A stretch of 42,006 nucleotides of DNA from IMG/VR virus record IMGVR_UViG_3300013005_000022, positions 118,443 through 160,448 of that record; one strand, given 5' to 3'. This stretch comes from a virus (Duplodnaviria > Heunggongvirae > Uroviricota > Caudoviricetes). Shown piece by piece: positions 1 through 42,006 of the stretch (the stretch's first letter is position 1; each line of letters starts with the position of its first letter). The notes under the pieces were generated by a model that was not told the origin of the DNA, ran no database searches, and saw only the letters and a program-made list of their open reading frames with translations. A program made the position numbers and the translations under genes.

Positions 1-10
1 CCTAAAGACA

Positions 11-301
11 ATGAACAAAATTAACGAACTTATCGACAAGCATTACAGAAAAGTATTTCTCGTTTTATTAGTCTTAATTTTCTTTAATACTTGCGGAAAC
101 CCTAATAAAGTTACAAACAAACGTTTGGATGCTTTAACAACCAAGATTGATTCATTACAATCAACAACCGCTAGTAAAAAAGAACTTCAAATCGAAGGAC
201 TTAAAGCCGAAAAGAGAATGATACAATCAACTGATCGTAAAATGTTAGATGTTAATCGTCAAGCAGAAATCGATAAAGAGATTGAAAAACTTTCTAAATA
301 A
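11..301 (+). CDS. membrane-anchored coiled-coil hypothetical protein
   Basis: N-terminal hydrophobic stretch VFLVLLVLIFF followed by a charged heptad-like region. Confidence 0.6.
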   Translation: MNKINELIDKHYRKVFLVLLVLIFFNTCGNPNKVTNKRLDALTTKIDSLQSTTASKKELQIEGLKAEKRMIQSTDRKMLDVNRQAEIDKEIEKLSK

Positions 302-303
302 TC

Positions 304-331
304 AAAAGAACCGAGCAATCGGTTCTTTTTT
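304..331 (+). terminator. intrinsic terminator
   Basis: aaaagaaccga-gcaa-tcggttctttttt hairpin with U tract right after the stop at 301. Confidence 0.8.
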
Positions 332-391
332 GTTAATAACTAGGAGATCCAAAAGGTCTCCTTTTTGCATATAAAAGATATACATCAAAAA

Positions 392-769
392 ATGAAAGTT
401 ACCAAAAGTATTAGATTAGAGGACTTTCTATTCTTGGAGATAGAGAGAGTAGTTAATGATTATGATGTTTCTGAAAAACACTTCTATTTGAATGATGAAG
501 AAACACAAATTCGACAAAAATTAGCAGTTTTACGTGATTGTAAATGGAAATCACATCATCCAAGTGCTTTGAATAAATTATTTAGTATAGCTAAACAATA
601 TAAGCTACCTATTATAATGAATATGAATAAAGGTCTTGAGCTAGAACACGAGATTACCTTCTCAAAGAGATTCAAGTGTTTCAAAAGAACTTTTAAAGTT
701 AGAGTTACTAGGTTGTCAAATCGAGCAAAACAAAAAACAAATGATGCAATACAGAATATATTTGGATGA
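392..769 (+). CDS. hypothetical protein
   Basis: ORF 365-769; ATG at 392 preferred, downstream of CATATAA at 368. Confidence 0.6.
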   Translation: MKVTKSIRLEDFLFLEIERVVNDYDVSEKHFYLNDEETQIRQKLAVLRDCKWKSHHPSALNKLFSIAKQYKLPIIMNMNKGLELEHEITFSKRFKCFKRTFKVRVTRLSNRAKQKTNDAIQNIFG

Positions 770-1217
770 TGTACGAACTCCAGTAGACAAAGATTCATGG
801 ATTATCGTTAGAAACTACGAACAATTTGTAGCCAAGGTTAAAGAATTGGGAATAGAGAATATTTCAACAATTTCTCTAGATCATGATTTAGGAGATGGTG
901 CTATGAGTGAATATTTCAATAACGTTTCTCCTAATTACAAGTTAGATTACAATAATATCAACGAGAAAACCGGTATGGATTGTACTAAATGGTTAGTGAA
1001 TCATTTTTACGAAATCAATCCTCGTCGCGGAGAAATGTCACGTTTTGATAGAAAATCTATCCCATTTGTATTCCCTACCGTATATGTACATTCAGCTAAT
1101 CCAATTGGAAGTGCCAATATGATGGGTTACATAAATAACTTCTTAATGAACGAAGGTGCTCCACAAACATGTGTTAGAGTTCGTATTGACCACACAATGG
1201 AAACAATCGTCGAATAA
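741..1217 (+). CDS. cyclic-phosphate-processing receiver-like (cREC) domain protein
   Basis: IYLDDVRTP, ISLDHDLG, TGMDCTKWL and VHSANPIG motifs typical of this phage-enriched REC family. Confidence 0.75.
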   Translation: MMQYRIYLDDVRTPVDKDSWIIVRNYEQFVAKVKELGIENISTISLDHDLGDGAMSEYFNNVSPNYKLDYNNINEKTGMDCTKWLVNHFYEINPRRGEMSRFDRKSIPFVFPTVYVHSANPIGSANMMGYINNFLMNEGAPQTCVRVRIDHTMETIVE

Positions 1218-1240
1218 ATAAAGAAAATAGACTTATATCT

Positions 1241-2059
1241 ATGAACAAAAGAGACAACATAATTAAATGGACGATCGTTGGAATATTCGTTGGCTTATAT
1301 GCCATGGTTTCAATTATCTCTACAATTCACGTTATTGACTTCTTTCGTCTAAGCAATCCAAATTGGTTAGCCGTTACGTTAGCTATTGCATTTGAAATTG
1401 GTGCCGCTGCATCATTAGGTGCTATTGTAATCCTCGACAAAACTTCTCGTTTTATGGTTTGGATGTTATTCTTAATCATAACTGGAATGCAGATGATGGG
1501 AAATATGTATTACGCATATACGCATTTAACCGAATATCAATCTTGGTCAGAGCTATTTGGATTGATTGAAGAAGAACCTATCTATCAAAAGAGAATACTC
1601 TCATTAATATCCGGTGCAATCTTACCTTTAGTTGCTTTAGGCTTTATCAAATCACTTGTTGATTATATCAGACCTACCAAAGAAGAAGATGTTAAAGTGG
1701 AAATCGAAAAGATCTCTAATGATATGTCGATTGAAGAAACTAAAGATTGGGATAATACATTAATGGATGGCTTAGAAGATGAACCAGAAGTAAAAGAACC
1801 AATGTTAGCTGATCTATTCCAAGAGAATTCAACTAATGATGCGGTTGAAGATGTTCATGCATATGCCAAACAAGAGGCTTTGTTAGATGAAAAACCTACC
1901 GAAGAGAATCCTCACAACATCACAATAGAATCAGTTGACAATAAAGAAGAGTGGCCTCCTAAAGAAGAAATTCAATTTCATGAGTCAAATACTCCTCAAA
2001 AGCCCAAAACTATTAACAGTATAGAAGAGCTTAGAGAAGTAAATAAGATGCATGCATAA
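1241..2059 (+). CDS. multi-pass membrane protein with acidic C-terminal tail
   Basis: About four hydrophobic segments in the first 140 aa, then a D/E-rich low-complexity tail. Confidence 0.7.
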   Translation: MNKRDNIIKWTIVGIFVGLYAMVSIISTIHVIDFFRLSNPNWLAVTLAIAFEIGAAASLGAIVILDKTSRFMVWMLFLIITGMQMMGNMYYAYTHLTEYQSWSELFGLIEEEPIYQKRILSLISGAILPLVALGFIKSLVDYIRPTKEEDVKVEIEKISNDMSIEETKDWDNTLMDGLEDEPEVKEPMLADLFQENSTNDAVEDVHAYAKQEALLDEKPTEENPHNITIESVDNKEEWPPKEEIQFHESNTPQKPKTINSIEELREVNKMHA

Positions 2060-2061
2060 TC

Positions 2062-2090
2062 AATGAGATAAATATAAAAAACATCTCATT
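2062..2090 (+). promoter_or_regulatory. late-type promoter GATAAATA within a hairpin covering the translation start region
   Basis: aatgagat (2062-2069) and atctcatt (2083-2090) are a perfect inverted repeat; GATAAATA at 2067-2074; ATG at 2095. Confidence 0.55.
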
Positions 2091-2094
2091 TTAA

Positions 2095-2637
2095 ATGGAA
2101 GTACAATCATCAGACGGTAGTGTCAATGGAATATCAAAATTCGGAAGGCAATTTTTGGATTTGCAGGAGAGTTTTTGTTGCTGGGATACGGATGGTAGAC
2201 ATATTATTCGTTGGATTGGTTGCAATCCTTCTATATACAAAAACAATAAAAATGTATTCTCTGCTGCAGATTTAGCATTTTGTAGTTGGTATCAGGTAGT
2301 AGACAGCTATCAATTTACCATTATCGAAATGGCTCCTGAAGCTTTAGTTGAGGTTGCTCTAAACTCTAAATATCTAATGATGAAGGCTATGTGGCCTACC
2401 GGAACAACCGGTCCATTAGAATCCTCTAAAACTATCGAAGTTCAGATCAACCAACAAGGAGGATATGTTGGATCTACTATTCCATTTAATATCGAATCTC
2501 CTAGTCCAGCAAGAAACAATACATATGTTATGAAAGATGTATTTACTCTTAACTCGGAATCCTTACTAACAAACAACTTAATCTTAAACAACTTATCTGC
2601 TTATACGGTAGATGTTGCAATATTATACGCAAAATAA
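2095..2637 (+). CDS. hypothetical protein, possibly virion structural
   Basis: Intact 180 aa ORF, beta-rich composition, follows a late-type motif. Confidence 0.55.
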   Translation: MEVQSSDGSVNGISKFGRQFLDLQESFCCWDTDGRHIIRWIGCNPSIYKNNKNVFSAADLAFCSWYQVVDSYQFTIIEMAPEALVEVALNSKYLMMKAMWPTGTTGPLESSKTIEVQINQQGGYVGSTIPFNIESPSPARNNTYVMKDVFTLNSESLLTNNLILNNLSAYTVDVAILYAK

Positions 2638-2647
2638 ATAAAAAACA

Positions 2648-2965
2648 ATGTCTATAGAAAGTAGAAATACATTAAAAACTGGATTCGTTGCAGGAACTGC
2701 TGCAACTCAATCAAAATTTGCAGATTTTATCGATTCTGCATACAATCGTAGTGACGATTCGTTAGTTCTAGGACCAACTGGAATAAATGGAACTTATGGT
2801 CTATTAGGTCCTACTGGTGGAACTTATATGGGAATGTACGTGTGTCCGGCTTATGCAGGATTTACCGGAGCATCTGGAAGAACTGGTCAAACCATTTTCC
2901 AAGGTTACGATATGTTCGTTTACAGTGGTGCAAATTGGGTGAAATTTGTTGGTACTACCGCGTAA
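2648..2965 (+). CDS. Gly/Thr-rich small protein, possibly fibre-like structural
   Basis: Repeated GPTG/GASG units. Confidence 0.5.
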   Translation: MSIESRNTLKTGFVAGTAATQSKFADFIDSAYNRSDDSLVLGPTGINGTYGLLGPTGGTYMGMYVCPAYAGFTGASGRTGQTIFQGYDMFVYSGANWVKFVGTTA

Positions 2966-2997
2966 GTAGCATCATATAATTACTAAAACCAATAAAT

Positions 2998-3258
2998 ATG
3001 TCACAAAAGAAAAGTGTAACTAATGCTGGTGAAGCTATATCAGTATTAATTCAAACCGCAGAATTAGCTCAATCAAGAGGAATTTTATTACTTGATGATG
3101 CATTTTTAGTAAAACAATCTATTGATTTATTAGATGCAATGGCTAAGGCTTCGCAAAGAATGAATGGACCAATTCCTCCAGGACATCCTGTTCCAGAAAC
3201 TGCAATTCCTCCATTCGATGAAAATCAAGTCTTAAACGAAAGTGCAGAAACCAAATAA
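2998..3258 (+). CDS. hypothetical protein
   Basis: Intact ORF preceded by CATATAAT at 2973. Confidence 0.6.
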   Translation: MSQKKSVTNAGEAISVLIQTAELAQSRGILLLDDAFLVKQSIDLLDAMAKASQRMNGPIPPGHPVPETAIPPFDENQVLNESAETK

Positions 3259-3553
3259 AGAAAACCTGCTTACTCAAGGTGAATATAATCCGGGTAGCGA
3301 GAATAACGATCTAGAAAAGATTCGTTTTTATCGTGCTACCTGGAAAAACTTCTTCGATTACTGGAAGGCTAGAGGTGTTAAAACCGATCCTTATGAAGGT
3401 ACAGAAATGGAATATCCAACTAAAGCAGTTCAGGATAAACCAACTTTGCCGTATCAGGATTTTGGCACTTATGACAAATCCAAAAGAAATCAGAAACTAT
3501 CTGAAAGTTTCGATGACTTCCAAAAAGAAGAAGATAATTCAATTGACGAGTAA
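3242..3553 (+). CDS. hypothetical protein
   Basis: Intact ATG ORF overlapping the previous gene. Confidence 0.55.
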   Translation: MQKPNKENLLTQGEYNPGSENNDLEKIRFYRATWKNFFDYWKARGVKTDPYEGTEMEYPTKAVQDKPTLPYQDFGTYDKSKRNQKLSESFDDFQKEEDNSIDE

Positions 3554-3568
3554 GTACATATAATTAAT

Positions 3569-3796
3569 ATGTCGTACCGAGAATTAACTCCCAATCCTAA
3601 TTTTTCCGAAAATCTTAACGGCTTAATGTTTAAATTCATTGAGCGATTAGATATGGATGCTCGTGATCGTGAGATTTTCGAGGATATAGCCTTATTCATT
3701 TACCATGAAGGTAAATTGGATGGCAAGGAAGAATACCTAAACGAAGTAATAGAAACTAAATTAACAGATAATGCAGAAAATGAAAACGCCCATTAG
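3569..3796 (+). CDS. hypothetical protein
   Basis: Intact ORF preceded by CATATAAT at 3557. Confidence 0.55.
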   Translation: MSYRELTPNPNFSENLNGLMFKFIERLDMDARDREIFEDIALFIYHEGKLDGKEEYLNEVIETKLTDNAENENAH

Positions 3797-4952
3797 TGGG
3801 TTACCAACTATTGGATTGAGCATCATTGTAAAGAATGAATCCAAAGTAATTGAAAGAATGCTCAACACAGTACATTCAATACTTGATTACTATTGCGTAA
3901 TTGATACTGGATCTACTGACGGAACTCAAGATATTATCCGTAAGTTTTTTGAAGAAAAAGGAATACCTGGTGAAGTAATAGATCATCCATGGACTAACTT
4001 CCAAGATGCTCGTAATACCGCTCTAAATGCAGTAAAAGGAAAAGCAGATTTTGGATTTTGGATAGATGCCGATGAACAATTAACATTCAATCCAGGATTT
4101 AATATCATGAACCTGAAAATGAGCTTAGCTAAAATCGATGGTGGAAATGTAAAAGTAACATACGGTGATCAGAATTATTATCGTATGCAATTCTTTAGAA
4201 CCGACAAGCCATGGTATTGGTATGGACCAGTACACGAAGTACTTATAAGCGATGAACCACTTGGTTCGGCTGAAGTACCAGGTCTTGGTGTTTTCGTTAC
4301 CCCTGACGGTAACTCATGGACATCTGAATCAATTCAATCTAAATATGAAGGTCATGCTAAAATTCTAGAAGATTATGTAGCAAACGATCCTAAAAAAGAC
4401 CCTCGTTGGTTATTCTATCTAGCTCAATCATATCGAGATGCTGGTGGTGAAGAAAACCTAAAGAAATCACTTGAATGGTATAATAAACGTGCCGAAAACC
4501 TAACTGGATTTTGGGAAGAAGTTTATTACTCTGGCTTAATGGCGGCTACTATTAAAGCTCAATTAAAATACTCAACCCCAGAAATCATTGAAGATTACCT
4601 TCGAATAGGTAAAATGAACATCTATCGTTGTGAACACTTAGTTCCCATCATTATGCATTATCAGGCAATCAAAGAATTTGATATTTCATATATCTTCTCT
4701 TCACATGCCATGAAATATGCCGGTAAGACACCATTCCCTAAAGCGACACTATTCATCGATAAAAATACCTATCTATGGAAGATCTACGATTTACATTGCC
4801 TAAATTGTTTCTATTCCGGTCGTAAAGAAGAAGGTGAACAAACTTTCAAGAAACTACTTAAAGCTAAAGAGAAAGGTTATATTCCTCAATCGGAATTAGC
4901 TAGAATCGAGCAAAATCGTCAATGGTTTGTTAAAGCAAAAAACGGTAAATAA
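3771..4952 (+). CDS. family 2 glycosyltransferase with TPR-like C-terminus
   Basis: SIIVKNE, IDTGSTDGT, WIDADE (DXD) and HEVL motifs, then WLFYLAQSYRD helical repeats. Confidence 0.85.
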   Translation: MQKMKTPISGLPTIGLSIIVKNESKVIERMLNTVHSILDYYCVIDTGSTDGTQDIIRKFFEEKGIPGEVIDHPWTNFQDARNTALNAVKGKADFGFWIDADEQLTFNPGFNIMNLKMSLAKIDGGNVKVTYGDQNYYRMQFFRTDKPWYWYGPVHEVLISDEPLGSAEVPGLGVFVTPDGNSWTSESIQSKYEGHAKILEDYVANDPKKDPRWLFYLAQSYRDAGGEENLKKSLEWYNKRAENLTGFWEEVYYSGLMAATIKAQLKYSTPEIIEDYLRIGKMNIYRCEHLVPIIMHYQAIKEFDISYIFSSHAMKYAGKTPFPKATLFIDKNTYLWKIYDLHCLNCFYSGRKEEGEQTFKKLLKAKEKGYIPQSELARIEQNRQWFVKAKNGK

Positions 4953-5167
4953 TGAAACTTAATAAAAGAGACGATATTAAAGTAGCTATCTGGGAAAACG
5001 AAAGAGTAGTTACTAATGACTCTAATATTGTGTATGCTGAAATCAATGACAATGATTTATTTCTCTTAATTAAGACCGAATCAAAAGACTATAAAATTAA
5101 AATATCCAAATATGAAAACCATAAAGAAAATGAACCCGAAAGGGGAAATGGAGTACAGGAGAGTTAA
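4952..5167 (+). CDS. hypothetical protein
   Basis: Start coupled to the upstream stop (TAATG). Confidence 0.5.
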   Translation: MKLNKRDDIKVAIWENERVVTNDSNIVYAEINDNDLFLLIKTESKDYKIKISKYENHKENEPERGNGVQES

Positions 5168-5327
5168 TGACTCTGAAGGAAACAATCTTACACGAGTTGG
5201 ATGGAGCTTCTGTCCAAAAACTGAGTGGAAAGAAAACGTAAGAGATTTCGGTAAAACGAAAGACGAAACTCCTAAGGCAGCAAAGCCTAAAAAGGAGAAG
5301 AAAACTAAAAAGGAAATAGCCGCTTAA
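5112..5327 (+). CDS. small Lys-rich hypothetical protein
   Basis: Intact ORF with a GWSFCPKTEWK core, followed by a terminator. Confidence 0.6.
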   Translation: MKTIKKMNPKGEMEYRRVNDSEGNNLTRVGWSFCPKTEWKENVRDFGKTKDETPKAAKPKKEKKTKKEIAA

Positions 5328-5338
5328 TTGCGGCTTTT
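5318..5338 (+). terminator. intrinsic terminator
   Basis: agccgc-ttaatt-gcggct followed by ttt. Confidence 0.6.
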
Positions 5339-5372
5339 GCCTTTTTGCCATCGAGAGATGAATATATAATAC

Positions 5373-6686
5373 ATGAAAAGATTATTAAAGTACAAAGACT
5401 TTGTTGATGAGATAAATGAAGGTTCTCGTCTTCAAGAGTTAGTAGATCAACTTCCTTTATTTGAAGGTGGTGCATACGGTCACTTAGCACATCCATTTGA
5501 AGATATGGATTTGACTATGGGAGATCTTCATGCAATGATACAAGATACCGTTAAAGGAGCCTTTGGTCCTGAGAATTTCGTTCAAGAAAAAACTGATGGC
5601 CAACAAATATCAATATCTTGGAAAGATAGTAAATTAATTGCAGCAAGAAATAAAGGTCACTTAAAGAATGCCGGAGAAAATGCTCTAGATTCTGCTGGTA
5701 TTGCTTCTATGTTTGCTGGTCGTGGAGATATTGAAATTGCTTATAATGCAGCAATGGAAGATCTAGAAAACTCTATTGGAAAGTTATCTGATAAAGATAA
5801 ATTAGCTTTCTTTGGTAATGGTAAGAAATTCGCTTCACTAGAAGTTATCACTCCTATAACACAAAACACAGTTCCTTACGGTCAAAATATGTTGGTATTT
5901 CATGGAATACTCGAATATGACGAATCAGGTAGTGTTATAGATGAAGATAAACAAGCTGCTAGAAATCTTGGTAAAGCAATCGCTGATGCTAATTTGGCTG
6001 CACAAAAAATGTTCTTTGTTAGAGGTCCTCAAGACATGGATGTTAAACCATTCCCTAACACAGAAAAAAGAGCTTCTTACTACGAAAACAAATACCGAGA
6101 TATTCTTAAACAAACTGGTCTAACTGATGCATCTACCGTTCATGATTATGCAATGGGTATGGCTAGGTTAGTACTTACTGAAGAAGCTAAAAAATCAGGT
6201 GTTGAAATCCCCGCATCTTCAATCGATGGTTTGGCTGCTCGTATAGCAGATATCAACAAATCTTATTCTGTATCACTAATCAAAAAAGAACTTGGTTCTA
6301 ATGCTGATTGGTATTTCGATTTAGAGAAGAAAAGTGCTAAACAACTTAAACGTAAAGTATATGCTCCAATCGAATCTTTATTCTTAGAGATTGGAACTGA
6401 ATTTATGAAAAATATGTCGACCTTCTTATCGGCAAATCCTACTGCAGCTGCAGAGGCAATGAAAAAAGAAATTGATTCTACTATCGCAAAAATCCGTACA
6501 AACGGAGACGAAAAAGATGTAGAGAAATTAGAACACGAACTAACTCGAGTTACTGCTGCTGGTGGTGTTGAAGGATTGGTTCCTACTGAAGGAATTACAT
6601 TCGTTTACAAAGGTAAACTTTACAAGTATACCGGAATTTTTGCTCCATTACATCAGATACGCTCGATTTTAGCTTATAAAAAATAA
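5373..6686 (+). CDS. ligase/capping-enzyme-fold nucleotidyltransferase (DUF6267-like) with capsid-targeting N-terminus
   Basis: Motif I QEKTDG, AARNK, SLEVI, motif IV PTEGITF, motif V LYKYT; N-terminus KYKDFVDEINE and LFE-GGAYGHLAHP. Confidence 0.65.
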   Translation: MKRLLKYKDFVDEINEGSRLQELVDQLPLFEGGAYGHLAHPFEDMDLTMGDLHAMIQDTVKGAFGPENFVQEKTDGQQISISWKDSKLIAARNKGHLKNAGENALDSAGIASMFAGRGDIEIAYNAAMEDLENSIGKLSDKDKLAFFGNGKKFASLEVITPITQNTVPYGQNMLVFHGILEYDESGSVIDEDKQAARNLGKAIADANLAAQKMFFVRGPQDMDVKPFPNTEKRASYYENKYRDILKQTGLTDASTVHDYAMGMARLVLTEEAKKSGVEIPASSIDGLAARIADINKSYSVSLIKKELGSNADWYFDLEKKSAKQLKRKVYAPIESLFLEIGTEFMKNMSTFLSANPTAAAEAMKKEIDSTIAKIRTNGDEKDVEKLEHELTRVTAAGGVEGLVPTEGITFVYKGKLYKYTGIFAPLHQIRSILAYKK

Positions 6687-6695
6687 AAGTAAATT

Positions 6696-6872
6696 ATGCA
6701 AAAGTACGAAGAAATTAAAGCGTTAATCACATCTATCGATGCTGACGTAGACAAATTCTATAACAAAGGAAATAAGTCTGCTGGAACTCGTATCCGTAAA
6801 GCTATGCAAGATTTGAAAAAACTTGCTCAAGATCTACGTGTTGACGTTCAAGAATCAAAGAGTGCTGAATAA
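6696..6872 (+). CDS. histone H1-like (Hc1-family) nucleoid protein, 58 aa; not in the supplied ORF track
   Basis: Manual translation MQKYEEIKALITSIDADVDKFYNKGNKSAGTRIRKAMQDLKKLAQDLRVDVQESKSAE; GNKSAGTRIRK is the family signature. Confidence 0.8.
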   Translation: MQKYEEIKALITSIDADVDKFYNKGNKSAGTRIRKAMQDLKKLAQDLRVDVQESKSAE

Positions 6873-6877
6873 TCTAA

Positions 6878-7336
6878 ATGTCTGATTTATTCAAAACTAA
6901 TGAGGATTCTGCCTTTGGTCCAGGAATGATGTTCGGCATCCCTGGTCCTGGTCCAAAAGCGGATTCTCCAAAAATTCCATCTGATAAAAAGAAGGAAAAA
7001 GGAATTAAACCAAATCAAATGAAAAATTCAAATACTTCATCATTCAAAAAATTTAATGAATTTAATACATTCATAGAAGATCCTTTTAAAACAGGTAATC
7101 ATGTTTGGCTTAAAACTATTAAAATAGGAGATATTGCAGTAGTTACTGTAGTCGCTTCTATTGATGGATTTGACGAAACTCATACAGCATCCATATCGGT
7201 AATTACAAAATCAATGGATTCTTCCGGTGAAGAACTTGCATCAGAAAAACTGGTTCTACATCAAAAAGATTTTAGTAGCGTAAAAGATGCTACCAAACAT
7301 CTAGTAGAAAAAGAAAAAGAAACATCATTCAAATAA
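6878..7336 (+). CDS. hypothetical protein, possible internal head protein
   Basis: Internal FKKFNEFNTFIE resembles the targeting motif of its neighbours. Confidence 0.5.
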   Translation: MSDLFKTNEDSAFGPGMMFGIPGPGPKADSPKIPSDKKKEKGIKPNQMKNSNTSSFKKFNEFNTFIEDPFKTGNHVWLKTIKIGDIAVVTVVASIDGFDETHTASISVITKSMDSSGEELASEKLVLHQKDFSSVKDATKHLVEKEKETSFK

Positions 7337-7337
7337 C

Positions 7338-7922
7338 ATGTTAAAATTTAAAGAATTTGTTAGTGATATTCTAATATTTGAAAAGGTTGATGGAAAGGAA
7401 GTTGCTATATTTCCTGGACGTTTTCAACCATTTCATAATGGACATATTGAAGCAATACACAGAGCAGCAAAACAATTTGGTGTACCGGTTATTCCAATTC
7501 AAATCAAATCAAAAAATGAAAATTCTCCATTTCCGGATTCTCTTCTAGAAAAAATTGGTAAAGCTATGGTGAAGGAATTTCCTTTTATTGAAGATTATGT
7601 TTTGTATCCGGCAGACAAGAAAACGGTTATACCTCAAATGGTTAAGTTAGTCCAAGAAAGAGGTTACGATCCAATTGGTGTTGGTTGTGGAAGTGATCGT
7701 TTAAGAGATTACGAACGTCAAGTTGAATATCTAACATCACCAAAATCTGATGTACCGGTTAATAAATTCTCGGTTATAATGGTTGATGAGAGAAGAGCGG
7801 ATGGTCCTTCTGGAACTAAAGTTCGTGAAGCGCTTATGAATGATGATAAAGAAGCATTCGAAAAAGCTACCCCGAGATCACTACATCCATTCTATAAAGA
7901 ACTACAAAAATACCTTAAATAA
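7338..7922 (+). CDS. HxGH-class nucleotidyltransferase (NadM/cytidyltransferase-like) with capsid-targeting N-terminus
   Basis: FPGRFQPFHNGH, GSDR and SGTKVRE motifs; N-terminus MLKFKEFV...LIFE. Confidence 0.8.
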   Translation: MLKFKEFVSDILIFEKVDGKEVAIFPGRFQPFHNGHIEAIHRAAKQFGVPVIPIQIKSKNENSPFPDSLLEKIGKAMVKEFPFIEDYVLYPADKKTVIPQMVKLVQERGYDPIGVGCGSDRLRDYERQVEYLTSPKSDVPVNKFSVIMVDERRADGPSGTKVREALMNDDKEAFEKATPRSLHPFYKELQKYLK

Positions 7923-8203
7923 TGAAACACATTCAAAAATACGACGAATTTATCAATGAATCAGTCAAATTTAAGAAATTTGACAAATTCAAGCACATAA
8001 CTTTTCCTGACGTTACCGGAACCATCTATGATGGTCCATCGACATTCAAAGATTTAGAAGATCACGGTTACGATGTACCGGAAATTTCCGAGCTTCCGAA
8101 AGAACAAAAAGCGGATTTAAAAAAGAAAGCTTGGTACGGAGTCGTTCTATATGATAAAGTTACTAAATTTGCAATACACGAAAGTGAATTAAAAAAGGCA
8201 TAA
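7922..8203 (+). CDS. putative internal head protein
   Basis: N-terminus MKHIQKYDEFINE-S. Confidence 0.6.
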   Translation: MKHIQKYDEFINESVKFKKFDKFKHITFPDVTGTIYDGPSTFKDLEDHGYDVPEISELPKEQKADLKKKAWYGVVLYDKVTKFAIHESELKKA

Positions 8204-8206
8204 TAT

Positions 8207-8554
8207 ATGAAACCTATTAAAGATTATACAGAATTCGTAAACGAATCGTCGAAAACGACAAAACCGGATATCTTGGTAAAGCTATTCAAAGAATTATCTA
8301 AAGCTAAAAACGTTGAATCTGTAGCTTGGGGATTCGATAACGATGAAGAGTTTCCTCATATCGTTCATTTTGCATCTGGATTAAAATCCGAGGCACCTAG
8401 ACATGAAGGAGAAATGGAAGATTTTTCATTTTACTTAAATGATGATGGTAAAACTATTCTTGGAATCTATGATTTAAGTGGAAACGATCAAGAATTAAAA
8501 ACCGTCAAAGACGCCATCGAATGGTGTAGAGCTAACGAAAAACAAAAATCATAA
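8207..8554 (+). CDS. putative internal head protein
   Basis: N-terminus MKPIKDYTEFVNE-S. Confidence 0.6.
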   Translation: MKPIKDYTEFVNESSKTTKPDILVKLFKELSKAKNVESVAWGFDNDEEFPHIVHFASGLKSEAPRHEGEMEDFSFYLNDDGKTILGIYDLSGNDQELKTVKDAIEWCRANEKQKS

Positions 8555-8561
8555 TATAAAT

Positions 8562-9509
8562 ATGAAACCTATAAAAAACTACGAAGAATTCGTTAATGAA
8601 GCCTGGATTGGTCCATTCGTATTCAATGAAGATATGACAGACGATGAACTAAAAGCTATCTATCAAGGTGCATTAGATGGATTCGCTTATTGGCAAAAAG
8701 GATTTGAATATCCAAAAGCCGATTACAAAAAGGCATATACCGAAATTGGAAAGATTCTAAAGAAAAGAGGAGTTAATGTTGACGAATCGGTTAATGAAAA
8801 ATTAGATCCGAATAAATTACACGACATATTGACATCGTTTATTGATATAGCCGGTAAATTAACTAAAGTAGATTTATCGCATATTGCTGGACAGCAACCT
8901 AGAGATTTAGATGATTGTATTCGTTTGATTCTTAACGAATTACCTAAAGAGGTAAAAAATAAATTTGTTAATCAAGCGGAAAAATATATAGAGACTAAAA
9001 AGATTAAAGAATCGGTTAATGAAGGATCTAATCATGAAATGGTAAAGAAAGAAGCAATCAGTAGATTATCTGACTTTTTCCGAGTATCTCCTGGTCCTTT
9101 AATGAAATTCAAATTTGATGGTAATGATAATATCAAAGAGCTAACAAAAGTTCTTAATTCTACATCTGATCAAGGAACCGAGTTATATTATAAAACCGCT
9201 ATTAAACTTGCGCAAGAAGAAGTTGGTTTCGATGAATCTATTGATGAAAGTCTTTCAAAATTAGATGAAGGTGTCGTTAAGCAATTCGAAATTGATTATA
9301 AAGACATGGAAACTAATATCAAACGAGGTATTGGTTGGATTGAACCTGATTATGTTGAAGAGACTTGGGAGAATTCTTCAGATACTATCGATTATGAAAT
9401 CGTTAGAAACGAAATCTTAACTCGTTTAATTAAAGCTGGTCTTCTTTACACATCACGAGATGGTGAAACTCAAGACAAGAAAATTACCAACATAAGTCAA
9501 ATTAAATAA
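8562..9509 (+). CDS. putative internal head polyprotein with several protease sites
   Basis: N-terminus MKPIKNYEEFVNE-A plus internal VDESVNE, IKESVNE and FDESIDE...LDE clusters. Confidence 0.6.
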   Translation: MKPIKNYEEFVNEAWIGPFVFNEDMTDDELKAIYQGALDGFAYWQKGFEYPKADYKKAYTEIGKILKKRGVNVDESVNEKLDPNKLHDILTSFIDIAGKLTKVDLSHIAGQQPRDLDDCIRLILNELPKEVKNKFVNQAEKYIETKKIKESVNEGSNHEMVKKEAISRLSDFFRVSPGPLMKFKFDGNDNIKELTKVLNSTSDQGTELYYKTAIKLAQEEVGFDESIDESLSKLDEGVVKQFEIDYKDMETNIKRGIGWIEPDYVEETWENSSDTIDYEIVRNEILTRLIKAGLLYTSRDGETQDKKITNISQIK

Positions 9510-10411
9510 TGCTAAAATTTAATCAATTTGTTAATCTAGTTCTTAATGAAGGAGGTAATGCCATTGAAGCTTCTCGTCCTATTCTGCAATCTGAAATAGA
9601 CGCAACCTATCAATATGTTATCAAGAACATATATCCAGCTATCGGTCTTACCGAGGATTTTGCTAAACCTATAGGTTCATTTAAGAAAAAATCACCCGAT
9701 CAAACATCTGGTGATATTGATATTGCAGTACTTGCTGATAGAATTGCTGGTGAAAACGGAATTGATTTATCTCAAGTTCTCGAATTTATTGCATCTAAGC
9801 TAAGCGCTTATTCACCAGTTGTTAGTAAAGGATTCCAACAAGTTTCCATAGGCGTTCCAATTGAAGGAAACAAGAAAAATGGTATTGCACAAATTGATTT
9901 AATGTTAACTGATAATCTGAATTTTTCTACTTTCATGTATCACTCACCGGATTTTACGAAAGCAGAATCTAAATATAAAGGACTTTATCGTAATATTCTC
10001 CTAATGAATATTATAAGCAATTCAAAAAGAGAAACTACCAAGCTAACTGACAAAGGAGAAATCGAAGAATACAAATCATATGTACTTCGTCTAAATCAAG
10101 GTGTTGTTGCGGTAACTAAATCGTTTATGGGTAAGAAAGGGTTGGTTAAGAATCCTACTCTACTTAACGATCAAGATAAATTTATGTCCAATACCCCAGA
10201 AGTTATTGCTGAATTGGCATTCGGACCTACTGTTCCAATATCTGAGATAATGACTTTTGAAGATATATGGAGACACACAACCGATTCTAAATTTATCCAC
10301 AAAGATAAATTAGATGCAATTCTAAAAGACTTTAGAACCAGGTTATTGGCTGCAAAGGTTCCATTCCCTACTGAATGCGTAGAACAATATCCTAATATAT
10401 TCACTGCATAA
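9509..10411 (+). CDS. Pol-beta-superfamily nucleotidyltransferase with capsid-targeting N-terminus
   Basis: PIGS...SGDIDIAV (GS and DxD) and third Asp in QIDLM; N-terminus MLKFNQFV...LNE-GGNA. Confidence 0.75.
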   Translation: MLKFNQFVNLVLNEGGNAIEASRPILQSEIDATYQYVIKNIYPAIGLTEDFAKPIGSFKKKSPDQTSGDIDIAVLADRIAGENGIDLSQVLEFIASKLSAYSPVVSKGFQQVSIGVPIEGNKKNGIAQIDLMLTDNLNFSTFMYHSPDFTKAESKYKGLYRNILLMNIISNSKRETTKLTDKGEIEEYKSYVLRLNQGVVAVTKSFMGKKGLVKNPTLLNDQDKFMSNTPEVIAELAFGPTVPISEIMTFEDIWRHTTDSKFIHKDKLDAILKDFRTRLLAAKVPFPTECVEQYPNIFTA

Positions 10412-11934
10412 TGTTAAAATATAACGAATTTATCCAATGGTTGAATGAATCTGCCATGGCTCCAGTTGAATGGAATGAAAAACCTAAATACCGAGTACAA
10501 TTTCTTAGCTTCTTGGAAGATAAGAGTAAAGAGCTTATTATCGACGGTAAATACAAATCATCATATCCATTTCTTACATTTAAAGTTTCGGATATCTCTA
10601 ATTTAGGAGAGATTATATCTTTTATAGAGAGCGATAAACTTGTCTCAGTTAAAGAACCTTTAATGGATGTTAATTCGGTTAAGATTCCTTTAACTCATTT
10701 ACTAAAAACTGGTCTATTTACCGGTCAATCAAAGACCTCAACCGATACCGATACCAAAGAAGGTATGGTTGTTTACTTCTACTATAATCAAGGAGTAGAT
10801 ATTCTTACTATGAAGAATTCTGAAGCGGTTGCTTTAGTAGATAAAATTCCTATGGGAGATCTACATCCAAAAGCTATGGATAAACTTCGTCTATGGCTAT
10901 CCGATTTTGATAGAGCTAATAAAGAACAAATCGATCAATGGAAATCTACTGGAATGGTAATGGCTGAATTTTTAGCCGGTGGATATCATTTAGATCGAAA
11001 CGAAATACTTACAAAAGTTAGAGATAAAGCTAGAATTCTTTCTGGATTAGCACCAGATAATTGGTGTCCTGGAGATGTTTATTTAGTAGATCCTTCTGCT
11101 AAATCTACTATACTTGATTATGTAAATAATGCAAAAACCATAGGTGAATTAAATTTATTATTCAATGATACATTCACACCAAGAAAATCTTTAGCCGAAC
11201 CAATGGGTTCTATCGTAGCCGTTTCTCTTAAGCAACAAGCGGCTAGATTAGGAAGAGCAAAAGAATTCTTAAAAACGATATCTAATAAAGATTCAATATA
11301 TAACCTTTCAAAAGATGAATTAGACAAATGTAAAACTGATGAATCTTGGGCAAAAGGTGAAATTTCTAAATATCAACAACTTTTAGGAACGGTTTCTTCT
11401 AAAGCAGATATAACTGTACATTATACACCAGGAAATGTAGATCATCTAAAATCCGATTCATTGCCTAGTAAATTAGCCGCTATTAAATTAGCATACCATC
11501 TACTTACTCTCCCTAAAGATTCACCACAAGATCTTGATGATAATCTTCTAAAAGTTCTTCAATTTGGACTTAAACAAGCGGATAAAGCAACAAATCCTCC
11601 ATATTTCAAAATCACCGGAAGTATAAAAGGTGAAGGTAGCCTAGAGTTCTTTCATGGAGGAGATACTTTAAAATTATTAATTGGCGGAATTGGTAACAAA
11701 GAAGCTAAGTTAGTTATTTTAGATATACCTAGTAGATTAGATATTGTTCTATTCTATTACGTTGCTATCGGAGATACTGCATATGAAATCCGTTTAAGAG
11801 CCGCAACTACTGGAAGTAAACAAGCTGGATTAGAATTTGAAAGAAAGGATATTATTGGTAATATTGTGGAAGATCCTATCGGAACAAAAGCCAAAATTGA
11901 CAAATTATTTCATCAAAGATCCTCGATGAAATAA
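10411..11934 (+). CDS. putative PD-(D/E)XK-like nuclease with capsid-targeting N-terminus
   Basis: TKEG, WCPGDVY and AVSLKQ resemble the E...PxD...SLK pattern of phage restriction-fold nucleases; N-terminus MLKYNEFIQWLNE-S. Confidence 0.45.
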   Translation: MLKYNEFIQWLNESAMAPVEWNEKPKYRVQFLSFLEDKSKELIIDGKYKSSYPFLTFKVSDISNLGEIISFIESDKLVSVKEPLMDVNSVKIPLTHLLKTGLFTGQSKTSTDTDTKEGMVVYFYYNQGVDILTMKNSEAVALVDKIPMGDLHPKAMDKLRLWLSDFDRANKEQIDQWKSTGMVMAEFLAGGYHLDRNEILTKVRDKARILSGLAPDNWCPGDVYLVDPSAKSTILDYVNNAKTIGELNLLFNDTFTPRKSLAEPMGSIVAVSLKQQAARLGRAKEFLKTISNKDSIYNLSKDELDKCKTDESWAKGEISKYQQLLGTVSSKADITVHYTPGNVDHLKSDSLPSKLAAIKLAYHLLTLPKDSPQDLDDNLLKVLQFGLKQADKATNPPYFKITGSIKGEGSLEFFHGGDTLKLLIGGIGNKEAKLVILDIPSRLDIVLFYYVAIGDTAYEIRLRAATTGSKQAGLEFERKDIIGNIVEDPIGTKAKIDKLFHQRSSMK

Positions 11935-11973
11935 GATAAATAAAATACACAAAAAACCAACAAAATTCAAAAT

Positions 11974-12756
11974 ATGAAACACATACAAACATTTGGTGAA
12001 TTTATTAATGAAAGCGTTAATAAGTCATCTTTTTTAAAGATGAATTCAATAGATCAGGCTAATTCGATCATTGAAGATCCTTTAGTAATGTCATATATAT
12101 CAGGAGACAAATTTGCTGGTATTATTGCTGATTTAAGAGGAGATAATGATACTATCAAAAGATTAGTAAATTCAATAAATTTAGAAGATCTTAAATTATG
12201 GCCTTTAACTAGATTAGCAGAATTTTTTCCTGAATATGGTCCTCAAGTAGTAGATATCCTATTAAAAGGAAAAGTAAAAGAGAAATTGAATTTGTCAATT
12301 TTCTTTACCCTGTACAATTCTCTTCCTAACATGAATAAGCTTAAAGATCTTCCACAAATACCTAAAGGCATATACGTAGAATCGGTTAATTGGTGTCCAA
12401 CCCTAATCGAAATTTTTACACCAGAGATATGTGCAAAATCTACAATCGCAGAAGGAAGAGGTGCAATTTATCAAGCTTTACGATTCATAACCTTACCAGA
12501 TGAATTTGTTTCGATTAAAGATAAACAAACTTACGTAGATGCTCTTTCTAAACCTATTAAAAAACAATTAGACGAGTATTCTCAAGGAGACTTAGGAAAA
12601 ATTAATGAAACTTTTACTGAAAGTGCATTTTCTAACAGATTTCTTGTAGGTAAAAACGAACAAAAATTCGTGGGAAAATACAATACTAATCTACGTTCAA
12701 ATACTCCTGAAGGATTATCCTATTTTAATAAATGGGCTACTCAGTTAACGTTTTAA
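11974..12756 (+). CDS. putative internal head protein
   Basis: N-terminus MKHIQTFGEFINE-S; GATAAATA at 11935. Confidence 0.6.
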   Translation: MKHIQTFGEFINESVNKSSFLKMNSIDQANSIIEDPLVMSYISGDKFAGIIADLRGDNDTIKRLVNSINLEDLKLWPLTRLAEFFPEYGPQVVDILLKGKVKEKLNLSIFFTLYNSLPNMNKLKDLPQIPKGIYVESVNWCPTLIEIFTPEICAKSTIAEGRGAIYQALRFITLPDEFVSIKDKQTYVDALSKPIKKQLDEYSQGDLGKINETFTESAFSNRFLVGKNEQKFVGKYNTNLRSNTPEGLSYFNKWATQLTF

Positions 12757-12789
12757 CTGAATATAAAGCTCAAAAAATAAACAAACGTT

Positions 12790-13377
12790 ATGTACACAAG
12801 AGAACAGGTAGAAGGAGCCATAAAGGCCAAAGGATACGTTTGGTTTGAAGGAGAAAAGGATTACGATGTTAATATCGTGGGAATTAGAAATTCAGCCACC
12901 GGTCAAAAAGTAACAAATGCATTTGACGATACAATAACTTTATCTTATAAAGTTGGAGGTCAGTGGAAATTTCATACATGGGCATGTACAACAGACCCAG
13001 GAAAAAAAGGTGTTATGGAATATCATAATGCTGCAGGTGTTGCAAGATTAGTTGAAGGTCAATATCGTGGATCTCATGGTATTGGTTTACATCAAGGAAA
13101 ATATGAAGCTTTAAGACAAGCTAAAAACGTTAAAGTTTATAGAGATGCTAATAAAGATTTGAATTATGACGAGAATAAAATCCAAGAAGGAGTATTCGGA
13201 ATCAATATTCATAAAGCCGGTGCAGATTCTACTTACGTAGAGAACTGGTCAGAAGGATGTCAGGTATTTAAAAGATCTAAAGATTTTGATGAATTCATGG
13301 CGATCATTCGCAAATCAAGAGATATCCACGGAAACTCTTTTACTTATACTCTTATCGAATCAATCGATATCAAATAA
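12790..13377 (+). CDS. putative peptidoglycan hydrolase (YkuD/L,D-transpeptidase-like catalytic motif)
   Basis: GINIHKAG...WSEGCQV matches the H...SxGC catalytic pattern. Confidence 0.55.
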   Translation: MYTREQVEGAIKAKGYVWFEGEKDYDVNIVGIRNSATGQKVTNAFDDTITLSYKVGGQWKFHTWACTTDPGKKGVMEYHNAAGVARLVEGQYRGSHGIGLHQGKYEALRQAKNVKVYRDANKDLNYDENKIQEGVFGINIHKAGADSTYVENWSEGCQVFKRSKDFDEFMAIIRKSRDIHGNSFTYTLIESIDIK

Positions 13378-13406
13378 AGACCTCTAAAAAATATACTTAA
13401 TGCCAC

Positions 13407-13790
13407 ATGTTCGTACCAAATCACATCCACGTACTTATTAAAGGTTACGTAAAAAATCCACCTAGAAAAGAAGAAGATCTTAATGATTGGTTTCGACGAT
13501 TGGTTGAAAAAGTAAGAATGGTAGTAGTTGCCGGACCTACCTCCGTTTATGTTAATGAACCAGGTAACGAAGGTTTAACTGGAACTGTTACTTTAGCAAC
13601 ATCACATGCATCTATACATGTATGGGATAATTTAGAACCAGCAATGTTTCAATTCGATCTATACTCTTGTTCAGAATTCACTCCACAAGAAGTAATAGAA
13701 CACTTAGAAGAATTTGATTTAGTTTCGTGTGAATGGATGTTTATCGACAGAAACAATGAAATGAAAGTTGTGGAAACCGGAAATGTTTAA
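13407..13790 (+). CDS. speD: S-adenosylmethionine decarboxylase proenzyme-like (pyruvoyl)
   Basis: GLTG...LATSHASIHVW...FDLYSC. Confidence 0.8.
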   Translation: MFVPNHIHVLIKGYVKNPPRKEEDLNDWFRRLVEKVRMVVVAGPTSVYVNEPGNEGLTGTVTLATSHASIHVWDNLEPAMFQFDLYSCSEFTPQEVIEHLEEFDLVSCEWMFIDRNNEMKVVETGNV

Positions 13791-14124
13791 GCAATTATCA
13801 AATAAATTACAACTAGTATCTTGGTTGGCAATGAACATTATCTGGTATACGGGTAATGTTCATCTAACAACTATAATGATTATCCCAACCCTACTATTAA
13901 CGGGATATGTTCTCACTTCTCAAAAAAATAAAAGAGAAGAAAACTTCGTACTTACCTCATGGGTTCTTATGAACATTGTGTGGTTGTTACATGAAATCCA
14001 AGGCTGGAGTATATTTCCAGTATTCGCATTCATGGCAATGGGAGTTATATTCTCTTTTTTGTCTATGAGATCTTGTTTACGTATCTCATGCAAAAAATCC
14101 GTTACACAAAATGGCAAAGGTTAG
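13783..14124 (+). CDS. integral membrane protein
   Basis: About four hydrophobic helices; ATG at 13783 preferred over 13768. Confidence 0.55.
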   Translation: MFKQLSNKLQLVSWLAMNIIWYTGNVHLTTIMIIPTLLLTGYVLTSQKNKREENFVLTSWVLMNIVWLLHEIQGWSIFPVFAFMAMGVIFSFLSMRSCLRISCKKSVTQNGKG

Positions 14125-14254
14125 CAACAGCGAAGTTAGAAAATTTCATGCTAAAACCAAAAAGAAAAATCCTGGAGTACATTCGAAGAAAAACTCTTCA
14201 AGCTCAAAAACTTCTAAGAATTACAGAAAAGCTTATGTAGGACAGGGAAGATAA
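14111..14254 (+). CDS. 47 aa basic peptide ending in YVGQGR; not in the ORF track
   Basis: Manual translation MAKVSNSEVRKFHAKTKKKNPGVHSKKNSSSSKTSKNYRKAYVGQGR fills the gap between neighbours. Confidence 0.65.
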   Translation: MAKVSNSEVRKFHAKTKKKNPGVHSKKNSSSSKTSKNYRKAYVGQGR

Positions 14255-14260
14255 ACTCCC

Positions 14261-14788
14261 ATGGCAAGACGTAAAGTATACAATCGAACTATTATGTTTT
14301 TCGGTCCAGTTACCGAGAACAATGTTTCTAAAGTCATCGATCAGATTGATGCCATTTTAGAAGAAGATCCGAATGATAATGGTCCCATCAAAATCATTTT
14401 ATCTAGCGAAGGTGGAGATGTATATGAAGGATTTGGTCTTATAGGTTATATGGAATCCGTTCCAATTAAATTCCACATACATTGTGTTGGAAAGATTATG
14501 TCAATGGCTTTACCTATAGCCGTTGCCGGTGACGTAGTTACCGCCTCTCCTTATTGTACTTTCATGTATCATGAAATATCGAGTTCTATTTCATCTCAAG
14601 AGAAGGTGCAGTACTTCAAACAAGAAACAAAAGAATGCGAACGTCTACAAAAGATGTATGACGAATTTCTAATCAAACACACTAAATTTGATGCTGCATT
14701 CTTAGATGATATCAAAAACAGAAGATCAGAATTCTATTTTTCTCCAAAGGAAGCTATTAAGTTTGGAGTCATATCTTCAATAGCTTAG
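14261..14788 (+). CDS. ClpP-like protease subunit 1
   Basis: SEGGDV, KIMSMA (catalytic Ser) and FMYHE (His). Confidence 0.8.
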   Translation: MARRKVYNRTIMFFGPVTENNVSKVIDQIDAILEEDPNDNGPIKIILSSEGGDVYEGFGLIGYMESVPIKFHIHCVGKIMSMALPIAVAGDVVTASPYCTFMYHEISSSISSQEKVQYFKQETKECERLQKMYDEFLIKHTKFDAAFLDDIKNRRSEFYFSPKEAIKFGVISSIA

Positions 14789-14813
14789 ATAGATATTAAA
14801 ATCAAATTACAAA

Positions 14814-15095
14814 ATGGAAAAGACTAAATCTACAACGTGGGATAACATCAAATGGTTCTTCAAAGAACTTATGAAAATGTACAGCAGCGAACCTTCATAC
14901 TTCTCTAAGAAGAGAGTTGAATCTGGTATTGCATTTGCCGTTGGTCAATGGGGTATGATATACTTCTTACTTGAGAAAATATCTTCAATGACAACTACTG
15001 ACATAGCTATTTGGGCCGGCGTTGAATTCGCAATCGGCGGTTATATGATTAACCAAATCCAAAAGGAAAAGAAAACTGAAGATCCTGCCAACTAA
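14814..15095 (+). CDS. small two-TM membrane protein, holin candidate
   Basis: Two hydrophobic helices and a charged C-terminus QKEKK. Confidence 0.45.
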   Translation: MEKTKSTTWDNIKWFFKELMKMYSSEPSYFSKKRVESGIAFAVGQWGMIYFLLEKISSMTTTDIAIWAGVEFAIGGYMINQIQKEKKTEDPAN

Positions 15096-15133
15096 TTTAT
15101 GCATATAATCAATATAATATAAATAATGAAAGC

Positions 15134-15853
15134 ATGTCGATAAAAATCGAAAGACAAGGAATACATTTTTGGTGTGAACAAGCGCCAGTAGAAATAGTAA
15201 GAAAATATCTTAGTGATGTTAAAATTATATTTGAATTTGGCTCATACGATGGTGGAGATGCTATACGATATAAAGAAACATATCCAAATGCTAGAGTTAT
15301 TTCATTTGAAGGTTGTCCAGTAAGACATTCAATTATAGATAGTTACAAAGATCAATTCGAGTTAGAGTGTTATCATTATGCGGTAAGCAATATTGATGGA
15401 ACTATTGCATTTAATCAGATGCAAGATCCTAATGAATTTTCGCCAAACAACCCGGATAAATTTGGTGGTTCTGGTAGTATATGTTCTCATACTGAACAAT
15501 ACAAAAACGAATTTAAGCATTTAGTAATATTGAATGAACCGGTTATAGTTAACTCTACTAGAATTGATACGTTTTGTAAGAACAACAACATTGATTCTAT
15601 TGATTTAATGCATATTGACGTAGAGGGTGCTGAACATTTAGTTATAAATGGATTCGGCGAAATGCGACCAAAAATTGTTTGGGCAGAAACGCATTTAGAT
15701 AAAAAATTCTATGGAGAAACTGCTTATGCTCCAGGCGAAGTAGATTCTCTATTATCATCTATGGGATATACTTTCGTATATACCGATGGATATGATCGTT
15801 TATATGTGCATGATATATTCCAATATCCTTTAAGCGCTCTTCAAGATTTATAA
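15134..15853 (+). CDS. FkbM-family methyltransferase
   Basis: FEFGSYDG, ISFEG, YAVS, TRIDTF and HIDVEGAE motifs. Confidence 0.85.
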   Translation: MSIKIERQGIHFWCEQAPVEIVRKYLSDVKIIFEFGSYDGGDAIRYKETYPNARVISFEGCPVRHSIIDSYKDQFELECYHYAVSNIDGTIAFNQMQDPNEFSPNNPDKFGGSGSICSHTEQYKNEFKHLVILNEPVIVNSTRIDTFCKNNNIDSIDLMHIDVEGAEHLVINGFGEMRPKIVWAETHLDKKFYGETAYAPGEVDSLLSSMGYTFVYTDGYDRLYVHDIFQYPLSALQDL

Positions 15854-15897
15854 TATTCAGATTTACATATAATTACTATATTCTAAATAGTAATAAG

Positions 15898-16308
15898 ATG
15901 CAAACATCAGCAGGAATCCTTTTTATCCTTAATAATAAAGCGTTATTAGCACACTCAACAAATTCACGATGGTGGAATTCATGGATGCCACCAAAAGGTC
16001 ATGTTGAGGACGGGGAGTCTTTACAACAAACTGCCGCAAGAGAAACCAGAGAAGAAATTGGTTGGGATATTGATCCTAAACATCTCAAAGAGAGTTTTTT
16101 AGTAGAGTATATGAAGAAGAATAACGTTTGGAAACAAATACACATCTTTCCAGTTTATCTAAACTCATCTAATGATGATAGAGTAAAAATCGTAGGAGAT
16201 CTTCAAAAAGAAGAAGTTGATGCTATCGAATGGATGGACCCAGATATGGTTATAAAAAGATCTAATCGAGGTTACGTCTCACACATACTTACAGCAATAA
16301 AAAAATAA
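15898..16308 (+). CDS. Nudix hydrolase
   Basis: PKGHVEDGESLQQTAARETREEIG Nudix box. Confidence 0.9.
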   Translation: MQTSAGILFILNNKALLAHSTNSRWWNSWMPPKGHVEDGESLQQTAARETREEIGWDIDPKHLKESFLVEYMKKNNVWKQIHIFPVYLNSSNDDRVKIVGDLQKEEVDAIEWMDPDMVIKRSNRGYVSHILTAIKK

Positions 16309-16314
16309 AACATA

Positions 16315-17283
16315 ATGCACGAAACAAGAATTCAGAAAGTTAAAGGTTACATTGATTCGGTAGAAAAGAAATCTAATGGAATCTATGTAAAAGGTTGGGT
16401 ATGTCCTTTGGATCGAAAAACTCCCTATGAAATAAAGTTAATGGTAGATGGAATTGAAATGCCAATTGCATCAGGTATAGATAGACCAGACGTTGCTCAG
16501 GTTTACTACAAGAATGAAAAACAATTTGGATTCCAAACCGTATTTCCAGTAGATTCTAAATCTGCATTGGTTCTTATTAAGAATGAAAATGGTGATTGGG
16601 ATTGTGTATTCGATCTATTAGATAAAAAGGTAGATGATATCGTAAAAACAACCAACCCTGATTTAGATTCAATATTCAAAAATTCTAATGAATGGAAAAC
16701 ATTCATGTGTGTTGATAATTTTTACGATGATCCAGATGCAGTTAGAGAATTTGCCCTGAATCAAGATTTTCAGCTACACAAAGAATATCACAAAGGTCGT
16801 AGAACTGATATCGTATATAGACCTGAAAGTTTAAGAGCTAAATTCGAGAAAATCATTGGAAAGAAAATTACTTCATGGGACAAATATGGAGTGAATGGAT
16901 GTTTTCAATATTGTACCGCCGAAGATCAAATAGTTTATCATTATGATTCTCAAAATTATGCAGGTGTAATTTATCTAACACCAGACGCTCCACCAGAAAC
17001 AGGTACCACTTTTTATCGTTCAAAGAAAAACAAATTAACTAAAATCCTAGATAATCCTCATGCCGTTGCAACTGGAAGATCTTTCGATGAACTACATAAT
17101 GAAACGTTTTCAACTGGATTTTACGATTCAACTCAATTCGATGTAGTAGATGTTGTTGGTAACGTTTACAATCGATTAGTTATATGGGATGCATTAACAC
17201 TACATGCTGCAACTAAATACTTCGGAACCGATCTTCATAATTCAAGACTATTCCATCTATTCTTCTTCGACGTAGAGAAATAA
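16315..17283 (+). CDS. N-terminal beta domain fused to a DUF6445-like 2OG-Fe(II) oxygenase domain
   Basis: VDNFYDDPD, HYD...YAGVIYLTP...GTTFY, NRLVIWD...HAA. Confidence 0.65.
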   Translation: MHETRIQKVKGYIDSVEKKSNGIYVKGWVCPLDRKTPYEIKLMVDGIEMPIASGIDRPDVAQVYYKNEKQFGFQTVFPVDSKSALVLIKNENGDWDCVFDLLDKKVDDIVKTTNPDLDSIFKNSNEWKTFMCVDNFYDDPDAVREFALNQDFQLHKEYHKGRRTDIVYRPESLRAKFEKIIGKKITSWDKYGVNGCFQYCTAEDQIVYHYDSQNYAGVIYLTPDAPPETGTTFYRSKKNKLTKILDNPHAVATGRSFDELHNETFSTGFYDSTQFDVVDVVGNVYNRLVIWDALTLHAATKYFGTDLHNSRLFHLFFFDVEK

Positions 17284-17289
17284 TTACTA

Positions 17290-17640
17290 ATGAAAAGGCG
17301 TATTAAATTCACAAAAGAACTAAATGATTGGTTTGCAGAAATTCCTGAATGGGAAGGATCTCGTGCTGATTTACAAATGGTAATGGGTGCAGATGCATTC
17401 CTAGATCTTCTTTGTCAAGGTGAATGGGATGTTTGGTTAACTCTATCTGATGAGAAAATGAAAGGGTGGGGTGGAGATCCAGAAGAACTTCATTTAATAC
17501 GAGAAGATGAAGAGATTGGTGGAGGTTACTACACATTAAAAACCTATAAAGGAATAGAATTCAATTTAGAGATGTGGCTTTGTGATGTTACTAAATTCAT
17601 CTTTGGTCGAATGCCAGAAACAATTTATTTTTATGGTTAA
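17290..17640 (+). CDS. DUF6717-like protein
   Basis: GADAFLD...GGYY...WLC...F..MPETIY pattern. Confidence 0.55.
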   Translation: MKRRIKFTKELNDWFAEIPEWEGSRADLQMVMGADAFLDLLCQGEWDVWLTLSDEKMKGWGGDPEELHLIREDEEIGGGYYTLKTYKGIEFNLEMWLCDVTKFIFGRMPETIYFYG

Positions 17641-17667
17641 GTTCATATAATTTAAAATCAACAAAAA

Positions 17668-17991
17668 ATGGAAATACATCACAAAAGATTAGGACGCTGC
17701 AAACTCCTATTACAATTTGAAGGTCGTAAAAATCAAATGGCCTTAGTTACATGTAAGAAAACATACGATGACAATAACTCCATCGTTGATACTCGCGGTA
17801 CATATCTACATCCTTCTAAGCCTACAATTTGGATGTTATGGGGTTCACTTGAACAAGACCTATCTGATGCCGGTATTACTAAAATGGAAACTCCTACTGG
17901 TCGTCCTCTACGACAATCTCCGGCTACTAGAAAATTTATGGAAGCGACTAAATATGTTGATGAATTAACGCTTAGACGAATAATCAAGTGA
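17668..17991 (+). CDS. hypothetical protein
   Basis: Intact ORF after CATATAAT at 17644. Confidence 0.55.
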   Translation: MEIHHKRLGRCKLLLQFEGRKNQMALVTCKKTYDDNNSIVDTRGTYLHPSKPTIWMLWGSLEQDLSDAGITKMETPTGRPLRQSPATRKFMEATKYVDELTLRRIIK

Positions 17992-18683
17992 AAAAAGTAG
18001 AAGCTCTATTTATATCAGATGTTCATCTAGGAAGCAAAGGATCCAATGCAGCAAAATTGCTAGAAGTACTAAAGCAGTATGAACCGGAAAAACTATTCAT
18101 CGTTGGAGATTTTATCGATGGTTGGTTACTTAAAAAACGACACTACTGGACCCAAGATTATACAAATGTAATTCGAAAAATCCTTTCGTATTCAAAGAAA
18201 GGAACTCAAGTAATTTACATAACTGGAAATCATGATGAGTTCTTACGAACTTATGTTCCAATGGATCTTGGTGAAAATATTCAAATCGTAGATGAGTATA
18301 TATGGAATGGATATTACATAACTCATGGTGATTTGTATGATGGTGTTGTGAGTATGAAATGGTTAGCGCATTTAGGTTCTGCTGGATATGAATTGGCAAT
18401 CACAATAGATCGATTCATGAAGAAATTTGGTTATAAAAAATCTCTTTCTAAATGGGCAAAAGATTCAGTAAAAGATGCGGTGAAATTTATCACTTCGTTC
18501 GAATCTCAATTAGCATATCAAGCAGCGAGAAGAGATTGTAAAGGTGTTATATGTGGACACATCCATAAACCTGAAAATAAAAAGATCGATCATATACACT
18601 ACCTCAATTGTGGAGATTGGATCGAAAATAATTCTTACATAATATATGATAAAGAAAAATTTGACAATCGTCATTCCTTGTAA
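17988..18683 (+). CDS. LpxH-like metallophosphoesterase (UDP-2,3-diacylglucosamine diphosphatase family)
   Basis: SDVHLG, GDFID, GNHD, HGD and GHIH motifs, ending in NCGDW. Confidence 0.85.
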   Translation: MKKVEALFISDVHLGSKGSNAAKLLEVLKQYEPEKLFIVGDFIDGWLLKKRHYWTQDYTNVIRKILSYSKKGTQVIYITGNHDEFLRTYVPMDLGENIQIVDEYIWNGYYITHGDLYDGVVSMKWLAHLGSAGYELAITIDRFMKKFGYKKSLSKWAKDSVKDAVKFITSFESQLAYQAARRDCKGVICGHIHKPENKKIDHIHYLNCGDWIENNSYIIYDKEKFDNRHSL

Positions 18684-19347
18684 GAATGAAGAAAATTACA
18701 TATCCAAAACTTTAGAAGGAGTAAATAACCAATTTGGTATATTCGGTACTACTGTAATCATTGCAGATGGTGGAAGTACCGATAAAACTCTTCGGATAAT
18801 AAAAGATCTTCAAAAAAAGCTGAAGATTGATATTCAGGTAATTGAAGGTGGATCAGTTTCTCGAGGAAGAAATGCCGGAGCTAAAATAGCTAAAACCAAA
18901 TACATCCTATTCTTAGATGCCGATACTACTCTAATTAATAAGTATACAATAAACGATGCTCTCATCGCTATCAAGGAAAACCTATTAGTTACGTGTAAAA
19001 TTAAATGTACCTCATCAGATACTCGAGCAGATATCATATTTTGGATATTTAATCACATTCAAAGATGGATGCCTGAAACATTTTCAACCGGTACTTTTAT
19101 GATGATTAGAAAATCTACATTCAATGCTCTTGGAGGTTTTGATGAAACTATACACCAATCAGAAGATTATCTACTTAGTAGAAAAATAAAGAAGTCGAAG
19201 TTTAAAATAATTAAACATGATATTGGTCAAGATAATCGAAGGTTTAAGAAAACCGGATATATTGGCATGTTAAAAATTGTTTTATCTAATTGGATTTATC
19301 GAAAAGACGAAGATCATTTTAGAAAAAATGTAAATTATTGGAAATAA
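18646..19347 (+). CDS. family 2 glycosyltransferase
   Basis: IVIPCKNEE, ADGGSTD, GRNAGA, FLDAD and GGFDE motifs. Confidence 0.9.
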   Translation: MIKKNLTIVIPCKNEENYISKTLEGVNNQFGIFGTTVIIADGGSTDKTLRIIKDLQKKLKIDIQVIEGGSVSRGRNAGAKIAKTKYILFLDADTTLINKYTINDALIAIKENLLVTCKIKCTSSDTRADIIFWIFNHIQRWMPETFSTGTFMMIRKSTFNALGGFDETIHQSEDYLLSRKIKKSKFKIIKHDIGQDNRRFKKTGYIGMLKIVLSNWIYRKDEDHFRKNVNYWK

Positions 19348-19378
19348 AATATCATATAATAACTTTAAATTAATAAAA

Positions 19379-20239
19379 ATGAGTAAAGAAACAATCGGTA
19401 TAATTGGTCAAGGGTTCGTTGGTTCAGCCGTTCGAGAAGGAATGAAAAACTATTATGAAGTTTTCACTTTTGATAAAGATCCAAATAAATTTAGTAGTGC
19501 TAGTTCTATTTTTGAAGTAATAGAAAATACAGACGTAACTTTTCTTTGTGTTCCTACACCAATGAAGAAAAGCGGAGAATGTGATCTTGGTATTCTAGGA
19601 TCTGCTCTTAATGAAATTGCTGAATGTGTTAAAGCACTTAACAAACCAGGTTATATTGTAGTAATCAAATCTACAATTCCTCCAGGAACAACAGAAATGT
19701 TGAATTCTATATACACTTCATTAGATATCGTTTTCAATCCAGAATTCTTAACTGAAGCTAATGCCGTTGAAGACTACAAAAATCAAAATCGTATTATCGT
19801 AGGTGGTGAAAGACCTGGATCTACTCGAGTTAAAGCAATCTTTGCTAAAGCTTTTCCTAAAGTTCCTATTATCAAAACATCTTCCACTATTGCAGAAACC
19901 ATTAAGTATGTAACAAATACATTCTTGGCAATGAAGGTTTCTTATGCAAATGAAATCTTTCAATTATGTCAAGGTCTAAACATTGATTACGATAAAGTAA
20001 TTGAATATGCTCGTTATGATGATCGTTTAGGTAATTCACATTGGTCGGTACCAGGTCCAGATGGTGATTTTGGATTTGGTGGTCATTGCTTCCCTAAAGA
20101 TATCGCTGCATTACAATTCCTTGCAAATAAATTAAATGTTGATACCACAATGTTATCAGCAACTATCGATAAAAATAACCTTGTTCGTACTGATTTAGAT
20201 TGGACTAAACAAATTGGTAGAGCAGTATCAGCCGAATAA
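19379..20239 (+). CDS. UDP-glucose/GDP-mannose dehydrogenase family protein
   Basis: GQGFVG, CVPTP, KSTIPPGT, NPEFL, K...N, GFGGHCFPKD. Confidence 0.9.
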   Translation: MSKETIGIIGQGFVGSAVREGMKNYYEVFTFDKDPNKFSSASSIFEVIENTDVTFLCVPTPMKKSGECDLGILGSALNEIAECVKALNKPGYIVVIKSTIPPGTTEMLNSIYTSLDIVFNPEFLTEANAVEDYKNQNRIIVGGERPGSTRVKAIFAKAFPKVPIIKTSSTIAETIKYVTNTFLAMKVSYANEIFQLCQGLNIDYDKVIEYARYDDRLGNSHWSVPGPDGDFGFGGHCFPKDIAALQFLANKLNVDTTMLSATIDKNNLVRTDLDWTKQIGRAVSAE

Positions 20240-20240
20240 T

Positions 20241-20498
20241 ATGAGTGTACTAAAAGACCAAAAAGTAAATTGGCATTCTGTTAAAGAAGAGACCAAGAAA
20301 GTTGAAGAGAAAAAGGTAATGACTAATAAAGAGAAATTAAAGACTCTTACCGCAATTATCACCGCTCAACAAACAATAAATGAAAAATGCAAGTTGTTAT
20401 ACGCAAACAAACCAACTTCGGAATTATACAGCATCATTATAATGAATGATGTTAATTTAAGCACATTAGAAAAAATAAAAGCCCAACATGAAAATTAA
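20241..20498 (+). CDS. hypothetical protein
   Basis: ATG at 20241 preferred. Confidence 0.5.
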   Translation: MSVLKDQKVNWHSVKEETKKVEEKKVMTNKEKLKTLTAIITAQQTINEKCKLLYANKPTSELYSIIIMNDVNLSTLEKIKAQHEN

Positions 20499-20838
20499 CA
20501 AACAAGAGATCGGTGGAAAGGTTATTCGCGATAACGAAACTTATATAGTAGAAGACAATCGTTTTTTGAAGAATATGGTTCTTTCTAAAACAACCTTACA
20601 TCCAGGAAAAGATACATCAGGACATTCACATCCAGGTCTTGAGGAAGTTTATTTCTTCAAAAAAGGAAGTGGTGTTATGCAATTAGACGAAGAATTTATT
20701 GATGTTGCCGAAGGTGATATCGTTCTAATTCCTGACGGCGCATTCCATAAAGTATACAATTCGAGACACCCTCAAGGATGGAGTCAAAAACCCCTTGAAT
20801 TTGTTTGTGTGTTTCAGTCATACGAAAGAGAAGACTAA
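20488..20838 (+). CDS. cupin-domain protein
   Basis: HSHPGLEEVYFF...IPDGAFHKVYN. Confidence 0.85.
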   Translation: MKINKQEIGGKVIRDNETYIVEDNRFLKNMVLSKTTLHPGKDTSGHSHPGLEEVYFFKKGSGVMQLDEEFIDVAEGDIVLIPDGAFHKVYNSRHPQGWSQKPLEFVCVFQSYERED

Positions 20839-20850
20839 TAAATAACATAT

Positions 20851-21153
20851 ATGAACTTAACAAACGAATTTATGCCTATTAGAGAATGGGCAAAAGACAA
20901 AGGAATCTACGAAAAAGGCGATCCATTAACACAATTCGCTAAGCTATCCGAAGAAATGGGTGAATTGGCAATGTCATTACTTAAAAAGAATGATGCAGAA
21001 TTTCAAGATGCTATTGGTGATTGTGTAGTAGTACTTACTAATCTAGCAAAACTTAAAGGTTATAACATTGAAGATTGTATCAATGGATCTTACGAAGTTA
21101 TTGCAAAACGAAAAGGCCAAATGATAAACGGCACTTTCGTAAAAGAAAACTAA
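20851..21153 (+). CDS. MazG-like nucleotide pyrophosphohydrolase
   Basis: KLSEEMGELA...DAIGD. Confidence 0.85.
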   Translation: MNLTNEFMPIREWAKDKGIYEKGDPLTQFAKLSEEMGELAMSLLKKNDAEFQDAIGDCVVVLTNLAKLKGYNIEDCINGSYEVIAKRKGQMINGTFVKEN

Positions 21154-21156
21154 AAA

Positions 21157-21720
21157 ATGATAATGAAGTTATTCAAGAAATTTAAAGAATTCTTAATAGA
21201 AGCATCTGGAAACACATATGATTATGGATGTGCTATGTTGTATTTTGAATTTCCTAAAATGTCAGAGATACACGAACAAATCGATCCATCAGATATCTAT
21301 GAAGAAGACGAAGACAAAACATATGGTTTAGAAGATGAACCACATTGCACTCTTCTATATGGCTTACATAAAGAAGTTAAAACTCCAAAGATTCAAAAGA
21401 TCTTGGGTGAATTTATATTCGGTCCTTGTGAAATTCATAATGCTTCTTTATTTGAAAATCCCAAATATGATGTTTTGAAATTTGATGTTAAGAACGATGA
21501 ATTACACAAATGTAACAAATCGCTTTGTGAACTTCCATTCACATCTGATTACCCAGATTATCATCCACATATGACTATCGCATACTTAAAGCCAGGAACC
21601 GGTAAAAAATATGTAGAGAGGTTGAAAGATGTAAAATATACATTAGATCCTAGCCACGGAGTATTCAGTCATCCTGATGGTAGCAAAGATCGATTAACAA
21701 TAAACAAATTTAGGAAATAA
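21157..21720 (+). CDS. 2H phosphodiesterase, Acb1/T4 gp57B-like, with capsid-targeting N-terminus
   Basis: Two HxT motifs (PHCTLLY, PHMTIAY); DYPDYHPHMT resembles Acb1 DFDDYTPHIT; N-terminus KFKEFLIE-A. Confidence 0.7.
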   Translation: MIMKLFKKFKEFLIEASGNTYDYGCAMLYFEFPKMSEIHEQIDPSDIYEEDEDKTYGLEDEPHCTLLYGLHKEVKTPKIQKILGEFIFGPCEIHNASLFENPKYDVLKFDVKNDELHKCNKSLCELPFTSDYPDYHPHMTIAYLKPGTGKKYVERLKDVKYTLDPSHGVFSHPDGSKDRLTINKFRK

Positions 21721-21821
21721 TGATAAAACGATTCGCACAAATGATTCTTCTTTTAGGATCCGGTTTTTTTATAATGTTTGCTGCTGCTTTGTGCGGAATT
21801 ATCGAAATAATTAAAAGATGA
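21720..21821 (+). CDS. 33 aa single-TM peptide; not in the ORF track
   Basis: MIKRFAQMILLLGSGFFIMFAAALCGIIEIIKR, coupled at both ends (TAATG, ATGA). Confidence 0.55.
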   Translation: MIKRFAQMILLLGSGFFIMFAAALCGIIEIIKR

Positions 21822-22054
21822 GAAACCTACTTATATTAGCTTGTTTGGCTTTATCATCATGTCAGATTGAACATGAAAAACAAGTCGCCGATCCACATAA
21901 ATTAGAACTTGATAACGACTCTCGATATTACGATCAAAATTACAAAGTCTATACTTTAGAAGGTTGTGAATATGTTGTGGTTGGTCATGGAAGATCTCAA
22001 TGGGGTTCACATAAAGGAAATTGTAAAAATCCAATACACTATCAAGATAAATAA
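21818..22054 (+). CDS. putative lipoprotein
   Basis: Signal peptide ending in lipobox LSSC. Confidence 0.6.
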   Translation: MRNLLILACLALSSCQIEHEKQVADPHKLELDNDSRYYDQNYKVYTLEGCEYVVVGHGRSQWGSHKGNCKNPIHYQDK

Positions 22055-22592
22055 TTTGAATGTAACTTAGGCACATTCACCGACTCATCGAAAGAGAGTC
22101 ATTTAAAAAAATAGATTTAAGAACTATGACACTATTAAAAACAAACCGTGAAATGGACGCATTTGATGTCCTATTCAAAAACTTCTTTAACAACGAATCA
22201 TTCTTTGCACCAGTGATTGATACAAGAATTGGTCATCCAGTAGACATTTATGAAAATGAAAATGGTTTACATTTTGAAATTGCTGGAACTGGTCTAACTA
22301 AGGATGATATTAAAATATCAATCGAAGGAGATGTTCTTCGTGTTTCGTATGATAAAAACGAAGATGATAAATGTTGTGAAGTAAATGATTGCAAATACTA
22401 TCACCGAGGAATCTCTAGAAAATCCTTTAATTTAGGCTATCGTATTCCACTTTCGAAATACAATTTAAGTAATGCTGAAGCCGCAATGGAAAATGGTTTA
22501 TTGACTATCGATATTCCAATTGCAGACGAAGCAAAACCGAAAACGTTAACAATTAAGTAAAACAAAACTCACCTAAGTTACATTCATATTAT
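22051..22592. repeat. 21-bp inverted repeat (20/21 match) flanking the Hsp20 gene
   Basis: ataatttgaatgtaacttagg (22051-22071) vs cctaagttacattcatattat (22572-22592); inner 15 bp perfect. Confidence 0.9.
22126..22560 (+). CDS. small heat shock protein Hsp20
   Basis: PVDIYE, EIAGTG, YYHRGIS and AAMENGLLTIDIP alpha-crystallin motifs. Confidence 0.92.
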   Translation: MTLLKTNREMDAFDVLFKNFFNNESFFAPVIDTRIGHPVDIYENENGLHFEIAGTGLTKDDIKISIEGDVLRVSYDKNEDDKCCEVNDCKYYHRGISRKSFNLGYRIPLSKYNLSNAEAAMENGLLTIDIPIADEAKPKTLTIK

Positions 22593-22599
22593 CATAAAT

Positions 22600-22655
22600 T
22601 GTTAATAACTTTATGAGCCGGGATTTTTTAATCTCGGCTTTTTTTATTATATTTG
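22600..22655 (+). promoter_or_regulatory. early promoter module copy 1 (TGTTAATAAC, hairpin, TATATTTG)
   Basis: TGTTAATAAC at 22600, TATATTTG at 22648; embedded hairpin agccgggatt/aatctcggct with U tract. Confidence 0.8.
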
Positions 22656-22676
22656 TAATATCAAATTAAATATAAA

Positions 22677-23276
22677 ATGATAGACAATCTTCAATTAGTA
22701 AAGGAAATTCTTAACTTCCAAAAGAAAGGTGACTTCTACATGCTTTACGTTTTCAAACGTAAGAAAGATCAACCTGAAGGAGAACGAGATAATCATCAAT
22801 CGGTTAGAACCATCAAAACTTATTGCATCGAAAGTATCGATCACTTGGAAAGACGTTATGATGAAATCCGTCAAATGTGCGAAATGTTTAAAGCTCGAGC
22901 ATATATACATGTGCAAAAACAAAATCATTTCGACGTTTCGCTTAATATGATGGTTGCACTCGCTCAACGAATTCAAGATGGAAATACCAATCAAAAAGGT
23001 TTATTTGATTCGGTCGTTGGTCAAATCAAAACTCAAGAAAAACTTTGGATAGTCGATATTGATACTAAAGATGTTCAAGAATTACGAAATGTACAAGTAA
23101 CTATTAATAGATGTAAACCTGAAGGTCCTAAAACTAAATACATCATTCCAACTAAAAACGGATTCCATTTAATAACTGACCGTTTTGATGTTCTTGAATT
23201 TAAGAAAAATCATCCTGAAGTAGACGTTCAAAAGAAGAACCCAACTTTACTTTATCTACCGAGTTCTTTAGATTAA
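22677..23276 (+). CDS. hypothetical protein with AEP primase-polymerase-like motifs
   Basis: WIVDID (hhhDhD) and TKNGFHL (sxH). Confidence 0.45.
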   Translation: MIDNLQLVKEILNFQKKGDFYMLYVFKRKKDQPEGERDNHQSVRTIKTYCIESIDHLERRYDEIRQMCEMFKARAYIHVQKQNHFDVSLNMMVALAQRIQDGNTNQKGLFDSVVGQIKTQEKLWIVDIDTKDVQELRNVQVTINRCKPEGPKTKYIIPTKNGFHLITDRFDVLEFKKNHPEVDVQKKNPTLLYLPSSLD

Positions 23277-23279
23277 AAA

Positions 23280-23335
23280 TGTTAATAACTTTTTATCAAA
23301 AAGTTTTTCTATTTGCGAAAAAAGTATTATATTTG
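23280..23335 (+). promoter_or_regulatory. early promoter module copy 2
   Basis: TGTTAATAAC at 23280, TTTG at 23312, TATATTTG at 23328. Confidence 0.8.
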
Positions 23336-23359
23336 TAATAACAAATTAATAATAAACAT

Positions 23360-23650
23360 ATGAAAAACTTTCGAATCGTAATTAAATGCCAAGCCGGTTT
23401 CTTAACTATCGTCGATAAAAAAGCAGAAACAGTAATGGATATTATGAAATCGTTCATAACTCCAAAAACCATTCTTACCATCGAACAAAAATCAGATCAA
23501 TCTGAACATTACTTTACGGTATTTGCAACCAAAGGTACTAAAGTTTATATTGCGGCAAAAGAAATTTACGATTCTCGATTTATTCAAAACTACTGGCCAA
23601 CTACCGATATGAATCGAATTGGTAAACCAGCAAATGAAATTGTTCACTAA
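23360..23650 (+). CDS. hypothetical early protein
   Basis: First ORF after the promoter module. Confidence 0.6.
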   Translation: MKNFRIVIKCQAGFLTIVDKKAETVMDIMKSFITPKTILTIEQKSDQSEHYFTVFATKGTKVYIAAKEIYDSRFIQNYWPTTDMNRIGKPANEIVH

Positions 23651-23665
23651 AAACCAAAATCATAT

Positions 23666-23878
23666 ATGCTAAAATTTGAAAATCTAAAAGATGGCGATCG
23701 TTTTACCGCAAACATTAACTTCGAATCTAACATGCAAGTTATCGAAGAATTAACCTATCGAGGAAAATCCGAAACTGGATTGCACATAGGCTTAACTGGT
23801 TCCGGCGAAAGATTCGGATTCTATGATTTTGACATCATTGATATTACACACGTAGAAAAGAAAGAATATGAAATGTAA
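23666..23878 (+). CDS. hypothetical protein
   Basis: Intact ATG ORF in the operon. Confidence 0.55.
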   Translation: MLKFENLKDGDRFTANINFESNMQVIEELTYRGKSETGLHIGLTGSGERFGFYDFDIIDITHVEKKEYEM

Positions 23879-24092
23879 ATGTGGTTCGGAAATACATCCG
23901 AAAAGATCAAATCTCGGTTATAGGACATGTGTTAATTGCTCAACCGAGGAAAAAAAAGCAGTTATTCAAATTAATAATCACAAAACCGGGAACGAAATCC
24001 AAATCGTTGATCAGGAAACGGCAAGACAATTTAATCACTTAGCAAGCCGATCATCGTTTGGTGTATCAACCGGAGTAAAAGGAAAAAGATAA
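23868..24092 (+). CDS. C4 zinc-finger protein (DksA/TraR-like spacing)
   Basis: CKCGSEIHPKR...GYRTCVNCS. Confidence 0.55.
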   Translation: MKCKCGSEIHPKRSNLGYRTCVNCSTEEKKAVIQINNHKTGNEIQIVDQETARQFNHLASRSSFGVSTGVKGKR

Positions 24093-24093
24093 A

Positions 24094-25101
24094 ATGGAAA
24101 GAAAATTAGCAAGTATTCAAGTCATTCGAGACATTCGTCCTATTGAAGGTGCCGATGCAATCGAATTAGCAATCATTAACAATTGGCAAGTGGTAGTCGC
24201 AAAAAACGTCGGTCATCAAATTGGAGATCATGTCGTTTATTGTGAAATCGATTCGTTCTTACCAATTCAAGAGGAATTCGAATTCTTACGTAAAAGCTCT
24301 TATAAGAAGATGGCTGATCGAGAAGGATTCCGTCTTAAAACAATTAAACTTCGTGGACAAGTTTCACAAGGTCTTATCTTACCAATGTCTGTGTTCGGTG
24401 ATTTTGGATGGACTGCATACGAAGGTCTTGATGTTACTGAACGTTTAGGTATTGTAAAATACGAACCACCTATCCCTGCAGAATTAGCCGGTAAAGTAAA
24501 AGGGAACTTCCCATCATTCATACCAAAGACCGATGAAGAACGTATACAAAATCTTACAAAAGAATACGAAGGATGGAAAGACCGATTCTTCTATGTAACT
24601 GAAAAACTCGATGGTTCTTCTGCAACCTACTATTTTAGAGATGGAGAATTCGGAGTATGCTCTAGAAATCTAGATCTTGAAGAAACTGAAGGAAATACTT
24701 TTTGGAAGATTGCTCGCCAATTAAAATTAGAAGAATGGTTAGGAACTCATGAAATTAATTATGCCATTCAAGGTGAATTAATCGGTGAAGGTATACAAGG
24801 AAATCCTTATAAGATCAAAGGACAAACCGTTCGCTTCTTCAACGCATTTAATATAGACAAATACGAATACCTTGGATTAGAAGAATTCGAATCTCTAATT
24901 TCATCTATGGGATTGGAAACTGTTCCGGTTCTTGATCGAGCATTTGTTTTGCCTAATACCATCGAGGAACTACTTAAATATGCCGAAACGAAAAGCGAAT
25001 TGAATTCTCAGTTCGATCGTGAAGGGGTTGTAATTCGTAGTATTGATCGTAAAATTAGCTTCAAAGTAATCAGCAATAAATTCTTACTAAACGAAAAATA
25101 A
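24094..25101 (+). CDS. ATP-dependent RNA ligase (DRB0094-like) with N-terminal OB-like domain
   Basis: RKLASIQ, EIDS, LRGQVSQG, KTDEERIQN, TEKLDG, CSRN, QGE, REGVV and FKVIS. Confidence 0.9.
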   Translation: MERKLASIQVIRDIRPIEGADAIELAIINNWQVVVAKNVGHQIGDHVVYCEIDSFLPIQEEFEFLRKSSYKKMADREGFRLKTIKLRGQVSQGLILPMSVFGDFGWTAYEGLDVTERLGIVKYEPPIPAELAGKVKGNFPSFIPKTDEERIQNLTKEYEGWKDRFFYVTEKLDGSSATYYFRDGEFGVCSRNLDLEETEGNTFWKIARQLKLEEWLGTHEINYAIQGELIGEGIQGNPYKIKGQTVRFFNAFNIDKYEYLGLEEFESLISSMGLETVPVLDRAFVLPNTIEELLKYAETKSELNSQFDREGVVIRSIDRKISFKVISNKFLLNEK

Positions 25102-25442
25102 TGAGAAACCTACTAATAGCACTCGTATGTATTGTTCTAGGACAATCTATATCTTTTATACAATTACAAGGCCAATTCATAAACGAATGGATGAAGAAAA
25201 ATACATGGGCTGCTGTTTTACTCGGTTTACCTATTAGTTGGTTACTTATAACATTTACCAAATATTGTAAAGAAGCTTTCGATGGTCAAATATGGCCTGG
25301 TCGTTTAATTGGATTTGCTATAGGTGCTATCGTATTTTCGGTAATGGCACACTTCATATTCAACGAAGAATTCACATCTAAAACTCTTGTATGTTTAACA
25401 TTAGCAGCCACCATTCTAGGAATTCAACTTTTTTGGAAGTAA
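25101..25442 (+). CDS. four-TM membrane protein
   Basis: Four hydrophobic helices, size similar to SMR/DMT-type proteins. Confidence 0.6.
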   Translation: MRNLLIALVCIVLGQSISFIQLQGQFINEWMKKNTWAAVLLGLPISWLLITFTKYCKEAFDGQIWPGRLIGFAIGAIVFSVMAHFIFNEEFTSKTLVCLTLAATILGIQLFWK

Positions 25443-25477
25443 TCACTCTATCATATAATTAATATAAACCCAAGAAA

Positions 25478-25705
25478 ATGAAAAAACCCTTACTTAACAT
25501 TGCATTCTTCAGCATACTTTTATTAGTGGCTTTACGAATAGAAACCATCTCTATTAATTGGATCCTTTCACAAGATCAATTTCTGAATTGGATGGGTATG
25601 ATTACGATTATCCTTGCTATGGTTTCCTGTTTCATTATTGGTTGGCAAATAGGAAATAACATTCGTTTGATTCGTAGACATCGAAAGCTAAATAAACCTT
25701 CATAA
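25478..25705 (+). CDS. small membrane protein
   Basis: Two hydrophobic segments; CATATAAT at 25452. Confidence 0.55.
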   Translation: MKKPLLNIAFFSILLLVALRIETISINWILSQDQFLNWMGMITIILAMVSCFIIGWQIGNNIRLIRRHRKLNKPS

Positions 25706-25761
25706 TGTTAATAACTTTATGACCTGAGATTTTTTTATCTCGGGTTTTTGTATTATATTTG
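25706..25761 (+). promoter_or_regulatory. early promoter module copy 3
   Basis: TGTTAATAAC at 25706, hairpin acctgagat/atctcgggt, TATATTTG at 25754. Confidence 0.8.
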
Positions 25762-25790
25762 TTATATCAAATTCATATAAAATATACAAC

Positions 25791-26090
25791 ATGAAAAAAA
25801 CATTAATCATTGCTTTACTAACAATCCCTGGATTCGTTTATTCACAAACTAAAATGGGAAACTTTGCACATGTTACAAATAATAAAGATACTCTATTCCT
25901 ATTAGAGAATGATCCTTTATCAAAACTAACATTTAGTATCTGGAAAACCGATTCTACATGGAATGGTCAAAATCCAACTATCGTTTTTGTTAATCATGAG
26001 TGTATGGAAGAAATTAAGTTCACGAATTTTAGAGCATCTAATGAATTCGTAAGAATGAGAAAAACTCCTATCAAATCTAAAAATAAATAA
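25791..26090 (+). CDS. secreted hypothetical protein
   Basis: Signal peptide ending VYS-Q. Confidence 0.55.
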   Translation: MKKTLIIALLTIPGFVYSQTKMGNFAHVTNNKDTLFLLENDPLSKLTFSIWKTDSTWNGQNPTIVFVNHECMEEIKFTNFRASNEFVRMRKTPIKSKNK

Positions 26091-26097
26091 TCATCAT

Positions 26098-26325
26098 ATG
26101 AAAAATTCTGCAATGTTCATCACTGGTTTAGTAACCGTAGTATTCACAATTTTATTTGTATCTGCAATCTTTGCATGGCCTATACAATTACTTTGGAATT
26201 ATTGCTTGGTTGGTGCGGTGAATGGCGTTAATCCTATTGGTTTCTGGCAAGCGCTAGGACTCCTAATCTTATTTACGCTTTTATTCACCCCTAAAACCAC
26301 GCAAATAAACAAAGATGAAAAGTAA
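26098..26325 (+). CDS. small membrane protein
   Basis: Two TM segments with LWNY...IGFWQALGL. Confidence 0.6.
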   Translation: MKNSAMFITGLVTVVFTILFVSAIFAWPIQLLWNYCLVGAVNGVNPIGFWQALGLLILFTLLFTPKTTQINKDEK

Positions 26326-26680
26326 AACTCTGCAAAAATTAGCCGAAGTAATTGGTACATTACCTAAGGATTTAGATAACGTTGAATTAGCTAAACTTTT
26401 AGGCGATGTTCATTGGGAATTGGAAAGCTCCGATAAAATCGCAACATCGGCTAAAAAGAACCAATCTCTTATTATGGACTTCTTTGAAGATTATCAAAAT
26501 TTAGCAATAGATGCTGAATACGTTTTGATGGACTATATAGAAACTCCTTGGTGGAGATTTGCTACTAAAAGATCTCAGATGTCTAAGTATATTTGGTTAA
26601 GTAACAAACGAATTGCTCTGTTCCAAGAGCTTCTAATGAAGGTAAAACCAGGTAGAATAGATGAAATGCTTAATAACTAA
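26315..26680 (+). CDS. hypothetical protein
   Basis: Intact coupled ORF. Confidence 0.55.
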   Translation: MKSKTLQKLAEVIGTLPKDLDNVELAKLLGDVHWELESSDKIATSAKKNQSLIMDFFEDYQNLAIDAEYVLMDYIETPWWRFATKRSQMSKYIWLSNKRIALFQELLMKVKPGRIDEMLNN

Positions 26681-27092
26681 CGAAGATTTACAACTTGCAT
26701 CAAACTTTGCAAAGGAAGCATACCTATTGCATATGTCAAATGGAAGAACGCACAAACAAGTATTCCACGACATAATCACCGGTAAACTTGGCGAGATTGC
26801 ATATAAAAAGATAGTTGGTGACGAAGTAAACGAAATCAATTTGGTAGTATCAGAAGATCCTGATCCAGGTTGGGATTTCGAAGCATTGAATGGCGATAGA
26901 ATACAAGTAAAAACCGTTCAGAAAGATTATAACTGGGTTTCTTTTAGCAATTACTATTGGGATCGTTTAGTTGTTATACAAATGGATGGAAATGAGTGTA
27001 CTCTTCTACGAGATATGCATATAACAGAAGTTAAACAATTAGCACAAAAATCTAAATTTACCGGATGGTACATTCCATCATATAAAATATAA
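26661..27092 (+). CDS. PD-(D/E)XK restriction-endonuclease-fold protein
   Basis: GKLGEIA...DPGWDF...IQVKT. Confidence 0.6.
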   Translation: MKCLITNEDLQLASNFAKEAYLLHMSNGRTHKQVFHDIITGKLGEIAYKKIVGDEVNEINLVVSEDPDPGWDFEALNGDRIQVKTVQKDYNWVSFSNYYWDRLVVIQMDGNECTLLRDMHITEVKQLAQKSKFTGWYIPSYKI

Positions 27093-27094
27093 TT

Positions 27095-27346
27095 ATGAAA
27101 AAGAAATCTGAATTTTGCACATACGACTCGTCTATGATTCGTACATCTCGTTATAATTTTGAAACAAAAAATCTATTAGTTGAATTCAACGGTGGTACAA
27201 CCTATGAATTCGAAAATGTTGATTCTGTTGATTATTTAGCATTTGCAAATACAGAAGAATCAGTCGGAAAATCATTTAATCAATACATTCGTAAGTACGA
27301 AGGTAAAAAAACATCAATAGAAAATTATTCATCAACTCATGACTAA
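27095..27346 (+). CDS. KTSC domain protein
   Basis: SSMI...Y...L.VEFNGG..YEF..V......ESVGKSFNQYIR. Confidence 0.85.
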   Translation: MKKKSEFCTYDSSMIRTSRYNFETKNLLVEFNGGTTYEFENVDSVDYLAFANTEESVGKSFNQYIRKYEGKKTSIENYSSTHD

Positions 27347-27581
27347 AAGACGCAAAGTTGTCAAAATGGAAAAGATTGACATTTCCAATCGCCTAAAATG
27401 GTTCTTTCACCGAAGATGGAATCGTGCCTATAAAAAATTCTATATCATTCCATCCATCTCATGGATGTGGAGTGCTACTGGAGACTTTATTGAACATGGT
27501 ATATATGCACCAATGTTCATGTTAAAGTTCGAATGGTTGCATTTTGAAGCTGGTGTCTATAATTATCATGAAATATACTAA
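27339..27581 (+). CDS. hypothetical protein
   Basis: Intact coupled ORF. Confidence 0.5.
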   Translation: MTKRRKVVKMEKIDISNRLKWFFHRRWNRAYKKFYIIPSISWMWSATGDFIEHGIYAPMFMLKFEWLHFEAGVYNYHEIY

Positions 27582-27584
27582 TCA

Positions 27585-42006: not shown

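Follow-up and report, generated by a model that had tools for sequence, protein, structure and literature searches.

The eight genes at positions 5373-12756 of the window, by which we mean the whole 42,006-nt stretch of DNA analysed, all begin with the same short leader. The best explanation, which we consider probable, is that they make up a single late transcription unit encoding head cargo, and that the leader works like the capsid-targeting sequence (CTS) of phage T4 and is cut by an S77 protease. The leader was 13-16 residues long and followed the consensus M-K-x-[ILV]-x-x-[FY]-x-[ED]-F-[ILV]-N-E. All eight genes had the aromatic-x-x-F targeting residues ([FY]-x-x-F), and in each the leader was closed by a cut motif of the form [ILV]-N-E, or [ILVF]-x-E. 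A preliminary description of this DNA had pointed to a motif shared by eight gene starts, and all eight ORFs with their N-termini were as described there; it had also proposed to look across the genome for the motif and for a gp21-like protease. Over the whole contig, 18 ORFs carried [YFW]-x-[EDQ]-F-[VIL]...[ILV]-x-E starting within residues 1-11, against 0.1 expected from the rate of this pattern inside proteins (2 internal matches in 47,447 positions). A six-frame scan added two more leader genes, giving about 20-21 in total, so that about 20 of the roughly 230 ORFs of the 160-kb contig are leader-bearing. S, G or A came right after the cut motif in 15 of 19 leader proteins of the contig; against our reading, the mature parts showed no overall depletion of cut motifs (13 seen, 12.3 expected).

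Table 1. Features of the leader-gene stretch and of one further leader-bearing gene (positions in the window)
Feature	Positions	Strand	Leader	Assignment or remark
Terminator-like hairpin with T-run, closing the upstream unit	5318..5335	+		6-bp stem, 5 G-C pairs, T-rich tail
TATATAAT, promoter-like element, late type	5363..5370	+		10 nt before gene 1 start codon
Gene 1, 437 aa	5373..6686	+	aa 1-16 (nt 5373-5420)	Predicted DUF6267-like nucleotidyltransferase, ligase/capping type
Hc1 histone H1-like protein, 58 aa	6696..6872	+	none	PF07432, E 9e-25
152-aa protein	6878..7336	+	none at N-terminus	ORF
Gene 2, 194 aa	7338..7922	+	aa 1-15 (nt 7338-7382)	HIGH-motif (cytidylyl/adenylyl) nucleotidyltransferase
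Gene 3, 93 aa	7922..8203	+	aa 1-13 (nt 7922-7960)	
Gene 4, 115 aa	8207..8554	+	aa 1-13 (nt 8207-8245)	
Gene 5, 315 aa	8562..9509	+	aa 1-13 (nt 8562-8600)	
Gene 6, 300 aa	9509..10411	+	aa 1-14 (nt 9509-9550)	Predicted Pol-beta-superfamily nucleotidyltransferase
Gene 7, 507 aa	10411..11934	+	aa 1-13 (nt 10411-10449)	Weak likeness to MspI/HinP1I/HpaII-type restriction endonucleases
Gene 8, 260 aa	11974..12756	+	aa 1-13 (nt 11974-12012)	
Acb1-like 2H phosphoesterase (predicted), 185-187 aa, two H-x-T motifs	21157..21720	+	present	PF23474 E 1.4e-7, PF13563, both over cut-off

The T4 internal protein genes ipII and ipIII, as read from the T4 genome, encode the start M-K-T-Y-Q-E-F-I-A-E. In this CTS, targeting needs residues 4 and 7, and processing needs residues 8 and 10 (PMC9026906). 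These residues, Y4, F7, I8 and E10, correspond to the aromatic, F, [ILV] and E positions conserved in the leader described here. The search for a gp21-like protease found an S77 protease fused to a scaffold in one 634-aa ORF, with the Portal_T4, Peptidase_S77 and Gp23 genes side by side in the genome. [ILV]-x-E-[SGA] sites were denser in this ORF than anywhere else in the genome, with 17 of them in 634 aa, the background being 0.355 per 100 aa (P 3e-10). As a control, the same count on T4 singled out gp22 (3.7 versus 0.40 per 100 aa, P 2e-7), and the enrichment in the scaffold was repeated in a complete relative. An S77 protease-scaffold gene was present in all five large IMG/VR contigs tested, all of them leader-bearing.

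The leader is an add-on to the mature proteins, since it is absent both from distant homologues of gene 7 (26-31% identity) and from the Mel-JY01 protein in which a cytidylyltransferase is fused to a gene 1-like domain, and since AF2 models of genes 1 and 7 show it as a helix of its own with a low-confidence linker behind it. Among orthologues of gene 1, the leader was kept in 108 of 114, whereas the region before the core varied from 14 to 46 aa, with [ILVFMY]-x-E directly at the core boundary in 114 of 118; in gene 1 itself a second cut is predicted after E31 (nt 5465). In all 104 gene 6 orthologues a variable linker ended in the cut motif, with the G-G-N-A core right behind it, and gene 7 orthologues had two such sites. 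The linkers of the orthologues and the leaderless distant homologues thus fit the T4-type capsid-targeting and prohead-protease leader claimed in the preliminary description, as do the CTS positions, the S77 and head genes and the enrichment in the scaffold.

In the course of events that we infer, each product would be made with its N-terminal leader, which, like the T4 CTS, would tie the pre-protein to the scaffolding core during prohead assembly. The S77 protease, as part of the scaffold fusion, would be switched on inside the prohead and cut [ILV]-x-E behind its Glu, where S, G or A usually follows, and often a second such site at the end of the variable linker. The freed mature proteins, presumed enzymes among them, would be retained inside the head alongside the DNA and would most likely exit together with it at infection.

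Intergenic spacing in the stretch ranged from -1 to 39 nt, which together with the upstream hairpin and the TATATAAT element fits a single transcription unit. TATATAA[AT] also precedes the tail sheath gene, the protease-scaffold gene and five further leader genes, at a distance of 23-27 nt; the different spacing of the element before gene 1, 10 nt versus about 25 nt elsewhere, counts against our reading. RNA contigs give a hint of transcription. The cargo operon claimed earlier stood as far as the leader on eight genes is concerned, but the stretch is not unique: the contig has several clusters of leader genes, this one among them, and two of the genes in the stretch are leaderless. One of these encodes the Hc1 protein. 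The other, for which a family search gave no match, has an internal leader-like stretch, F-K-K-F-N-E-F-N-T-F-I-E-D, near aa 56-68.

Among the eight products, those of genes 1, 2 and 6 are recognisable as nucleotidyltransferases of the ligase-like, HIGH-motif and Pol-beta types, in agreement with the earlier claim of at least three enzymes. The mature part of gene 1 resembles a ligase-like covalent nucleotidyltransferase in its predicted structure. About 40 ligase or capping chains aligned with the model over residues 70-222, with VIA Z scores that did not exceed 6.7 (100-119 residues) and so stayed under the level that the tool itself sets for confidence, and with Foldseek E values of at least 0.066; the Trl1 ligase domain gave Z 6.7 over 119 aa at an rmsd of 4.0. 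The alignments began at model residue 70-71, opposite residue 96 of T4 Rnl1 and 167 of Naegleria Rnl, so that K73 falls on the motif I lysine, which the K99M and K170M entries mark in these enzymes. K73-T-D-G76 (motif I, K-x-D-G) was invariant in 48 sequences. The gene 1 protein itself had no match in Pfam; DUF6267 came in only through the label that 23-24% of the members in its nearest Atlas clusters carry. Gene 2 matched PF01467 (CTP_transf_like) with E 1.8e-9 and 38.3 bits against a cut-off of 21, and also TIGR00125 over its cut-off, whereas the NMNAT and PPAT models stayed far below theirs. Its H-N-G-H lies at aa 33-36, right behind the leader. Genes 1 and 2 are a conserved pair, found fused in other phages. 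In gene 6, G56-S57, D69-x-D71 and D130 were invariant in 34 sequences, corresponding to G-[GS]...D-x-D plus the third carboxylate. PF14792 was matched weakly by 13 of the 34 homologues (best E 7.4e-5); the gene 6 protein itself had no match in Pfam, and a profile search against the PDB returned nothing relevant.

Gene 6 is conserved among relatives as well; the genes other than 1, 2 and 6 are variable cargo. For gene 7, a PD-(D/E)xK-type restriction endonuclease is a lead to follow. VIA gave Z 5.2 to HinP1I and 5.0 to MspI (188-189 aa, rmsd 5.2-5.3) and the Atlas feature score was 0.86, the AFDB matches being weak (E 0.085 and 0.58); D222 and S272-L-K274 were invariant. With five more [ILV]-x-E-[SGA] sites, all in linkers, gene 5 probably encodes a polyprotein of cargo from which cutting would release about four modules. 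In the homologue P0253, its first module was joined to a gene 6-type enzyme via a V-D-E-S-L-V-N-E junction. Family-model searches with genes 3, 4 and 8 found no known family. In the same window, outside the 5373-12756 stretch, lies the leader-bearing gene at 21157-21720, whose product is an Acb1-like 2H phosphoesterase that may act on cyclic nucleotides. A leader-bearing copy was also present in a complete 256-kb relative.

The phage is an uncultivated giant lake phage, and its host is probably a freshwater member of Bacteroidota. In related contigs of 294 kb and 317 kb, the gene 1 homologue was followed by an unbroken run of 14 to about 20 leader genes, and LR756500.1 had about 22. We found no virion proteome of any leader-bearing relative. 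The cultured Tenacibaculum phage PTm1, with 32% identity in the capsid protein, has its own S77 protease-scaffold, and a search of this phage for the leader found none. The tag therefore seems to be lineage-specific and not a necessary partner of such a protease.

Another reading, unlikely in our view, accepts targeting to the prohead and processing there but has the proteins act in the particle or its assembly and not in the next host, possibly as core or scaffold accessories, in DNA condensation or charge balance, or as enzymes on packaged DNA. T4 IPIII indeed has an effect on head morphogenesis, and the question of what IPII and IPIII do is not yet settled (PMC9026906). The resemblance of gene 5 to a multiply cut core-type protein and the histone-like Hc1 gene in the cluster point the same way. 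So does a GT2 glycosyltransferase gene inside a sugar-pathway cassette, which also bears the leader; this enzyme is not one that would be expected among packaged proteins, and it counts against our packaging reading. However, T4 does eject its tagged cargo, among it Alt, IPI and foreign fusion proteins (PMC9026906; PMC3012670), and large soluble enzymes with intact catalytic motifs, together with an Acb1-like phosphoesterase, have no obvious substrate in the capsid.

It is less likely still that the leader serves sorting, maturation or stability with no link to the capsid and is only convergent with the T4 CTS. It could, for example, be a recognition peptide for the ClpP-like protease encoded 1.5 kb downstream (window 14261-14788) or for another late-stage complex. 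The tie between tag and head is drawn from sequence, and the S77 protease of PTm1 comes without the tag. Against this, all four mapped T4 CTS positions match, the motif at the leader end is the one enriched in the S77-fused scaffold (by a test that also recovers T4 gp22), and S77 occurred in every large leader-bearing contig tested. Finally, a functionless peptide at a gene start shared as a DNA-level recombination or regulatory cassette, or as a duplication remnant, is very improbable: the tandem leader arrays do differ between relatives, and a common start could aid module shuffling, but synonymous codon variation at the motif (TTT/TTC, GTT/GTA, AAT/AAC, TAC/TAT) indicates that the peptide and not the DNA is conserved, which largely refutes this reading. 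Orthologues that share 65-75% identity retain both the residues and the cut motif even where their linkers vary, and the mature parts have unrelated folds.

If the tag of this head cargo works as in T4, it yields a list, from sequence alone, of virion-carried and probably injected proteins of uncultivated giant phages. Such proteins would be the first effectors to face host defences. In this lineage the list is long, taking in about 6-9% of genes, with many enzymes on it; it would hint at pre-made counter-defence and host-takeover activities beyond those of T4 IPI and Alt. For the eight genes themselves, the counter-defence module put forward in the preliminary description did not hold up beyond conjecture, since none of them matches a known anti-defence family. 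We regard it as possible, if rather doubtful, that giant phages of this lineage deliver a ready-made nucleic-acid toolkit with their DNA, acting before phage gene expression. It would comprise the ligase-like and HIGH-motif pair, the Pol-beta enzyme, the restriction-endonuclease-like protein and the Acb1-like phosphoesterase, and might serve RNA or DNA end repair or modification, attack on host DNA and destruction of immune signals. The leader is near enough to the T4 CTS to be suited to a trial in the T4 packaging system, and could provide a second tag with which to load capsids with foreign proteins.

The capsid-targeting principle has been known since the 1990s and is familiar from T4; the novelty lies in how many cargo proteins there are and of what kind. 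As in T4, a short N-terminal tag with the same relative positions ends in [IL]-x-E, and an S77 protease occurs with a T4-type portal and capsid protein and a scaffold rich in the cut motif. The internal proteins of T-even phages are diverse defence proteins with the CTS as their sole common part (PMC3012670); here, too, the tag is the only common part of unrelated proteins, and the genes lie in variable arrays. Compared with that of T4, the leader has about 3 extra residues at the start and a nearly fixed N, not A, before the Glu. Furthermore, a second cut site often lies past a variable linker, some cargo is polyprotein-like, and the protease is fused to the scaffold. T4 has a handful of tagged genes, compared with about 20 in half a genome here, and its cargo consists of small basic proteins, whereas the predicted cargo described here is mostly sizeable enzymes. 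T4 Alt, an ADP-ribosyltransferase in the head, is trimmed by gp21, injected and active before phage transcription (PMC9026906; T4 annotation). Alt, however, has its own 7-residue propeptide and not an IP-type CTS, and the enzymes recognised here are nucleotidyltransferases. In phiKZ-like giant phages, the propeptides are longer and dissimilar, with a site of the S/A/G-x-E type, and no single short common tag is known. Reports on these phages (phiKZ gp175, SPN3US gp245) describe dozens of head proteins, including enzymes, and a T4-related prohead protease that trims the packed proteins after Glu (PMC5694885, PMC7411985, PMC10052503). In contrast to these phages, the one studied here has a single T4-like tag on all of its putative cargo.

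The eight ORFs and their N-termini read exactly as the preliminary description had given them. They share a short leader peptide with the consensus M-K-x-[ILV]-x-x-[FY]-x-[ED]-F-[ILV]-N-E, with S, G or A as the next residue in most cases. This observation is real: in a motif search of the whole contig the leader pattern occurred within the first 11 residues of 18 ORFs, against 0.1 expected from its frequency inside proteins, and a six-frame scan of the contig gave ~20-21 leader ORFs out of roughly 230. The conserved leader residues showed synonymous codon variation, which indicates selection on the leader peptide; on this pattern, a DNA-level repeat was rejected as the cause of the shared gene start. 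The genes of the cluster are almost contiguous and are preceded by a terminator-like hairpin and a TATATAAT element; two genes within the stretch, for the Hc1 histone-like protein and a 152-aa protein, lack the leader.

The window makes up the final 42 kb of an IMG/VR virus contig of 160,448 bp with a G+C content of 34%, nearly all genes on one strand and an estimated completeness of 52% (CheckV). Its major capsid protein was 55% identical to that of LR756500.1, a 462-kb uncultured phage, ~40% identical to those of Lak megaphages and 32-34% identical to those of Tenacibaculum phages pT24 and PTm1 and Sphingomonas phage PAU. The same DNA was found across many lake-water metagenomes. The contig therefore represents part of the genome of a giant freshwater phage, whose host is probably a member of the Bacteroidota. 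Megablast of the 5373-12756 stretch against 50,697 phage records gave no match. An exact-pattern scan of IMG/VR found the leader pattern in at least 120 stretches, and 118 of the 127 in-frame matches listed open ORFs of at least 40 aa. Two related contigs (294 and 317 kb) carry 14 to about 20 tandem leader genes behind a homologue of gene 1, and LR756500.1 has about 22 leader genes. The 294- and 317-kb contigs each contain genes 1 and 2, and one of them also has gene 6; the other cluster genes were not found in either.

That the leader is a T4-type capsid targeting sequence (CTS) is well supported by several sequence features. In the T4 genome sequence, ipII and ipIII start with M-K-T-Y-Q-E-F-I-A-E, and mutational work on the T4 CTS assigned targeting to residues 4 and 7 and processing to residues 8 and 10 (PMC9026906). 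It is these four positions that the leader conserves, as aromatic, F, I/L/V and E. The search for a gp21-like protease, suggested in the preliminary description, returned a Peptidase_S77 gene flanked by Portal_T4 and Gp23 genes, the three being consecutive in the contig. The protease occupies the N-terminal portion of a protein of 634 aa, the rest of which is scaffold-like. This protease-scaffold protein contains 17 [ILV]-x-E-[SGA] sites, which is 7.6x background (P 3e-10) and exceeds the density in every other protein of the genome. The identical count in T4, run as a positive control, picked out the scaffold gp22 (3.7 vs 0.40 per 100 aa, P 2e-7). The enrichment pattern recurred in a complete 256-kb relative, and an S77 protease-scaffold gene was present in 5/5 large contigs examined, all of them leader-bearing. 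AF2 models placed the leader in a helix of its own and, after it, a linker of low confidence where the cut is predicted.

Orthologues of genes 1, 6 and 7 show a propeptide architecture. Gene 1 has 120 metagenomic homologues with core identities of 65-94%; the stretch before the core varies (14-46 residues), the aromatic-x-x-F leader is kept in 108/114, and [ILVFMY]-x-E stands immediately before the invariant G-G-x-Y-G-H-L core in 114/118. For gene 6, a cut motif immediately precedes the core in 104/104 orthologues, about 20 of which have an extra ~100-aa domain, with a further E-F-[IV]-N-E between this domain and the core. Gene 7 orthologues possess two successive cut sites.

Several points count against the T4-type reading. 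The S77 association was drawn from leader-bearing contigs, with no leader-free set for comparison. The cultured relative PTm1 has an S77-type protease, but no leader or other shared N-terminal tag was found in it. The leader also occurs on a glycosyltransferase of a sugar cassette. Finally, cut motifs were not depleted overall in the mature cargo (13 observed vs 12.3 expected); genes 1, 6 and 7 combined had 0 sites vs ~3.6 expected in a post hoc comparison. As to the maturation protease, a ClpP-family gene downstream of the cluster was set aside: since the S77 gene sits between the portal and capsid genes, its product is the likelier prohead protease. Of the earlier claim of a T4-type CTS, the sequence part (conserved positions, S77 protease, cut-motif statistics and propeptide architecture) stood, whereas packaging, cleavage and ejection are carried over from T4. 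By analogy with T4, the most likely course would be late transcription of the leader genes, binding to the scaffolding core via the leader, cleavage after the Glu by the S77 protease within the prohead, retention of the mature enzymes in the head with the DNA and their ejection at infection; what we observed are sequence features.

A TATATAA[AT] element precedes five leader genes, as well as the genes for the tail sheath and the protease-scaffold protein, by 23-27 nt (e.g. contig 70037, 43442, 6644, 35507), which fits late co-expression of leader and structural genes. Many other genes of the contig have a different element, CATATAAT, at a distance of 12-32 nt upstream, and the two may represent two promoter classes. 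Lake-water metatranscriptome contigs matched genes 1, 2, 3, 6, 7 and 8 at 100% identity in scattered pieces of 150-280 nt, which may stem from DNA carry-over and give neither transcript starts nor timing.

The preliminary description had counted at least three recognisable enzymes in the cluster, and genes 1, 2 and 6 are recognisable as such. The nearest Atlas clusters of gene 1 are viral and labelled DUF6267 in part, a name for which our literature searches found no paper. Its sequence had no relevant match in the PDB. The AF2 model (pLDDT 81) resembled the nucleotidyltransferase domain found in capping enzymes and in RNA/DNA ligases. The best match had Z 6.7 over 119 residues at rmsd 4.0, and the structure matches included about 40 ligase or capping-enzyme chains. 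The invariant K73-T-D-G76 falls on the motif I lysine. We read this modest fold score combined with motif I as pointing to a ligase-like enzyme. Gene 2, for which PF01467 and TIGR00125 both scored above cut-off, encodes a HIGH-motif nucleotidyltransferase. In the Atlas clusters the gene 1 fold frequently shares a protein with a cytidylyltransferase-like domain. Microcystis phage Mel-JY01 (sequence stretch L010:3290-5209) has such a fusion; in LR756500.1 (stretch L009:10277-12238) a domain of the cytidylyltransferase-like kind is fused to an N-terminal part judged ligase-like by eye. These fusions argue that genes 1 and 2 may work together.

Gene 6 carries a G-S ... D-x-D ... D Pol-beta nucleotidyltransferase signature, invariant in 34 sequences, and its homologues gave weak Pfam matches to this superfamily; neither its sequence nor its profile had a relevant PDB match. 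Pfam, PHROGs, NCBIfam and PADLOC returned no family for genes 3, 4, 5, 7, 8 or the 152-aa gene; genes 3, 4 and 8 are without known relatives. With five further cut motifs located in linkers, the gene 5 product resembles a polyprotein made up of about four modules; in one homologue the first module is joined to a gene 6-type enzyme. Gene 7 yielded a good model (pLDDT 83), and its likeness to MspI/HinP1I/HpaII-type endonucleases is at lead level only. Its sequence had no relevant PDB match, and Foldseek of the model against the PDB gave none with E <= 0.001. In homologues of gene 7 at 26-31% identity the leader is absent.

Coordinates of the cluster genes and of other proteins discussed in the text
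Feature	Position	Leader	Remarks
Gene 1	window 5373-6686 (+)	yes	
Hc1 (chlamydial histone H1-like), 58 aa	window 6696-6872	no	inside cargo cluster
152-aa protein	window 6878-7336	none N-terminal	Gly/Pro/Lys-rich start
Gene 2	window 7338-7922 (+)	yes	
Gene 3	window 7922-8203 (+)	yes	
Gene 4	window 8207-8554 (+)	yes	
Gene 5	window 8562-9509 (+)	yes	
Gene 6	window 9509-10411 (+)	yes	
Gene 7	window 10411-11934 (+)	yes	
Gene 8	window 11974-12756 (+)	yes	
Endolysin-like protein, 195 aa	window 12790-13790	no	after cluster; weak YkuD match
S-adenosylmethionine decarboxylase-like protein, 127 aa	window 12790-13790	no	after cluster
ClpP-family protease, 175 aa	window 14261-14788		1.5 kb downstream of cluster; PHROGs label head maturation protease
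Acb1-like 2H phosphoesterase	window 21157-21720	yes	both H-x-T motifs
468-aa ORF	contig 36312-37718		no family match; 10 [ILV]-x-E-[SGA] sites; adjoins leader gene
Lys/Glu-rich protein, 825 aa	contig 47800-50277		adjoins capsid gene
RimK-type ATP-grasp protein, 500 aa	contig 50755-52254	yes	Zn_protease-like C-terminal part; directly after head genes
GT2 glycosyltransferase	contig 79523-80401	M-E-F-L-K-Y-K-N-F-V-L-N-E	deoxy-amino-sugar cassette

The table also lists further proteins of the contig. When ORFs of 150 aa or more are ranked by cut-motif density, the 468-aa ORF comes second; it may be an additional core or scaffold protein. In the 825-aa protein, a leader-like L-F-N-E-F-I-S-E occupies aa 35-42, and cut motifs are numerous within the first 80 residues. 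Hc1 has a 54% identical copy at a different genome position in LR756500.1. The 152-aa protein contains an internal leader-like F-K-K-F-N-E-F-N-T-F-I-E-D with a final Asp in place of Glu; in T4, Asp at the CTS Glu position permits targeting and blocks processing (PMC9026906).

A counter-defence role, as put forward in the preliminary description, is a guess for the eight cluster genes because none of them matched a PADLOC family. It is plausible in the case of the Acb1-like protein, of which the complete 256-kb relative also has a leader-bearing copy, and which may be a pre-packaged anti-CBASS enzyme.

The closest known system is the T4 CTS with gp21. phiKZ-like phages, too, pack many processed proteins but are not known to mark them with a single short tag. 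Our literature searches found no paper in which capsid targeting sequences are connected with uncultivated phages of huge or jumbo size. The leader-gene array has its closest published counterpart in the polymorphic internal-protein loci of T-even phages, described as diverse defence proteins with only the CTS in common (PMC3012670). The present system differs from T4 and the T-even phages in the number of tagged genes and in its host group, in a cargo of enzymes instead of small basic proteins, and in its predicted double cuts with variable linkers, its putative polyprotein cargo and the fusion of protease and scaffold.
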